Origin: a virus
Lineage: Duplodnaviria > Caudoviricetes
DNA: 52,143 nucleotides
Virus record (IMG/VR): IMGVR_UViG_3300048851_000225
Coordinates: 1-52,143 of that record
Direction: 5' to 3' (one strand)
Shown: positions 1-52,143 of the stretch, piece after piece
How the letters are laid out: every line of letters begins with the position of its first letter
How positions within the stretch are numbered: position 1 is the first letter of the stretch
Notes under the pieces: generated by a model
Told to the model about the DNA's origin: nothing
The model's database searches: none
The model's input: only the letters and a program-made list of their open reading frames with translations
Translations under genes and position numbers: made by a program

Positions 1-1242
1 ATGAGCAACAAAAAGCGAAACCTCCTCGACGACCTGACCCTGCGCCGTTTTATCGCGGCCGGAGATCCCACCGCGCGCAGCGATGGCGATGGCCTGACCT
101 TCACGCTCACGGCAGCGGGCCACGCCACGTGGATTCTTCGGTATCGGTATGGCGGGCGCGCCAGAGAAATGACGCTCGGCGCATACCCAGCGTTGAGCCT
201 TGCAGCTGCCCGCAAACAGACCCGGGATCTCCGCACCAGGATCGATGCTGGCGAGGATCCGGCGGCGACGAAGCAGCAGGCCAAAGCCCGCGCCGTGGCG
301 GACTGGACGGTGCGAGAGCTGGCGGCGGACTTCAAGGAAAAGCGGCTCCCGGGCCTGGCTGAGGGCACGATCTATTACCGCACCAGCGACATCGACGAGG
401 TTTACGTGCCGGCGCTCGGTTCGCGCCTGGTGACTTCCGTCGGGCCGGCTGACATTGTTCACGCGATCGAATCGGCAGGCAGGACGTGGAGTATCACGCG
501 ACGGCTGCTCAGCACGGGACGCCAGCTGTTCGGCCACGCCTGCGGCAAGCGCCTGATCGTGGCAAATCCGTGCGCGGGTATCGAGCTGACAGCCCTGGTG
601 GGTAAGCGCCCGCAGGTCCGGAAACGGTTGATGCTCTCCACAGCAGAGCTTCACACGCTGCTCAGCGACATCGAGCAGATCGGCACCGACAACGCGCTGG
701 CGTTTCGCATCCTCCTCGCCACCTGCGTGCGGTCGGTCGAACTGGTGAAGGCGGAGTGGCGCCATGTTGATTTCGAGCGAGGCACCTGGTGGGTGCCGGA
801 CGAGTCAGTGAAGACTCGCGCAGGATTCCTCGTCCCCCTCACGCCCACCGTGGCGGGCTGGTTCCAGCGGCTCAAGCAGCTCGCTGGCGAATCGAAGTGG
901 GTGCTGCCAGCGCGGCGCGCCGATCGCGGCGAAACGCACGTCGGGCGCACGACCCTCTGGGCGGCTTTCGCGCGCGCATTCAAGCGCGGCGATATCGAGA
1001 TCCGTCGCTTCACCCCGCACGACACGCGTAGCACCGCGAAGGGCCATATGCGCAACCTGGGTGTGTCACGCGAAATCAGCGAGATCGCGCTGAACCACGT
1101 GCTGCGCGGCATGGAAGGCATCTACGACGTGCGCGAGGAGATCCCCGAGCGGCGCGCCGCACTCGAACTGTGGGCGGCGTTCCTCGTTGAATGCGAGGCG
1201 GGCCGGGAGTGGAACGTTGTGCCGATCGGCAAGCGCGCGTAG
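1..1242 (+). CDS. int: Tyrosine integrase, P4-like with N-terminal arm-binding domain
   Basis: N-terminal DGDGL...W.LRYRYGGRAREMTLGAYP; catalytic R (TCVRS), HDTR, LNH, GIY. Confidence 0.95.
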   Translation: MSNKKRNLLDDLTLRRFIAAGDPTARSDGDGLTFTLTAAGHATWILRYRYGGRAREMTLGAYPALSLAAARKQTRDLRTRIDAGEDPAATKQQAKARAVADWTVRELAADFKEKRLPGLAEGTIYYRTSDIDEVYVPALGSRLVTSVGPADIVHAIESAGRTWSITRRLLSTGRQLFGHACGKRLIVANPCAGIELTALVGKRPQVRKRLMLSTAELHTLLSDIEQIGTDNALAFRILLATCVRSVELVKAEWRHVDFERGTWWVPDESVKTRAGFLVPLTPTVAGWFQRLKQLAGESKWVLPARRADRGETHVGRTTLWAAFARAFKRGDIEIRRFTPHDTRSTAKGHMRNLGVSREISEIALNHVLRGMEGIYDVREEIPERRAALELWAAFLVECEAGREWNVVPIGKRA

Positions 1243-1312
1243 GACAGCGCTGCCCACCCCGTACGGACTTCCCCGCCTCCCCACCGGCTGAGGTGGCGCG
1301 CATCCTGGCTGC

Positions 1313-1522
1313 ATGGACTCCGACCCGCACGCCCTCGCCCACCGGCACATCCTCGACGCCGCCGCTTGGCTGCATTCGATCGCAGTCAATCCGTGCGCAG
1401 ACGACGTGATCGGGCATGACGCGGCGCGCGCAGCAACGGAGCTGCTCGACGTGATCGCCGCATACCCCCACCTCTGGCCAGCACCGCCCGACGGCGGTCC
1501 GACGATTGCTGATCCGGAGTGA
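1313..1522 (+). CDS. Hypothetical protein (69 aa)
   Basis: ORF fills the int-SRAP gap on the same strand. Confidence 0.5.
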   Translation: MDSDPHALAHRHILDAAAWLHSIAVNPCADDVIGHDAARAATELLDVIAAYPHLWPAPPDGGPTIADPE

Positions 1523-1537
1523 CATCAGGAGCAGAAC

Positions 1538-2185
1538 ATGTGCGGACGAATCAGCCAGAGCCAGGACGGGCGCATCTACATGGAGGCGCTGAAGTTCTTC
1601 GATCGCCCGGCCGCCGAGGACAGCGAGTACGACCCGGGCCGCGCGCGGTGGAACGTCGCGCCGGGCACGCAGGTACGTGTCATCGCGCTCGCAGACGGGC
1701 GTCCGATCATGCGGCGCGAGATGTGGGGGCACGCCGGACATGGACCGCGACCGTACGTGAACGCGCGCGTCGAAACCGCGTCGACGTCAGGATTCTGGAA
1801 ACGGATGTGGCAGCACGGCCGCGTGCTGGTGCCGGCGGATGGCTGGTACGAGTGGACCGGTCCGAAGGGTGCCCGGGTTCCGCACTTCATCGAGCGCCGA
1901 GACCACGAGCCGCTGCTGCTGGCCGCTATTGCCGCGCCGGATGGATTCGCGATCGTCACCGCAGCAGCCGACGAGGGGCTGCTGGACGTGCACGACCGCC
2001 GACCGGTCGCTCTGACAGCGGACGACGCCCGGGCGTGGCTCAATCCCGACCAGACAGACCAGGCGCGTGAGATCGCGGACCGCACCCTGCAGCCGGACGC
2101 CTTTCACTGGTTTGAGGTGCCTAAGGCGGTCGGTAACGTGCGCAACGACGCGCCGACGTTCGTAAAACCGGCCGACAGCGAATAA
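1538..2185 (+). CDS. SOS response-associated peptidase (SRAP/YedK/HMCES family)
   Basis: MCGR N-terminus, WNVAP, NARVET, PADGWYEW, HDRRPV, VGNVRN; AGGAG SD. Confidence 0.95.
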   Translation: MCGRISQSQDGRIYMEALKFFDRPAAEDSEYDPGRARWNVAPGTQVRVIALADGRPIMRREMWGHAGHGPRPYVNARVETASTSGFWKRMWQHGRVLVPADGWYEWTGPKGARVPHFIERRDHEPLLLAAIAAPDGFAIVTAAADEGLLDVHDRRPVALTADDARAWLNPDQTDQAREIADRTLQPDAFHWFEVPKAVGNVRNDAPTFVKPADSE

Positions 2186-2220
2186 TCCCCTACCGTTCGT
2201 CGGCGTCGAAGCGCGCACTA

Positions 2221-2236
2221 CTGTACGTATATCCAG
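2221..2236. promoter_or_regulatory. LexA SOS box
   Basis: CTGTACGTATATCCAG fits CTG-N10-CAG with an AT-rich core and overlaps a TACTGT -10-like hexamer. Confidence 0.75.
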
Positions 2237-2268
2237 TATCGTCCGGCTTTTCAACGAGGAGGTTGGAC

Positions 2269-2466
2269 ATGCCGACGATCGATGCTGAGGGAATGCTTCA
2301 CCTGTTCAACCGCCATCCGACTGGCCTCGTCGCGATCGACGAGCTGATGGCAGACGCGACGGCACATGAAATCGAGCGCGGCCACGCCGCCGCGGCTCTC
2401 ATTGAGCTCCTTGCGCGCGGCACACTGGTGAAGGCGCCCGGCAACAAGCTGCAGCGGCCGGACTGA
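2269..2466 (+). CDS. Hypothetical protein (65 aa), probably SOS-regulated
   Basis: GAGGAGG SD before ATG 2269, just downstream of the SOS box. Confidence 0.6.
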   Translation: MPTIDAEGMLHLFNRHPTGLVAIDELMADATAHEIERGHAAAALIELLARGTLVKAPGNKLQRPD

Positions 2467-2477
2467 CGGCGGCCGCC

Positions 2478-3017
2478 ATGGCGACCACATACCCGACCAC
2501 CCCGGCCCAGCCTGTCGGGCGGCCCTGCTACACCTGCGTGCACATGTGGGATATCGCGCCGATGGGCCACGCCACGTGCATGCGCGAGCGCGCGAAGGGC
2601 TTCACCGGCGTACAGCCGAACCCAGAGGGCGGGTGCGTGTACTGGTTGCGTGATCCATCGGCGCCGGTGGTGAACACCCGGGCCGAGTGGATTGCCCTGC
2701 ATGGACCTGGCTTGACGGGATTCACCGAACGCAGCGAACGCAAGTTTCGGCCATCGATGACGGCGCACGATGTTCGGCGCGCTGTTGCATCCGGCGACGC
2801 GGAAGCGATCGCTTGGGAGGTGGCGCGCCTGCATGACACGCTGCGCCGTACCGTCGATGCGCTCTACTCAATGCTGGCACGCATCGAGCTCGAGCAGTTC
2901 CGAGACGACATCACGCAGCTGCGCGAGCTGCTCGCGTGCGAACCCGCAGTGCGCACGCATCTGCAGCGCCACGGTCAACGGCATCCCTCCACTGCCCCCT
3001 CGAGTCGCGCCTCATAG
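2478..3017 (+). CDS. Hypothetical protein with Cys-rich N-terminus
   Basis: CYTC..C..C cluster followed by a helical WEVARLH segment. Confidence 0.6.
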   Translation: MATTYPTTPAQPVGRPCYTCVHMWDIAPMGHATCMRERAKGFTGVQPNPEGGCVYWLRDPSAPVVNTRAEWIALHGPGLTGFTERSERKFRPSMTAHDVRRAVASGDAEAIAWEVARLHDTLRRTVDALYSMLARIELEQFRDDITQLRELLACEPAVRTHLQRHGQRHPSTAPSSRAS

Positions 3018-3071
3018 GCTTCGCGCATCTCGATCTCGGCGAGCGCGGCGCGCGTCCACTCAGCCGATCTG

Positions 3072-3359
3072 TCAGGGCTTTCTGTCAATCTCGCCGTGCG
3101 TGGCGATGCGACGCAAGACCGCGACTGCTCCGTCAAAATGGAAGCTGAGCTTATAGGCCTTGTTGCTGGTGACATCAACGGTGAAGATAGTCGGCTTTTT
3201 GCCGCGCGGCGTCACTGAGTGCGGACGGCGCGAGCCCGGGATCGGATCCTGAGACAACGCCCGAAGGCACTTGTCGACCTCATCCTTGATGTCGTCCGAA
3301 AGCCCCGAGTAGTCGCGGCTGAAACGGTCGGTGTACTGGACAGGGAAGCCGCCTTTCAC
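3072..3359 (-). CDS. RelE/YafQ-like toxin (95 aa)
   Basis: VQYTDRFSRDYSGL N-terminus, YKLSF, LRRIATHGEI C-terminus and size are typical of the RelE fold. Confidence 0.7.
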   Translation of the reverse strand: MKGGFPVQYTDRFSRDYSGLSDDIKDEVDKCLRALSQDPIPGSRRPHSVTPRGKKPTIFTVDVTSNKAYKLSFHFDGAVAVLRRIATHGEIDRKP

Positions 3360-3366
3360 AAGTCAG

Positions 3367-3900
3367 TCAACGTCCACGGCGAAGTGCTGCAATTGCGGCA
3401 CTCATGTTGCCGAACTTTCGAACCCGACCTGCGGCAACATCGAGATCTGCTTCGATTTCGAGGGCCGTCCGGCGGACGTGATCAAGCATGTCGAAAAGAC
3501 TGTCGATTGCGCCAAGCACCTGCTCGCTCATCGTCAGAATTTCCTGCGTAGCTTCGATTCGAAAACGCAACGTTTCCCTGCGCAATCGCCGCAGTTCCTC
3601 CTGCATCGACGCCGCGGTGCTATGAACGTAAGACATGTCGGTTTCCAGCGGCGTGCCGAGCATCAGCATCGAGTCAAGTTTCGGCGCGAGCGGCGAAATC
3701 GACTCGTCCATCTTCAGAATCGCAGCAGCGGTGCTCTGGAGGAACGTCATGACCTTTTTTTGCATCCGCACCTGCTGCCCTTTGTCAGCATCGATCAAAT
3801 CATCGATGAGCTCGAGCTTCTCCATAGCGACTCGACTTTTGTCGGCTATTTCGCTAACGAGAACTCGATCCAATCGAGGGGGAGCGGATGTGGAGACCAT
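3367..3900 (-). CDS. Putative antitoxin (177 aa; alternative start 3918)
   Basis: Directly upstream of the toxin; C-terminal EADLDVAAGRVRKFGNMSAAIAAL resembles toxin-binding tails of RelE-associated antitoxins; only the 3' part of track ORF 3367..4635. Confidence 0.6.
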   Translation of the reverse strand: MVSTSAPPRLDRVLVSEIADKSRVAMEKLELIDDLIDADKGQQVRMQKKVMTFLQSTAAAILKMDESISPLAPKLDSMLMLGTPLETDMSYVHSTAASMQEELRRLRRETLRFRIEATQEILTMSEQVLGAIDSLFDMLDHVRRTALEIEADLDVAAGRVRKFGNMSAAIAALRRGR

Positions 3901-3919
3901 GCGAGACAGTGTACCCATC

Positions 3920-4210
3920 TCAAAGCCGAGGCGCCACGCACGGCAGAGTGACAGCCTCAAGCCGCGCCGTGTAATCCCACAACAGGACATATCCCGTTCC
4001 AAGCGCGCCGACGCCCCGGCCTGACGGCATGCGCGCGATCTCTTGCGGCGCCTGCATGTCCGGCCGCGCTGGCATCTCCGAAATGCACTTCGTTGGCACT
4101 TCCACCTCGACGGTGACCGTGCGCACCACCGGCTCCGGCCGCACAACCGGCACCGCGCCGCATCCGGCCAGCACCAGGGCACTACCGGCCCACAGCAGAA
4201 CTGAACGCAT
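3920..4210 (-). CDS. o-spanin (Rz1-like lipoprotein)
   Basis: Lipobox LVLAG-C, Pro-rich, overlaps the end of the i-spanin gene. Confidence 0.75.
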   Translation of the reverse strand: MRSVLLWAGSALVLAGCGAVPVVRPEPVVRTVTVEVEVPTKCISEMPARPDMQAPQEIARMPSGRGVGALGTGYVLLWDYTARLEAVTLPCVAPRL

Positions 4211-4583
4211 CCCATCCCTCCTGGCAAGTTTTCGGAGCTTCGCGCGCCAGCAGGCCGCGCAGCACGTGGACCGATTCCAGCAGCCCGCTGTTCCGGGCCT
4301 CGACGGCGCGCAGCTGCCGCTGTCCCTCCGCCTGCTCCGTCTCCGCGCGCTCGGCCGCCTGGCGCGTCGCCAGCCCCTGATCGCGCACAGCCGCCTCCAG
4401 GGTCGCGGTGTTCCCGCGGCATGTCGCCAGGTTGCCGGCCAGCACGCCCACTGCGGCCACGGCCGAATCCCGCGCCCGCCGAGCCTCGTTTCGCGCGGAC
4501 GCGATGCTCACCACCGCCACCAGCAGCGCCAGCACGATGACCAGCAGCGCGGCGGTGGACACCTTCCACGGGACGGCCGTCAT
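4182..4583 (-). CDS. i-spanin (Rz-like)
   Basis: N-terminal TM segment plus coiled coil and terminal Cys; in the lysis cassette. Confidence 0.75.
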   Translation of the reverse strand: MTAVPWKVSTAALLVIVLALLVAVVSIASARNEARRARDSAVAAVGVLAGNLATCRGNTATLEAAVRDQGLATRQAAERAETEQAEGQRQLRAVEARNSGLLESVHVLRGLLAREAPKTCQEGWDAFSSAVGR

Positions 4584-4902
4584 GGCGCGCTCCTGGGCCA
4601 ATCCGGCAAGCCGACCGTCTGCCCGGCCAGCGCATGCGTGCAGTCGCCCAGAAACTGGATGCGACCGGCAGTCACGAACGAATGGCACACCGCCGGCGGT
4701 GCTCCAGCCGTACTGGCATCAGCACCGTCGTAGGTCACCAGCACCGACGGCGTGAACGTGGGCGCGTCGGCAGAGCCGTTCCAGCCCCACCTGGGCCAGG
4801 GCCGGCACCGGTGGCGACCTGGTGGCCGCGAGCACATCCCGGGCACCAGAACGCCAACCGCCCGCCCTCCAGGCTGCGCAGCTTGCTCGACAGCGCGCTC
4901 AT
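4580..4902 (-). pseudogene. DUF6527-like protein with a 1-nt frameshift near 4793-4797
   Basis: MSALSSK...FWCPGC...GPGP in one frame; PRWGWNGS..PTFTPSVL...CHSFVTAGRIQFLGDCTHAL in another. Confidence 0.75.
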
Positions 4903-5387
4903 GCCGCGTGCTCGCTGCAGGCTTCGACCGCCTCCGCATACAGCGCGTCCCAGGTCCGCCGATGCGGCTTGCCCGGGCGCCACGTGCGCAAGTACAGCTG
5001 CCATGCGCCCTGGGAGTCGCCGATTGCAGGGAGCGGGCCCGGGTCCGACCACAGCAGCAGCCGCGCGAAGCCGGCGGCCAGCACGTCGTCGTGCTCGAGC
5101 TGGTTGTAGACGTCGCGCGCCACCGCCTGTACGCCGCGCGCCGCGCACAACGTCACCGCATGCGCTGCGGTGGCCGCATGCCGCAGCACGCCCGCGACGC
5201 CACCGCCCTGCTCGAACTGCCAGAGGCCGCGCGCCGGGCCGCCGATCTGCTGGCGGTGCACCAGACGAGATTCCTGCAGGCCGATGGCCACCATCTGCAC
5301 GCGGCCGCGCGCGGAGTCCATGCGGGCAGGCAGCAGCGTCAGCGCCGGGTCGATCGCGGTGATGATCACCGTTTGCGTGTTGGCCAT
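4899..5387 (-). CDS. Endolysin (lysozyme-like fold)
   Basis: AIGLQESRL..RQ..GPARGLWQFEQGGGV and YLRTWRPGKP; lies between holins and spanins. Confidence 0.8.
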   Translation of the reverse strand: MANTQTVIITAIDPALTLLPARMDSARGRVQMVAIGLQESRLVHRQQIGGPARGLWQFEQGGGVAGVLRHAATAAHAVTLCAARGVQAVARDVYNQLEHDDVLAAGFARLLLWSDPGPLPAIGDSQGAWQLYLRTWRPGKPHRRTWDALYAEAVEACSEHAA

Positions 5388-5668
5388 ACCACTCCCCTGT
5401 TGATGTGTTTTTTGACGACGGTCACGACGTAGAAAGCCAGCGCGATCGAGAGGAACGTCGCTCCGTCGCTGATCCAGCCCTGCTCCTTGATCCGCCAGGC
5501 GGTACCGAGGGCGGCGATGGCCACCGCCGACAGCCCGATGCGTTCCAGCAGGGTGTCGTTGATGCGCGGTGAGAACACGGCGGCCGTCGCGCCAGCGAAG
5601 GTGATCAGCCAGCAGATGGCCGACACGACGGCCTGTGTGGTGATGAAAATGGCTTTGAGATCGTCCAT
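5366..5668 (-). CDS. Holin/antiholin-like membrane protein
   Basis: About three hydrophobic segments and a basic C-terminus. Confidence 0.65.
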   Translation of the reverse strand: MDDLKAIFITTQAVVSAICWLITFAGATAAVFSPRINDTLLERIGLSAVAIAALGTAWRIKEQGWISDGATFLSIALAFYVVTVVKKHINRGVVWPTRKR

Positions 5669-5669
5669 A

Positions 5670-5984
5670 TCAGCTGCTCCCCTTGCTGCCGCGGATGCGG
5701 TCGATCACTGCTTGCCAGAGGCCGCCAATGGGCGCCTGCTGGACCCACTCCCAGGCGCGCGACACCACGGCCATCCCGAAGAGTCCGAGCAGGAAGCCCG
5801 TCAGCCCCTCCGGCATGCCGGTGACGATCGCCAAGTGCGGGGCCGCGTAGAAGCTGATGAGCGAGCCGCTCGCGGCCATGCTCAGGCGGGCCGGCCAGCT
5901 GCCCTGCAGGTAGCGCATCGAGACGAGAGAACCGGCGACGCCCGCCAGTTGGGCCGCCAATTCGTCGAAGTTGATGTGGATCAC
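5670..5984 (-). CDS. Holin
   Basis: AGVAGSLVS...GFLLGLFGM hydrophobic segments; first gene of the lysis cassette. Confidence 0.7.
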   Translation of the reverse strand: MIHINFDELAAQLAGVAGSLVSMRYLQGSWPARLSMAASGSLISFYAAPHLAIVTGMPEGLTGFLLGLFGMAVVSRAWEWVQQAPIGGLWQAVIDRIRGSKGSS

Positions 5985-6000
5985 TGACTGGCTCCAGGCG

Positions 6001-6025
6001 AAAAAAAACCCGCCAGCGGCGGGGT
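6001..6025 (-). terminator. Intrinsic terminator upstream of the lysis cassette
   Basis: CCCGCC-gct-GGCGGG followed by a T run on the minus strand. Confidence 0.7.
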
Positions 6026-6048
6026 GATGGGCGGCGCATGCGCGGGGG

Positions 6049-6690
6049 TCATTGCGGCGTCTCCGGCGCGGCGAGCCAGCCGTGGGCCACGCCGTAGTCG
6101 GTCAGGCCGGCCACCGTGTCCAGCGCGTCAAGCGCGGCGTGATGCGCCCGCTCCGACGCGAAGCAGTCCTGCACGTGCAGTGCGATCGCCGAGGCGATGC
6201 CGCGCAGCTCCGCAATGGTCAGCGTCACCCAGCCAGTCGCGGCCTTGAACTCCACCTGCGTGATGCCGGCGGCGTCGGCGTTGGCGATCACCGTCGTGAT
6301 GCGGTTCTGGTCTTCGGTGGCCGTGTTCACTCGCACGCCGCCCGGCAACTCGACGCCGCCGGTCTCCGCGTCGTAGCGCCGCGCCGTAGCCGTGGCCTTC
6401 AGCTGGTCGCGGAGACGCTGGACGCGGGACTCCGCTGACAGCGGAGTCGTCGACCAACCGCGCCGCCACTCCCCGTCCACGAGAGCCGGCGCGGTCGGGA
6501 GGATGGATTCGAAGTCTCCCTCCGGAGGCGGATCGATATGAATGGCAACCACCCCGTCGACGGCCATTCGTTCGTCGATGTTGTGCTCGCCGATCTGGTC
6601 CGGAAACATGACGTCTGGGTACGCTGCGCGGAGGTCGAGCGGATAATCCAGCTCGCCGCCGCTGTTGAGCTTGCCGAAGATGATGGTCAT
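6049..6690 (-). CDS. Tail fibre assembly protein (DUF4376-like)
   Basis: RYDAETGGV...FKAATGWVTLT...HVQDCFASE; start MTIIF at 6690. Confidence 0.75.
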   Translation of the reverse strand: MTIIFGKLNSGGELDYPLDLRAAYPDVMFPDQIGEHNIDERMAVDGVVAIHIDPPPEGDFESILPTAPALVDGEWRRGWSTTPLSAESRVQRLRDQLKATATARRYDAETGGVELPGGVRVNTATEDQNRITTVIANADAAGITQVEFKAATGWVTLTIAELRGIASAIALHVQDCFASERAHHAALDALDTVAGLTDYGVAHGWLAAPETPQ

Positions 6691-7925
6691 TGCGGAATAG
6701 TCCCAAGGAATTGAACAGGGCCGGATCCAACGAGCGGCTGCCACATCATTGCTTTCCCGAGCACCACATCCCAGTAGATGAACAAGTCCATGACCAGGGA
6801 CGCGTAGGCCGTCCCGTCGTTCGAACTCAATGACGTGTAACCGTTGCGGGTGCTGGGATAGAAGACGCTCGTCGAACTCGCTGTGAACCTGCCGATAGAT
6901 TTTTGGTTGAGGGTGCCCGACCAGGACCCTTCCGGGTAGGCGTGCTGCAGGACGCGCGACACCGAAGACAGCTGCGTCATGATGTTGAAGGCGAGCGGCG
7001 AGCCATACATGCTCCCGACACCCATGGCGGTGTGCTGCAACTCGAACGTGCCGGACGCCAAGTTGGCGCTGCCGCTGCGCGCGGCGAGCCCTTGAGCCGT
7101 TACCCAAGCTTCGAACTTTGCATAGCTAGACAGATCCGGATATTCGTTCGCCGTTCGGGTGTCGGGAAACTTCCTCTTGTTGCCGGGCCAGATGATGCGT
7201 ACAGCTGCTTTCCCGGGGGAGCCATTCACGGATGTGTTACCGCCCATGCCGCCGCCGTAGTCGCCACCTTTCACAGTGTTGGTCGTTCCAGACTCGCCGC
7301 CTGAGCCGCCAACGCCTCGACCCGTGCCGCTCGCTCCCTGCCCGAGGAGGCCAACGCCGCCGCCGCCCCCGCCATCCAAATACGTATTTTGGCCGGACGA
7401 GCCGCCAGAGCCAGCACCACCCTGCCCCGGCTGACCCTGAGGACCGCCAGTACTATATGGAGAGCCGTTGTTCGCCCCGTCACCACCATTGCCGCTATAA
7501 CCACCAGCGCCGCCGCCAGAGCCGTACGTGTTGCCTGCCGCCGCGCCCTTGCCGCCGTTCCCGCCCCCATCTCCGACGCCGCCACTGCCGCCAAGTGCCC
7601 CGGAAACCGTACCGTTCGACCCGCTCATGGCAACACAAGACGTCACATTGAATGAAGTCGATCCGGCTTTCGACGTCGAGCTCGCCGCGGCGACGACCAC
7701 CGTGTAGAGAGTGCCGGGGACGACCGGAATGTCGTTCTTGTATCGAAGCTCCCCGCCTCCGCCGCCGTGCCCGCTGCCCGCGTATCCGCCGACGCCGACT
7801 GCAACAACCGAAACGGAAGTCACGCCCGGCGGACACGTCCATTGGAACGTGCCCGGCGTTGTGAATTCGGCTTGCCCGGCGACCCTTGCGCTTCGCGCGG
7901 TCGTGAGCAAAGACTTAACTGCCAT
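6687..7925 (-). CDS. Glycine-rich tail fibre/receptor-binding protein
   Basis: FTTPGTFQWTCPPGVTSVSVVAVG and GGGGAGG repeats; start MAVKS at 7925. Confidence 0.75.
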   Translation of the reverse strand: MAVKSLLTTARSARVAGQAEFTTPGTFQWTCPPGVTSVSVVAVGVGGYAGSGHGGGGGELRYKNDIPVVPGTLYTVVVAAASSTSKAGSTSFNVTSCVAMSGSNGTVSGALGGSGGVGDGGGNGGKGAAAGNTYGSGGGAGGYSGNGGDGANNGSPYSTGGPQGQPGQGGAGSGGSSGQNTYLDGGGGGGVGLLGQGASGTGRGVGGSGGESGTTNTVKGGDYGGGMGGNTSVNGSPGKAAVRIIWPGNKRKFPDTRTANEYPDLSSYAKFEAWVTAQGLAARSGSANLASGTFELQHTAMGVGSMYGSPLAFNIMTQLSSVSRVLQHAYPEGSWSGTLNQKSIGRFTASSTSVFYPSTRNGYTSLSSNDGTAYASLVMDLFIYWDVVLGKAMMWQPLVGSGPVQFLGTIPQ

Positions 7926-9087
7926 CGCTACGCCCCTTGCCGAGAATCCATTGGATTGCAGTAGCGCTGCTCTTCCGGCCGGTGATGACCAACTCGACAA
8001 AGGTTCCCGGCGCAGGCGAAGGCACCACCACCCCGCCTTCGGTGGCCCACTTCAAGACCGACGTAAAGGCCACGCCCGCGAACGTCACCGTGAATGCAGT
8101 CGTGGCGTGTGCCCGCAACCTCACAATCCGCGTGATCTCCACGTTATCCGGGAGAGAGAGATACGGGATATTCAAAGTGAGGTTCCCGTTGAGCGTGAAG
8201 TCGTACCCGGCCCAGCTGCCGAAATCGAGGGACGCCGCACCGCTGGCACCTGTGACCGTCAGGACTGATTCGCGCAGAGCTGACACCGTAAGGGCCTTGA
8301 AGCTGCTGTCGCTATCTTCTACGGCCCCCACATTCCACGGAAGAATATCGGTGCCGTTGGAATAGACGATGCCCGACCGCCAAGCCATCTTCGCGGTGCC
8401 GGCCGCCGACCTGGACGTGACACGCTGGGTGAACCAGGTGACCCCTTCGAAGACATTAGAAGAGACTTCCACGAGCACCGGCCCGACGAAGCCGAGCGGC
8501 ACGTCGACCGCCCCAGAATCTATGGCGTACCGGCCGTTGGTCAGTAGAGTAGCGAGCGAGGTTCCGTTCGGGAGATGCGTCGCACCCAAGAACCGCTCGT
8601 CGTTCTCCGCGTTGTTGCGGAACAGCGTTGGCGCGGTGCCATGGATGTCGCCCAGGACGATTTGCTGCGCCTGATCGCGTGCGGCCTCGGCTGCCACCTT
8701 CGCAGTGTTGGCCGCCGTGGCGCTGCCGGCAGCAGCTACCTTGCTGTCGTTCGCCGACGTAGCACTGCCGGCAGCAGCGACCTTGCTGTCATTGGCAGCT
8801 GTAGCGCTACTCGACGCGGCCGAAGCGCTGCCGGCGGCCGCCGATTTGCTTTCGCCGGCGGCAGTGGCACTGCTCGCGGCTGCCGTCGCGCTGCCGGCGG
8901 CTGCTGTCTTGCTGTCGTTGGCAGCAGCGGCACTGCCTGCAGCCGCGGAGGCCTTCGCATTGATCTCGACAACCACAGCGTCGATCTGGGTGCTGAAGTT
9001 CGGAAGCTGCGTCAGGAAGAACGTGTCCAGATCCGCGCGAAAGGTCGGGCTGGTCCGATCCAGTGATGGGAGCGGGGTAATGGTCAT
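7915..9087 (-). CDS. Tail fibre protein with Ala/Ser repeats
   Basis: Stf-like AAGSATAANDSK repeats; position after the tail tip gene. Confidence 0.8.
   Translation of the reverse strand: MTITPLPSLDRTSPTFRADLDTFFLTQLPNFSTQIDAVVVEINAKASAAAGSAAAANDSKTAAAGSATAAASSATAAGESKSAAAGSASAASSSATAANDSKVAAAGSATSANDSKVAAAGSATAANTAKVAAEAARDQAQQIVLGDIHGTAPTLFRNNAENDERFLGATHLPNGTSLATLLTNGRYAIDSGAVDVPLGFVGPVLVEVSSNVFEGVTWFTQRVTSRSAAGTAKMAWRSGIVYSNGTDILPWNVGAVEDSDSSFKALTVSALRESVLTVTGASGAASLDFGSWAGYDFTLNGNLTLNIPYLSLPDNVEITRIVRLRAHATTAFTVTFAGVAFTSVLKWATEGGVVVPSPAPGTFVELVITGRKSSATAIQWILGKGRSDGS
8695..8950 (-). repeat. Degenerate 21/42-nt coding tandem repeats
   Basis: Recurring gcgctgccggc...ttgctgtcgtt units encoding AAGSATAANDSK. 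Confidence 0.75.
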
Positions 9088-10016
9088 TGCGTCATGCCCT
9101 CGACTTCAAGCGAACAGAGGTGGTGCGTGGGGTAAGCCACGTCGATGGAAAAGTCTCGGTAGAACCCGTACACGAGCAGCGGCTCGTAGCCGAACTCCTC
9201 GGTGCCGATGTACACGCACGGCGTCGCCCGCAGGCTGGCTAGCAATCGGAAAATCCGGTTGAAGCCGAGCTTCTCCGTCATCACGGAGAAGCTCGCCCTC
9301 TTGCTGTAATCGCGCTCCAGTACCGACACGCGGCCGAAGACGTCGCGATCCTTCTTGCTGAAGTCCAGAATGCCTACCGTCGCGCCGTATTGCGTGTCGC
9401 CGATGTTGTGCAAAGTGCCCGGCTTGAAGGCTCCGATGGCCGCATCCGCCCCGCTGCTTGTAATCGTCAGCTTTAGCTCGCCGCTCGGGTACTGGCCCGG
9501 CAGGTCGGTCAGCACGACGTCGGTCAACGGTTCGAACTCGGCGAAGAACCAGTCGTAGACGTCGGTGATGATCGTCCCGTCCAGATCGATCAACCGGTCG
9601 TAGACCACTGTGCCACCTGGGGAGTCGGTGTATTCAACGCGGGCAGTCCGACCAGCCATTTCCAAAAGCGGCACGCCGCCGACGCTGCCAGGACGCACGA
9701 CGACCACAAGCGGCGATGGCCCGCTGGTGACCGACCCGATCGCATCATCGAACATGGCGTACCGCAGCGTCGGGCCGAGTAGTTGCCATTTCGCCGGGGT
9801 CACCAGGCCGCTTTCCGGCGCCGGATTCGTTCCTGTCGTCGGAGCGGTAATCGCTACGATGGCCCGATACCGCAAGTGGTTCGGCCGATAGACGACCGTG
9901 TCGACCGCGTAGGCCGCCGTGCCGCTCCACAACGTGCCATCGCCCGGGCTCGGTTCAGGCACAGTGCTGCTGACAATCATGGAGTCGGTGATCACCGCAG
10001 GCTTGATGATCTTCAT
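9084..10016 (-). CDS. Tail tip/minor tail protein
   Basis: Directly after TMP; ILDFSKKDRDVFG and YGFYRDFSI motifs. Confidence 0.75.
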   Translation of the reverse strand: MKIIKPAVITDSMIVSSTVPEPSPGDGTLWSGTAAYAVDTVVYRPNHLRYRAIVAITAPTTGTNPAPESGLVTPAKWQLLGPTLRYAMFDDAIGSVTSGPSPLVVVVRPGSVGGVPLLEMAGRTARVEYTDSPGGTVVYDRLIDLDGTIITDVYDWFFAEFEPLTDVVLTDLPGQYPSGELKLTITSSGADAAIGAFKPGTLHNIGDTQYGATVGILDFSKKDRDVFGRVSVLERDYSKRASFSVMTEKLGFNRIFRLLASLRATPCVYIGTEEFGYEPLLVYGFYRDFSIDVAYPTHHLCSLEVEGMTQ

Positions 10017-13000
10017 GAGGTGGTCTCCTCCCTCGTTTCAGGCATCCCGCCGGCGTCCCACCGAGTGACTGTTTTGGCCGTCTTGGCAGTGTGCTGCGCC
10101 GTCGCCCTCGCCTCGTCGCGCAGTCCTTGCACTTCTTGGCGCAGCGCGCGAAGCTCGGCGACGACCGCCGCACTGTTTCCATCCTCGGTGCGCGGCCTGT
10201 CCTGCAGTGCGCGGTATGCGCGTGCCTCCGGCGCAGGCAATACGGTCTCGCCCGAATGCAATTCCGCGCGATACCCGTCAAACGGCACCGACCAAAGCCC
10301 GCCGGCGTGCGAACCGTTGATGGCGTTCTTGCCAGCGTTGATCGCGGCAATTTCCGCTGCGATTGCAGCGGGATCCGCGCCGTTCTTGATTGCCTCGTTC
10401 CAGAAGTTCCAGCCGCCTGCGTCGAGGTAGCCGATGCCGCTGCCGTTGTAGGCATCCCAGACCGCCTGCTCAGTTGATGACAGTCCAGCAGGGGCGCCAT
10501 TGGTGCTCGCGGGCGGCTTGCTGGCACCGAGCGAAGCGAGCGAGATCCGCAGCCCTTCCAGCGCCTGCGCGACCGTAAGCAGCGCCGTGCTGTTGCCCAG
10601 TGCCGCATCGAGCTGCGCCTGGGCAGTCTCCAGCATGTCGTCGTAGTACTTGATCTGCTGGTCGTACTCGTCCTCGGCGACTTTGAGCTGGTCCTTCAGG
10701 GCAGCGAGCGTGCGCTCTTCGATCGACAGCTGCGTGTCCGTCAGTTGCCCGAGGGCGGCGATGTCGTTCGCCGTCTTCAGGAAGTCGAGCTGGTAGTCCT
10801 CGAAGGTTGCGAAGAGTTCCTGCGATGGCTGGGCAACGACCCCCAGCGCATTCTCCAAGCTGTCTGCCGTCGGCAGGCCACCGCCGGCCCGTGCCGTCGC
10901 GAGCGCGCCGGAGATCTGGGCCTGAGCCTGCGCCCGCTGCATCGCGGCATCCGCCTGGCCGAACATGGTGTTCAGCGTCGACTTCAACCGGTCGCTCAAG
11001 CCCTTCAAGTTCGTCACCGACGTCGTCGCCGCGTCGATGCCCTCCTGCATAGCTTGCTGCTGGACCCGCCACGCTTCCGTGATCAGGTTCTTCTGAGCGT
11101 TCACCGACCGCGTCAGCGCCGACAGCGCACCGCTCGCGGCCGTCTCCGCAGCAGAGCGCGCTGCGGTGATGATCGACTTGATCTTCTCCGCGATCTTGTC
11201 GGCGTCGACCTTCAGGTCGGCAGCCAGCTTGTCCGCCTCGGCCTTCGTGTAGTCGGCCCACGTCCCAAACGCATCCGACATGCCGAGCAGCGTGGCGTAG
11301 ACCTGCTGCCCATTCACCGTCGCAAGGTCTTGGTCTTCCATAAGCGCCCGGAACCCGGCGCGGGTCGTAGGGATATCCTCGACGCCCATCGCCCGGAACA
11401 TGTCCCTCATCGACCCCAAGCTGGCCGTCATGCGCTCCGCCTCGGTGTAGTAGCCCTGCTGATACGAATTCAGCTGCTGCCCGAACGCATCCAGCCCACC
11501 AGCGGCGGCGACAATAGCCTCACGCGCATCCCAGGTTGTTTCAGCCAACTGCGGGAACGAATGATTCATCGCGTCGAACGCGACGTTCAACGAGCGAATC
11601 AGCTCAAGCTGCTCTTTCAGCGCATCGATCTGCTCCTGCGTCGCTTCAGTAATGTTGGCGTCACGCAGAACGTTGGCGAATTGCGGTGCGATGTTCGATT
11701 GCTGGAGTCCGCCGAGAATGCTGCGCTCGATTACAAGCGCTGCATTCTTCTCCAGGTCTGCATTGGCGCCTTCGATTGCGGTGCCGAACACGGCGACGCC
11801 GTCACGGCTGATTACGGTACCGGCGTTGGCGCCTTTGCCGTCAGGCGAATAGGCGGTTTGCATGCCGATGCGCAGGCCGGTGGAGTCGCCGCCATAACGT
11901 GCGGCGAGCCCCGTAATGTTCCCTGCGATGCCTTGCGTGGCGTTCACCAGACCCGGGGCGACGCCTTTATAGCCCCGGCGGTCACCGTAGAAGAATGAGT
12001 CGTCCTCAACACTGTTGATGCCGCTCGATGTGACGTCAGCAATCCCGTAGTTGCCGACCCCAGGTTTCGTTTTCGGCCCGTCGAGCAATCCGCCGATCTT
12101 GCTGCCGATGAACGATCCGATCGGGCCGCCGAAGTAAGCGCCGATGGCCGAACCGATGGCGGCGCCGAAGTCGCCGTTCATGGCCGACATGATTGAGCCG
12201 GCGACCATCATTGCGCTGCCGGCGAAGTCAGCGACCTGCGCGATCTGGGCGGTGTTGCCCGCCACGTATTTCGCGACGGTGCCCATGATGCCCTCGCCGC
12301 CCAGGCTGCCCGAAGTCAACGCGCTGAGGCCCTTGACCGCCATATCACCGAACGACATGCCGAACCCAGATTGCCCGCTCGACCCCGACTGGGCGCCGCC
12401 GCTAGCGGTCGATGACACAGAATTTACGGCTGACTTCGTCAGTCCGAGAGCGTCGGTGATGTAGCTCGCGGCGCCCTGAGCGACCGGCTGCAGAATCGGC
12501 TTCAGTACCAGCGTTGCGAACATGTTCTTCAAGGTCTTGACGAAGTTTTCGCCGAAACCCCGGCCATCTTCGAAGCCGCGCAGCAGCGCGTCGGTCAGCG
12601 AATCGCCGATCTGCTCGTTCTGGCGCTTCGCTTCCTCGGTGAACTTGTCCTGCGCTTCCAGGCGATCGAGCTCGTGCGTGCTGCCAGCCGAGTCGGCCAG
12701 CGCATCTGCGCGCCGGCCAAGCGCCGCAACTTCGCGCTCGATCAGCGCGATCTCTTCCTGGCGCTTGCCCTGCATGATCGCCATGGCCAGCTGCGTGCGC
12801 GCCATTGCTTCGTCTTCGCGCGCCCGCACCGCCACCAGGTCAGCGATTGCGCCCTTCGACATGCCGTACTGGTCGATCTGGTCGCGCAGGGCCTGAGCTT
12901 GGTCCTCGGCGGTCTTGGCCGTGCTTTCGGCAGCTTCTGTCCATCCCTTCTGGAACCCAAGCCAGTAGCGCGTCAGTTCATCAGCACCGTTCTTCTCCGC

Positions 13001-15304
13001 CTCGAAGACGGCGAGGATCGTGCGGCTCGCCTCGCCAGCCGCCTTCACACGGTCCGCTTCCAGTTTGCGGCGTTCCGCCGCGGTACCCTTCCCCGACGCG
13101 ATTTGGCCCTCGATAACGGCCAGCTCGTCGCTCGCGGCGTTGGCCGTGACGACCGCTGCCTGAGTGGCGAGCTCGCCTTTCGTCTCGTAGTACTGCGCTG
13201 CGCCTTTCAGGCCGACTTGGTATGCAGCCTCGTTGTCGCGCGCGGCGCGCGCCAGGATGTCGGATTCGGCCTTCGCAGACTGTTCGATGGCTTGGATCTG
13301 GACGCTGTAATCGAGCGGAACCGCCGCGCCCTTCGGACCTGCCTTTTCCTTGTACCGGTCGCGGATGTTGTTCATTTCCGTATCGCGACGCTTCAAAGCA
13401 GCGACGTATCGGTCAGACGTCTTGTCCATGCCGTCGGTGACGCGCATGAACTCTTTCTCCGCTGTCTCCAGCGCGAACGTCATCTCCTCGGCCTTCGTCA
13501 TGCGGCTGGTGTCGTTGACGTAGTTGTCGAATCGAGCTGACACTGCGCCCTGATAAGACTTCTCCAACTCATCCTTCTGGCGACGCAGGAGACGGATTTC
13601 GTAGTCCAGCCGCTCAAGATCCGTGACCGCCTGGAAGTTCGCATCCGCGTTCTTCGCCCCTTGGCTGCCCCACATCTGGCCGATCGTGCGGGTCTCACGC
13701 TGACCAGGGGTGACCTGCGCCTGTTGGGCTGCCGAAAACGAAGCCTGGGCAAGGGTGCGCTGAGCCGACAGGCGTTGCAAATCGGTTTCTATCTTCGCCA
13801 CTTGGGACGAATACTCCGCGGCGGTAAATGCGCCCGCGACTGCCTTCTTGCTCTCGATTCCCAGCTGGCGATATTTCTCGATAAGGCCGTTGATGCCAGC
13901 TTCGAGCTTCGCCGCGCCCGCTAGAGCGACCTGAGCTGCGCTTTCCTGCGATGCGCCGGCTTCGTTGGCCTTCGCAGCGGCGCTGCCGTGTAGCGCAATC
14001 AGCGCGCCAATGGCCGCGCCAACTGCTGCAATTGCAAGTACGACCGGGTTGGCGCTTGCGGCGACGAGCGCAAGGCCCAGCGCCTTGGCCGCACCGGTAG
14101 AAGCCACCATTGCCACAGTCAGAACGCCGATGCCTGCGGCAACGGACGCAATCGCGACAGACGCAAGCGTCGCATTGTCCTGGGCGAGCTTCACCGCAGC
14201 CGTGAAGGTTTGGACACCGGCGAGATACGCCGGCTGGAACGCGGCCCCAATCTTCACGCTGAGATCGTCAAGGTGGCGACTGAGGGAAAGCGCCTGCTTC
14301 CCTGCGTTCGTCATACTGACTTCGTACGAGCCAGCAAGGGCCGGGGCTTGAGCCATCGTGACGTTTGTCCTGGCCTGCATCTTTTCTTGTTCGGAAAGCG
14401 ACTCGGTGGTCTTCCCGAGCGTTGCAGCGAGCGTTCGGTATCCCTGCTCGAAATTTACGTTCAGCCCGATTCCGCGCAAGACCTCAACTTCGGCGCTTTG
14501 AATGCCCTGCATCATTCGCTGCAACGCCTCGGACGAGGAGATGTTGCCGATGGTGGCCGCATCCTGCGCCAGACGAGCAAGCTGCGTAGCCTGGCTCAAG
14601 TCCATATTGGCCTGCACCATGCGCGAGATCGTTTCGCGTGATTGAGTCATGCTGATGCCGGTCTTCTGCAGCTCGTTTTGAAGGCTCGCCAGCTCTCCGC
14701 GGGCATAGCCCGAGTTCTTACCGACGGCGTTCATCACCAAGCCAACTTGCTCATAGCGCGAAGCATCGACCGTCACGCTCTTGATGGTGCCCAGAAGTTG
14801 CGAAGTGCTGACCAAGCCCCCCAGCGCTGCAGCCAGGGTTTCAAGCCCAGATGCTGCGCGTTCGCCAGACTCGCCAAGGCCCTTCACATCGGCCGACGCC
14901 TTGCCAGCCGCAGCGCCGGCCCGCCCTGCCGAATCAGCCGCACCTGTCATTGCTGCATTCAGCTTGTTCATTGCGGCGCCGGCCATATCGGCCGCCTGCT
15001 GGACAGCGGACGTTTGTCCTGCATTGCGCGCATACGCAGCCGACATGCGGTCAAGAGAGGCGGCCATACGCTCGACGACGGCAAGCAACTTTCCCTGCGT
15101 GCCGTTGAGGGTGTCGAACTTGCTCGACAGGCCACTCGTCTCGGCTGCGACTCGCTCGATGGAGTCGATCCATGCACGGCCAGCTCGCTTTGCCGAGCCC
15201 TCGGTACGAGTACCAGCATCGGTCAGCGCGTCGAGGTCCTTGCGTGCCGCCACCGCGCTGGAACTGTCGATACCGACGATCAGACTGGCGATTTGCTCGC
15301 TCAT
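10013..15304 (-). CDS. Tape measure protein (1763 aa)
   Basis: Length, Ala-rich helical composition, TM-like segment, C-terminal GSHAGGL...RAELHSGETVLP. Confidence 0.92.
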   Translation of the reverse strand: MSEQIASLIVGIDSSSAVAARKDLDALTDAGTRTEGSAKRAGRAWIDSIERVAAETSGLSSKFDTLNGTQGKLLAVVERMAASLDRMSAAYARNAGQTSAVQQAADMAGAAMNKLNAAMTGAADSAGRAGAAAGKASADVKGLGESGERAASGLETLAAALGGLVSTSQLLGTIKSVTVDASRYEQVGLVMNAVGKNSGYARGELASLQNELQKTGISMTQSRETISRMVQANMDLSQATQLARLAQDAATIGNISSSEALQRMMQGIQSAEVEVLRGIGLNVNFEQGYRTLAATLGKTTESLSEQEKMQARTNVTMAQAPALAGSYEVSMTNAGKQALSLSRHLDDLSVKIGAAFQPAYLAGVQTFTAAVKLAQDNATLASVAIASVAAGIGVLTVAMVASTGAAKALGLALVAASANPVVLAIAAVGAAIGALIALHGSAAAKANEAGASQESAAQVALAGAAKLEAGINGLIEKYRQLGIESKKAVAGAFTAAEYSSQVAKIETDLQRLSAQRTLAQASFSAAQQAQVTPGQRETRTIGQMWGSQGAKNADANFQAVTDLERLDYEIRLLRRQKDELEKSYQGAVSARFDNYVNDTSRMTKAEEMTFALETAEKEFMRVTDGMDKTSDRYVAALKRRDTEMNNIRDRYKEKAGPKGAAVPLDYSVQIQAIEQSAKAESDILARAARDNEAAYQVGLKGAAQYYETKGELATQAAVVTANAASDELAVIEGQIASGKGTAAERRKLEADRVKAAGEASRTILAVFEAEKNGADELTRYWLGFQKGWTEAAESTAKTAEDQAQALRDQIDQYGMSKGAIADLVAVRAREDEAMARTQLAMAIMQGKRQEEIALIEREVAALGRRADALADSAGSTHELDRLEAQDKFTEEAKRQNEQIGDSLTDALLRGFEDGRGFGENFVKTLKNMFATLVLKPILQPVAQGAASYITDALGLTKSAVNSVSSTASGGAQSGSSGQSGFGMSFGDMAVKGLSALTSGSLGGEGIMGTVAKYVAGNTAQIAQVADFAGSAMMVAGSIMSAMNGDFGAAIGSAIGAYFGGPIGSFIGSKIGGLLDGPKTKPGVGNYGIADVTSSGINSVEDDSFFYGDRRGYKGVAPGLVNATQGIAGNITGLAARYGGDSTGLRIGMQTAYSPDGKGANAGTVISRDGVAVFGTAIEGANADLEKNAALVIERSILGGLQQSNIAPQFANVLRDANITEATQEQIDALKEQLELIRSLNVAFDAMNHSFPQLAETTWDAREAIVAAAGGLDAFGQQLNSYQQGYYTEAERMTASLGSMRDMFRAMGVEDIPTTRAGFRALMEDQDLATVNGQQVYATLLGMSDAFGTWADYTKAEADKLAADLKVDADKIAEKIKSIITAARSAAETAASGALSALTRSVNAQKNLITEAWRVQQQAMQEGIDAATTSVTNLKGLSDRLKSTLNTMFGQADAAMQRAQAQAQISGALATARAGGGLPTADSLENALGVVAQPSQELFATFEDYQLDFLKTANDIAALGQLTDTQLSIEERTLAALKDQLKVAEDEYDQQIKYYDDMLETAQAQLDAALGNSTALLTVAQALEGLRISLASLGASKPPASTNGAPAGLSSTEQAVWDAYNGSGIGYLDAGGWNFWNEAIKNGADPAAIAAEIAAINAGKNAINGSHAGGLWSVPFDGYRAELHSGETVLPAPEARAYRALQDRPRTEDGNSAAVVAELRALRQEVQGLRDEARATAQHTAKTAKTVTRWDAGGMPETREETTS

Positions 15305-15315
15305 GACGCGCCCAT

Positions 15316-15366
15316 AAAAAAACCCCGCGCGGGCGGGGCTGAAATGAAAAACCCGCCGAAGCGGGT
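15316..15366 (-). terminator. Two tandem intrinsic terminators just upstream of TMP
   Basis: CCCGC-ttcg-GCGGG-TTTTT and CCCCGC-cc-GCGCGGGG-T7 on the minus strand. Confidence 0.7.
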
Positions 15367-15393
15367 GTCTATCTGTCCTGGCTCACGCGCCGA

Positions 15394-15729
15394 TCAATTC
15401 AGCAGCCTCACGCCGGAAGCGGGAGAGGCCACCCCCATCATCTTCCCATTCAGGAAGAACTGGATTTCGCGTGCCTTCATCCCTTGCATGCACGCGTCCG
15501 AATCGGCGAAGGTCTTGATCAGGCCGAGTTGCTGATCTCGCGGCAGCGTTCCGACGTTGTCTTTCCAGGTGAATTTGACCACCCCCTCGGTCTCGTACCA
15601 CGAAGCCATTTGCAGAAGGTTCGTTTGCACCTTCGTCGCAGCATCGATGTCACAACCTGCCGCTGAAGCTTTAGCCGCCCCACCTAATGCCAACACCGCC
15701 ACGACGGCGGCACACGAAATTTTCAGCAC
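15394..15729 (-). CDS. Secreted hypothetical protein (moron)
   Basis: Signal peptide, two Cys in the mature part, GGGGGA SD. Confidence 0.65.
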   Translation of the reverse strand: MLKISCAAVVAVLALGGAAKASAAGCDIDAATKVQTNLLQMASWYETEGVVKFTWKDNVGTLPRDQQLGLIKTFADSDACMQGMKAREIQFFLNGKMMGVASPASGVRLLN

Positions 15730-15905
15730 GGAATCCCCCTATGTTGTGGGGGAAAATATAGCCGGATGAGCAGGCAGGTAGTAAGCCCAACACAGCCACA
15801 TGGTTTCGACGTAGATCATCAGCCAGCGGGCAGGCTCGCAGAATCCGCCTTGCCATCCCGCTCGGCCGTCGCCTATAACGGACGCCCACTCGCCCGAAGC
15901 AAATC

Positions 15906-16163
15906 ATGACCGCCATTGTTTTTCGCACCGTTGCCTTCCTGTTGCTCTCCGTCTCTCTCACCGCTTGCTCCGACGAAAAGCCGACCACAAAGATCCCTGC
16001 GGCGTCACCCGCTGTTGTTGCCGCACCTTCCGCGCAGCCCACCGAGGCCGAATGCGAAAACGTGAAGAACATCTCAAATATCGAAGAACGGCAAGCACTG
16101 GCACGTCGGTGCATGCGCAGTGGCTCATTCGTCTCGAGCGAGCCGAAGGGCTGGCGGCCCTAA
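15906..16163 (+). CDS. TrbK/EexN-like entry-exclusion lipoprotein (moron)
   Basis: Lipobox SLTA-C; C...ERQALARRC.RSGSFVSSEPKGW resembles the TrbK C-terminus. Confidence 0.7.
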   Translation: MTAIVFRTVAFLLLSVSLTACSDEKPTTKIPAASPAVVAAPSAQPTEAECENVKNISNIEERQALARRCMRSGSFVSSEPKGWRP

Positions 16164-16176
16164 GCCCTCCGCCAAG

Positions 16177-16201
16177 GAAAAGCCACCTTGCGGTGGTTTT
16201 C
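16177..16201. terminator. Bidirectional terminator
   Basis: GAAAAGCCACC-ttgc-GGTGGTTTTC. Confidence 0.7.
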
Positions 16202-16358
16202 TTCATTGCAGCGCGGCTGCCATCAAAACGTTCTTCATCCGCCCATCCACGGCGATCCCCTCTGGTGGCTGTTTGGGGAATGTAGCCAGATGAGCCGCAA
16301 ACCAGCATTGCCGCGGGAGGCACGCGTCGGATATAACCAAGCCTCCCTTGGAGCACCC

Positions 16359-16793
16359 ATGCGCGCGCCCGCCCTCGCCCTGCTTTCGTTTGCCCTCGCC
16401 TTCTCGTTCGCAGCCGAAGCCCGGAACTGCATGAAGGGTATACCTTGCGGAAATTCCTGCATCTCCGCGAGCAAGACATGCAGAATAGGCGGTCCGACGT
16501 CGACGACAGATTCGTACCGCTCCTATACTGCACCGGCCGCAGCGACCGGCGCCATGGGCCTCGCTGGCATGGCGGGGGGCAGTGCCGCCTTGCAAGGAGA
16601 GGTGCTGTATGCCCGGGAAGACACCGACGTCCTGAATCAACCGGGACCCACAGCGGCGGTCAACGGCCGACTGCGGAAAGGCACCGCGGTCGCAGTCCAG
16701 CAGATGTCCGGCGCGAGCTGGGTGCGAATCGCGCCGGATGCCAAAGCCCAGCAGCGCTGGGTGAAGCGGGACGCGCTGCAATCGATGCCCTAG
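16359..16793 (+). CDS. Secreted protein with Cys-rich N-terminus and SH3-like domain (moron)
   Basis: Signal peptide, CMKGIPCGNSCISASKTC, C-terminal PGP..LRKGTAV..WVRI..WV; GGAG SD before 16359. Confidence 0.75.
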   Translation: MRAPALALLSFALAFSFAAEARNCMKGIPCGNSCISASKTCRIGGPTSTTDSYRSYTAPAAATGAMGLAGMAGGSAALQGEVLYAREDTDVLNQPGPTAAVNGRLRKGTAVAVQQMSGASWVRIAPDAKAQQRWVKRDALQSMP

Positions 16794-16797
16794 GGCG

Positions 16798-17256
16798 CTA
16801 TCCCCGAATCACGTTTTTGATGTGTCGCGCCACGTGCGCTTTGCGCTCAGGCTCCGGCAGGTCATCCCATTCTTTCGGCTCGGGTGCCGCGTCGTCGTCC
16901 TGCTTGGTCGCCACTGCCATGTAGGCGGCATCCATGCCGCGCAGCGCCTTGAGTTCCCACCAAGTGAGCCGAACGCCCTCGATCTCGGACCACGCCTTGA
17001 TCTCGGTGATGTTGATCGGATTCGGGCCGAACCCGCCCGACCCTCTTCCCGCATGCAGGCTCAGGAACCAGTGCCAGATGTACTCCCCAGCATGGGGCAA
17101 TCGCGGGGCGTCCACCAAGCGCAATGGAGGAACGCCCGTCTTCTCCGCGATCTTCACGAGCCGCTCGCGCAAGCTGGTCTTGTCTTTCCGGCGCGCCGAA
17201 AGCTCGAATTCTGAGCGCGTGAACGCGATCAGGCCTTCGACGAGCCCGGAGTAAAA
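16798..17256 (-). CDS. Tail assembly chaperone frameshift extension (gpGT-like)
   Basis: The -1 frame is open from the TTTT at 17256-17253 to the stop at 16798; IW.WFLSL..GR..GFGPNPI...EIKAW motif. Confidence 0.75.
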   Translation of the reverse strand, partial: FYSGLVEGLIAFTRSEFELSARRKDKTSLRERLVKIAEKTGVPPLRLVDAPRLPHAGEYIWHWFLSLHAGRGSGGFGPNPINITEIKAWSEIEGVRLTWWELKALRGMDAAYMAVATKQDDDAAPEPKEWDDLPEPERKAHVARHIKNVIRG

Positions 17257-17672
17257 GCGGCGGCGTCGGCCGACTTCTCGAGGACCTGCTGCACGAACCC
17301 GGGGTTCTTCGAGAACAGCTTGCGCAGGTTCGACTCGCTGAACTCTTCGCGCAGGCCGCGCCAGCCGGACACGCTGACGACGGCTTTCTCGATGGTCAGC
17401 TCGACGTCGTCCTCGATCGGACGGATGTCCGCGTTCTTGCCCTTGCGCTTCGCAACTTCTTCTTCCCGGCGCCGAGCGTTGATCGTGCGGAACACGTGCG
17501 CCTGGATGCGCTCGGACTGTTCCCCGATCACTTGCAGAATGACGCCCGTCTTCGTGCCGTCCGCTCGCAGCAGCGGCAAATCGACGCCGCTGTCGTTGGC
17601 GGCGCGCTCGTTGAAGTCGTCGATCGAGGCCAGCACGGCGGTTTCGTTGTTCAGGTCTTGGGATTTGGTCAT
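17229..17672 (-). CDS. Tail assembly chaperone (gpG-like)
   Basis: Between tail tube and TMP; GWRG..EEFSE.N.RKL motif. Confidence 0.8.
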   Translation of the reverse strand: MTKSQDLNNETAVLASIDDFNERAANDSGVDLPLLRADGTKTGVILQVIGEQSERIQAHVFRTINARRREEEVAKRKGKNADIRPIEDDVELTIEKAVVSVSGWRGLREEFSESNLRKLFSKNPGFVQQVLEKSADAAAFTPGSSKA

Positions 17673-17774
17673 GGTTTGGTTCGCGGAGAGAAGTGAATGC
17701 CCGTGCCCGGCTGCCCGCCCTCCGCGAAGAAGGCGATGCAGCCGAGTCGGTGCGACGGTGGGCGAGTGCCCGGG

Positions 17775-18236
17775 TTAGGTGGCGGGGACTTCGATGATCC
17801 CGACGCCGGTCTTGCTGGAGGTGAGCTCGAGGCTCACCGTGCCGGAGCGGATCGTGTCGACGCCGGCGGCGTTCTTGACGAACGACATCACCTTCGCGGG
17901 GAAGTAGTCGACGTCGCCGCCTTGGTACTCGACCTTGAAGAAGTAGTCCTCGTCGCTGTCGACAGCTTCGTCGAGCAGGATCTGTCCAGCGTCATCCTTG
18001 TCGATGGCCAGCTGCAGGGTCTTCTGGCCCTGGTTCACCGAGCCCTTGAACTTTTGCACCACGCGCGTGCCGATCGGGCTGTGGGTGACGAGCGCCGACG
18101 TCTTGCCGTGCTGGCCGCCGTCGGTGATCTCGCCGATCGTCGTGAAGGTCAGCGCGGCGTAGCCGGAGGCGGTGAAAGTGGCCGGCGCGGCGGCAGAGAT
18201 GCCGATGGTGGTACCGGCAACGGTTTCGACGGTCAT
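17775..18236 (-). CDS. Major tail tube protein
   Basis: TVAGTTIGISAAAPATF..GY.AL, KFKGS.N.G; GAGGA SD. Confidence 0.85.
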   Translation of the reverse strand: MTVETVAGTTIGISAAAPATFTASGYAALTFTTIGEITDGGQHGKTSALVTHSPIGTRVVQKFKGSVNQGQKTLQLAIDKDDAGQILLDEAVDSDEDYFFKVEYQGGDVDYFPAKVMSFVKNAAGVDTIRSGTVSLELTSSKTGVGIIEVPAT

Positions 18237-18247
18237 GGTCGTTCCTC

Positions 18248-18281
18248 AAAGAAAAGCCCGCCGAGCTTTCGCTGGGCGGGC
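18248..18281 (-). terminator. Intrinsic terminator before the tail tube gene
   Basis: GCCCGCC...GGCGGGC-TTTTCTTT on the minus strand. Confidence 0.6.
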
Positions 18282-18314
18282 GATGGTGCTGCCGTTGCCG
18301 GCAGGATTGGGGGA

Positions 18315-18533
18315 TTACTTGCTGGGTTTGCTCGCAGCGGCTGCGGGCGCGGCGCCGGCCGTCTCGGCCTGGACGGCGGCGGCCTGCGCCACCGCTTCCT
18401 TCGTGGCACGCACCGCGTACTTGTTTTCCGTCAGCCAGTCGGCGCGCTCGGCCGGCACGCTGAAGACCTCGTCCTTGGCGTGCTTGCCATCCGGGCCGCT
18501 GAAGGCCTTCAGTGCGATCATGGAAATGCTCAT
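18315..18533 (-). CDS. Small hypothetical virion-region protein
   Basis: AGGAG SD, co-oriented with the late operon. Confidence 0.65.
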   Translation of the reverse strand: MSISMIALKAFSGPDGKHAKDEVFSVPAERADWLTENKYAVRATKEAVAQAAAVQAETAGAAPAAAASKPSK

Positions 18534-18544
18534 GTGTCGTGCTC

Positions 18545-18967
18545 CTATGCGGGAATGACGCGGTCTGCCCGGTAGCGGATGCTGACCGGTATCTTCGTGC
18601 GCGCGGTGTCGGGCAGCGCAGGCCCAACGGCCGACACGGCATCGATGCGGACGACGATGCCGGCACCCTGCAGCTGCAGGTTCCGGGGGAAATGGGTGGC
18701 GACGGCATCCGCGAGCGTGCGGAGCGTCACCGGATTGCCAGCGGCCGGCCCGTTCACATCGACCTGGTAGATGCCAACGAAGCGCGTCCGCTTGATGCTG
18801 ATGTCAGGGTTGAATGGATTCGCCGGCAGGTGGAAGTCCGCCAAGTACGTCTCGGTCGCCGTCGGCGTGAACGGCACCAGTGTGTACGCGACGCGCAGCA
18901 CCGGCGACTGCGCCGCGGCGAATGTCTTAAGCCGCACCTGCAGGGCGGCGACGATCTGCTGGTTCAT
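18545..18967 (-). CDS. Tail terminator-like protein (DUF4128-like)
   Basis: GIYQVDV..P...G, ADAVATHF, PVSIRYRAD; start MNQQ at 18967. Confidence 0.75.
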   Translation of the reverse strand: MNQQIVAALQVRLKTFAAAQSPVLRVAYTLVPFTPTATETYLADFHLPANPFNPDISIKRTRFVGIYQVDVNGPAAGNPVTLRTLADAVATHFPRNLQLQGAGIVVRIDAVSAVGPALPDTARTKIPVSIRYRADRVIPA

Positions 18968-19398
18968 CTCAGGGCCGCCATCGCTCGGTTGACGTACTGC
19001 TGCGCCTCGGCAACCGAGACGCGCACCATGCCGGCCGGAGCCTGCTTGGAGTGGCCTTCGAACTCGATTGGCACGGCATACGGTAGGTTGTTGCTCAGCC
19101 AGGTGATCCCGCCGGCAGCAGAGGCGTCGACCGCAGAAGCGATCTTCGTCAGCACGCCGGCATGATCCGTCGTGTCGAGCCGCGACGTCAGCGGCGCGCC
19201 GGGACTGAATTGCCAGTTCGCACGCAGGCGCCCCCCGACGTAACCTTCCGGCGCCGGGCCCGCCCATGTGTCCGGGTTTCCCACCGGCGTGCGTTCGACG
19301 ACCGCCGTCGCCAGTTCCAGCGTGATCGTGCGCACCACCACGTCCATGTTGGTGCTTGCCTTCGCGGCGAACTTGGCGAGGTCTTGACCGAAACTCAT
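18964..19398 (-). CDS. Tail completion protein (HK97 gp10-like)
   Basis: TPVG..GRLRANWQ..NNLPYA..EFEGHSKQAPAGMVR; start MSFG at 19398. Confidence 0.8.
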   Translation of the reverse strand: MSFGQDLAKFAAKASTNMDVVVRTITLELATAVVERTPVGNPDTWAGPAPEGYVGGRLRANWQFSPGAPLTSRLDTTDHAGVLTKIASAVDASAAGGITWLSNNLPYAVPIEFEGHSKQAPAGMVRVSVAEAQQYVNRAMAALR

Positions 19399-19772
19399 GG
19401 CGCGCCCCGGATCTGGATGATGAACAGCACGTCGACGTCGCCTGGGGCCACCGCTTCGAAGGCGACGACGGTGTAGACGTCGGGGCCGACCGCGATCAGC
19501 TCGCCGGGCTTTGGTCTCGGCAGGCCGACCGCATCGGCGTACACCCGCTGGTCGCCCTGCTGCACGCGGCTGCCGTCGATATCCTTCTGCTCGTAGCCGA
19601 TGCGGACGCCGACGCCGGTGAAGATTTCCGGACCGGCCCCTGGCGACGTGCCCGTCTCCGGGTCGTACTCGCCCGGCTCGCCAGCCCTGGTGATCGACAC
19701 CGACGTGGCCACACCCCGCTCTTTCGCCCGCTGCAGCATCGCCAGCGCGCGCTGTGCGTGCGCGGCGCTCAT
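19395..19772 (-). CDS. Head closure/head-tail adaptor
   Basis: YDPETG, IDGSRVQQGD motifs; position. Confidence 0.75.
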   Translation of the reverse strand: MSAAHAQRALAMLQRAKERGVATSVSITRAGEPGEYDPETGTSPGAGPEIFTGVGVRIGYEQKDIDGSRVQQGDQRVYADAVGLPRPKPGELIAVGPDVYTVVAFEAVAPGDVDVLFIIQIRGAP

Positions 19773-20254
19773 GCTCGTGCCAGCGGAGTGACACCCCAGC
19801 CGCCCTTTTTCACCAGCAGCGGCGCGAGCAGCCCGTCAACGAAGGCGTAACGGGTCTGCCCGCCGTTCACCGGATCCGCATAGTCAGTCTTCAGCGGGCC
19901 GATCGTTTCGGACTTGATCCGCCCCTCGGCCACGACGTCGGCGAACAGCGGGCCGGTCAGCGCGCGCAGGGCAAGCTCGCTCGTTGCATCGGTGACTCTC
20001 TTGAGCGGCCAGCCGAACCCGGTGCGCGGCCACTCCAGCGCCTGGCCGGCCGCGAGCGGCGCGCCCGCGAACGGGTATTCCGGGTTCGAGTCGATGTAGG
20101 CCGTCGCATTACGCAGCGCGACTTCCTTGGCACCTTCCTCGGCCGCCGCCCACGCAGCATTGCCGCGGGCGACATGGTAGGCGTCGGCGCTGGCCACCGA
20201 GACGTAGCTGTCGGCATCCGGCAGGCCGGTACCGTCCTCAACGACCAGCGCCAT
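19769..20254 (-). CDS. Head-tail connector (DnaT-like family)
   Basis: MALVVEDGTG...SYVSVA.ADAY..ARG..W, QALEWPR. Confidence 0.8.
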   Translation of the reverse strand: MALVVEDGTGLPDADSYVSVASADAYHVARGNAAWAAAEEGAKEVALRNATAYIDSNPEYPFAGAPLAAGQALEWPRTGFGWPLKRVTDATSELALRALTGPLFADVVAEGRIKSETIGPLKTDYADPVNGGQTRYAFVDGLLAPLLVKKGGWGVTPLARA

Positions 20255-20256
20255 GA

Positions 20257-20499
20257 TCACGCCGCTCCGTCGAGCAGCGCGGCCAAGTCGGCCTTTTTCG
20301 TCACGCCGTCCGGGATGGCGATGCCCTTTTCTTCGAGCGCCGCCCGGATCTCTTCGACCTTCAGGCCGTCTGACGGCTTTCCTTCGTCGGACTTGCCCGA
20401 CTCGGCGGCACGTCCTTCGGCTTGCTTGCGGATCATGTTGATCTGCGCGAGGGTCAGCTGTTCGCCTTCCTTCGGCAGTTCGATCGTGTCTTTGCTCAT
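20257..20499 (-). CDS. Small protein with HeH/LEM-like C-terminus
   Basis: LKVEEIRAALEEKGI...KKADLAALL. Confidence 0.65.
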   Translation of the reverse strand: MSKDTIELPKEGEQLTLAQINMIRKQAEGRAAESGKSDEGKPSDGLKVEEIRAALEEKGIAIPDGVTKKADLAALLDGAA

Positions 20500-20541
20500 G
20501 GGATTGCTCCAGAGAGGCAGGGGCCGGAGCCCCGCCCAGGC

Positions 20542-21582
20542 TTAGGCGCCCTTGATCTTCAGGAAGGCCAGCGGCACGTTCTTGCGGTCGACCACGCGGT
20601 TCCAGTTGGCCGCCTTGCGCAGGTCGACCAGCAGCGGCGTGAATTCATCCTCGCTGGTCGCGGCGCCGGTGCGGCCGTTCGTGTTGGCGCGCTTGGTGAT
20701 GCTGGCACCGGTGAACTGGAAGCCGAACGGGTGCAGCAGCCAGGTCTTGCGCTCCCACAGCGTTTCGACGCCGCCACCGTTGCCGGCGCGGGCCTGGCGC
20801 TCGACTTCCACCGGCACTTCGGGCGTCCCCTCGCCATAGCCGAACGCGCCGGAGCCGAACAGCACCGCCGTGGTCGTGATGACCGCCGGATCGCCCGAAG
20901 CAGAAGCGGGCATGTCATCGTCGACGATGACGCGCTGGCCCATGAACGTCGGGATCGTCAGCTGGCCTTCGCTGTCGGGGATGTAGTCGATGTCGTCCGC
21001 GTCGACCATCTGCTTGTACGCCAGCGAGTGCACGGCGATGGCCGAGAGCTTGCCGAATGCGTCACCCAGGGTGAACACCGCGGAGGTGAAGGCCTTGCGC
21101 GACCACAGCGCAGCGGACCCGTCGAAGACCATGTCGCCGTTGTCATTGGCGACGTTGTCAGCCAGGACGCCGAGAGCCGACGAGATCACGCGCTTCTGCC
21201 ACTGCTTTTGCCAGTAGGTGCCGAAGCGGTTGCGGATGCGCTGCATCGGGCTGGAACCGGCCAGCTCGGTGACGAGGTCCGCGGCGCTGTAGCCCTGGTT
21301 CAGGTAGGCGATGCGCGCGCGCTGCAGGCCGGAGCCCAGCTTGCCGGGTGCGGCCATGTCGGCCGGATCGTCGTTCGAGGCGTTCGGCTCGACGCTGGCG
21401 TCCAGATCGCGCCAGAACGGAATCTGGATTTCCTGGCCGCCGGTGTCCGCCTTCTGGTCGAGCAGCGGATTGCGGACGACGACGCCCGATTGGAAGAAGG
21501 CGGTGTTTTCCGGCGAGTCGACGGCGGCATAGCCGGCGTAGACCTCGGGGATGACGGCGTCGGAAAGACGGGTAGTTGCCAT
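20542..21582 (-). CDS. Major capsid protein
   Basis: MATTRLSDAVIPEV, IPFWRDL, HPFGFQF; 346 aa after the scaffold gene. Confidence 0.9.
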   Translation of the reverse strand: MATTRLSDAVIPEVYAGYAAVDSPENTAFFQSGVVVRNPLLDQKADTGGQEIQIPFWRDLDASVEPNASNDDPADMAAPGKLGSGLQRARIAYLNQGYSAADLVTELAGSSPMQRIRNRFGTYWQKQWQKRVISSALGVLADNVANDNGDMVFDGSAALWSRKAFTSAVFTLGDAFGKLSAIAVHSLAYKQMVDADDIDYIPDSEGQLTIPTFMGQRVIVDDDMPASASGDPAVITTTAVLFGSGAFGYGEGTPEVPVEVERQARAGNGGGVETLWERKTWLLHPFGFQFTGASITKRANTNGRTGAATSEDEFTPLLVDLRKAANWNRVVDRKNVPLAFLKIKGA

Positions 21583-21588
21583 GGTGGC

Positions 21589-22368
21589 TTATTCCTTTTT
21601 TGCGGTGGCGGCCGCGCGCAGGCGCTTGAACTCTTCGGGATTCTTGTTGAAGAGCGCGACGTGCTCGGCCTCGGTCATTTCGTTGAAGGTCTTGCTTGCC
21701 TTGCCCCCACCGCCAGCTGCGCCGCCGCCCGACGCGCCCGTGCCGCGAAGCAAGGCCGCCTTGTGCGGATAGGCATCCACCAGCAACTCGATCGCTTCCT
21801 CGGTGTCAGCGAGCTCGCCCGGCCGCGCGCGCGAGTAGAGCTTCTCGCCGTTGGCGTCGTAGGCGACGACCCTGCCTCCCTCGACCTTCAACCGGTTCGC
21901 GAAGAGCGCCTGGGCGATCTCCACGCCGGCCGGGCCTTCGGCGGCGAACTTCTCGGCGATGAACTTGGAGCGGGCAAACGCGCCGCCGATCAGATGGCTG
22001 TCGAGTTGGCTTTTCAGCGCCTCGGCTTCCTGCACGACCGGCTTGTACTTGTCCTCGACGGCCTTGATCGCCTCGGACTTGATGCGTTCCACCTCACCGG
22101 CATCGATGAGCTTCTTGTCGTCGTAGTTCTTGACGGTTTCGAGAGCCTTGCGAGCAGCCGCCGGGTCGGTGATGCCTTCGAATGCCTTGAGCGACGATTC
22201 GGCCGTCTCGGCGCGCTCGCGGTGGGATTGCGCTTCGCGGTTCAGCTGGCTGATCTTGCTGACGGCACCGGCGGCGTCGAACGGGACTTCCTTCCCGTCG
22301 TCGTGCACATACACCGGCTTGCCATCGGCCAAGACCACCGCGCCGTTTTCATCGAGTTTGAGTTTCAT
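21589..22368 (-). CDS. Capsid scaffolding protein (DUF6651-like)
   Basis: MKLKLDENG..DGKPVYVHDDGKEV, coiled coil, Gly-rich linker. Confidence 0.85.
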   Translation of the reverse strand: MKLKLDENGAVVLADGKPVYVHDDGKEVPFDAAGAVSKISQLNREAQSHRERAETAESSLKAFEGITDPAAARKALETVKNYDDKKLIDAGEVERIKSEAIKAVEDKYKPVVQEAEALKSQLDSHLIGGAFARSKFIAEKFAAEGPAGVEIAQALFANRLKVEGGRVVAYDANGEKLYSRARPGELADTEEAIELLVDAYPHKAALLRGTGASGGGAAGGGGKASKTFNEMTEAEHVALFNKNPEEFKRLRAAATAKKE

Positions 22369-22381
22369 GGGGTGGGTCTCC

Positions 22382-22442
22382 TGGCCATCCGGCCATAGTT
22401 CGGTGGGCCATCCGGCCCGTCGCGCCCCTCGGCATCCGCCGA
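22382..22442 (-). promoter_or_regulatory. Three GGAU-loop hairpins in the scaffold 5' UTR
   Basis: mRNA TCGGC-GGAT-GCCGA, GGGCC-GGAT-GGCCC, TGGCC-GGAT-GGCCA, then GGAG SD. Confidence 0.7.
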
Positions 22443-22448
22443 TCAGGC

Positions 22449-22514
22449 AAAGAAAAAGCCGCCCGCAGTTGCCTGGGGCGGCTCAGAAAAAAGAAACCCG
22501 GCGCGTGGCCGGGT
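22449..22514 (-). terminator. Two tandem intrinsic terminators
   Basis: ACCCGGC..GCCGGGT-TTCTTTTTT and GCCGCCC..GGGCGGC-TTTTTCTTT. Confidence 0.65.
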
Positions 22515-22519
22515 CGGTA

Positions 22520-22747
22520 TTAGTTGTCGAGGAGAGACTCGGGGTCGAAGTCCCGAAGGTTCTTATCCATGAATTCGAGGCCCGCGATGCTCGCGTGCCG
22601 ATAGGCGGCGCGCAGCACGTCGTGATACGCGCTGAACAGCACGAGCTGGCCAGCCTCCTTGGCGAGGGTCGCTCCGTCCAACGCGGACAGAATCGTCTCC
22701 TCCAAAACTGCTTGGGCCGTGAGCTGCTTCAGCTCTTCATTATTCAT
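22520..22747 (-). CDS. Small acidic protein, candidate MuF immunity protein (75 aa)
   Basis: Start overlaps the muF stop by 8 nt; GGAG.GAGG SD. Confidence 0.55.
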   Translation of the reverse strand: MNNEELKQLTAQAVLEETILSALDGATLAKEAGQLVLFSAYHDVLRAAYRHASIAGLEFMDKNLRDFDPESLLDN

Positions 22748-24080
22748 CGCCTCGCTCCTTCTGCACACGCCGGGCAATCTCAATCAATTCCCGATGTCGC
22801 TGCCTGTCTTTGGGCCACTTCCTTTCGACATACTGAGCGACTTGCTCCGCCGGCATTCCAGCCGGCAGCTTCGAAAACGGGTTGTCGATCCAGCCGCTAT
22901 GGTCCGAAATCTGCTTTTCCAAGCTTCGGATGCTACTCCTCAACTGGGTAGGGGTCGCAGCAATGTACTGCCGATACGAGCCGTGGTGTGTTCCGCCGCC
23001 CTTCGCCTCTTCGAAAGCGCGACCGATTACCTTCGCTCGGACCTCGTCAAGCGTCAGCTCGTTGCCGCGCTGATCCAGCAGGTCCGAGAGAGTGATGCGG
23101 CCCGACTGGTACAACGCTGCCCTACCATCGCCGAGCACCTCGTCCAAGTATCGGCGCGGCTTGGTCTTCAGCCAGTCTTCGAAGGACAGCTTTCCGTCGA
23201 CCGGACCGTCCATCGAGGCGCGTTGGCTGCCGCGGAAACCGCCTACCTCCACGCCGTTGATCACCAGCGGCTTTAGGACCGGCACCTCGACAGACCGGCA
23301 GCCCCAATGCAGATGACCGACGCCGCCCTTGTAGGGGATCGAGTGGCCGACGGGCTTACGTTCGCGATCCCACTGCTTCTGGTCGCGGGCCATGCACTGC
23401 ACCGTCGTGCGGTTGTCTAGTGTGCTGACCTGCCGCACGCCGATGATGATGTCCTCGTTCGCCGTAAACACCTCGCGGCGCGCCTCGTTCGCGACCGACT
23501 GGACGCTGGTGTGCACCAAGCTGCGCGCGTCGCGCCGGCTGATGTCGATCACGCCGGGCACTGCCGGCGAGTCGCCGCGGGCCTGTTGACCGACAAGGTT
23601 GCGAACGATCTGCTCGGTCGTCTCGCCGGCCACAAAACCCTGCCGCGCCGTGCGGGCGAAGTTGTCCTGCATCCGCACCGCCTGGCCCTTCCACCAGTCA
23701 GCGGACGGCGCGCCCATGATGATGTTGTTGGCGTTGGCCGCGCTGAGACGGTTCGGCACCTGCATCAGCGTGATGCCGGCAGCCTCGTTCAGCGCAACCA
23801 CGGCGGCCTCGGCGGCCAGCGGTGCGAAACCCTGCAGCGACGTGATCTGTTCCTCGGCGATTCCACCGAAACCAGCGTCGATGATCTTGTTGATCTCCCG
23901 CAGAAGGGCTTCCCACTCGCTGCGCTTGCTCGGATCTCGCTCGAGGATCAAGGCGCGCAACGCGCGCTGCATCTCGGTGATGCCGATCTGCGCAGAGCGA
24001 TCCAAGCCGGCGGCAAAGCGAATCGCGTCGATCTGCTGGTCGGTCAGAAGCTCCTGCAGGCGCTCGTTAAAGGTCGCCAT
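22740..24080 (-). CDS. MuF/SPP1 gp7-like minor head protein with C-terminal extension
   Basis: STLDNRTTVQC..RD...HWGCRS; about 90 aa beyond the usual LTLDE end. Confidence 0.85.
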   Translation of the reverse strand: MATFNERLQELLTDQQIDAIRFAAGLDRSAQIGITEMQRALRALILERDPSKRSEWEALLREINKIIDAGFGGIAEEQITSLQGFAPLAAEAAVVALNEAAGITLMQVPNRLSAANANNIIMGAPSADWWKGQAVRMQDNFARTARQGFVAGETTEQIVRNLVGQQARGDSPAVPGVIDISRRDARSLVHTSVQSVANEARREVFTANEDIIIGVRQVSTLDNRTTVQCMARDQKQWDRERKPVGHSIPYKGGVGHLHWGCRSVEVPVLKPLVINGVEVGGFRGSQRASMDGPVDGKLSFEDWLKTKPRRYLDEVLGDGRAALYQSGRITLSDLLDQRGNELTLDEVRAKVIGRAFEEAKGGGTHHGSYRQYIAATPTQLRSSIRSLEKQISDHSGWIDNPFSKLPAGMPAEQVAQYVERKWPKDRQRHRELIEIARRVQKERGDE

Positions 24081-25471
24081 TACTCAACGACGACGGGCCG
24101 CACAGGCGGCGCCGGTGGCGTCGCGCTCATGCGGCCCTGCTCGTCCTCCCAGGTTCGATCGCTCGGCACCAGACCGGCACGCTTGGCGGCGTCGAAGACG
24201 GATTCGGCGGAAACCGACCGGCCTTCGATCTTCGTCATAGTCTCAACGCCTTGCACCGACACCGGGCCCAGCGTCAGGTCCGCACCGATCTCGGTATGGC
24301 CGGCTTCGCCCGGAATGTTCATCCACTGCGCCGTGAACACCAGGGCCTGGTCCAGCGCATCCGTCAGCTTTTCGGCCATGGCGGCCAGTTGGCTGACTTC
24401 CTTCGACTGCTCGTCTTCGGCCTGGCTCTCGGACAGGGACAGCACCGTCGCCGTCAGCAACTTGGCGCCGGCCAGCTTCATTTGCTCTTTTAGTTCCTCG
24501 AGCGACTTGTGGCCGGCCTCGATCGCTGCCCCCGTGTGCTCGACGTATTTCATGTCGCCCGATTCGGGCACATCGATTAGCGAGCCGCTGATCTGCATCG
24601 GCATCGGCTTCCCGGTTTCCGGGTCCAGCTGCGGTTCGGCGCCCTTACGCAGCAGCAGCGGCACGCGCGCGGTGTGCAGGATCGTGTCCTGATCGCTCTG
24701 GCTCTGCCAGTGCTTCACGTTCAGGTGCGCCAGTTCGAGCAGCGGCGGCTTGGCGGTCATGAAGCCGGTCCGCCCCGTGTAGACCGTCACGATCGGGATC
24801 TCAGGGACGGTGATCACGATGTCATCCGTCATCGTCCACTCGCCGTTCACCCGGCGGTACAGGCGGCAGCGCCCTGGTTCCAGCACCCGGATTTGCTCGA
24901 CGTCCACGGCACCGAACTCACCGTCGGGCTCGCAGATCACTTCCTGGTACCGGAACTGCGTCAGGCGATGCCGACCGTTGGTCAACTCCGTGCGCCAGCC
25001 AAGCACCTGTTGCGCGCCGATATGCACCCAGTACGGGCGGACGCCCAGGGCTTGCTCGTCGGCCTGCGTCTTCGCGCCTTCGACGCGCGGGTGGTCCACC
25101 AGGATGAACGACAGACCATGGGCCATCGCCAGTTCGAATACATCCGACGCGAATGCGTGCAGGTTGCGACCTGCCATGTCGACGTTCGGGAGCACGCGGT
25201 CCTGAATCTCCGCGGGCACGTCGTCGCCAATCACCAGCGGCTTGCCAAACACGCGGCCAGCCATCGAGGCAACCGTCTCGCTGAACGCCGGGAACAGCGT
25301 CGCCGTGGCGAGTCGCGCGGCATAGGCCTTCTCATCTTCGAGCGGCCACTGCGGCATGCGAACGGTGCCGGCATCGCGCATAGCCGTCGTCCCGCCCATC
25401 AGATCGTCCATGAGCGCCCAATCGGCCTCCATGGCCTGTACAGCCGCGGATTTGGTCGATACGTCGGGCAT
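24080..25471 (-). CDS. Portal protein (DUF4055-like)
   Basis: After TerL; LMGGTTAMR, PPLLELAHLNVKHWQSQSDQ. Confidence 0.9.
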   Translation of the reverse strand: MPDVSTKSAAVQAMEADWALMDDLMGGTTAMRDAGTVRMPQWPLEDEKAYAARLATATLFPAFSETVASMAGRVFGKPLVIGDDVPAEIQDRVLPNVDMAGRNLHAFASDVFELAMAHGLSFILVDHPRVEGAKTQADEQALGVRPYWVHIGAQQVLGWRTELTNGRHRLTQFRYQEVICEPDGEFGAVDVEQIRVLEPGRCRLYRRVNGEWTMTDDIVITVPEIPIVTVYTGRTGFMTAKPPLLELAHLNVKHWQSQSDQDTILHTARVPLLLRKGAEPQLDPETGKPMPMQISGSLIDVPESGDMKYVEHTGAAIEAGHKSLEELKEQMKLAGAKLLTATVLSLSESQAEDEQSKEVSQLAAMAEKLTDALDQALVFTAQWMNIPGEAGHTEIGADLTLGPVSVQGVETMTKIEGRSVSAESVFDAAKRAGLVPSDRTWEDEQGRMSATPPAPPVRPVVVE

Positions 25472-25475
25472 TGGT

Positions 25476-26795
25476 TTACATCCTGAGGGTGGTTTGGGTG
25501 GCGATCCGCTTGATCACTGGCCATTCGACGTCGACGCAGTACCCGATCGCCGTCGTGATGTGCTGGTATTTGTTCTTCTGGTCCTCTTGGAAGGTCGACC
25601 CTTCCTGCAGCTGGACGGTCGCCAGTCCCTTGTCGCACCACTTCGCCGTCGTTGGGTTGACGAACAGCGAGCAGTGACCGTCGGCGGTGCGGATCTTGGC
25701 GCGCACGCCGTTCTGACGGTCCTTGATCGCAGGGTGGGCCGGCTTCACCTTGCGGCGGAAGCTCCACTGGTGAGCGCGTAGCACGCCCTCGATGTCGGTG
25801 TAGTCCGACGCGTGGCCGTGCTTCTCGCCCGCCTGCCCGGCCGGATCGCCGTAGATTAGGACCGTCTTGTTCTTGTGGCCCTTGAACTTCTCGACGAACT
25901 CCAGTGCCGACTGCTTCGACACCGCGCTGGTCAGCACGATCTCGTCGAGCAGATACAGACTCTCGCCCCGGCGCACACCAACCGCCGATGACAGCGGGGT
26001 GTAGTTCTGGTCGTGCATCCACATCAGCTGCTCGTGCGGCTCGATGCGCGCGCTGGTGTGGTTGTCCTTGCCGTAATCCTCGTAGATCCGTCCCGATGCG
26101 CCTTCGAAGCCGGCCTCGTACTCCTGGCGGTACTGCTTCGCCGACATCTGGCGCTTCGCTGCGGCGATCGTCTCGGCTGGCAGGATCTCCGAGCTTTTCC
26201 AGTGGAACAGCGCCCAATCCGGGTCATTCGCCGACTCGGCGTACTGCGCCATGTCGTAGTAGTGGTTCAGGCCGTCCGGCACGCCGATCAGCCAACACCA
26301 CGCGCGATAGGCTGGACGCATGGGATTGAACGTGTCCAGAGCGGGCCGGATGTTTGCCTCCCAGGCTTCGGCCTTGATGTCGGCGATCTCATCGATCACC
26401 CCACCTGACCACAAGATGCCCTCGATCCGCTCTGGCCTGTCCAGGCCGATCAGGTGAATCTCGGTGCCGTTGTTCAAGTAGATGATCAGCTCGGTCTCGG
26501 ACGGCGCCTTGTGCTGCAAGCTGGTCAGACACAACAGCTTCATGTCCGCCCAGTAGATCTTCTTCACCTGGTCGCGCGTCGGCGCCGCGATGAAGTAGCG
26601 CTCGCCAGCGTTCTTCATGCCCATCTTGGCGACGAATCGCTTTGCTCGCTCGGTCTTGCCAGAGCGGCGGCCGGCGGGCACCACGGGGAAGCGCACGCCG
26701 TTGCCGACCGCAGCGATCAGCGCCGACTGCACGGGGTGGTCGATCAGCTTGTACCAACGCGCCAGTTCTCGCTGCGTCAGTAGGCTGATGGTCAT
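25476..26795 (-). CDS. terL: Terminase large subunit
   Basis: Walker A AGRRSGKT, Walker B VIDE, YRQEYEA, nuclease YGDPAG. Confidence 0.95.
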   Translation of the reverse strand: MTISLLTQRELARWYKLIDHPVQSALIAAVGNGVRFPVVPAGRRSGKTERAKRFVAKMGMKNAGERYFIAAPTRDQVKKIYWADMKLLCLTSLQHKAPSETELIIYLNNGTEIHLIGLDRPERIEGILWSGGVIDEIADIKAEAWEANIRPALDTFNPMRPAYRAWCWLIGVPDGLNHYYDMAQYAESANDPDWALFHWKSSEILPAETIAAAKRQMSAKQYRQEYEAGFEGASGRIYEDYGKDNHTSARIEPHEQLMWMHDQNYTPLSSAVGVRRGESLYLLDEIVLTSAVSKQSALEFVEKFKGHKNKTVLIYGDPAGQAGEKHGHASDYTDIEGVLRAHQWSFRRKVKPAHPAIKDRQNGVRAKIRTADGHCSLFVNPTTAKWCDKGLATVQLQEGSTFQEDQKNKYQHITTAIGYCVDVEWPVIKRIATQTTLRM

Positions 26796-27410
26796 CTAGT
26801 CTGGAAGCCTCGCGGCAATCTCTCGAAGCAGCGCAGCGTGGTCGGTCGGCTGCACCAGTTGATTCTCTGCGATCCCGTAGGACTCGCGCTCCAGGGCGAC
26901 CAGCGTCTTCAGCGTCTCGGACAGCTTCTTTAGGCTGTCGATGCGCTGGGCGCTTGAAATCACCTTCATGTACAGGTCGTTGCGCTTGTCCTGGCCCTTG
27001 TCGTCGTCGGCCCGGAGCATCTCGCCCAGTTCGTGGAACAGGTCAATGTTTCCGGTCTCGGCTTCAAGCTCTTCGAGCATCGCCAGCACCAAGCGGCGGA
27101 ACCGCGCGATGTCTGTGCGGTGCGAAAGCTTGATTTCGGCGATCGCTGCGGCGCCGGCCTCGACGACGGTACGCTCATCGACGTTGGCGCGTACCGCGTT
27201 GCGTACTTCCTGTTTGCGTACCAAGTCATCGGCACGCGCCTGGATCTTCGCTTTGAGGTCTCGCGACCAGTCGTCACGCTTGGCGCGCTTGCGGATCGCT
27301 CCCTCGGTGATACCCTGCGATGCCGCGATCTCCCGGATCGATAGCACGCCGGCGCGGTAGTCCGCCTCGATTCGTTCCCAATCCGGCGCGGCCTTGTCGG
27401 TCTGCGCCAT
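26796..27410 (-). CDS. terS: Terminase small subunit
   Basis: PDWERIEADYRAG.LS.REIA...IRKRAKRDDW HTH, upstream of terL. Confidence 0.85.
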   Translation of the reverse strand: MAQTDKAAPDWERIEADYRAGVLSIREIAASQGITEGAIRKRAKRDDWSRDLKAKIQARADDLVRKQEVRNAVRANVDERTVVEAGAAAIAEIKLSHRTDIARFRRLVLAMLEELEAETGNIDLFHELGEMLRADDDKGQDKRNDLYMKVISSAQRIDSLKKLSETLKTLVALERESYGIAENQLVQPTDHAALLREIAARLPD

Positions 27411-27430
27411 GCTTGATTCCTACAGGCAAT

Positions 27431-27453
27431 AAAAAACCGCCCCGTGGGGCGGC
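27431..27453 (-). terminator. Intrinsic terminator
   Basis: CCGCCC-cac-GGGCGG-TTTTTT. Confidence 0.65.
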
Positions 27454-27473
27454 GCTCCGCTCGCTCGATGACT

Positions 27474-27662
27474 TTACGCGAGGGTCAGGGTCGCTGCATC
27501 GAACGTGTGGGACTGCACCTTCTTCCCCTCGAACCAGACGCAGTGGACGCCGTCCTCCGGCCCCATGCCCATGCCCTGCGAGTAGTCGCCGACATCTTCG
27601 ACGGTCATCCGCTCACCGCCACTCTTCAGCATCACCACGTCACCCTTGTTGAATTGAGCCAT
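27474..27662 (-). CDS. YodC/DUF2158 family protein
   Basis: FNKGDVVMLKSGGERMTV..CVWF. Confidence 0.85.
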   Translation of the reverse strand: MAQFNKGDVVMLKSGGERMTVEDVGDYSQGMGMGPEDGVHCVWFEGKKVQSHTFDAATLTLA

Positions 27663-28034
27663 ACCCATTCTCCATTTCTGCCGACATTGGCACAAAGGAA
27701 GCTGGGCACGGTCGAGCGTCATTCAAGTGATGTAAGGGAAATTCCTACAAGCCCATCCGTCGACGCCGCGATCCTCTGCGGCGCTGGGCCCTGCGGTTCG
27801 CGCCTTCCAGCAATGCCGGCGCGGGCGATATATGGAGGTCCGCCGATTTACCCCTCGGCGGCAGGCTGGACCTGTAAGGCGGGGCGTGAAGAGGTTGTGG
27901 GGCCGCGTTGGCGGCGGGCACCGGATCGGAGCCAGCATGTGGTGGTCGCCCCGGCGGGCGGGGTGCTGCGCTGGTCGATTTCGGCGGCTGCTCCCACTGC
28001 AAAACGTCGCGCGCGGCGCTTGGCGGTGGGACGT

Positions 28035-28068
28035 AAAAAAGGCCCGCGGGATCGCTCCGGCGGGCCTT
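28035..28068 (-). terminator. Intrinsic terminator
   Basis: AAGGCCCGC..GCGGGCC-TTTTTT. Confidence 0.7.
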
Positions 28069-28071
28069 GCT

Positions 28072-28287
28072 TCACTCTTCGTGCAACTTCGGTTGTCGCC
28101 ATCGCAACAGGCTGACGTGCTCTTCGCCAAAGTAGCGGCGCGGGTTGCCGCACATGAAGCACGAACACGGCTTCGGCGTATCGACGACCTTCCCGAGTTC
28201 GTGCACGTCGAGGACGCGCGCGAAGTAGTACCGCCGTGCCTTCTTCAGCCTGGCGCGATGCGCACGCCTCACTGCTCGCATTTGCAT
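28072..28287 (-). CDS. Small basic Cys-motif protein, first late gene
   Basis: TPKPCSCFMCGNPRR; AAGGAG SD. Confidence 0.7.
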   Translation of the reverse strand: MQMRAVRRAHRARLKKARRYYFARVLDVHELGKVVDTPKPCSCFMCGNPRRYFGEEHVSLLRWRQPKLHEE

Positions 28288-28317
28288 TCCAAGCTCCTTT
28301 TCAGACGCTGGAGACGC

Positions 28318-28346
28318 AAAAGCCCGCGCAGTTTCCTGGGCGGGCT
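28318..28346 (-). terminator. tR'-like terminator
   Basis: AGCCCGC..GCGGGCT-TTT shortly after the late promoter. Confidence 0.65.
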
Positions 28347-28384
28347 GAGTTTGCTACAGGCGTGACAGTACCGCCTTGACGACG

Positions 28385-28413
28385 ATTATCTGTCAGGCCG
28401 CGACGCGTTGCAA
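28385..28413 (-). promoter_or_regulatory. Late promoter pR'
   Basis: TTGCAA-17 bp-GATAAT overlapping the 3' end of Q. Confidence 0.7.
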
Positions 28414-28800
28414 TACCCCGCGCAAAAATTCGCAGTACTTCTGGCGTTCTTCCAACAACGGCAGGAGCCTGACCTTCGCCTCTTGGTAAAGGGCGTGCTG
28501 CTGCTCGCGAGTGAGGCGCGGGTTGCGGAAGACTTCAGCGCCGGCCGCAGCGTTTGCGATGTGCACGCCGACTGCAGCGCGATGCATGATGGGCAGCTCG
28601 TTCATGCACAGATCGACCTGCTCGCTTGTCTTGGCCGCGATCAGCAAGTCGACGTCTTCTGCGTCCGGGGGCGAGTCTGGAATGCAACCGCGAAACATCG
28701 GCGAGTCGCGTCGGAAATTCAGGAACTCGCGCCCTGCCCGCGCCCAGTGGTACCAGTCGGTCAGCAGGCCCTCAATCATGTCGCTCGTATCGTTGTTCAT
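28393..28800 (-). CDS. Q-like late antiterminator (possible upstream GTG start at 28944)
   Basis: IEGLL.DWYHW N-terminus, VD.CM.ELP..HRAAV; sits just before pR'/tR'. Confidence 0.65.
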   Translation of the reverse strand: MNNDTSDMIEGLLTDWYHWARAGREFLNFRRDSPMFRGCIPDSPPDAEDVDLLIAAKTSEQVDLCMNELPIMHRAAVGVHIANAAAGAEVFRNPRLTREQQHALYQEAKVRLLPLLEERQKYCEFLRGVLQRVAA

Positions 28801-28940
28801 CGCCTGCTTTCTCCCTATCCAAATTGCACCGAACGGGTCGGTCGTCACTGCGCCGCCCGGTCGGGCCGCCCTTCTTGCTGCCTGCTCTTCGCGCCGGATC
28901 AAGATCAGCAGCGGGTCCCGGTACCGGCCTGTCTCGTGGA

Positions 28941-29642
28941 TCACGGCATGCCCCGCAACGTCGCGAGGTCGACCACGGTGAAGTGACCGCCAGACAGCCA
29001 CCCTCCGGTATCGATGAAATGCACGTTCCCGAGCAAAACGGCATCCTTCAGCGGCGTGTGGCCGACGACCACAGCGAAGACGTCCGGCACGCCGTGGGTC
29101 TCGCGGCGGTCGATTCGGGCACGAGACCATTGCGCACTGTCGATGACGTGCTGTTGGCGGCCGCGGGTTTGCTCAACCCTCCCTTCAAGCGACGCCGTCA
29201 ATTCGGCCCAGGTGGGCGTCGGGCAATCCGCGTGCACGATGCCGACGATGCCTCGCGCCGTCTCGACCTCGATGGCAACGGGCAGCGTGGCGAGCGCATT
29301 GGACACCCGCACGCGCTCGCCGAACGTGCTGTCGACGTTCCATGCGCCACCGTTCGCCTTGTAGTTGCCGGTGTCCATGCGCCCCTGCGGGTACCGGATT
29401 GCCATGTCCTCATGGTTGCCCTGCACGGCGTGGAACCACGGGCGTGCGATCCATTCCAGCGCCTGGATCGACTCCGGGCCGCGGTCGACCAGGTCGCCGA
29501 CGCTGAACAGCCGATCGCCGGCCGCCGGATCGAAGCCGGCCGCGTCCAGCGCGGCTTGCAGCAGCGTGAAGTGGCCATGGATGTCGCCGACCGCGAAGTC
29601 GCGGCCGGCGCTGTTGCGCGCGAAGCGCTGCACGATGCTCAT
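28941..29642 (-). CDS. NinI-like Ser/Thr protein phosphatase
   Basis: GDIHG, GDLVDRG, GNHE, GHTP, IDTG; start MSIVQ at 29642. Confidence 0.92.
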   Translation of the reverse strand: MSIVQRFARNSAGRDFAVGDIHGHFTLLQAALDAAGFDPAAGDRLFSVGDLVDRGPESIQALEWIARPWFHAVQGNHEDMAIRYPQGRMDTGNYKANGGAWNVDSTFGERVRVSNALATLPVAIEVETARGIVGIVHADCPTPTWAELTASLEGRVEQTRGRQQHVIDSAQWSRARIDRRETHGVPDVFAVVVGHTPLKDAVLLGNVHFIDTGGWLSGGHFTVVDLATLRGMP

Positions 29643-29845
29643 CGCTGCCAAACTCGCTGCAGCGCGTACCAAAGCGTGGTCACGATCAGGGCGCAGAGCC
29701 AGAACACCGCGGGCATCCAGAACGGTGCCAGCACCCAGGTCCAAGACCAGTAGGCGACGATGCCGGCCGCAGCGAGCTTCAGTCCGATCAGCATCATGCA
29801 GAACGCCACCAGCACGATGAGGCAAATCAGCAGGGGATTCTTCAT
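29639..29845 (-). CDS. Small membrane protein
   Basis: LKL.G...WSW.WVLAPFW hydrophobic pattern; ATGA coupling. Confidence 0.7.
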   Translation of the reverse strand: MKNPLLICLIVLVAFCMMLIGLKLAAAGIVAYWSWTWVLAPFWMPAVFWLCALIVTTLWYALQRVWQR

Positions 29846-30000
29846 TCACGCACCTTCGAGATTTGAACGTTGGTCGTCAGCGCCACCAAGGCGCCTTGCG
29901 ATGCCGTCGCCCGGGCGAGCGCCGCGGCCATGGCCGGCGAGGTCTTCATCGGCGCCGTCTTCCAGTTGCGCGCCGCCGGCGCGGTTGCTTGGGGATTCAC
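29842..30000 (-). CDS. Hypothetical protein (52 aa, not in track)
   Basis: GTGA and ATGA overlaps on both sides. Confidence 0.5.
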   Translation of the reverse strand: MNPQATAPAARNWKTAPMKTSPAMAAALARATASQGALVALTTNVQISKVRE

Positions 30001-30173
30001 GCGCTTTGCTCCAAATCGACGCGAGCCTGCTTGACGATCGCCGCCGCTTGCTGCAACGCGGCCTTGCGCGCGTCGAGCGCGTACTGCTCCATCTGCTGCG
30101 GCGTGAAGTAGACGTTGCCGGTGGGCATGCGCTTCAGCGCGGGCTCGGGCAGCGCGGGAAGTTGGTCAGGCAT
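29997..30173 (-). CDS. Hypothetical protein (58 aa, not in track)
   Basis: MPDQLPALPEP...FTPQQMEQYA; GGAG SD. Confidence 0.6.
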   Translation of the reverse strand: MPDQLPALPEPALKRMPTGNVYFTPQQMEQYALDARKAALQQAAAIVKQARVDLEQSA

Positions 30174-30588
30174 TGCTCGTCTCCATGGTCATTCGGGTGG
30201 CGACAGGAATCTGCTCGCGCAGCCACTGTGCGAAGGTTTCCCAGCCGAGGGTGATCGTGTGGCGGCCGGCGACCGGCCAGGTGGTTGCGTTGATGTAGTA
30301 GGCGTCGAGCTGTACGCGGATCTCGCCGCGCGTCTGGCGGTAGATCAGCACCGGAACTTGCTGGCCAGCCTGCTCTTGTGCCTGACGCCACCATTCCGGC
30401 AAGCACAGCCTGGTAGCGTGTTTGCACTCGACGCTGATGCCTTGGAGCGCCGGGTCGTCGGCGATCACGTCGCTGTCAGCCTGATGCTGGCGCACACGCC
30501 GGCGCCACGGCGTGCCAGTGGCCTCGGTCAGCATGTTCGCCACCAAGCGCTCGAAGGTGACGCCCTTGTTGCGGGAAAGCGCGCTCAC
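30166..30588 (-). CDS. PD-(D/E)xK nuclease, Holliday-junction-resolvase-like
   Basis: SRNKG..FER.VA, SDV, SVECK, WW.QA..QA, PVLIYR; GTG start. Confidence 0.8.
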   Translation of the reverse strand: MSALSRNKGVTFERLVANMLTEATGTPWRRRVRQHQADSDVIADDPALQGISVECKHATRLCLPEWWRQAQEQAGQQVPVLIYRQTRGEIRVQLDAYYINATTWPVAGRHTITLGWETFAQWLREQIPVATRMTMETSNA

Positions 30589-30929
30589 TTGCAGCCCTCC
30601 GTCTTCAGCTTCGCAAGCAGGCCGGGCACCCACCACCGGACACAGCCGCCTCGGGCGTCGCGCTCGTCCCTCATCAGCGCGCCCGCACGGTGCAGTCGTT
30701 GCATGCGTGTGCGGACGATCGAAAGCGACTCACCGAGAATGATGGCGACGCGCGGGGTCAGAGCGCCGTACCGGGCGCAGGCGTCCTCGCGCTCCGCTGG
30801 AATGGACAGCACGTGCGAGCGAAGGGAGGAGTGAAAAGAGCCCAGGTCTTCGCGGCAGGCCTTCTCAGTCGCTTCGATCGTTGCCTGGTCGCGTACAGCG
30901 CGCTGTTCCTTCGAATTGATATCGCTCAC
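30585..30929 (-). CDS. Hypothetical protein, possible winged HTH
   Basis: TPRVAIILGESLSIVRTRMQRL; coupled to neighbours. Confidence 0.6.
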   Translation of the reverse strand: MSDINSKEQRAVRDQATIEATEKACREDLGSFHSSLRSHVLSIPAEREDACARYGALTPRVAIILGESLSIVRTRMQRLHRAGALMRDERDARGGCVRWWVPGLLAKLKTEGCK

Positions 30930-31117
30930 GAGGTCGCTTCCTTCAATGCTTCGATCGTCGCCGCGACCTGACTAGCCCCGGCCTGCCGCTCGATGTGCGC
31001 CAGCATGGCGTTCTGGTGCGAGCGCGACGGGCGCGCGGACCTCACCAGGCGGACGCAGCACGCGAGGCAGCCGGTGTCGTAGATGCTGGTGGTGGGTGTG
31101 CAGTTGCAGGCGTTCAT
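30926..31117 (-). CDS. Small Cys-rich hypothetical protein
   Basis: CNC..GCLACC.RLV.SARP; coupled to dnaB. Confidence 0.6.
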   Translation of the reverse strand: MNACNCTPTTSIYDTGCLACCVRLVRSARPSRSHQNAMLAHIERQAGASQVAATIEALKEATS

Positions 31118-32481
31118 TCTTGGAAACCTCGCGGCTTGCGCTGCGGCTCGGTGCGCGGTGTCGGCGCCCAGGCGTGCGACAGGCTTTCGAAGCGTGTCTG
31201 GTCGCCGATGTAGGCGAGCCGCACGCGGCCGGGTTCGCCCTGGCGGATCAGGCCGACGTTGATCTCGGCGGTGCCGCGGTGAGGGCTGTCGGAGTTGTAG
31301 ACCTCATCGCGGTACAGGAAGAGCGCCGCATCGCAGTCCTGCTCGATGGCGCCGGAGTCGCGCAGGTCGGACGGCATCGGCCGCTTGTCGGGCCGGCTCT
31401 CCAAGCTGCGGTTCAGCTGCGACAGCAGCAGGATGGCGATGTCGAGTTCCTTCGCCAGCGCCTTGAGGCCCCGCGTGATCGACTCGATCTGCGCATTGCG
31501 GTTGTCGCCCTCGCCGTTCATGAGCTGCAGGTAATCGATCACCAGCAGGTCCAGCCCGTGCTTGCGCTTCACCTGCCTGGCTTTCGTGCGCACGTCGAGC
31601 AGCGTCAGCCCGCCCTGGTCGTCCACCCACAGGTGCAGTTGGCGCAGCGCCTCGAGGCCGTCGGTGATCGACGCCCAGATCTCATCGCCGCCCTCGCCTT
31701 CCGGCGGGATCGTGTGGGCCTGCAGCAGGTAGCCCATCGGCACCTTGCCGAGGCTGGCGACGTTTCGCTGGTGGATCTGCTGCTTCGGCATTTCCATGGA
31801 CAACACCAGGGCATTGCCCTCGCGCGCGACGTGGTTCGCCACGTTGAAGGCGAATGCCGACTTGCCCATCTTCGGGCGCGCGGCGACCACGATCAGCTCG
31901 CCGCGGCGCATGCCTCCGGACATCTTGCGATCGAGGTCGTAGAAGCCAGTGCTGATCGCCTTCGGCGCCGTGCCGGCTGCCTGGGCCTCAAGGTTCTCGA
32001 TGAAGAACAGCAGCCCGTCAGCGGCCAGCTCGGGTTCGCTGCCGGTCTTCGATACGGCAAGCTTCTCCAGTTCCGTCTGCGCATGGTCGATCAGCGCGCT
32101 CGCCGGCTGGCCGATGCTCTCCCTCGCACGCTCGGCCAGATTTGCCGCCAAGTCGAGGATGCCGCGGCGCTGAGCGCGGTCACGGACGATCGTGGCGTAG
32201 TGCCCGATATTCGCGAAGCCCGGCGTGTTGCGCGACAGTTCGTTCAGGTACCGCAGCGTCTCCGGCGACCGACCGCCCATGCGGTCGAAGACGGTCAGCA
32301 CGTCAGCGGTACCACCCTCCCCGATGATCGCCAGCATCTGCGCGTACACCTGCCGGTTCTGCGGGCCGAAGAAGTGATGCGGCCACAGGTCGCCCATGTG
32401 CTCGATCGCGTTGTTGTTCAGGAGCAGCCCGCCCAGCACGGCTTGCTCCGCCTCGTTGGCGTGGATGGCAACGTCGTTCAT
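31114..32481 (-). CDS. dnaB: Replicative DNA helicase
   Basis: EQAVLGGLL, AARPKMGKS, IDYLQL, SQLNR, SDLRDSGAIEQD; start 32481. Confidence 0.95.
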   Translation of the reverse strand: MNDVAIHANEAEQAVLGGLLLNNNAIEHMGDLWPHHFFGPQNRQVYAQMLAIIGEGGTADVLTVFDRMGGRSPETLRYLNELSRNTPGFANIGHYATIVRDRAQRRGILDLAANLAERARESIGQPASALIDHAQTELEKLAVSKTGSEPELAADGLLFFIENLEAQAAGTAPKAISTGFYDLDRKMSGGMRRGELIVVAARPKMGKSAFAFNVANHVAREGNALVLSMEMPKQQIHQRNVASLGKVPMGYLLQAHTIPPEGEGGDEIWASITDGLEALRQLHLWVDDQGGLTLLDVRTKARQVKRKHGLDLLVIDYLQLMNGEGDNRNAQIESITRGLKALAKELDIAILLLSQLNRSLESRPDKRPMPSDLRDSGAIEQDCDAALFLYRDEVYNSDSPHRGTAEINVGLIRQGEPGRVRLAYIGDQTRFESLSHAWAPTPRTEPQRKPRGFQE

Positions 32482-33380
32482 GCTGTCGCTTCCTCGGCGT
32501 GGTAACGGCCCTCGCGGATCTTCGCGAAGTTCTCGGGTTTGCAAATCCACTCCAGGGACGCCAGGAACGGACGACGGTCACGGCCCTGGGTCCGGCCGCA
32601 CAGGAAGTCGGACTTGCCGACGTAGGTGAACAGCCGGCGCCAGTACTCGAGGTTCTGGTGCTTCGGGTTCTCCGCCCACCGAGCGCGCAGACTTGCAGCC
32701 CTGGCTGGCGTCCAGTCGCGAATCGCAGGCGAGGCGGGCAGAAGCTCGTGGTACAGGGCGATGATCTTCTGGTGCGGGCAGACAGAGCGATCAGTCGGCG
32801 GAGGCACCAGGTCGGCAGCAGTGCTGTCGACGAACAACCCGTCAGGGTTGTTAATGTCTTGCTCCTGTTCTTGTTCTTGCTCTTGCTCCTGTTCTTGCTC
32901 TTGGCTTCCAAGGGGCTTCGAAGAGGCTTCCGAGGGGCTTCCCTGGACGCTGTTTGCGCCCCTCTTCTTCGTCAGGTGGAACGGGCCTGCGTACCGCTCG
33001 AAGAACGGCATCAGGAAAGGGTTTTCGGGGATCGCGTCGTACTCGTTCTGCACCCCCTTGCACCGCTTGTCGCTTGCGCTCAGCTCGTCACCGATCTGGA
33101 ACCGGGCCATCTCGGGCACAAACACGACCTCCGAAGCCTCGTCGTAATGGCAGAACCCTGCTTCGATGGCCCTTTGAAGCCCCTTTGAAGCCCCTTCGAT
33201 GCCCAGGCCGGTCTCGTGCGCGATGTACATCTCCGGCAGGTAGTACATGCCGATCATGTTGGCGTGTGGTGACGTCATCAAGTACAACGCCACGACCTGC
33301 GCTTCCGCGCCGGCCTTGCGCAGCGCCTTGCCTGTCGCACCGATCCAGAATTGGGGGGAGACCTTCCCGTAATCACGCAT
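32478..33380 (-). CDS. Replication initiator protein
   Basis: MRDY.KV.PQFW, QEQEQE linker, EWICKPENFAKIREGRY; upstream of dnaB. Confidence 0.85.
   Translation of the reverse strand: MRDYGKVSPQFWIGATGKALRKAGAEAQVVALYLMTSPHANMIGMYYLPEMYIAHETGLGIEGASKGLQRAIEAGFCHYDEASEVVFVPEMARFQIGDELSASDKRCKGVQNEYDAIPENPFLMPFFERYAGPFHLTKKRGANSVQGSPSEASSKPLGSQEQEQEQEQEQEQEQDINNPDGLFVDSTAADLVPPPTDRSVCPHQKIIALYHELLPASPAIRDWTPARAASLRARWAENPKHQNLEYWRRLFTYVGKSDFLCGRTQGRDRRPFLASLEWICKPENFAKIREGRYHAEEATA
32857..32941 (-). repeat. (Q-E)n coding repeat plus 11-bp-period GAAGCCYCT repeats (candidate iterons)
   Basis: Plus-strand AGRGGCTTC at 32911, 32922, 32933; inverted copies GAAGCCCCT at 33176 and 33187. Confidence 0.6.
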
Positions 33381-33852
33381 CGCCGACCACCTGCTTCATG
33401 GGCTCGATCGCGCGCTGGTAGAACGACTCGATCTGGGGCGTCCACTGGTTCCGGGCGATCAGTTCGGCGCGCGTGCGGTCGACGTAGATCAGCTCCAGGC
33501 GGCGACGCTCATCCCGGTTGATGCCGGAGCGGTCATGGAACTCATGGGCGGCCGGCGACAGCGGAAAGCAGAGCGTGTCGCAGGCCTTCATGGCGCCGCC
33601 TTTGCTGAAGTTCGCGTGCGCGCATTGGCTGGAGCCCTCCAGACCCGTCACGAGGCACGGCAATGCCGCCACGTTGCGGCGATGCTGCTTGCTGCGCAGC
33701 ACGGTCGGCTCTTTCGGCACGACCTTGCGCACCAAGCCAAGGGCTTCGGCCAGGATCTGCCCCAGGCCCTTGGCGCGAGGCTCGCGGCGACGCGCTTTCA
33801 TTTGGCTGCCGCGGGCCAGCGGCGTCTTGCGGGTGATGGAGGAGCGGATCAT
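33373..33852 (-). CDS. DUF968/Ref-like nin-region protein
   Basis: RS..HRRNVAALPC...SQCAH.N..KG..MKACD..CFPL; start MIRSS at 33852. Confidence 0.65.
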   Translation of the reverse strand: MIRSSITRKTPLARGSQMKARRREPRAKGLGQILAEALGLVRKVVPKEPTVLRSKQHRRNVAALPCLVTGLEGSSQCAHANFSKGGAMKACDTLCFPLSPAAHEFHDRSGINRDERRRLELIYVDRTRAELIARNQWTPQIESFYQRAIEPMKQVVGDA

Positions 33853-34370
33853 TCGTCGAACCTCGACAGAACAGCATCCATGGCCTGGCCGGCGGCGATC
33901 GGCGACAGCGCCGGCCACAGGTACTTGCAGGCATGGGCGGACTTCAAGAACTCGATCGAGTCCTGATGGAATGCGCGCATCGTGTCCTCGTCGCACTCCT
34001 TGAAGCTGATGGTGCGCGGCACTGGGACGACGCCGCCTTTCGGACCGGGCATCCAGTTCACGAAGCCGGCGCCGAGCTTCAGCCAGTAACGGAACTGCTC
34101 GAAGGTCTTGATGCGCTCCTGCGCCTGGAATACCGACGACTCGATCTTCATGTGCCGGCGGTGAAAGCCGCCGTGGCGGGGAATCCACGTGTCGATCTGC
34201 AGGATCTCGCCGGAGCCGAGCTTGACGATGCGATTCCAGAACCGGCGCCAGCTCTTCTGGTCCTGCTCGGACAACCCGTCGATCATGTCGAACAGGGCCT
34301 CACGCAGCACCAGGCGCTTGGCGTCGCTGGGAAGCTCATCGGTGCGTTTCACGAGGGTGATGCCGCTCAT
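33849..34370 (-). CDS. DUF1367 family protein
   Basis: PRHGGFHRRH, FEQFR.WLK.GAG, PRTISF; start MSGIT at 34370. Confidence 0.75.
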   Translation of the reverse strand: MSGITLVKRTDELPSDAKRLVLREALFDMIDGLSEQDQKSWRRFWNRIVKLGSGEILQIDTWIPRHGGFHRRHMKIESSVFQAQERIKTFEQFRYWLKLGAGFVNWMPGPKGGVVPVPRTISFKECDEDTMRAFHQDSIEFLKSAHACKYLWPALSPIAAGQAMDAVLSRFDE

Positions 34371-34555
34371 GCTCGGCTCCCGCGCGGCAGACGGCCAGCC
34401 AGAAGCCGGTCGTGCGCAACGATGGCGCGAGCCTTCATCGCCAGGCCGCGGCGGCGCTCTTGGCTGGCGCTGCGGGCCAAGAAACGCTCGTAGACGCTCA
34501 TCGCGTTGAGGAAGCCGGCGGCGGCGCGCGCGGTGGCGTTCGTTGCGGCGGTCAT
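34367..34555 (-). CDS. Hypothetical protein (62 aa)
   Basis: ATGA-coupled on both sides. Confidence 0.55.
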   Translation of the reverse strand: MTAATNATARAAAGFLNAMSVYERFLARSASQERRRGLAMKARAIVAHDRLLAGRLPRGSRA

Positions 34556-34734
34556 GCTGCCACCTGCTGCAGCTCGACAACCAGTCGGTCGAACTCGGCT
34601 TGCCACGCGGCGTGCGCGTCGGTGCCAGCCGGCCAAGGATTGCCGATGGCGCCATTGCCCCAAACACCGCAGCGGGCGGCCTCGAGCGCGTGCAACGCGA
34701 TCGCGTCGCGGGAAGCGAAGATGTCAGCCATCAC
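34552..34734 (-). CDS. Hypothetical protein (60 aa)
   Basis: NPWPAGTDAHAAW; coupled to cII. Confidence 0.6.
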   Translation of the reverse strand: MMADIFASRDAIALHALEAARCGVWGNGAIGNPWPAGTDAHAAWQAEFDRLVVELQQVAA

Positions 34735-35174
34735 TCGGCCATCCCGTGCAAGCGCTCGGCCACCTCGGCCGCCGCGGTTTGCAGCACGATCAGCGCCTTG
34801 CCGATCAGCTTCATTTCCTCGTGGTCGACCTTGCCGTCGGCCAGCGCCATGTGGATCGCTGCCATGTACTGGCCGTTCGCCATGCCCAGGCTTACCACCT
34901 GCTCGAGCACGCTCATGTCAGATTCGATGATGTCAGCTGACGGCGCGCGCACCAGCAGAAAGCCCTCTTCGTGCGCCCAGGCGCGAAGCATCCGATCGTC
35001 GCCGGTCACGCTCACGATCTCGCGCGCCTCGGCGAACGTCAGGTGATGCGTGGCGGTATTCGGGTTCACCTTGCTGTTCAGCACGGCTTGCGAGATTCCC
35101 ACGCGCGGGCCAAGCGCAGCAGCCCCACCGGGGTACTCACGGACGGTCTTGCGAGCGGCATCGGTCGCGTTCAT
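34731..35174 (-). CDS. Phage regulatory CII-family protein
   Basis: YPGGAAALG..L.SKVNPN..THHLT..EA, ALADGKVD..E. Confidence 0.85.
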   Translation of the reverse strand: MNATDAARKTVREYPGGAAALGPRVGISQAVLNSKVNPNTATHHLTFAEAREIVSVTGDDRMLRAWAHEEGFLLVRAPSADIIESDMSVLEQVVSLGMANGQYMAAIHMALADGKVDHEEMKLIGKALIVLQTAAAEVAERLHGMAE

Positions 35175-35263
35175 TGGTTCACCTTTCGAACGTATTTCTT
35201 GACAGCAGCCACGCCTACGATTCGGGAATGGAAGTCCAACAACGAATCGAGGGAGGCAATGAA

Positions 35264-35476
35264 ATGAGCGACCTGCGCCGGCAGCTGGAGAACTTGGTCG
35301 ACGACGTGGACGAGGCCATGCGGACCCGCGATCGACTGCTGGCCGCGCGGCTGATTGCTCACGAGCAGATCAGCGGAGCCAGCGAGGAACTGGTGCTGGT
35401 CGTCTTCCGTGAGCTGTGCGCCTTGCGCAACGTTTGGACGGACGACGGCCCCGGTGACGCGGAGACGCTGCACTGA
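35264..35476 (+). CDS. Hypothetical protein (70 aa), antisense between cro and cII
   Basis: GGGAGG SD upstream; fills the cro-cII gap and stops next to the cro stop. Confidence 0.55.
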   Translation: MSDLRRQLENLVDDVDEAMRTRDRLLAARLIAHEQISGASEELVLVVFRELCALRNVWTDDGPGDAETLH

Positions 35477-35477
35477 G

Positions 35478-35705
35478 TCACGCATGCGCGGGTTCCGTCG
35501 GCGTCGCTTCGCACGAGTAGATTTCGTCGAAGGTCACGACGTGACCAAGCGTCTTTGCGTACGCAATGATCTGGGCCGCCACATCCGGCGGGATCGTCTG
35601 CCCACGCTCGTAGTGCGAGACGTTGGACTGGCTGACACCGATTGCAGATGCCAGGACCGCTTGGGTCGCGCCCAACCGGCTGCGAATGCGAGATAGGTTG
35701 TTCAT
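35478..35705 (-). CDS. cro: Cro-like repressor
   Basis: IRSRLGATQAVLASAIGVSQSNVSHYERG HTH, divergent from cI. Confidence 0.85.
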   Translation of the reverse strand: MNNLSRIRSRLGATQAVLASAIGVSQSNVSHYERGQTIPPDVAAQIIAYAKTLGHVVTFDEIYSCEATPTEPAHA

Positions 35706-35711
35706 GAGCAA

Positions 35712-35781
35712 ATATTAGTCCGACTGATTCGTCTAGTCAACAGTCCGACTGGTTGCTAATAATTAGCGGTACTCATAAATT
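35712..35781. promoter_or_regulatory. OR operators with pR and pRM
   Basis: 15-bp sites ATTAGTCCGACTGAT (35714), AACAGTCCGACTGGT (35739), ATTAGCGGTACTCAT (35762); pR TTGACT-17-TAATAT (minus); pRM TTGCTA-17-TAAATT (plus). Confidence 0.85.
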
Positions 35782-35787
35782 GCGCGG

Positions 35788-36792
35788 ATGCCTGCCCTTC
35801 CCTTGAACCAAGAACAAAAAGCCGACGCGGAGCGTCTCAAAGTCCTTTTCAAGCGCTGGCAACAGCTGCGGAAGGATGCCGGTCAGCCTGCATCGCAGGA
35901 CGCGGTGGCACCGCTATTCGGATTTGGGCAAAGCGCACTGAGCCAGTACCTCAATGGGGCAATCCCGCTCAACGTGGACGCGCTGACCAAGTTCGCCGAA
36001 TTGTTGGGCTGTGCGCCGGAGGACATCAGTCCTGAGCTGGCAAAGACCATCGGTCGCTATGCGATCTACACACCCACGCCGAAGCAAGGATTTGCCGTCG
36101 CAGACGAAGGTGCGGTGTATGGCGGACGCAAGTCCGCTGGCAAGGAGCGCGGAACGCTTCCGTGGCCCTTCCCTCGCATTCCAGAATCGCAATTGCGCGA
36201 GCTGCCGCCCGCCGACCTGGCTCGCGTTGAAGGCGCCTTGGCGCTTGCAATGGCGCAGTTGGGGCTCGGGGTGCAGGTAACGCCCGTCCTGCTGGCCGCT
36301 GAAGCCCAGGCACCAGCTTCTGTCCGCTCGCAACAGCCCGGCGACGTGTTGCCGCCTGGAGCAGCCGCCAACGATGACTACATCGAGATCAATCAGTACG
36401 ACGTGCGCTTTGCTGCTGGCGAGGGCACGCTCGCATTCGAGGCCAACCCGCGAAACAAGCTGGCGTTCCGCCGGTCATTCTTGCGCGCCGAGCGCCTGCG
36501 CGCGAAGAATCTCATCGTCGTCTATGCACAGGGCGATTCGATGGAACCGGTCGTCCCTCACCGGGCGGCGCTGCTGATCGACCGAGGCGCGCGCGACCTT
36601 GAGGATGGGGCGAACGGGAAGATTTTCGGCTTCCGCCTAGACGGCGAGCTGCGCGTGAAGCGCCTGGAGCGCCTGAACGACGGCAGCATCTGCGCGCACT
36701 CGTTCAATCCCGCGTACAAGCCGATCCACCTGGACGGCAGCAAGGACTTCGAGATCATCGGGCGCGTGGTGTGGATGGGGACTAGGCTGTGA
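35788..36792 (+). CDS. cI: CI repressor, HTH + S24 peptidase (334 aa)
   Basis: GQSALSQYLNG HTH; AAG cleavage site; GDSMEP Ser; VKRL Lys. Confidence 0.93.
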   Translation: MPALPLNQEQKADAERLKVLFKRWQQLRKDAGQPASQDAVAPLFGFGQSALSQYLNGAIPLNVDALTKFAELLGCAPEDISPELAKTIGRYAIYTPTPKQGFAVADEGAVYGGRKSAGKERGTLPWPFPRIPESQLRELPPADLARVEGALALAMAQLGLGVQVTPVLLAAEAQAPASVRSQQPGDVLPPGAAANDDYIEINQYDVRFAAGEGTLAFEANPRNKLAFRRSFLRAERLRAKNLIVVYAQGDSMEPVVPHRAALLIDRGARDLEDGANGKIFGFRLDGELRVKRLERLNDGSICAHSFNPAYKPIHLDGSKDFEIIGRVVWMGTRL

Positions 36793-36804
36793 CCGCCTAG
36801 ATGT

Positions 36805-36832
36805 GAAAAAGCCACCCTAGGGTGGCTTTCTC
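36805..36832. terminator. Bidirectional terminator between cI and the HEPN gene
   Basis: GAAAAAGCCACCC-ta-GGGTGGCTTTCTC. Confidence 0.8.
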
Positions 36833-36846
36833 GTAAGGCCTCGTGG

Positions 36847-37230
36847 TCAAACGCGAACGAATTCAGCCATGTTAGCCGAGTCCATAAGAGATGATGCAGC
36901 CATAGCCTCAGGTACCGTCTGGTCAAGATGGTAGTCGGCCGTTGTGCGATCCGCCTTCATCTTCTTAAGCAAATAGCCGATCTGGCGCGACTTGATCTTG
37001 AGTTCAGGTCCTGCAACTGTCGGGTTAGCTAGCCGCTGTATCAACTCCTCATGCATCCCACTTTCACGTAGAACCAATCCAGGGGACGGTAGTGCGTCGT
37101 GGAAGTCTTTGGCACAGTGATAAGCGGCGTAGTACGACCTTCCGACAACAGCACGATAAAGCGCTTCACAATCTGCTCGCTCGAGGAGCGTAGCGGCCGT
37201 TGCTCGAATCTCAGATGGAGTGATGCTCAT
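36847..37230 (-). CDS. HEPN-domain protein (the track labels it +, but it reads on the minus strand)
   Basis: Reverse complement from 37230 gives ATG AGC ATC; motifs RAVVGRSYYAAYH, H.EL, RTTADY. Confidence 0.8.
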   Translation of the reverse strand: MSITPSEIRATAATLLERADCEALYRAVVGRSYYAAYHCAKDFHDALPSPGLVLRESGMHEELIQRLANPTVAGPELKIKSRQIGYLLKKMKADRTTADYHLDQTVPEAMAASSLMDSANMAEFVRV

Positions 37231-37976
37231 GCCGCGACTGCAAAGCTAACCAACAGAGATTCCGGCACATCTACCCCAGATTCGCCGACGAGTTGTGCCA
37301 GTTCCAAGTTAGCTTGCGCAACCTCGCTGACGTCGGTGCCGAGCAAGTAAGTGATGTGCATCAGATCGCCATCTTTGCCGCTACGAACTGCCAGCTGCGG
37401 CGCATCACCGACGAACATGAGCCCGTGCTCTCTCATCACCCGGCCGGCCAAGTCTGTGAGGGCCATGATGTCCGAGTCGTTAAAGCGTGTCCGCACCATG
37501 AACTCCTCCGCCTCTTGCATCAAAGCCAAAGGGAACTCGCTCGAGACTTCAATATGAGCGTCGACGCTTTGGCGATAAAACTTCATCACACATTGGACAG
37601 CAATCTTGCTCACCGCCAAGTAGGAGAAGCGGCTGAAATCGCCAGGTGCGAGCACGTGCTCGAGCTCGGCATAAGCGCGAGAAAAGTACCCCAAATTCCC
37701 GTACGCAATGATCTTGTGCCCAGCGACGTCAGCCGAATGGCCCAACCTCTCAGCCTTGGCCAAGTTAGCTTCGGCATCATCCAAGTCCCCGCACGCCTGA
37801 GCAACCAGCGCTAGATGGAGGTAAGCGGCTTGGGCGTCCGACTTAAGCAGCTTCTCGCACTCTCTGGTCGCCTGCCTTATCTGCATGCTGTCCCTGCTCC
37901 AAAGCCTAGGAGCATTGAGGAGGGCGTTCACCCGGGCAGTAACCTCATTTGCGATAGTGACTTTGGCAACGGACAT
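37227..37976 (-). CDS. TPR-like helical protein coupled to HEPN (249 aa)
   Basis: AYLHLALVAQACGDLDDAEANLAKA and AYGNLGYFSRA TPR-like helices; ATGA overlap with HEPN. Confidence 0.7.
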   Translation of the reverse strand: MSVAKVTIANEVTARVNALLNAPRLWSRDSMQIRQATRECEKLLKSDAQAAYLHLALVAQACGDLDDAEANLAKAERLGHSADVAGHKIIAYGNLGYFSRAYAELEHVLAPGDFSRFSYLAVSKIAVQCVMKFYRQSVDAHIEVSSEFPLALMQEAEEFMVRTRFNDSDIMALTDLAGRVMREHGLMFVGDAPQLAVRSGKDGDLMHITYLLGTDVSEVAQANLELAQLVGESGVDVPESLLVSFAVAA

Positions 37977-38519
37977 CAATGAACAAGCGCACCCTGGTGA
38001 GTTCAATACGATGCACGCAGAGCAATCACGCAACTCGATGCGCGGCCCACGTGCTCGGTCAGGCTCGCAGGACTCATTCCTGCAACTCGATTGCTATTGA
38101 CACGTCGGTCAACAACTGTTGGGCGAAGCGTACCGCAAATTTGAGGCACGAAGTGTTCACAACGTAAATTTCCCGATCCGTCTAAACGGCGTCGCGAAGG
38201 TGCGACTGAACCACGCAAAGCCGCGTAGATCCTAGCAATCGCGGCGACGAAAACGTCGCACTGATCATTACCTGTCTCCATCAGATGGAGTCAGAAGCCG
38301 ATTTTGCAAATGATTTCAGTGCGTGAGGCGTATTAGCTGCCCAACGGTCAAAGTCGACCGTAAGAGCTATATCGGCATCCCTGCCCCTGGACTTGAGGGC
38401 GCATCTAATGTGTGAGGCGAAGCGCCACCCTCAGGCGGCTTTTCTTTGGGCGCTCAAAAAACGTCGGGTCTGAAGTCCCCTCAGGGCGTCGGAACCAAGC
38501 CACTGCTTCGTTCTTTTTT

Positions 38520-38561
38520 ATTAGTCCGGCTGTTGACACGCCCAAGCAGTCGGACTAATAT
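38520..38561 (+). promoter_or_regulatory. OL operators with pL
   Basis: ATTAGTCCGGCTGTT (38520) and AGCAGTCGGACTAAT (38545) match OR; TTGACA-17-TAATAT. Confidence 0.88.
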
Positions 38562-38644
38562 TTCTTCATCGCAGCAAACAACTGCGCCGCAAGACCCCTC
38601 GGCCCCGCAACCCATGCGGGAGGACGTATCCGCGACGAACACGG

Positions 38645-39097
38645 GTGGGGATGGGAAAGGAGAAAGAAGTGGAACGGTTCTGGGCAAAGGTGGACAAGAC
38701 CGGCGCGTGTTGGGAGTGGACGGCAGCCAAGGATTCATGGGGCTACGGACGATTCAGCATCGACGGGAAGCTCTACGGAGCGCACCGCGTTTCCTGGGAA
38801 TTGGCCTACGGCGATCTCCCCGACGACATGTCGGTTCTGCACCGCTGCGACAACCGCAAGTGCGTGAACCCTGGGCATCTCTTCCTGGGAACTCACCAGG
38901 AAAACATGCTGGACATGAAGTTGAAGAAAAGAAGCCGGTCCGGAGAAAGCGCACACCACGCCAAGCTCGGGCCGGCCTCGGTGGAGGAGATCCGATCACT
39001 CGCGGCGACGGGAGTGCTGCAGCGGGATTTGGCGCTGAAGTTCGGCGTCAGCACCCGTCAGATTCGCCGGATCTTGAGCAAGGAGAACTGGGCCTGA
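38645..39097 (+). CDS. HNH endonuclease with C-terminal HTH
   Basis: RFWAKV..CWEW..GYG..AHRVSW..VLHRCDN..CVNP.HL..GT..EN; LALKFGVS. Confidence 0.9.
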   Translation: MGMGKEKEVERFWAKVDKTGACWEWTAAKDSWGYGRFSIDGKLYGAHRVSWELAYGDLPDDMSVLHRCDNRKCVNPGHLFLGTHQENMLDMKLKKRSRSGESAHHAKLGPASVEEIRSLAATGVLQRDLALKFGVSTRQIRRILSKENWA

Positions 39098-39123
39098 GCC
39101 TGGTTCGAAGCAAGACGCAAGAC

Positions 39124-39134
39124 CGCTCCTTAAC
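39124..39134 (+). promoter_or_regulatory. boxA-like element followed by a hairpin
   Basis: CGCTCCTTAAC resembles lambdoid/rrn boxA; GCCGG-tagaa-CCGGC hairpin follows. Confidence 0.5.
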
Positions 39135-39336
39135 CATCGGCGCGCCGGTAGAACCGGCCGCCAACGATCCGATAAACAGTGCGCCCATGCATCGCATGAG
39201 ACTGCGCGCCAGCCCGACTCCCCTGGGGCTGAAGACAAACCAGGGCAATCCGTCAGGAACCGGAACGCTGCGCTCAATGAGGAGCGCGTATCGGCCTGGC
39301 GGGGACCGCGAGAGCGGCGCCTATCGAATGGGGGCG

Positions 39337-39431
39337 AGATACCCGAGTGCATCCGTTGACGTGGGACGCCAAGCCCACGGTGCACTGAGACGAGACGATT
39401 CGGCTGCTGGATACGGCAGCCGGCATCTACC
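39337..39431 (+). ncRNA. tRNA-like RNA unit 1
   Basis: AGATACC/GGCATCT acceptor-like stem (1 mismatch) stacked on GGCTGC/GCAGCC, then ACC. Confidence 0.4.
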
Positions 39432-39472
39432 GCCGCCCTGATGGCAGGACGGCGATTCATGCGGAGAAAGAT

Positions 39473-39748
39473 GTGGAGATCAACCAGTTGAAGCAGGTGA
39501 AGGTCGACGCCAAGACCCTGAAGATCCACTGCAAGGTCAGCGACCGCTTCACGTATGCGATCGAAGACGCGCAGGGCCAGACGATCCACGAACAAGACGA
39601 CGGCTACGTGCCGGACTTCATGCCCGGCGAACACTACGGCGACTACGTGATTCTGGACATCGATCTGGACACCGGCGTCGTGAAGAACTGGAAGGCGCCG
39701 ACGGCCGCGCAGATCGAGCAGGCCATCAAACCGCAAGACGACGACTGA
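39473..39748 (+). CDS. Acidic hypothetical phage protein
   Basis: KVSDRF...GYVPDFMPGEHYGDYVILDIDLDTG..NWK; GGAG SD. Confidence 0.8.
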   Translation: MEINQLKQVKVDAKTLKIHCKVSDRFTYAIEDAQGQTIHEQDDGYVPDFMPGEHYGDYVILDIDLDTGVVKNWKAPTAAQIEQAIKPQDDD

Positions 39749-39860
39749 ACGACCTGTCCTGCCCCGCCGGCAGGGCCATCACACATGCGCCTGGATAGAC
39801 ACTCGCATAGAACCTTGCCCGGAAGGCATCCCCTACTCACACAGGGCCGGGCGCAGTTGT

Positions 39861-39980
39861 GATGGTGAGCAAGACGCGCAGGCGATGCGCACGGTGCCCG
39901 AAAAGGGAGAACGACCAAGCCGAGCTCAGGGGCCACGCCCCGATAGCGCAAGCCGGGATCGCTTCCGGCCGCCATCAACC
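39861..39980 (+). ncRNA. tRNA-like RNA unit 2
   Basis: 7-bp GATGGTG/CGCCATC plus 5-bp GCCGG/CCGGC arm, internal hairpins, AACC tail. Confidence 0.55.
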
Positions 39981-40001
39981 CGACCCTTCCACAGGACTGT
40001 A

Positions 40002-40094
40002 ATGGATACGACAAACTTTCCGCGCCCCACACCGACGCCCATTCATCAACCGATTCCTACTCCGATGCCGTCGCCTCGCGAACGTCGCGGGTAA
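40002..40094 (+). CDS. Pro-rich peptide (30 aa)
   Basis: CAGGA SD; MDTTNFPRPTPTPIHQPIPTPMPSPRERRG. Confidence 0.35.
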   Translation: MDTTNFPRPTPTPIHQPIPTPMPSPRERRG

Positions 40095-40210
40095 CTGACA
40101 TCAATGTGCCCTGGAATCACAAGGGCACCCTCATACCCCGGAATGCAGATTCACCGGCCGACATGTGGGATACGCATGCGGCGGAGCTTGGTCGAACAGG
40201 CGCGGGATAT

Positions 40211-40324
40211 GAGGGTGAGCAGGAAACCAGCAGGTCACCGGACTATGTAAGCCGGCCAGCCAGGAACACCACGGCGGTAAGTCGTGCCGCTGGCATACGG
40301 GTAGCCCCCGGCCACCCTCACCCA
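40211..40324 (+). ncRNA. tRNA-like RNA unit 3
   Basis: Perfect 7-bp GAGGGTG/CACCCTC plus GCTGG/CCGGC arm, ACCCA tail. Confidence 0.55.
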
Positions 40325-40358
40325 ATGCGCCCGAAGCTGCGTCCGCAAGGCCAGATCT

Positions 40359-40413
40359 GAGGGGTAGACCGCCGCAACACCCAGGCGGGCAGTCCGGTGG
40401 AAGCCCGGCCCTC
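40359..40413 (+). ncRNA. Minimal tRNA-like RNA unit 4
   Basis: GAGGG/CCCTC plus CCGG-TGGAAGC-CCGG (7-nt loop). Confidence 0.4.
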
Positions 40414-40463
40414 TTCGGTTCCGCGCCCGGCGGGTATCTCCGGGCATTCCCCTTGGAGCACCG

Positions 40464-40667
40464 ATGATCCCGCGATGGCACAGCCCATACCTCGGCGGCG
40501 TCCGCTCGACTCGCGCCGAAGCCGACTACTACGACGGGCCCGACGACGAGCCCGACCCTGACCCGGACGCACACCGCTGGCCTCGTCGAGAGGCTGCCAT
40601 CAAACGACTGACCCGCTGGCGAGAGCGCCGGGCAGCAACCCAGGAAGCAACCCATGAACTGGCTTGA
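40464..40667 (+). CDS. Hypothetical protein
   Basis: GGAG SD; first gene after the RNA cluster. Confidence 0.55.
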   Translation: MIPRWHSPYLGGVRSTRAEADYYDGPDDEPDPDPDAHRWPRREAAIKRLTRWRERRAATQEATHELA

Positions 40668-40770
40668 TACCGCAATGCTCCTGCTCGCTGCTGGCGCGCC
40701 AACGCTGATCATCTGCGCGGCCGCCGAGGTGTGGATGAATGACCGGAAGTGGACGGGAGAAAAGCGATGA
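40654..40770 (+). CDS. Small membrane peptide (38 aa, not in track)
   Basis: MNWLDTAMLLLAAGAPTLIICAAAEVW...; ATGA coupling to the next gene. Confidence 0.45.
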   Translation: MNWLDTAMLLLAAGAPTLIICAAAEVWMNDRKWTGEKR

Positions 40771-41120
40771 GCAAGCAGGCACACACCCGCGGGCCCTGGC
40801 AGCAACTGCCCGAAGAGGTCGACAAGAGCTACATCCGCATCCGTGGAACGCAGCTGGGCCGCCGCTACAAGGTGGCGAACGTGCTGACCCCAACGTACGA
40901 AGGCGCGCCCGAGCAGGAAGCCGAACAGACGAGGGCAAACGCCCACCTGATCGCTGCCGCGCCAGACCTCCTGCAAGCGCTCATTGAGGTGACTGCTTCC
41001 CTCGCATGGAACGCGCACGGCGAGTGCCGGGCGGTTCACGACGGTCCAATCATGCCTTCAAGCCAGGCGGTCGGAGTAGCCCGCGCCGCGATTGCCAAAG
41101 CGACGGGGAGCGCGCCATGA
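40767..41120 (+). CDS. Phage protein of the HTPGPW...ANARLIAAAPDLL type
   Basis: HTRGPW, ANAHLIAAAPDLLQAL, ARAAIAKATG. Confidence 0.8.
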   Translation: MSKQAHTRGPWQQLPEEVDKSYIRIRGTQLGRRYKVANVLTPTYEGAPEQEAEQTRANAHLIAAAPDLLQALIEVTASLAWNAHGECRAVHDGPIMPSSQAVGVARAAIAKATGSAP

Positions 41121-41365
41121 CCCGACTCGGCGCCACGGCAGCACTCGCGGGCATCGTTTTCTGCGCGCTGCTCACCAGCCGCTTGGACACCGACGCGGGC
41201 CTCTACCCCACCCCTGAGACGCAAGTTCAGGAAGCGGTCGCAGACATGGAGCTGCGCGCCGCTGAGAACGCCTGCGGCGGTGACGCAATCAGGACGGGCC
41301 GCGGCATCCGCTGCACCCAGGACATCAATCAGGCGCTTGTCGCCAATGCAGGAGTGACGCGATGA
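41117..41365 (+). CDS. Hypothetical protein with N-terminal TM segment
   Basis: ATGA overlaps on both sides. Confidence 0.6.
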   Translation: MTRLGATAALAGIVFCALLTSRLDTDAGLYPTPETQVQEAVADMELRAAENACGGDAIRTGRGIRCTQDINQALVANAGVTR

Positions 41366-42588
41366 GCGCGCAAGCAATCGAAGTGCTGGACGCCCCGAGC
41401 AAGATCGTCGAGCTCACGGCGGTGGAGAAAGGCTTGGCCGAACTGCGGGCCGACCTGGCCGGCGTCGAGTTCGACGTCACCACGACGGCCGGCGACAAGG
41501 CGGCCCGCGCAGCGCGCGCTCGCTGCGTGTCCATTCGCACCGGTGCCGACGGCGCGTACGAGCAGTGGAACAAGCCGATGCTGGCGAAGCAGCGCGAGAT
41601 GCGCGCCCAGGTGGCGACGATCAAGAGCGCCGTGCTCGAGATTGAGCAGCCGATCGACGCGCAGATCAAGGCGCAGGAAGCGGTGAAGGCCGCCGAAAAG
41701 GCCGAACGCGACCGCATCGAAGCCGAGAAGCTGGCGGCAGCGCAGGGACGCATCGACGCGATCAACAGCTACGCGATCCGCGCCGCGACTGCGAATGCAG
41801 CCGGCATCCAAGACCTGCACGACGAGCTGGCCGGCATCGAGCCGGACCTTGAGACGTTCGGCAACCGAGCCGGCGAGGCGATCCAGGCGCGCGACAAGGC
41901 GCTGGCAACACTGGTCGACCTGCACCGCGCAGCGGTGACGCGCGAGGAGGCTGCGCGTGTTTTGGCCGAGCAGCAAGAGCAACTGCGCCAGGCCCAGGAG
42001 GCCCAAGCCGAGCGCGAACGCGTCGCAGCTGCAGCACTGGCCGAGCAAGAGCGCGTGGCGCGCGAGGCCCGCGAGGCCGAAGCCGCTCGGATCGCCCAGC
42101 AACGCGCGGCAGAGGACGCCGAGCGCGCTGCGGCGCAGAAGCGCCTCGACGAGCAGAACGCCGCGGCCGCCGCCGAACTGAAGCGCCAGCAAGATGCACT
42201 CGAAGCCGCGCGCCGTGCTGATCAGGAACGCCGCGACGCCGAAGCCCGCGCCAAGCGCGAGGCAGAGGAAGCCGAAGCGGCCGCTCGCCAAGCCGCAATC
42301 GACGCGGAGAACGCCCGGATCGCAGCCGAACATGAAGCCGAGCGCAAGCGAGTCCAGGCCGAGGCCGACGAGAAGGCACGCATCGAGCGCCAAGCCGCCG
42401 AAGCACGCCAGCGCCAGGAAGAAGCCGAGCGCGCCGCGCGCATTGCCGCCGACACCAAGCGCCGCAACGCATCCGGCTTGATGCACACCGCCCTCACCCT
42501 CTGGCGCGCCGCCGAGCAATCTGGCGACGCCGACGAGCTGCAAGCCGCCCGCCAGCTGCGCGACGAAGCGCTGGCCGAAGCCGAATAA
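41362..42588 (+). CDS. Long coiled-coil protein (408 aa)
   Basis: FDVTTTAG..AA N-terminus; A/E/R-rich heptads. Confidence 0.8.
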   Translation: MSAQAIEVLDAPSKIVELTAVEKGLAELRADLAGVEFDVTTTAGDKAARAARARCVSIRTGADGAYEQWNKPMLAKQREMRAQVATIKSAVLEIEQPIDAQIKAQEAVKAAEKAERDRIEAEKLAAAQGRIDAINSYAIRAATANAAGIQDLHDELAGIEPDLETFGNRAGEAIQARDKALATLVDLHRAAVTREEAARVLAEQQEQLRQAQEAQAERERVAAAALAEQERVAREAREAEAARIAQQRAAEDAERAAAQKRLDEQNAAAAAELKRQQDALEAARRADQERRDAEARAKREAEEAEAAARQAAIDAENARIAAEHEAERKRVQAEADEKARIERQAAEARQRQEEAERAARIAADTKRRNASGLMHTALTLWRAAEQSGDADELQAARQLRDEALAEAE

Positions 42589-42605
42589 GCCACGAAGGAC
42601 ACGAA

Positions 42606-43346
42606 ATGAGCGAAGTGATCGAAATGCAGCGCACGGCTGTTGCCACAGCGCCGGCCACCGCAACGCCGGCGGACCTGCTGCGCATCGCCGTGGAAGGCGG
42701 CGCCGACCTCGATAAGCTGGAGCGACTGATGGCGCTGCAGGAGCGCTGGGAAGCGCAACAGGCGAAGCGCGCCTACGACCAGGCCTTCGCCGCTTTCAAG
42801 GCCGAAGCCGTCACCATCATCAAGGGTCGCAACGTGACCGACGGCCCGCTCAAGGGCAAGAGCTACGCGGAACTGCACGACGTGGTGAACGCCGTGACAC
42901 CCGCACTCTCGCGTCATGGCCTGTCCTCGTCGTGGAAGCTCACGAAGGACGAGAAGGACTGGATGGAGGTCACCTGCTATGTCCGCCACGTTGGCGGCCA
43001 CCAGGAATCGGTGTCGATGGGCGGCCCGCCGGACACCGGCGGCGCGAAGAACGCCATTCAGGCGCGCGCCAGCACGAAGACCTACCTCGAGCGCTACACG
43101 CTCAAGGCCATCACCGGGCTGTCCGAGCAGAGCGACGACTCCGACGGCAACACGCCCAAGGTCGATGCCCTCCTCGACTGGATCGCGAAAGTCGACGAGT
43201 CGCAGAGCGAGGATGACCTCCGCGCGACCTCGAAGGCGGGCTCGAAGTACTTCCAAGTCACCAAGAACCGCGACGGCTACGCCAAGTTTGTAGCCGCCGT
43301 CCAGGCGCGCGGCGCCGCGCTGAAGAAGAGAGCCCAACATGGCTGA
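42606..43346 (+). CDS. ERF-family single-strand annealing protein
   Basis: LDKLERLM, YAEL.DV...LSRHGL, KNAIQA..S..TY..RYTL..I.GL...DDSDG. Confidence 0.85.
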   Translation: MSEVIEMQRTAVATAPATATPADLLRIAVEGGADLDKLERLMALQERWEAQQAKRAYDQAFAAFKAEAVTIIKGRNVTDGPLKGKSYAELHDVVNAVTPALSRHGLSSSWKLTKDEKDWMEVTCYVRHVGGHQESVSMGGPPDTGGAKNAIQARASTKTYLERYTLKAITGLSEQSDDSDGNTPKVDALLDWIAKVDESQSEDDLRATSKAGSKYFQVTKNRDGYAKFVAAVQARGAALKKRAQHG

Positions 43347-44001
43347 CACGCTGTTCCGCTGCTCATCGATCGGCAAGCTGATGACCGAGCCCAAGACCCA
43401 GAAGGAAGGCCCGCTGTCGGTGGGCGCGAAGACCTACATCCGCCAGCTCGCGGCGCAGGAGATCTTCGGCGTCGACTTCGAGATTTCCAGCAAGCACATC
43501 GAGAAGGGCCTGCAGGTCGAGCCGGAGTCGATCGCATTGCTCAACCGGGTGCGCGGCCTGGGCCTGGAAAAGAACGCCGAGCGGCGCAGCAACGGACTGA
43601 TCACCGGCGAGTGTGACCTGTTCGACGCTGGCCGGCGCCGCGGCCACGATCTGAAATCGTCATGGTCGATCGCCACCTTCCCCATCGCGGTCGCTGATTG
43701 CGAGGACAAGCTCTACGAATGGCAGATGCGCGGCTACATGGCTCTGTGGGATGCGGACGAGTGGGAGGTGAACTACGCGCTCGTAGACACTCCCGAGAAG
43801 CTGATCGGCTACGAGCCATTCCAGCTGCACGTCGTGTCGCACATCCCCGAGCCGCTGCGGCTCACGACCTGGCGCATCACGCGCGACGCGGAGAAAGAAG
43901 CCGCGATCTTCCAGAAGGTGCTCTACGCCCGCGAGTACCTCGCCCAAGTCATCGAAGAGTTTGCCCGCACCCACCAGATCGCCGAGCCGCTCGCGGCCTG
44001 A
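43339..44001 (+). CDS. Lambda-exo/YqaJ-like exonuclease
   Basis: FRCSS.GKLM, KG..VE, TGECD, DLKSSW, YEWQMRGYM.L. Confidence 0.85.
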   Translation: MADTLFRCSSIGKLMTEPKTQKEGPLSVGAKTYIRQLAAQEIFGVDFEISSKHIEKGLQVEPESIALLNRVRGLGLEKNAERRSNGLITGECDLFDAGRRRGHDLKSSWSIATFPIAVADCEDKLYEWQMRGYMALWDADEWEVNYALVDTPEKLIGYEPFQLHVVSHIPEPLRLTTWRITRDAEKEAAIFQKVLYAREYLAQVIEEFARTHQIAEPLAA

Positions 44002-44026
44002 TCGCCAACCCACCTCTGGAGCACCC

Positions 44027-44482
44027 ATGCCCCAACTGTTCGGATTCGCGCGGCTCGGCCGCGATGCAGAACTTCGCCACACCGTCCAGGGCGACGCCGT
44101 CGCCGGCCTGGCTCTCGCCTTCAACTACGGCCGCAAGGGCGACGACGGAAACCGTCCCACACAGTGGGTCGAAGCCTCGCTGTGGGGCGCCCGCGCTGAG
44201 GCGCTGGCCGACCACCTCACCAAAGGCACAGCCCTCAGCGTCACGATCGATGACGTGCACATCGAGACGTACGAGAAGAACGGCGGCGGCCAGGGCGTGA
44301 AGCTCGTCGGGCGGGTCAGCAACCTCGAGTTCGCCGGCGGGGGTCAGCAGCAAGAGCGCCAAGCGCCGGCACAGCAGCAGCGCGCCGCGCCGCGCCCGTC
44401 AGCGCCACGGCAGGCAAACCGCCCTGCCCCGGCGCCCGCGCCGAACTTCGCCGACATGGACGACGATATTCCTTTTAATTGA
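44027..44482 (+). CDS. ssb: Single-stranded DNA-binding protein
   Basis: RLGRDAELR OB fold; acidic DDDIPF tail. Confidence 0.92.
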   Translation: MPQLFGFARLGRDAELRHTVQGDAVAGLALAFNYGRKGDDGNRPTQWVEASLWGARAEALADHLTKGTALSVTIDDVHIETYEKNGGGQGVKLVGRVSNLEFAGGGQQQERQAPAQQQRAAPRPSAPRQANRPAPAPAPNFADMDDDIPFN

Positions 44483-44494
44483 CGGGATGAGGAC

Positions 44495-44929
44495 ATGACT
44501 ACCAAAGAAATTTGGCGCCTTATCCCCTGAGTCGAAGGGCTGCTGGCATCCTCCGCGGGCCGGCTCATGGTAGTGCCACGGCTCGGCGCTCTGCCAAACG
44601 GCGGAAGCCGCCAATACGGCGGCCAGCCCACCACAGGCCAATGGGACGGCAAACGATTCCTTTACGTCCATCGAGGACAGACCTTCAAGGCGCACCGGTT
44701 GATCTGCGAGGCCTTCCACGGGCCAGCGCCGCATGGGTCTGTCTGCATGCATCTGGACGAGAACGCCGCCAACAACGCGCCTACGAACCTAGCATGGGGG
44801 ACGCAGAAGGAAAATCTCAATGCCCCCGGCTTCCTGGCGTACTGCAAAAGCAGAACGGGCGAGGCCAGCCCCTCCCGAAAGAACATCGCCGCACGGCAGG
44901 ATCGCTTAGCCAATCAACCGATGACGTAG
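44495..44929 (+). pseudogene. NUMOD4-like + HNH endonuclease with in-frame TGA at codon 12
   Basis: GAGGA SD, MTTKEIWRLIP*VEGLLASSAGR in frame with AHRLICEAFHG..CMHLDEN..NN..NL.WGT.KEN. Confidence 0.75.
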
Positions 44930-45582
44930 CGGAGAAGAGATCGATAAGAGCCCTTCAGTTCGACTTGAGCAGCCTCCAGAGCAGTCGTGGCGTCAAATAT
45001 CTCGCCGCACCATTGCTCCAGCAAATTCTGTCGCCCCTTTACTCCAACCTCTCCCGCCAGGATCGGTTCAAGCCAATGAGCCATCTGTGAGCGGGTGACC
45101 TCTAGCGACGCTAACCCGGCCGCCACATTGTCAGCGCACTCATTGGGCAGCGGGGCAAGAGCGAGCAACGCATCCAGAGGAAAACTCAACTCGATCCTCG
45201 AGTATCGCGATATCAAGCGCTCGAGCGGTTCTCGCTGGATTGGCAGGTAAGAGGGAGCGTCGTTGAGCTCCTGCAGCTCCTGGCCAATACCCACCGCGAT
45301 GTCGATTATGGGCGTCAACTTGAGCCCGATCTGTGCTGCTGACAAGCGAGCGCGTAAATAGGCATCGTCAGCCGCGGCAATCCGGGAGGATTCCTCTCGT
45401 TCGTCCTCACGCTGATGCGCACGCCCTGCTTGCCATAGGGCAGCCCAGACGGCGCCAACAGTGCCGAGTGCGGTCATCACCTCCAATATCGGCACTTGCG
45501 CAATGGCTACGGGTCGGGTGGCCAGCAACCAACCGACCACTGCGCCAGCAGCAAGGCCCACGCTGAAATCCACAGCTCTCAT
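44914..45582 (-). CDS. Membrane-anchored hypothetical protein (antisense moron)
   Basis: Two N-terminal hydrophobic segments (ALGTVGAVWAALW); start could be 45582, 45612 or 45618. Confidence 0.6.
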   Translation of the reverse strand: MRAVDFSVGLAAGAVVGWLLATRPVAIAQVPILEVMTALGTVGAVWAALWQAGRAHQREDEREESSRIAAADDAYLRARLSAAQIGLKLTPIIDIAVGIGQELQELNDAPSYLPIQREPLERLISRYSRIELSFPLDALLALAPLPNECADNVAAGLASLEVTRSQMAHWLEPILAGEVGVKGRQNLLEQWCGEIFDATTALEAAQVELKGSYRSLLRYVIG

Positions 45583-45635
45583 CGCCGCTCCCAAGTAGAC
45601 GCGGCCAATCATACTCATCCCCCAAGGAGTTGCCG

Positions 45636-46088
45636 ATGTCCGGCATCAACTACGTCCCGCTCGCGGTGCATGCCGTGCGGGTGCACCCGGCTGCGCGCTT
45701 GCCGGAGTACGCAACCGACGGCAGCGCCGGGCTTGATCTGCGGGCGCTGGAAGGCGCGGTGATCATGCCCGGCCAGGCTGCGACGTTCGACACCGGCATG
45801 GCCATGCAACCGCCCCCGGGCTATGCCACCTTCGTTTACGCCCGCAGCGGCCTGTCGTTCAAGCACGGCGTGCGGCTCGCCAACGGGGTCGCAGTGATCG
45901 ACCGGGACTACACCGGGTCGATCAAGGTGCGGCTGCACAACGACAGTGACTTGCCGTACGAAGTGACGCCCGGCGAGCGCATCGCCCAGGCGATCGTCCA
46001 GCCGCTGCCGCGAGTGCAGCTGCTGGAGGTCAACGCGCTGGAGGACACGGCGCGCGGCGCCGGAGGGATCGGGAGCACCGGGCGATGA
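45636..46088 (+). CDS. dut: dUTPase
   Basis: GSAGLDL, ARSGL, VIDRDYTG, RIAQ, RGAGGIGSTG. Confidence 0.95.
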   Translation: MSGINYVPLAVHAVRVHPAARLPEYATDGSAGLDLRALEGAVIMPGQAATFDTGMAMQPPPGYATFVYARSGLSFKHGVRLANGVAVIDRDYTGSIKVRLHNDSDLPYEVTPGERIAQAIVQPLPRVQLLEVNALEDTARGAGGIGSTGR

Positions 46089-46522
46089 GCATCAGCAGCC
46101 TGACGTTCACCCGCGAGGCCTCGATGATCCGCATCGCCCGGATCCTCGCGCTGCTTGAAGAAAAGCCACGCACAACCGATGAGCTGGCCGCGGCGCTCCC
46201 CTGCAACAAGCGCACGGCGACGGTCTACGTGCAGGCGCTGCGCGGCTATGGCCCAATCAAGCGCCAAGTGCACACCGGAGCATGGCGGCGCGAGCCACAC
46301 ACGCCGCAGTGTCCGCTTTCGCCGGTCATCCACCTTGGCGACCTGCCCGATGTTCCGCCGCCAGAAAAGCCGACGAGGGCTGAAGTCGAACGGCGTTACC
46401 GGGAGCGCGTCAAGCGCGAGCGTCCAGATCGCTATATGCAGATGCTGGCGTATGCCAGGGCCAGGAGTATCAAGCCGCGCCGCGATCCGATGGTGGCCGC
46501 ATTCTTCGGCCCGCCGCCATGA
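46085..46522 (+). CDS. Winged-HTH hypothetical protein
   Basis: TTDELAAAL..RTA.VY...L; RRDPMVAAFFG end. Confidence 0.65.
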   Translation: MSISSLTFTREASMIRIARILALLEEKPRTTDELAAALPCNKRTATVYVQALRGYGPIKRQVHTGAWRREPHTPQCPLSPVIHLGDLPDVPPPEKPTRAEVERRYRERVKRERPDRYMQMLAYARARSIKPRRDPMVAAFFGPPP

Positions 46523-47028
46523 ACCGGGCCCAGCGCAGGGCCAGCGGCAAGCCGCAGCGCGAGGGATTCAATCCAGCATTCGCCGCGTTGGCGCAGCGCC
46601 AGGCCATCCTGACCGCGCGTACCGAAGACGTGACACCCGAGATTCGCACCACGCTGATGCTGCCGGCATACGAGGCGTTGGAATCGCTGGTGCACGGCCG
46701 GGCCGAAGACGAAGACTTCATCCGCCTGACCAAATACAACCTGTTCGGCTCCGAGCTCAGCGTCCGACTTGAGCAGCACGGCAACGCAAAAGAGCAGTTC
46801 ACCGCCGTGCGGCCGGCGTTCCTGGCCGCTGGCGCACACCTGGCCGCCGTGGGCGCGCGCAAGACTCGAACCGATCGCTACGGCGCCACGGGCGACGAGC
46901 TTGGCGCCATCCGTGAATCCATTCGCCTGCTTGGCGAACTGCTCGAGGTCGCACCCCAGGGCCACGCCATCCTGGCGCTGCAGCAGGCCGACAAACTCAC
47001 CCGCGCGAAGCTGCGCACCCTCCGATAG
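46519..47028 (+). CDS. Hypothetical phage protein
   Basis: ATGA-coupled; RYGATGDEL motif. Confidence 0.7.
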   Translation: MNRAQRRASGKPQREGFNPAFAALAQRQAILTARTEDVTPEIRTTLMLPAYEALESLVHGRAEDEDFIRLTKYNLFGSELSVRLEQHGNAKEQFTAVRPAFLAAGAHLAAVGARKTRTDRYGATGDELGAIRESIRLLGELLEVAPQGHAILALQQADKLTRAKLRTLR

Positions 47029-47086
47029 CCACCGCGCCGCGCGCACGCCCGCCGCCCCAAACGACCACTCCCCAAGGAATCCCGAC

Positions 47087-47986
47087 ATGGCATGGTTCAA
47101 GAACCTGCAGGTGTATCGCCTGCCCGCGCCCTGGCCGATGACGGCCGAGCAGATCCACGAACAGCTGCTGCCGTTTGCCTTCCAACCAGGCGGCACCCTC
47201 GAAGCTCAGGCCAAGGGCTGGGTGTCGCCGCGCGAGAACGACATGCTTGCCTACGGCATCAACGGCCAGCTCCTGCTGACGATGCGCAACGAGAAGAAGC
47301 TGCTGCCGGCCAGCGTGATCAACCAGTTCACCAAGGCCAAGGCGTCCGACATCGAAGCGCAGCAGGGTTTCAAGCCTGGCCGCAAGCAGATGCGCGAGAT
47401 CAAGGAAGCGGTGACCGACGAGCTGCGGCCCAAGGCCTTCAGCATGTTCAAGGATACGAACGTCTGGATCGACACCGCGAACGGCTGGCTCGTGATCGAT
47501 GCGGCATCGACGGCGCAATGCGACGAGGTGATCGAGCTGCTGCACAAGAGCATCGACCCCCTTCCCCTCACCCTGCTGCACGTGAACCACTCGCCCGCCG
47601 GCAAGATGACGGACTGGCTGCTGGCCGACGAGCCGCCGATGGGCTTCTCCATCGACCAAGACACCGAGCTGCGCTCGACTGGCGACAGCAAGGCCACGGT
47701 GCGCTACGCCAAGCAGGCCATCGAGGTCGACGAGGTGCGGCGCCACGTCGAGGCGGGCAAGCAGACGACGCGCCTCGCAATGACCTGGGCCGACCGCGTG
47801 TCGTTTGTGCTCACCGAGTCGCTGGCGATCAAACGGGTGGCTGCGCTGGACGTGCTGAAGGAGCAAGCCGACGCAGGCAGTGCAGATGACGAGCGCTTCG
47901 ACTCCGACTTCGTGCTCATGACTGGCGAACTGTCGAAGCTGATCGCGGACCTGGTGGCCGTGCTTGGTGGAGAACAGAAAGCATGA
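47087..47986 (+). CDS. rdgC: Recombination-associated protein RdgC
   Basis: WFKNLQVYRL, EKKLLPASV, FDSDFVLMTGEL. Confidence 0.95.
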   Translation: MAWFKNLQVYRLPAPWPMTAEQIHEQLLPFAFQPGGTLEAQAKGWVSPRENDMLAYGINGQLLLTMRNEKKLLPASVINQFTKAKASDIEAQQGFKPGRKQMREIKEAVTDELRPKAFSMFKDTNVWIDTANGWLVIDAASTAQCDEVIELLHKSIDPLPLTLLHVNHSPAGKMTDWLLADEPPMGFSIDQDTELRSTGDSKATVRYAKQAIEVDEVRRHVEAGKQTTRLAMTWADRVSFVLTESLAIKRVAALDVLKEQADAGSADDERFDSDFVLMTGELSKLIADLVAVLGGEQKA

Positions 47987-49074
47987 CGGCCGGCGCGCTG
48001 ACACCGGGCCTGAATCGCTGTCACGTCGGCGACTGCCGGCAGGTGATGCGCGCCCTCGTCGCCGAAGGCGTCCGCGCGCAGACCATCGTGACCAGCCCGC
48101 CCTACTTCGGCCTGCGCGATTACGGCATGGCCGGCCAAATTGGCCTGGAGCCCACCGTCGACGACTACGTCGCACAGATTGTCGACGTGTTCAGAACGGC
48201 GCACCGGTTGCTCGCCGACGACGGCACGCTCTGGCTGAACCTTGGCGACAGCTATGCCGGTAGCTGGGGCGCGCAGGGCAAGAGGGAGACGCCGGCGGAG
48301 ATCAGCCGCAACAGCATCCGCAACCATCCGAAGCGTGCGAGCAACACAGGGACGATCCGCAGCTCGGGCTTGAAGCCAAAGGACTTGATTGGCATCCCGT
48401 GGCGCGTCGCCTTCGCGCTGCAGGCCGATGGCTGGTACCTGCGTCAGGGCATCGTCTGGCACAAGCCGAACCCCATGCCTGAAAGCGTCACCGACCGGTG
48501 TACGACGGCGCACGAGTTCGTATTCCTGCTGTCCAAGTCGCCAAGCTACTACTGCGACATGGACGCGATCCGGGAGCCTGTCACTACTTCGACGGTCAGC
48601 CGTCTCGCGCAGAACGTGGATGCCCAGGCCGGAAGTACCCGCCTGCCCGGCAAGACCAATGGGCCGATGAAGGCAGTCGGCGGTGCGCGCAGCAGGCGCG
48701 ATAGCTTCAAGCGTGATGGCTCGAAGCGCGACGAGGCGATCGTCGGGCAGTCAGTCGGAACGCATCGGCCGGATCGTGACGAAAGCGATTGGCCGCTGGA
48801 CAGCCGCAACAAGCGCAGCGTCTGGACCGTGCCCACCACGCCGTACTCCGGCGCGCACTTCGCAGTAATGCCCGAGGAGCTGGCCGAGACCTGCATCCTC
48901 GCCGGCAGCCGGCCCGGCGACATCGTCTTCGACCCCTTCATGGGCAGCGGCACAGTCGCCGCCGTCTCGCAACGCCTGGGCCGCTACTGGCTGGGCGCCG
49001 AACTCAACCCCGACTACCTGCCCCTGCAGGCGCAGCGCACGCGCCAGGGCGGGCTGGTTCTTCAAACGGCATAG
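47983..49074 (+). CDS. Amino DNA methyltransferase, beta class (N4-C/N6-A)
   Basis: VTSPPY motif IV N-terminal; DPFMGSGT motif I C-terminal. Confidence 0.92.
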   Translation: MTAGALTPGLNRCHVGDCRQVMRALVAEGVRAQTIVTSPPYFGLRDYGMAGQIGLEPTVDDYVAQIVDVFRTAHRLLADDGTLWLNLGDSYAGSWGAQGKRETPAEISRNSIRNHPKRASNTGTIRSSGLKPKDLIGIPWRVAFALQADGWYLRQGIVWHKPNPMPESVTDRCTTAHEFVFLLSKSPSYYCDMDAIREPVTTSTVSRLAQNVDAQAGSTRLPGKTNGPMKAVGGARSRRDSFKRDGSKRDEAIVGQSVGTHRPDRDESDWPLDSRNKRSVWTVPTTPYSGAHFAVMPEELAETCILAGSRPGDIVFDPFMGSGTVAAVSQRLGRYWLGAELNPDYLPLQAQRTRQGGLVLQTA

Positions 49075-49076
49075 TC

Positions 49077-49361
49077 ATGACCCAACGATTCCCGCCGCCC
49101 GGCTACGCCGAGGTGGCTGCTCCGCCTGCGCGCAAAACGCTGTACGAATGCCTGCCGGGCGACACGGTGCTGCTGTGCGGCCAGGTGCTGTACCTGGGCG
49201 AGTTCCGCCAGGGCATCGAGTCGGGCGCGAAGCGGGTGCCGGCGCGCGGCAACTACGCGCTGCTGTGGCACAGCCGAGCTGATCACCGGGAGAGCCAGCC
49301 GTATCAGGTTATGGCCGCCAGCCGCTCCCATCCCATCACCCTATCCGAGGCTGCCCGATGA
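49077..49361 (+). CDS. Hypothetical protein
   Basis: Fills the gap between the MTases; ATGA overlap. Confidence 0.55.
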   Translation: MTQRFPPPGYAEVAAPPARKTLYECLPGDTVLLCGQVLYLGEFRQGIESGAKRVPARGNYALLWHSRADHRESQPYQVMAASRSHPITLSEAAR

Positions 49362-51478
49362 AGCGCGACGACTTCACGATGACGCTCGACTTTCCGAACG
49401 AGCTGATCATCGACAACTTCGCCGGCGGCGGCGGCACGAGCACCGGCCTTGAGGCGGCGTTCGGCCGGCCGGTGGATATCGCGATCAACCACGACCCGGA
49501 AGCGCTGGCGATGCACGCGATTAATCACCCGCGCACCCTGCACCTGCTGGAAAGCGTGTGGGACGTGGACCCCATCAAGGTGACGAAGAACCAGCCCGTC
49601 GCCCTGGTGTGGCTGTCGCCGGACTGCAAGCACTTCAGCAAGGCCAAGGGCGGCACGCCGGTGGCGAAGCACATCCGAGGCCTCGCCTGGGTGGCGATGC
49701 GCTGGATTGCCCGCTGCAAACCGCGCGTCATGATGCTGGAGAACGTGGAAGAGTTCACGACCTGGGGCCCGCTGATTGTCGGCGCCGACGACAAGGCATA
49801 CCCGGACCCGGCCAAGCGCGGCAAGACGTTCGAATCGTTCGTGCGCCAGCTGCGCGGCCATGGCTACCAAGTCGAGTGGCGCGAGCTGCGCGCGTGCGAC
49901 AACGGCGCGCCGACGATCCGCAAACGCCTGTTCATGGTCGCGCGCCGCGACGGTCTGCCCATCGTATGGCCGGACGCCACGCACGGCGACCCGATGAGCC
50001 CGGCCGTGCTGGCCGGCAAGCTGCTGCCGTGGGAATCGGCCGCCAGCTGCATCGACTTCGGATTGAAAGCCGAGAGCATCTTCGGCCGGAAGAAACCGCT
50101 GGTGGACAACACGTTGCGCCGCGTGGCGAAAGGCCTGTGGCGCCACGTGCTCACCAGCAGGAAGCCGTTCATCGTCGGCGCCGGCGGGCCCGCCTTCAGC
50201 GCCAAGCCTGCCCCGGTCGACAGGCCGATAGGAACGCTCACCACCGAGAACCACCGCGCCGTGGTGGCGCCGACGTTGCACGCGCTACGCGGCACCAGCG
50301 AAACGCACCTGAACGGTGACGCCGTCGGCGCTCCGCTGTCGACGGTGTCCGCAGGGGGCACGCACCACGCGCTGTCTGCGTCGCACCTGGTCACGATCGG
50401 CTACGGCGAGCGGCCCGGCCAGGAGCCGAGGACGCACGACATCGTGCAGCCCGTGGGCACCGTTGTGGCCGGCGGCGTGAAGCATGCCGTGTGCGAAGGC
50501 GCTTTCGTCACGAAGTTCCGGTCGAACAGCGTCGGGCACGACCTGCACGAACCACTGCACACGGTCACCGCGAACAGCTTCACGAAGCGCCCGGGCGGCA
50601 GCGTGGCGCTCGGCATGGTCGCCGCCCACCTGGTGGACATGGGCCACGGCGAGGGCAAGGACGGCACGAAGCGCTTCAGTCACGGTATACGCGACGTCGA
50701 GGCCCCGCTGAACACGGTGACGGCCAGCGGCGGCACCAGCGCCGTGTCGGCGGTGCACCTGACCCACCTGACGCACCATGGCGAGCGCGCCGGGAACGAC
50801 GCAGCCGAACCGCTGCGCACGATCACCGGCGCGCACCGCGGCGAGCAAGCCCTGGTGACCGCTTGCCTGGAACAAGCCAACGGCGGTTTCTACGACGGCG
50901 ACGGGCGCGCAGCGAACGATCCGCTGTCGACGATCACCGCCGCGGGCAGCAATCAGCGCCTGATCACCGCCTACTGCGTGAAGTACTACAGCAGCGGCGG
51001 ACAGTGGCAGGGCCTGGCCGAACCGATGCACACGCTCCCAACAAAGGGCCGCATGGGCCTCGTGCAGGTCGTGCAGGTGCCCGCTGATTGCCTCGCGCCC
51101 GACCTGCGCGAACGCGCAAAGCTCTGCGCTGACCTGCTGCACCGCTACCTGCCGGAGCACTTCCCGACGCCCGCCGACCTGGTGATCGTCGGCGACTGGG
51201 TGCTGGTGGACATCACGCTGCGCATGCTGAAGGCGCCGGAACTGTTCCGCGCCCAAAGCTTCCCGCGCGATTACGTGATCCACGAGATCCCAGACCCGAA
51301 GCTGTTGTTCGCCGGCGGCGTGCAGGCTGCCGATCCGCTGGCCGTGCCGCGTATCCCTCTTACCGCCACCGCCCAGGTGCGGATGTGCGGCAACAGCGTG
51401 GCCCCCGTCCAGGCCGAGGCGCTCGTCCGCGCCAACTTCGCCCACGAATCCCTGATCACCCGCCGCGTCGCCGCATGA
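49358..51478 (+). CDS. C5-cytosine DNA methyltransferase (706 aa)
   Basis: DNFAGGGG, SPDC, ENVEEF, TIRKRLF, RML..EL..AQ.FP, GNSV. Confidence 0.92.
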   Translation: MKRDDFTMTLDFPNELIIDNFAGGGGTSTGLEAAFGRPVDIAINHDPEALAMHAINHPRTLHLLESVWDVDPIKVTKNQPVALVWLSPDCKHFSKAKGGTPVAKHIRGLAWVAMRWIARCKPRVMMLENVEEFTTWGPLIVGADDKAYPDPAKRGKTFESFVRQLRGHGYQVEWRELRACDNGAPTIRKRLFMVARRDGLPIVWPDATHGDPMSPAVLAGKLLPWESAASCIDFGLKAESIFGRKKPLVDNTLRRVAKGLWRHVLTSRKPFIVGAGGPAFSAKPAPVDRPIGTLTTENHRAVVAPTLHALRGTSETHLNGDAVGAPLSTVSAGGTHHALSASHLVTIGYGERPGQEPRTHDIVQPVGTVVAGGVKHAVCEGAFVTKFRSNSVGHDLHEPLHTVTANSFTKRPGGSVALGMVAAHLVDMGHGEGKDGTKRFSHGIRDVEAPLNTVTASGGTSAVSAVHLTHLTHHGERAGNDAAEPLRTITGAHRGEQALVTACLEQANGGFYDGDGRAANDPLSTITAAGSNQRLITAYCVKYYSSGGQWQGLAEPMHTLPTKGRMGLVQVVQVPADCLAPDLRERAKLCADLLHRYLPEHFPTPADLVIVGDWVLVDITLRMLKAPELFRAQSFPRDYVIHEIPDPKLLFAGGVQAADPLAVPRIPLTATAQVRMCGNSVAPVQAEALVRANFAHESLITRRVAA

Positions 51479-51513
51479 CGGCCGCCGGTCATCACCGCAT
51501 TGAGGAAAGCAGC

Positions 51514-52143
51514 ATGACCATTAACACCACCGCTCGCTGGAAGCTGGTTCCCGACGAGCCGACCCCCGAAATGGTGCGCGAGGCCCGGCACTCGATCGAC
51601 TGCCCCGTTTCCGGGTCCGATGATCCGGCCGACATCTACCGCGCCATGCTGTCGGCAGCGCCCACCCCTACTGCGCCCCAGGATGAGCGCGCGCTTTTCG
51701 AATCGTTTGCGAAAGCCGATAGCTCGGGTGTGAAATTCGAGCGCGACGAAGACGGCGACTATATCGACATGGCCGCCGCGCTGCTCTGGCACGGCTGGCA
51801 GGCCCGCGCCGCACTGCCCGCCCAGGCTGTCGTCCCTGCGCGCTACACCGATGCAGACATGCTGAAAGCGCACGCTCAGGGCTTCAAGCACGGCGTTCGC
51901 AAAGCGCAATCGGCTGTCGCCACGGTAGGCGATGAGCCGGTGATGGAGATCATGGCCGACATGGAAATGAACTCCACGGGCGGCATGCATGTGGTTCGGA
52001 TGTTGAAGCCCGTCCCGGCCGGTAGCCTGCTCTACACCCGCCCCGCGCCCGCACAGGCCGCCACGGCCGGGGGGCACGAAATCTGGGCATGCTGGGTTGA
52101 TGGGGCTGACCCCGACAAGACATGGCCGATGTTCGTTGGCTAT
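51514..52143 (+). CDS. Phage hypothetical protein, runs off the window end (not in track)
   Basis: GAGGA SD; WKLVP.EPTPEM, YRAMLSAAP, ERALFE, W.GWQARAAL; no stop before 52143. Confidence 0.75.
   Translation, partial: MTINTTARWKLVPDEPTPEMVREARHSIDCPVSGSDDPADIYRAMLSAAPTPTAPQDERALFESFAKADSSGVKFERDEDGDYIDMAAALLWHGWQARAALPAQAVVPARYTDADMLKAHAQGFKHGVRKAQSAVATVGDEPVMEIMADMEMNSTGGMHVVRMLKPVPAGSLLYTRPAPAQAATAGGHEIWACWVDGADPDKTWPMFVGY

What the first reader, a model, noticed from the sequence alone, without database searches (positions are those of the whole stretch)
39100..40460. Cluster of tRNA-like RNAs in the pL early leader
Seen: about 1.3 kb, mostly non-coding, densely packed with hairpins. At least four units share a fold but not a sequence: an acceptor-like stem stacked directly on a T-arm-like hairpin, three with an A/C tail (39337-39431 ACC; 39861-39980 AACC; 40211-40324 ACCCA; 40359-40413). 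Two arm loops read TGGATAC/TGGAAGC; units 2 and 3 both start GNNGGTGAGC and end CCGGC-C(A/G)CC. None has a canonical D-arm, anticodon arm or TTCGA loop. Established: acceptor+T-arm minihelices are what RNase P recognises, and phage P1 C4 and P4 CI RNAs are RNase P-processed. Inference: the first pL transcript is cut into several stable small RNAs with variable interiors, perhaps tRNA-mimic decoys against tRNA-targeting defences, antisense regulators, or processing signals for the embedded ORFs. This is my best candidate for an undescribed system.
Basis: partly seen in the sequence, partly recalled or inferred. Interest (0 to 1): 0.85.

Follow-up and report, generated by a model that had tools for sequence, protein, structure and literature searches.

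The report
Structured RNA array in prophage leader
Two of the four proposed "tRNA-like" units belong to an uncatalogued family of roughly 110-130-base structured RNA modules that sit, often in tandem, in the early operons of some bacterial prophages; they are not tRNAs and what they do is still unknown.

Summary
The window is a provirus. Downstream of a promoter-like site with flanking inverted repeats lie two truly non-coding stretches (39098-39472, 39749-40463) around one real 91-aa gene. ARAGORN finds no tRNA and Rfam 15 no family.

They share their ends, a 7-bp closing stem (P1) and an adjoining 3' hairpin. Unit 3 belongs to a well-conserved ~120-130-nt family ("type A") seen in 18 records counting the window, with some covariation. 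Unit 2 belongs to a looser "type B".

New here: every unit is preceded by a 15-21-bp helix (P0). P0 pairs the unit's leader plus its P1 5' strand with an upstream copy of the unit's 3' end. P0 differs in sequence but stays complementary across about 15 versions, and it folds better on the sense strand. Predicted precursors use P0; isolated units use P1.

Relatives carry up to three such units in tandem, once followed by a genuine tRNA-Arg. One DNA run keeps unit 3's ends but has a different interior.

Units 1 and 4 are not supported as the same kind.

Best reading: co-transcribed RNA modules matured by cleavage. RNase P involvement and any decoy role are untested.

The parts
38533..38561 (+). 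Promoter-like site (TTGACA-17-TAATAT), proposed as the early promoter, between the arms of an inverted repeat (38519-38532 and 38547-38560) read as operator-like
   Evidence: the one site found (listed at two spacings) against 0.6 +/- 0.8 expected; inverted repeat I6. L003 has a similar promoter-like site between inverted repeats upstream of the conserved leader. Function as promoter and operator is inferred.
38645..39097 (+). HNH endonuclease gene lying in the leader; no counterpart listed in relative L003
   Evidence: Pfam HNH_3, 7.2e-16. Coding periodicity. L003 similarity starts only at 39112 and no HNH-like ORF was seen by eye among the ORFs listed for L003; L003 ORFs were not scanned against Pfam.
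39112..39349 (+). Conserved non-coding leader block (nc1), function unknown
   Evidence: Nearly identical to L003 in alignment A1, which is 91% identical overall; an indel in L003 breaks the only candidate frame. A 224-nt contig of an RNA library spans 39131-39354. That is a weak hint only, because DNA can be present in such a library.
39337..39431 (+).
   Evidence: MFE is two hairpins, z -3.2. 39350-39386 is replaced in L003 while both ends are kept. It lacks the family's end motifs.
39473..39748 (+). orf91, a real conserved gene of unknown function between the two non-coding stretches
   Evidence: GC3 of 0.87-0.93. Relatives at 56-86% identity in 9 viral loci and 1 genome locus. No Pfam or PHROG hit.
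39776..39865 (+). P0 helix of unit 2. The 5' arm (39776-39794) is a hairpin-preceded copy of the unit's 3' end plus tail. The 3' arm (39847-39865) is the leader plus part of the P1 5' strand.
   Evidence: Inverted repeat I1, 19 nt, 84% complementary. Duplex -34.6 kcal/mol, reached by 0 of 200 shuffles. The precursor MFE pairs 6 of 7 P1 5'-strand bases upstream.
39861..39977 (+). Unit 2 ('type B'). P1 pairs 39861-39867 with 39970-39976. The 3' hairpin is 39952-39969. The interior is variable.
   Evidence: MFE and z -2.1. Relatives: L101, L006 and L116. The type A covariance model scores it 16.7 bits, E 0.11. Alignment A7 has 80.8% of cells paired against 26-45% when slid, but its covariation is not above shuffles.
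39978..40075 (+). C-rich, G-poor spacer (C 42%, G 16%), resembling a Rho-utilisation tract
   Evidence: Composition. No coding periodicity. The Rho interpretation is inference only.
40126..40217 (+). P0 helix of unit 3. The 5' arm is 40126-40140 (CACCCTCA plus tail). The 3' arm is 40203-40217 (leader plus P1 5' strand).
   Evidence: Inverted repeat I2, 15 nt, 93% complementary. Duplex -26.3 kcal/mol, but 16 of 200 shuffles reach it. The precursor MFE pairs 7 of 7 P1 5'-strand bases upstream. Window 40125-40313, which holds P0, matches L003 at 93% over 190 aligned columns.
40211..40320 (+). Unit 3 ('type A'). P1 pairs 40211-40217 with 40313-40319. A bulged A is followed by a GC/GC extension. 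Then come internal helices P2-P4 and the 3' hairpin P5 (40298-40310).
   Evidence: MFE, z -2.2. Alignment A6 of 12 copies: 94.6% of cells paired against 27-56% when slid, and 4 pairs changed on both sides. Covariance model R1 scores it 113.9 bits. 10 of 12 copies have stops in all three + frames.
40359..40413 (+).
   Evidence: z 0.02, with 93 of 200 shuffles as good. Only a weak Rfam twister-sister match, 16.2 bits against a gathering score of 34. Similar GGTGGAAG-loop hairpins recur in L003, L095, L115 and L117.
40395..40463 (+). Conserved 5' untranslated region of orf67, including the GGAG ribosome-binding site
   Evidence: 89% identity to L003 over 70 nt. Alignment.

Best explanation
The 39749-40463 tract is part of a modular array of structured RNA units that is co-transcribed with the early operon of this prophage. 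Each unit is about 95-145 nt long. It is closed by a 6-7-bp stem (P1) with a hairpin stacked against the stem's 3' strand. It starts with (T)GATGG-like bases and ends with CCATCA-like bases. Unit 3 is a well-conserved 'type A' RNA and unit 2 a looser 'type B'.

In the primary transcript the 5' strand of P1 is predicted to be held in a longer helix (P0, 15-21 bp). P0 forms with an upstream copy of the unit's 3' end plus a unit-specific tail.

I infer a maturation sequence. P0 acts as a processing stalk and is cut by a double-strand-specific nuclease such as RNase III. Once the upstream arm is gone, P1 forms and gives a discrete RNA of about 110-120 nt with a minihelix-like end. Host tRNA-processing enzymes such as RNase P could then trim it.

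Shown here: the family, the two helices, the strand that folds, the tandem arrangement and the absence from Rfam. Inferred: cleavage, stability, the enzymes, and any trans-acting function (regulation or counter-defence).
For: FAMILY.
- The shared ends occur exactly only at units 2 and 3 in the window.
- A pattern built from both ends found 21 viral stretches. By inspection 7 of these are true relatives.
- A pattern from the 3' hairpin found 12 stretches, all bearing type A.
- A metagenome scan found 6 stretches, and all 6 were confirmed by model R1 at E<=2.8e-25.

STRUCTURE OF TYPE A (12 copies).
- 94.6% of cells are paired, against 27-56% when partners are slid.
- 0 of 500 shuffles reach the observed covariation score.
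- Pairs changed on both sides: 3 in P1 and 1 in an inner helix.
- Similarity between the window and distant copies begins and ends at P1.
- It is not coding: 10 of 12 copies have stops in all three + frames.

P0 HELIX.
- It is present upstream of units in the window (I1 and I2) and in relatives.
- For 15 of 19 units, at most 1 of 200 shuffles reaches the duplex energy.
- The tail sequences differ between loci but stay complementary.

STRAND.
- P0 is more stable on the + strand in 16 of 20 units, with 28 G-U pairs among 359.
- The whole of 39749-40463 gives z -2.6 on the + strand and +0.2 on the - strand.

TWO STATES. The precursor MFE uses P0 in 13 of 16 units and P1 in 1 of 16. The unit alone forms P1 in 15 of 16.

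ARRAYS. L095 carries three units in a row (5378-5473, 5581-5688, 5757-5875) and then a true tRNA-Arg at 6059-6135 that scores 60.8 bits. L098 and L116 carry two units each.

NO SIGNALS OF THEIR OWN. No promoter-like or terminator-like site lies on the + strand between 38562 and 40800.

INTERIOR EXCHANGE. A DNA contig of run X2 matches 40127-40218 and 40308-40415 but has 113 other letters in place of the 89 between them.
Against: - No RNA ends or abundance data exist for the units. The one RNA-library contig laid covers the other non-coding block (39131-39354), and such a library may contain DNA.
- Type A is so conserved (88% mean column identity) that most of its inner helices never vary. These are helices 2, 3, 4 and 6.
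- The 12 aligned copies include near-duplicates.
- For unit 3 itself, 16 of 200 shuffles reach the P0 energy. For its closest relative L003, 110 of 200 do.
- In L003 the 3' strand of P1 is altered.
- The type B alignment of 4 sequences shows no covariation above shuffles.
- P1 is much weaker than P0, about -6 to -11 against -25 to -37 kcal/mol. P1 might never form, and its conservation could partly reflect its other role as the P0 arm of a following unit.
- There is no CCA tail and no T-loop.
- The family is rare. No match was found in 50,697 phage records, in 72,556 plasmids or in the E. coli genomes (searched with the L101 type B stretch only). None was confirmed in the Burkholderiales representative genomes sampled: 151 searched with model R1 and 401 with a DNA pattern.
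Confidence: 0.45

Rival explanations
1. Cis-acting leader switch. P0 and P1 are alternative pairings of an attenuator or processive-antitermination device. Together with the C-rich tract, the device sets how much transcription or translation reaches orf67 and the Erf and exonuclease genes. No stable small RNA is released.
For: P0 and P1 are mutually exclusive and share one strand. A C-rich, G-poor tract lies between the units (C 42%, G 16%). The element sits between a promoter-like site and the recombination genes. No terminator-like site was found on the + strand, which would fit factor-dependent termination.
Against: A simple switch does not explain several things: why up to three different units stand in tandem, why a tRNA gene lies inside the array, why type A keeps nearly its whole 120-nt sequence in phages whose flanks differ, or why interiors are exchanged while the ends stay.
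Confidence: 0.2
2. Immunity-type antisense RNAs in the manner of phage P1 C4 or P4 CI. The unit is cut from the early leader and pairs with complementary sites in the same transcript to shut off downstream early genes. The exchangeable interiors would set immunity specificity.
For: The unit's 5' strand has one complementary copy upstream and one downstream. As I recall, this resembles a1b1/a2b2 around C4 and seqA/seqC around CI. The location is an early leader next to the S24-HTH repressor-like gene. The interior is replaced while the ends stay in run X2.
Against: The Rfam search, whose library I recall includes a C4 family, gave no match at E<=10. I found no conserved complementarity between unit loops and a ribosome-binding site. 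The 10-nt match between 39336-39345 and 40431-40440 is interrupted by an extra base in L003. The complementary copies pair with the closing-stem strand, not with exposed loops.
Confidence: 0.12
3. DNA-level cassette system. P0 would be an imperfect inverted repeat that folds in single-stranded DNA and serves as a recombination site, as integron attC sites do. The 'units' would be exchangeable cassettes bounded by inverted 7-mers.
For: P0 has arms of 15-21 bp around a variable centre of about 35-105 nt, and it folds strand-specifically. Arrays have conserved boundary words. The interior replacement falls exactly between the boundary words.
Against: The boundary words CCATCAC and GTGATGG do not fit the attC core consensus as I recall it. 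Type A has conserved internal helices with a compensated pair, which a mere cassette would not need. The folding strand is the transcribed sense strand. No dedicated recombinase was identified next to the arrays, but I did not search for one.
Confidence: 0.08
4. tRNA-mimic decoys, one of the options the reader raised: the units imitate tRNAs to soak up host tRNA-targeting defence nucleases or tRNA-modifying enzymes.
For: A 7-bp end stem with a coaxial hairpin totals about 12-14 bp. A genuine tRNA sits in one array.
Against: ARAGORN finds nothing and the tRNA model gives no hit at E<=10, while the real tRNA scores 60.8 bits. The best hairpin candidate for an anticodon arm has a 6- or 8-nt loop whose variable bases are not at anticodon positions. 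There is no T-loop and no CCA.
Confidence: 0.07
5. Selfish or decaying repeat: remnants of duplicated sequence that spread by recombination and have no function of their own.
For: The family is rare and patchy. Some copies look degenerate, for example the altered 3' strand in L003 and a half unit at the start of arrays.
Against: Pairing is maintained through different sequences in about 15 versions of P0. Type A is strongly conserved amid unrelated flanks. Folding is sense-strand-specific.
Confidence: 0.05

Closest known systems
C4 antisense RNA of phages P1 and P7 (I recall an Rfam C4 family) with its flanking a1b1 and a2b2 repeats
   Same: A small structured RNA embedded in an early (immunity) operon leader. 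Sequences complementary to part of it lie both upstream and downstream. As I recall, it is processed from the long transcript and RNase P makes the 5' end.
   Different: No sequence or structure match came from the Rfam search at E<=10. Here the complementary copies pair with the closing-stem strand, not with loops. Units stand in tandem arrays of different types. No target ribosome-binding site was found.
CI RNA of satellite phage P4 with seqA, seqB and seqC (recalled; no model available here)
   Same: An arrangement of upstream copy, complementary segment and downstream copy within an early leader. As I recall, the RNA is released by processing that involves RNase P.
   Different: Membership could not be tested. 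The units here are larger (95-145 nt), occur as several types in tandem, and show no evidence of causing termination.
Phage tRNA gene clusters, including the stable non-tRNA RNAs of the T4 tRNA region (recalled)
   Same: Co-transcribed arrays of small structured RNAs without promoters of their own. One relative has a true tRNA-Arg in the array. The ends have stem-plus-hairpin geometry.
   Different: The units fail every tRNA test run here. They have constant end words and a long inter-unit helix that tRNA clusters lack.
Large ornate prophage-associated RNAs GOLLD and ROOL
   Same: Long non-coding structured tracts in prophages, often beside tRNA genes. For this association I saw only search listings and abstract starts; the tRNA link is recalled.
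   Different: No Rfam match at E<=10. Here the tract is a chain of separable, exchangeable modules, not one conserved large fold.
Integron attC sites and cassette arrays
   Same: Strand-specific imperfect inverted repeats with variable centres, separating exchangeable segments bounded by inverted 7-mers.
   Different: The core words do not fit the attC consensus as I recall it. The 'cassettes' are about 90-100-nt non-coding structured segments. The folding strand is the transcribed one. No integron integrase was sought or seen.

Membership tests
tRNA | Recognised as a cloverleaf by a tRNA finder | tested here: not met
   ARAGORN finds 0 genes in the window. In 15 related loci it finds only the genuine tRNA-Arg of L095.
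tRNA | Scores on the Rfam tRNA covariance model (gathering score 29 bits) | tested here: not met
   No tRNA hit at E<=10 in 38000-41500 or in 39800-40470. As a positive control, the L095 tRNA scores 60.8 bits.
tRNA | 7-bp acceptor stem with a hairpin stacked on its 3' strand | tested here: met
   Units 2 and 3 have 7-bp P1 stems with an adjoining 3' hairpin. The same holds across type A.
tRNA | 7-nt T-loop and 3' CCA (or a discriminator plus CCA) | tested here: not met
   In type A the loop of the 3' hairpin is 5 nt (TAGCN). In unit 2 it is 4 nt. The tails vary: ACCC, AACC, AAGC, ACTC, ACGG.
C4 antisense RNA (P1/P7) | Match to an Rfam C4 model (recalled to be in the library) | tested here: not met
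   No such hit at gathering score or at E<=10.
C4 antisense RNA (P1/P7) | Flanking repeats complementary to the RNA, within an early or immunity operon | tested here: inconclusive
   Upstream and downstream copies complementary to the unit's 5' strand exist. They pair with the stem strand, not with loops, and no target at a ribosome-binding site was found.
C4 and P4 CI RNAs | 5' end made by RNase P from a longer transcript | not testable with these tools
   This needs in vitro cleavage or 5'-end mapping. The RNA library laid is stored as contigs, which cannot show ends.
Retron non-coding RNA | Adjacent reverse transcriptase | tested here: not met
   No RVT_1 match in the whole 52-kb record.
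GOLLD, ROOL and other Rfam families | Match to the family covariance model | tested here: not met
   0 matches at gathering score over the window. Nothing relevant at E<=10 or at E<=5 in the L095 array.
Twister-sister ribozyme | Rfam score at or above 34 bits | tested here: not met
   16.2 bits, E 1.5-8.1, at 40376-40440, with part of the conserved core missing in the alignment.
Integron attC | Core sites fitting the attC consensus (recalled as RYYYAAC and GTTRRRY) | tested here: not met
   The boundary words read CCATCAC and GTGATGG, or CACCCTCA and TGAGGGTG. The consensus is recalled and comes from no call.
Integron attC | Neighbouring integron integrase | not tested
   I did not search for one.

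The most novel reading that the evidence does not exclude
These are a new class of exchangeable RNA cassettes in temperate-phage early operons. Units with constant ends and swappable interiors are strung together. Each is locked in the precursor by a unit-specific helix (P0). Processing then releases each as a minihelix-ended RNA that acts in trans, either as a specificity determinant of immunity or as a counter-defence effector. Phages would shuffle these units much as integrons shuffle cassettes.
Probability: 0.25. Interest if true: 0.85.

Novelty: new variant of a known kind. Interest (0 to 1): 0.7.

Why it matters
Temperate phages are known to hide a few regulatory RNAs in their early leaders, and large enigmatic RNAs sit beside tRNA genes in other prophages.

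This case adds a family that is absent from Rfam. Its design is unusual and testable: modules with constant ends, two mutually exclusive helices that both co-vary, tandem arrays that can include a real tRNA, and interiors that appear to be swapped between phages.

If the modules are released as stable RNAs, they would be a new set of phage-encoded effectors or immunity determinants. They would also be a natural example of processing-coupled RNA refolding.

If they act only in cis, they would define a new kind of early-operon control in prophages of soil bacteria. A gene neighbour's relative lies in Castellaniella.

Tried and rejected
tRNA OR tmRNA GENES. ARAGORN found none.

KNOWN RNA FAMILIES. 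Rfam gave nothing at gathering score. At E<=10 it gave only weak hits to twister-sister, UCA1, PyrR208 and snoU82P, which I treat as chance.

RETRON. The 'AGC' after the stem recalled the branching-G context, but the record holds no reverse transcriptase.

HIDDEN SMALL GENES. The non-coding stretches show no GC3 periodicity. A frame is open across unit 3 in the window and L003 only; 10 of 12 type A copies have stops in all three + frames. An indel breaks the candidate frame in the leader block.

DATABASE LOOK-UPS THAT FOUND NOTHING.
- Phage records.
- E. coli genomes, searched with the L101 type B stretch only.
- Plasmids.

GENOME SEARCHES.
- Model R1 over 151 Burkholderiales genomes found nothing. 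Few candidates were scored per genome, so sensitivity was low.
- A pattern with one mismatch over 401 genomes gave 5 places in 4 genomes, while the control pattern hit in 3 genomes. R1 gave E<=1 matches in only 2 of the 5 loci (best E 0.31), neither at the pattern's place.

OTHER ATTEMPTS.
- A pattern from the leader block found only L003's contig plus one stretch that looks like a chance match inside a coding region.
- My loose generic scan for the three-part arrangement was no better than reversed-sequence controls, 279 against 262. I replaced it with the anchored scan.
- The first look for relatives through neighbouring genes gave one locus for orf67 and 80 loci for orf123. None of these carried the non-coding elements.

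READ LAYING.
- No laid contig of the RNA run covered units 2 or 3. Contigs show presence, not absence.
- The X5 joint (40218 to 40432) has only 22 letters on its shorter side and is not used as evidence.
- Small shares in runs X2-X7 are not used to name any habitat.

LITERATURE. Searches on RNase P with antisense RNA and P1 immunity, GOLLD/ROOL with prophage and tRNA, tRNA-like with prophage and RNase P, phage tRNA-like decoys and six sequence motifs turned up no description of this family. I saw only listings and abstract starts and read no paper. Supplements were not consulted and could hold relevant motif lists.


Full report
SETTING. The window is a 52-kb provirus record of about 65% G+C. 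An S24-HTH repressor-like gene lies at 35788-36792. A promoter-like site (TTGACA-17-TAATAT, 38533-38561) lies between the arms of an inverted repeat. From there all genes run on the + strand: an HNH endonuclease gene (38645-39097), orf91 (39473-39748), orf67, orf123, a 408-aa protein, and Erf and exonuclease genes. The closest relative, L003, has a similar promoter-like site between inverted repeats. L003 runs from it into the homologue of 39112 onward, and no HNH-like ORF appears in its ORF list.

IS IT NON-CODING AND STRUCTURED? Codon-position G+C marks only the HNH gene, orf91 and the genes from 40464 on as coding. The stretches 39098-39472 and 39749-40463 show no periodicity. orf91 is real, with relatives at 56-86% identity in 9 viral loci and in one Castellaniella genome. 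ARAGORN finds no tRNA. Rfam 15 gives no match at gathering score and only chance-level matches at E<=10. Against shuffles, units 1, 2 and 3 fold at z -3.2, -2.1 and -2.2, and unit 4 at z 0.0. The whole 715-nt tract gives z -2.6 on the + strand (0 of 20 shuffles as good) and +0.2 on the - strand (11 of 20).

UNITS 2 AND 3 ARE PARALOGUES OF A WIDER FAMILY. The start GANGGTGAGCA and the end CCGGCCRCCNTCA each match exactly only at these two units in the window.

A pattern joining both ends found 21 viral stretches. By inspection, 6 of them (L094, L095, L098, L100, L102, L107) resemble unit 3 throughout and one (L101) resembles unit 2. The other 14 share only the pattern and look like chance matches in other sequence.

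A pattern from the 3' hairpin found 12 stretches, all bearing type A and five of them new. A metagenome scan found 6 more stretches, and covariance model R1 confirmed all 6 at E<=2.8e-25.

In total 'type A' was seen in 18 records counting the window. Some are near-duplicates, and one metagenome hit (L133) scores the same 95.7 bits as L003 and may be the same source.

In the 12-copy alignment A6, similarity starts and stops at the closing stem P1. 94.6% of cells are paired, against 27-56% when partners are slid. Four pairs change on both sides, three in P1 and one in an inner helix, and 0 of 500 shuffles reach the covariation score. Ten of the 12 copies have stops in all three + frames.

Most inner helices never vary, so they are neither supported nor contradicted.

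Unit 2 ('type B') has relatives in L101, L006 and L116. Its 4-sequence alignment keeps P1 and shows one compensated pair in the first hairpin. Its covariation is not above shuffles, with 121 of 500 shuffles reaching the score.

Upstream of each unit lies a hairpin followed by a copy of the unit's 3' end (CCATCAC, or CACCCTCA for unit 3). This copy and the bases after it are complementary to the unit's leader plus its P1 5' strand. In the window these are inverted repeats I1 (39776-39794 with 39847-39865) and I2 (40126-40140 with 40203-40217). The same arrangement appears in relatives, with different sequences that stay complementary.

For 15 of 19 units, at most 1 of 200 shuffles reaches the duplex energy. 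The exceptions are unit 3 itself (16 of 200), L003 (110), L119 (7) and L131 (16).

This helix, P0, has 15-21 pairs with 28 G-U among 359. It is more stable on the + strand in 16 of 20 units, so the folding strand is the sense strand.

P0 and P1 share the same 5-7 bases. With the upstream arm present, the MFE uses P0 in 13 of 16 units and P1 in 1 of 16. The unit alone forms P1 in 15 of 16. P0 is worth about -25 to -37 kcal/mol and P1 about -6 to -11.

Both partners co-vary with the shared strand, and they do so independently. In L117 and L102 the upstream and downstream partners differ from each other, yet each pairs with the shared strand through different wobble positions.

ARRAYS. An anchored scan found further unit types with the same end words. 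L095 has three units in a row (5378-5473, 5581-5688, 5757-5875), each with its own P0 formed with the tail of the preceding unit. A genuine tRNA-Arg follows at 6059-6135, scoring 60.8 bits on the Rfam tRNA model. L098 and L116 have two units each, and L002 has another type. In several relatives a conserved downstream domain with a compensated long-range helix separates type A from the next gene. The scan found no promoter-like or terminator-like site on the + strand within the window's tract.

HINTS FROM PUBLIC READS (contigs only). A DNA contig of run X2 matches 40127-40218 and 40308-40415 but carries 113 other letters in place of the 89 between them. The ends of unit 3 are kept and its interior is replaced. 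An RNA-library contig of 224 nt spans 39131-39354, the conserved leader block. This is weak evidence, because DNA can be present in such libraries and contigs cannot show ends.

UNITS 1 AND 4. The MFE of unit 1 is two hairpins. In L003 its ends and its strong second hairpin are kept while 39350-39386 is replaced by other sequence. That would be compatible with a stem plus a variable insert, but with two sequences and no variation in the stem it cannot be tested, and unit 1 lacks the family's end words. Unit 4 folds no better than chance, and only its 3' part aligns with L003. Its CCGG-TGGAAGC-CCGG hairpin recurs in relatives. It could be a T-loop-like motif, but that is my reading, not a test.

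MECHANISM. Shown: a family of structured modules on the sense strand; two conserved, mutually exclusive helices; tandem arrangement that can include a tRNA; and no Rfam match. Inferred: the modules are co-transcribed with the early operon; P0 holds each in a precursor form and is a plausible double-strand nuclease site; after cleavage P1 forms and gives a minihelix-ended RNA that tRNA-processing enzymes might trim.

The rivals, with my odds, are listed separately. They are a purely cis-acting switch, possibly working with the C-rich tract 39978-40075; C4- or CI-like immunity RNAs; DNA-level cassette sites; tRNA-mimic decoys; and functionless repeats.

COMPARISON AND NOVELTY. The nearest known things are:
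- the P1/P7 C4 and P4 CI RNAs;
- phage tRNA clusters;
- GOLLD and ROOL;
- integron attC arrays, in form only.

Membership in each was tested where possible and was not met. Five literature searches found no description; I saw listings and abstract starts only.

The family is rare. No match was found in the phage and plasmid collections, in the E. coli genomes searched with the type B stretch, or in the Burkholderiales genomes sampled.

I file it as a new variant of the known kind 'structured RNAs embedded in phage early operons', with a real chance that it is something further away.

Noticed in passing
window 38645-39097: An HNH endonuclease gene sits between the promoter-like site at 38533-38561 and the conserved leader. 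Relative L003 shows no HNH-like ORF in its ORF list (judged by eye), so this looks like a free-standing homing-type insertion into a leader.
   Followed up: partly
window 39112-39349: A non-coding leader block of about 235 nt is nearly identical in L003 and is matched by contigs of run X5. A 224-nt contig of a metatranscriptome library spans 39131-39354. It has no Rfam match, and the - strand folds better than the + strand (z -2.6 against -1.2).
   Followed up: partly
window 39978-40075: A C-rich, G-poor tract (C 42%, G 16%) lies between units 2 and 3. It resembles a Rho-utilisation site. Similar C-rich runs follow type A in several relatives.
   Followed up: no
window 39336-39345 and 40431-40440: A perfect 10-nt complementarity links the end of the leader block to the stretch just upstream of the orf67 ribosome-binding site. 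In L003 the downstream copy has one extra base.
   Followed up: partly
window 40376-40440: A weak Rfam match to the twister-sister ribozyme (16.2 bits against a gathering score of 34) is centred on the CCGGTGGAAGCCCGG hairpin. It is probably chance, but such ribozymes are known from phage contexts (recalled).
   Followed up: partly
L095 5180-6267: A non-coding tract of about 1.1 kb holds a conserved 'start' module (CCATCAACGCCTGCAT...), three units, a further conserved module with a GGTGGAAGTCC hairpin, a tRNA-Arg(TCT) and a conserved terminal domain, all before the next gene.
   Followed up: partly
L094, L098, L100, L102, L116, L117, L118 downstream of type A: A conserved domain of about 130 nt has a long-range helix that changes on both sides between loci (GCAGCACCC/GGGTGCTGC against GCAGCCCTCC/GGAGGGCTGC). 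It ends just before the next gene's ribosome-binding site.
   Followed up: no
window 39473-39748: orf91 has no Pfam or PHROG family, yet it is conserved at 56-86% identity in mosaic contexts in ten other loci, four of which carry units nearby.
   Followed up: partly
L094, L115, L119: In three provirus records type A lies within about 55-175 nt of the end of the held locus, probably the contig end. The predicted prophage boundary or contig break may therefore fall right after the array.
   Followed up: no

Follow-up and report, generated by a model that had tools for sequence, protein, structure and literature searches.

We find that a non-coding stretch of a provirus carries two tandem tRNA-like modules, each built around an acceptor-type strand (X') that can pair either with an upstream partner (X(up)) or with a downstream one (X(down)), and that relatives conserve both pairings. 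The stretch occupies 715 bases of the plus strand (39749-40463) in the window, the whole 52,143-nucleotide stretch of DNA that was analyzed (IMG/VR record IMGVR_UViG_3300048851_000225), a provirus whose host probably belongs to the Alcaligenaceae; it also holds a smaller structured element, dn. We place about even confidence in the reading that the modules are tRNA-derived and that competition between X(up) and X(down) for X' gates or orders processing of the early transcript.

The region is placed within an early plus-strand operon, where its neighbors include an HNH endonuclease, small ORFs, an Erf-like annealing protein, an exonuclease and a CI-like repressor. A promoter-like site lies on the plus strand at 38533-38562, no plus-strand terminator-like site was found up to 41000, and the p67 ORF starts at 40464 with GGAG 8-11 nt 5' of its ATG. 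The third-position GC periodicity that a GC3 frame plot reveals in the flanking genes is absent from 39750-40460, and sequence comparison with the closest relative uncovered a 1-nt indel within the block. The region is overlapped by two ORFs, 84 and 69 codons long, the shorter of which has no match in Pfam or PHROG, and the plus strand folds better than shuffled sequences (z = -2.14). A search for sequencing runs containing the sequence found no RNA runs, those listed being DNA or unclassified contig. The neighborhood is highly mosaic among related phages.

Both modules follow one order: small hairpin, X(up), a variable domain A, X', a unit B ending in a T-arm-like hairpin, and X(down). In the window the X(up)/X' helix measures 15-19 bp and encloses the variable domain, after which comes a unit of about 110-116 nt. 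X' forms the 3' end of this upstream helix, and its last 7 nt also serve as the 5' strand of a 7-bp closing stem. Because X' is common to both pairings, they exclude each other, as had been claimed when the DNA was read without database searches (hereafter the sequence-only reading). That reading also had its strings in the right places, including an AGGGC before both upstream copies (39772-39776 and 40122-40126), which lies at the 3' base of the small hairpin, and we likewise see its design twice, with different sequences in modules 1 and 2.

Module 1 opens with the small hairpin h0-1 (39758-39774, from the minimum free energy (MFE) structure of the module), whose 3' base abuts X(up)1; of 27 aligned modules, 22 have an equivalent hairpin that ends at most 3 nt from X(up). 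X(up)1 and its extension (39776-39794) make up the "anti-acceptor" 5' arm of the long helix, with CCATCACA at 39776-39783 and TGCGCCTGG at 39786-39794. The 3' arm, consisting of the complementary extension and X'1 (39847-39867), carries CCGGGCGCA at 39847-39855 and TGTGATGG at 39858-39865 and was identified by string check, repeat search and duplex prediction. The repeat search returned the two arms as inverted repeat I2 (39776-39794/39847-39865, 19 nt, 84% complementary), and the helix has pair probabilities of 0.77-1.00. The last 7 nt of X'1, GATGGTG (39861-39867), begin unit 2 (B1), a 116-nt tRNA-like unit (39861-39976) that is closed by a 7-bp stem and contains a conserved 5' hairpin (GCGCA...TGCGC) as well as a T-arm-like hairpin (39952-39969) immediately 5' of X(down)1. 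X(down)1 itself, CGCCATC (39970-39976), forms 7 of 7 pairs with 39861-39867 and is followed by A, then ACC. The ends of unit 2 are conserved in L100, L102, L109, L112, L116-L119 and L124.

Module 2 begins with hairpin h0-2 (40106-40128 in the MFE structure), the last 3 nt of which overlap X(up)2. Here the 5' arm of the upstream helix, X(up)2 and its extension, spans 40126-40140, and the 3' arm with X'2, found by the same three approaches, spans 40203-40217; together they form inverted repeat I6 (40126-40140/40203-40217, 15 nt, 93% complementary), with CACCCTCATA at 40126-40135 and TATGAGGGTG at 40208-40217. Relative L003 keeps this helix through a G.U change. The last 7 nt of X'2, GAGGGTG (40211-40217), form the 5' side of the stem that closes unit 3 (B2), a 109-nt tRNA-like unit of five helices (40211-40319) that scores 110.9 bits with our model R1; unit 2 gives a weak full-length match to the same unit-3 model (16.6 bits, E 0.0088). 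X(down)2, CACCCTC (40313-40319), pairs at 7 of 7 positions and is followed by A, then CCC; the closing stem (40211-40217/40313-40319) comes after a hairpin at 40298-40310 plus 2 bp. We did not count a third X(up)/X' pair (39134-39152/39426-39444), since the closest relative has GATAA for GATGG there.

The segments enclosed by the upstream helices, A1 (39795-39846) and A2 (40141-40202, from fold prediction, with 90% identity in L003), had been proposed as large loops open to binding by a trans RNA or protein. Our comparisons argue against a free loop: the A position is a structured domain in relatives, tRNA-like in L102 and L167, and A1 in the window is a reduced version of a domain that is larger elsewhere. 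The longest exact complements to the loops elsewhere in the window measure 9 and 12 nt, and shuffled loops give 9-14 nt. Nor did a protein partner emerge when we clustered ORFs within 4 kb of the modules at 32 loci, as no family occurred in more than 7 loci and the three largest clusters were ORF artefacts over the RNA region itself.

The dn element (40359-40414, plus strand), which follows unit 3 and precedes the next gene, is a small three-way junction with a GAGGG/CCCTC closing stem, a CCGCC/GGCGG hairpin and a CCGG-TGGAAGC-CCGG hairpin. It is 89-91% conserved over 54 nt in L100 and L102. A comparison with the Twister-sister ribozyme (RF02681) gave 16.2 bits (E 4.6), below the 34-bit threshold, and was set aside.

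Shuffling supports the upstream helices of the window. When the upstream region was shuffled 60 times, one shuffle equalled the best upstream duplex of module 1 (-34.8 kcal/mol) and three equalled that of module 2 (-27.0 kcal/mol). An ungapped pair count, which misses the bulged helix of module 1, gave 14 pairs for module 2, equalled by none of 100 shuffles. The 7-bp downstream stem is not significant alone, as most shuffles of a 230-nt segment give equally long helices; its support comes from its fixed position directly after a hairpin and from its conservation in relatives.

About 30 homologous modules from prophages, viral contigs and Bordetella phages keep both pairings, where X(up) was assigned by RNAduplex and X(down) by anchored positions, and where counts for unit-2-type X(down) are upper bounds because each is the highest value among several positions next to a hairpin. 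In 31 of 33 module instances, 5 or more of the 7 acceptor-strand bases are paired in the best upstream duplex. Compared with 60 shuffles each, its energy was equalled by none in 22 of the 33 instances, by 1-3 in 8, and by more in 3. Across modules the helices reach 15-21 bp. In an alignment of 27 sequences (A3), 87.6% of cells in the upstream helix are paired, against 70.5% in shuffles and 28-58% in slid controls, and the covariation score is 0.456 against 0.175 in shuffles, with none of 500 shuffles equalling it. Two of the five measures applied to A3 did not rise above shuffles, namely changes on both sides (150/500) and further pair types (397/500). For the unit-3 family (16 homologues), the 29 pairs are 95.0% paired, 12 of them with compensatory changes, and none of 500 shuffles did as well; slid controls of this 16-sequence alignment gave 31-54%.

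The three-way covariation of X(up), X' and X(down) that the sequence-only reading had put forward as a check is borne out, with both pairings conserved and co-varying with the same X' positions over the roughly 30 modules. Both partners change in step with X' at its position 3 (U or G) and position 2 (A or G) (28/328 and 29/327 pairs in the upstream alignment; 6/121 and 5/122 in the downstream alignment). Because many homologues are closely related, these comparisons contain few independent compensatory events, with about five X' types. X(up) and X(down) are often unlike each other and still both pair with X' through separate G.U solutions, as in L156, L106, L107 and L149, and G.U pairs in the duplexes number 56, compared with 7 A/C mismatches. 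These G.U solutions and the G.U excess point to selection on plus-strand RNA, not on a DNA repeat.

Not every copy retains all three strands. X(down) has been lost from 3 of the 16 aligned unit-3-type modules (L003, L104 and L151), which keep the upstream complement, so the downstream stem is dispensable in some copies. L108 has a truncated unit body and keeps a weaker upstream complement (4 of 7 acceptor bases; equalled in 15 of 60 shuffles).

Thermodynamic predictions, from nearest-neighbor models that leave out tertiary structure and co-transcriptional kinetics, place the two states close together. The tRNA-like state lies a median of 2.1 kcal/mol above the X(up)/X' lock in 26 modules; the gap falls within 3 kcal/mol in 14 of the 26, and the lock is favored in 20. 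Unconstrained MFE folding selects the upstream partner in 16 of 26 modules and X(down) in 4. For module 1 the predicted values are -91.1 kcal/mol with X'/X(down) paired and -96.7 kcal/mol for the lock. RNA cut 5' of X' is predicted to fold into the closed unit. The two states are thus predicted to be near-isoenergetic.

Comparison with relatives supports descent of units 2 and 3 from tRNA. The unit at the B position in L112 scores 39.9 bits as a tRNA (cut-off 29), with X' and X(down) as its acceptor strands, and the A-position domain of L102 scores 46.1 bits against the same cut-off, with a 3-nt "anticodon" loop. Since equivalent positions in relatives pass the Rfam tRNA threshold, the units are best regarded as tRNA-derived; those in the window share only their ends with the tRNA-scoring equivalents in L112 and L102. 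In both window units a 7-bp acceptor-type stem is directly continued by a T-arm-type hairpin. The description of the units as tRNA-like therefore stands for the closing stem and hairpin, and through the scores of L112 and L102, and fails at the level of tRNA detection in the window itself: ARAGORN called 0 genes in the window, Rfam gave 0 matches there at gathering score, and at E<=10 between 39000 and 41000 it returned no tRNA and just three weak, chance-level matches. Neither an anticodon arm with its 7-nt loop nor a D arm is present, and the unit-3 family consensus has other helices in their place. CCA does not consistently follow X(down); A comes next in about half of the modules or more, followed by CC in some. 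In Rfam searches of 16 related loci the modules went unmatched save for two tRNA-like matches, and other matches fell in unrelated neighbors.

Modules keep company with genuine tRNAs in several relatives. In Bordetella phage PHB04 they sit beside three tRNAs and a permuted tmRNA (RF04321, 104.5 bits). A genuine tRNA-Arg(UCU) gene lies in or beside the array in L103, L130 and L134; L117 has one some 1.1 kb 5' of its module. The tRNA-Arg genes of these arrays have no anti-acceptor leader, which indicates that the anti-acceptor is not general to tRNA expression in these phages.

The element did not fall into a described family. tmRNA models, standard or permuted (RF00023, RF01850, RF04321), found no match in the window, and among the relatives matched only L175. 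GOLLD, ROOL and the other large phage RNAs in Rfam gave no match. Bacterial Y RNA (YrlA) was rejected for lack of both an Rfam match and a conserved protein neighbor among the 32 loci. A known riboswitch with an expression platform was also rejected, with no Rfam aptamer match and no plus-strand terminator-like site; the modules do share with riboswitches two mutually exclusive conserved pairings of similar predicted stability. The block is absent from Rfam 15, has no annotation in either of the two Bordetella phage GenBank records inspected for it, and is not described in the literature reached by keyword searches.

We propose that the modules would be transcribed within the phage early plus-strand operon, so that X(up), made first, could capture X' and hold the precursor locked. 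A tRNA-like B unit might then arise by either of two routes: X(down) could displace X(up) by branch migration across the gap of about 2 kcal/mol, or a nuclease could take away the upstream strand. Candidate host enzymes would be RNase III for the long helix, RNase E for the small number of A/U-rich linkers and RNase P for the tRNA-like units. Through such steps the competition may order or gate host RNase processing of the early transcript, presumably setting free stable tRNA-like small RNAs, punctuating a polycistronic mRNA, or both. A further suggestion, which we regard as doubtful, is that the modules are a new class of bistable phage tRNA mimics, kept inactive within the early transcript by a strand-exchange switch and released by host RNase P, III or E only at a particular time or under a particular condition, to act on host machinery that reads acceptor ends, possibly as decoys for tRNA-targeting defense or toxin enzymes.

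The strongest rival, although still an unlikely one, is a static multi-domain phage RNA of about 700 nt in the manner of GOLLD and ROOL, with X(down) as a vestige of ancestral tRNA genes. The energetic preference for the lock and for the upstream partner fits this explanation, as do the loss of X(down) in 3 of 16 unit-3 homologues that keep X(up) and X', the better-than-shuffled folding of the plus strand, and the further conserved structured elements that flank the modules (dn, and a downstream element in relatives). However, X(down) co-varies with X' by changes unlike those of X(up), which is unexpected for a decaying relic, two unit types that otherwise differ both keep its hairpin-adjacent 7-bp position, and no match to GOLLD, ROOL or another Rfam family was found.

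We consider it improbable that the region is instead a cis-regulatory leader for p67 and the recombination genes, riboswitch- or thermosensor-like with unit 3 as the sensor domain. The block lies directly 5' of an ORF with a GGAG ribosome-binding site, its units are compact and multi-helical like aptamers, and the 76 nt before p67 (40395-40470, just 3' of dn) are 88% conserved in L003. The switch strands, however, are 145-690 nt away from the start codon, with no overlap with the ribosome-binding site, the plus strand shows no terminator-like site, and no known aptamer family matches. Moreover, the modules persist in relatives that differ in the downstream gene, and those inside a tRNA/tmRNA cluster of a 94-kb phage have no ORF that they directly serve.

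Competition for X' within an RNA also accounts better for the data than a feature of the DNA, in which X(up) and X(down) would be short direct repeats that, together with an inverted X', mark recombination or cassette borders in mosaic phage genomes. What makes that explanation worth weighing is the mosaic neighborhood, together with a block 93% identical in L003 that starts at X(up)2 and stops immediately short of X(down)2 (40125-40313) and several relatives whose homology stops exactly before X(down). It nonetheless appears very unlikely, as unlike X(up) and X(down) both pair X' through G.U pairs that work only in plus-strand RNA, X sequences differ among modules of one genome and so offer no common recombinase site, and the helices extend well past the repeat. 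Chance or protein-coding sequence is scarcely credible: high-GC DNA yields many spurious ORFs and helices, two ORFs overlap the block and the 7-bp stem falls short of significance, but codon periodicity is lacking, the closest relative carries an indel, the 69-codon ORF has no Pfam or PHROG match, and structure is conserved with compensatory changes in two separate tests.

The modules belong to an already known kind, tRNA-like phage RNAs, to which they add an anti-acceptor three-strand variant. The tRNA region of phage T4 encodes stable "species 1 and 2" RNAs. Like phage tRNA clusters, the modules have a 7-bp stem abutting a hairpin (acceptor and T arm), often an A after the 3' strand, and genuine tRNAs and tmRNA adjoining them in related phages. 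Unlike tRNA, the window units contain no anticodon or D arm recognizable to ARAGORN or Rfam and have other conserved helices instead, and their 5' acceptor strand also takes part in a conserved upstream helix, which the tRNA-Arg genes of the arrays lack. The lock resembles permuted tmRNA (RF04321, RF01850), in which an upstream hairpin leads into a 3' acceptor-type strand that pairs with a downstream 5' acceptor-type strand across an intervening segment, but the modules have no tag reading frame and no CCA after X(up), and they possess a second partner, X(down), in standard order. As in riboswitch P1/anti-P1 exchange, the closing stem of a domain competes with another near-isoenergetic helix for one strand; here, in contrast, the competitor lies upstream and not in a downstream expression platform, and there is neither a terminator nor a masked ribosome-binding site. 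GOLLD and ROOL are associated with tRNAs and, like the block described here, are multi-domain non-coding RNAs of several hundred nt found in prophages, whereas the modules are unmatched in Rfam and have a modular, repetitive architecture of tRNA-like parts. A eukaryotic comparison is mascRNA of MALAT1, a tRNA-like element in a long transcript that acts as an RNase P signal and in which flanking pairing that extends the acceptor stem affects maturation and promotes cleavage (PMC8457004). That pairing uses the 3' trailer and an A-rich tract and involves no competing third strand; nor is there homology to our modules.

Temperate phages of Bordetella, Castellaniella and other Alcaligenaceae share a conserved non-coding block of 650-1000 nt in the early operon, from which two or more new RNA families can be annotated. 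The conserved three-strand competition in tRNA-derived modules amounts to a testable grammar, and the block suggests an evolutionary path from tRNA genes to other structured RNAs that retain just the acceptor/T-arm end. Should the competition gate processing, bacterial viruses would offer a case of tRNA-like punctuation that carries its own timer; should the freed units act on host factors, phage-host conflict would gain a further class of RNA.

Copies were counted conservatively, as pattern scans bring many chance matches. Among 36 viral loci there are about 14 unit-3 copies in all, of which 5 were confirmed by cmsearch over 27 of the loci and 9 more by signature and inspection; of 10 metagenome loci from the pattern scan, 4 were real and 1 of those was new. 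An order-level sample of 151 genomes gave 0 hits with model R1, a result that is uninformative by itself, and a DNA search of a phage database returned no match to the window's stretch or to the low-GC relative L166. A related module is matched by nine Bordetella avium phages, and in vB_BaM-IFTN2, the one phage examined, it is flanked by the repressor on one side and the exonuclease/RecT genes on the other.

The two modules (about 39758-39976 and 40106-40319) share a design in which a single strand, X', has two possible partners: the downstream strand X(down), with which it forms a 7-bp closing stem, and an upstream strand, X(up). Because X' is common to both helices, they are mutually exclusive, as the sequence-only reading had proposed. 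Every string named in that reading is present where it was placed (X(up) 39776-39794, X' ending at 39867 and X(down) 39970-39976 in module 1; 40126-40140, ending at 40217 and 40313-40319 in module 2), and both of its upstream complements were recovered in a repeat search as inverted repeats I2 and I6. The upstream pairings exceed chance, with duplexes of -34.8 kcal/mol in module 1, matched by 1 of 60 shuffles, and -27.0 kcal/mol in module 2, matched by 3 of 60; counted ungapped, the module 2 helix has 14 pairs, a number reached by none of 100 shuffles. The 7-bp downstream stems are non-significant by length alone in the shuffle comparison, and their support is position and conservation.

Across related loci (L-numbers; prophages, viral contigs and Bordetella phages), 31 of 33 module instances have an upstream duplex that includes at least five of the seven acceptor-strand bases; the exceptions are a truncated copy (L108) and a low-GC copy (L166). 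Its energy was matched by 0 of 60 shuffles in 22 instances, by 1-3 of 60 in eight, and more often in three. We tested ten upstream base pairs in a MAFFT alignment of 27 modules, with columns set by sequence rather than pairing and with two misaligned rows that weigh against the structure (L118 and L169) retained, and found 87.6% of cells paired; shuffles gave 70.5% and slid controls 28-58%. Covariation scored 0.456 versus 0.175, with 0 of 500 shuffles as high, and of the five measures the two that tally pairs or types of pair lay within the shuffle range (150 of 500 and 397 of 500). For downstream helix 1, a 16-sequence unit-3 alignment that includes three sequences without X(down) and two shifted by an indel gave 4 of 9 pairs changed on both sides and 87.3% pairing. 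The three-way covariation suggested as a check in the sequence-only reading is present, in that X' positions 2 (A or G) and 3 (U or G) vary together with both partners; the homologues are related to each other and carry only about five X' variants, so independent covariation events are few. X(up) and X(down) frequently accommodate an X' change in different ways, with a G.U pair at different positions in the two duplexes of L156, and a U in X(up) where X(down) has C in L106 and L107. Part of these counts was obtained with custom scripts and curated module lists.

All copies follow one grammar from 5' to 3': a small hairpin (h0), X(up) with an extension, the variable domain A, the partner extension with X', unit B, a hairpin, and X(down). 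The end of h0 lies at most 3 nt from X(up) in 22 of 27 aligned copies. Unit B occurs in several types. The unit-3 type (40211-40319 in the window), whose consensus structure was initially seen with RNAalifold, has five helices. Its 29 pairs, assessed over 16 sequences, show 95.0% pairing, and 12 of them have changed in both strands; no shuffle among 500 did as well, and slid controls reached 31-54% pairing. Units of the unit-2 type (39861-39976) begin alike at the 5' end, contain a conserved hairpin, and carry, immediately 5' of X(down), a hairpin of 5 bp with an 8-nt loop. Along its whole length, unit 2 is matched weakly by a unit-3-type model (16.6 bits, E 0.0088).

We compared the two states by constrained folding of 26 modules, omitting L003, L104, L108, L123, L151, L166 and L168, in which the partner is not clear. 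With energy models that leave out tertiary contacts and kinetics, the X(up)/X' pairing, or lock, was preferred in 20 of 26 modules, and the two states differed by a median of 2.1 kcal/mol and by at most 3 kcal/mol in 14 of 26 (5.6 kcal/mol for module 1 and 1.3 kcal/mol for module 2 of the window). An RNA beginning at X' is predicted to fold into the closed unit. Near-equal energies and a closed fold from X' are what would be expected of branch-point migration along X'. In the proposed exchange of X' between its partners, X' would be paired in both states, and X(up) should win at first because it is transcribed before X(down). In our preferred reading, the locked precursor would then be converted through strand exchange, or by a nuclease that removes the upstream arm, releasing or exposing the tRNA-like units and cutting the early polycistronic RNA. 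Three features suggest candidate enzymes for such gating and processing: RNase III, to which the helix of 15-21 bp that stacks on h0 would be suited; RNase P, to which the tRNA-like end would be; and RNase E, which could act at the A/U-rich linker motif TTAACC, which the window has at 39131-39136 and several relatives have ahead of h0. The alternative in which the modules form a static multi-domain RNA with a vestigial stem appears unlikely to us.

The window, a complete provirus record in IMG/VR (52,143 bases, high G+C), has only plus-strand genes neighboring the 715-base stretch 39749-40463: an HNH endonuclease (38645-39097), a 91-codon ORF (39473-39748), small ORFs from 40464, a phrog_1273 protein, an Erf-like annealing protein (42606-43346) and an exonuclease (43339-44001). 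A gene at 35788-36792 encodes a CI-like repressor. A site scan placed a sigma-70-like site on the plus strand at 38533-38562 and detected nothing terminator-like on that strand from there to 41000; the stretch therefore probably belongs to the early transcript. A role as a cis-regulatory leader is improbable in our estimate. Repeats acting at the DNA level are less credible still, as the duplexes contain 56 G.U pairs versus 7 A/C mismatches, which favors selection on the plus-strand RNA over a simple DNA repeat. Chance or coding sequence can be practically dismissed, since 39749-40463 has no third-position GC periodicity and the genes on both sides have it. The linker separating the modules contains a 30-codon proline-rich ORF (40003-40095, ATG to TAA) with no codon periodicity signal.

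Judged by sequence, the units are probably tRNA-derived, because tRNA-like sequence occupies module positions in L112 and L102 and a canonical-looking T arm terminates domain A in L167. The B position of L112 (1866-1989) scores 39.9 bits, above the Rfam threshold, with recognizable D (Leu-type) and T arms and an insertion of about 40 nt; X' and X(down) themselves are its acceptor strands, and an upstream complement again covers its 5' strand. The A position of L102 (1257-1374) scores 46.1 bits, also above threshold, with a 3-nt anticodon loop, an insertion of about 50 nt in the variable region, and X(up) and X' on its flanks. ARAGORN made no call on either, and both resemble transitional forms between tRNA genes and derived units. 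The tRNA-like character assigned to the units in the sequence-only reading is supported as probable ancestry, and its large upstream loop corresponds to a degenerate tRNA-like domain (L102, L167) and not to a free loop. The window copies retain only the 7-bp stem and adjoining hairpin and failed tRNA tests. Real tRNA-Arg(UCU) genes in some arrays are without the anti-acceptor leader.

In the window, ARAGORN found no tRNA or tmRNA and Rfam 15 gave no match at gathering scores, with three weak matches only at E<=10. By these tests tRNA, tmRNA, known riboswitches, ribozymes, GOLLD, ROOL and Y RNA were ruled out. We found no conserved protein companion, and a search for complements to the loops, where a trans RNA had been envisaged, gave none standing out. 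Rfam 15 has no family for the module, the two GenBank phage records examined leave the region blank or with only a doubtful minus-strand ORF, and a keyword search of the literature returned no description; two papers (PMC8457004, PMC5389517) offer analogies only. tRNA-like RNAs are a known kind, and a conserved anti-acceptor strand common to tandem tRNA-like domains is new as far as these searches show.

Searching with the flanking 91-codon protein yielded nine viral contigs and one Castellaniella denitrificans contig, among which the module neighborhood is strongly mosaic. The nearest relative, one contig (L003), matches 40125-40313 at 93% identity (3965-4154); the block starts at X(up)2 and stops just short of X(down)2, and in this contig the place of module 1 is taken by a 110-codon gene together with a small membrane ORF, so module borders coincide with mosaic breakpoints. 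L003 retains the upstream helix through a C-to-U change giving a G.U pair and has lost the downstream partner. Among 401 genomes from the same family searched at the DNA level, nine carried copies of unit 3 (about 74% identity), and about nine others matched unit 2 at one end or, in L119 and L124 alone, at both; the remainder of each unit was recognized by inspection. L111, L113 and L114 were discarded as chance matches in coding sequence. Scanning viral contigs and metagenomes for the pattern gave further copies, only part of the matches being genuine. One viral contig of much lower GC (L166, 2200-2560) has a unit-2-type unit with a compensated closing stem, GTTGGTG/CACCAAC, and a weak, non-significant upstream complement; the unit-2 type therefore extends past high-GC hosts.

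Nine Bordetella avium phages match the related module L101; in vB_BaM-IFTN2, the one annotation examined, the module occupies an unannotated gap with the repressor side on one flank and the exonuclease/RecT genes on the other. In Bordetella phage vB_BbrM_PHB04 (L175, NC_047861.1), modules lie in an unannotated region adjoining three tRNA genes (Met, Asn, Pro), which are followed by a circularly permuted, two-piece tmRNA gene at 1033-1412 (Rfam tmRNA_permuted, 104.5 bits; ARAGORN tag ANDDYIRAAA) flanked by hairpin/X(up)/X'-type modules; the record annotates none of these RNAs. The early regions of two prophages have many structured RNAs, with Proteo-phage-1 (45.3 bits, L110 971-1044) and Burkholderiales-2 (92.4 bits, L104 250-325, minus strand) about 0.5-1.2 kb from modules.

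The interval 39098-39440, which separates the HNH gene from the 91-codon ORF, is a second non-coding stretch of the window; its predicted folding is more stable than that of shuffles (z = -2.9), and L093 has it at 90% identity. Within it are the TTAACC motif and, joining 39134-39152 with 39426-39444, a long-range inverted repeat whose ends are again CCATC...GATGG; the pairing of these ends is not retained in the closest relative. Many relatives carry a further conserved structured element ahead of the next ORF, about 10-150 nt 3' of the last unit or tRNA. Its closing strands are GCAGCACCC...GGGTGCTGC, and its 5' half is rich in C; it is clearest in L101, L103, L130, L134, L137 and L149 and more divergent in L136 and L156. 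The window has in its place an element at 40359-40414, a small three-way junction with the hairpin CCGG-TGGAAGC-CCGG, whose sole Rfam signal is a sub-threshold Twister-sister match (16.2 bits versus 34) and which is kept in L100 and L102. The leader at 40395-40470, immediately before the next ORF, is kept in L003. A related GGTGGAAG hairpin lies 5' of a real tRNA-Arg in L103, L130 and L134.
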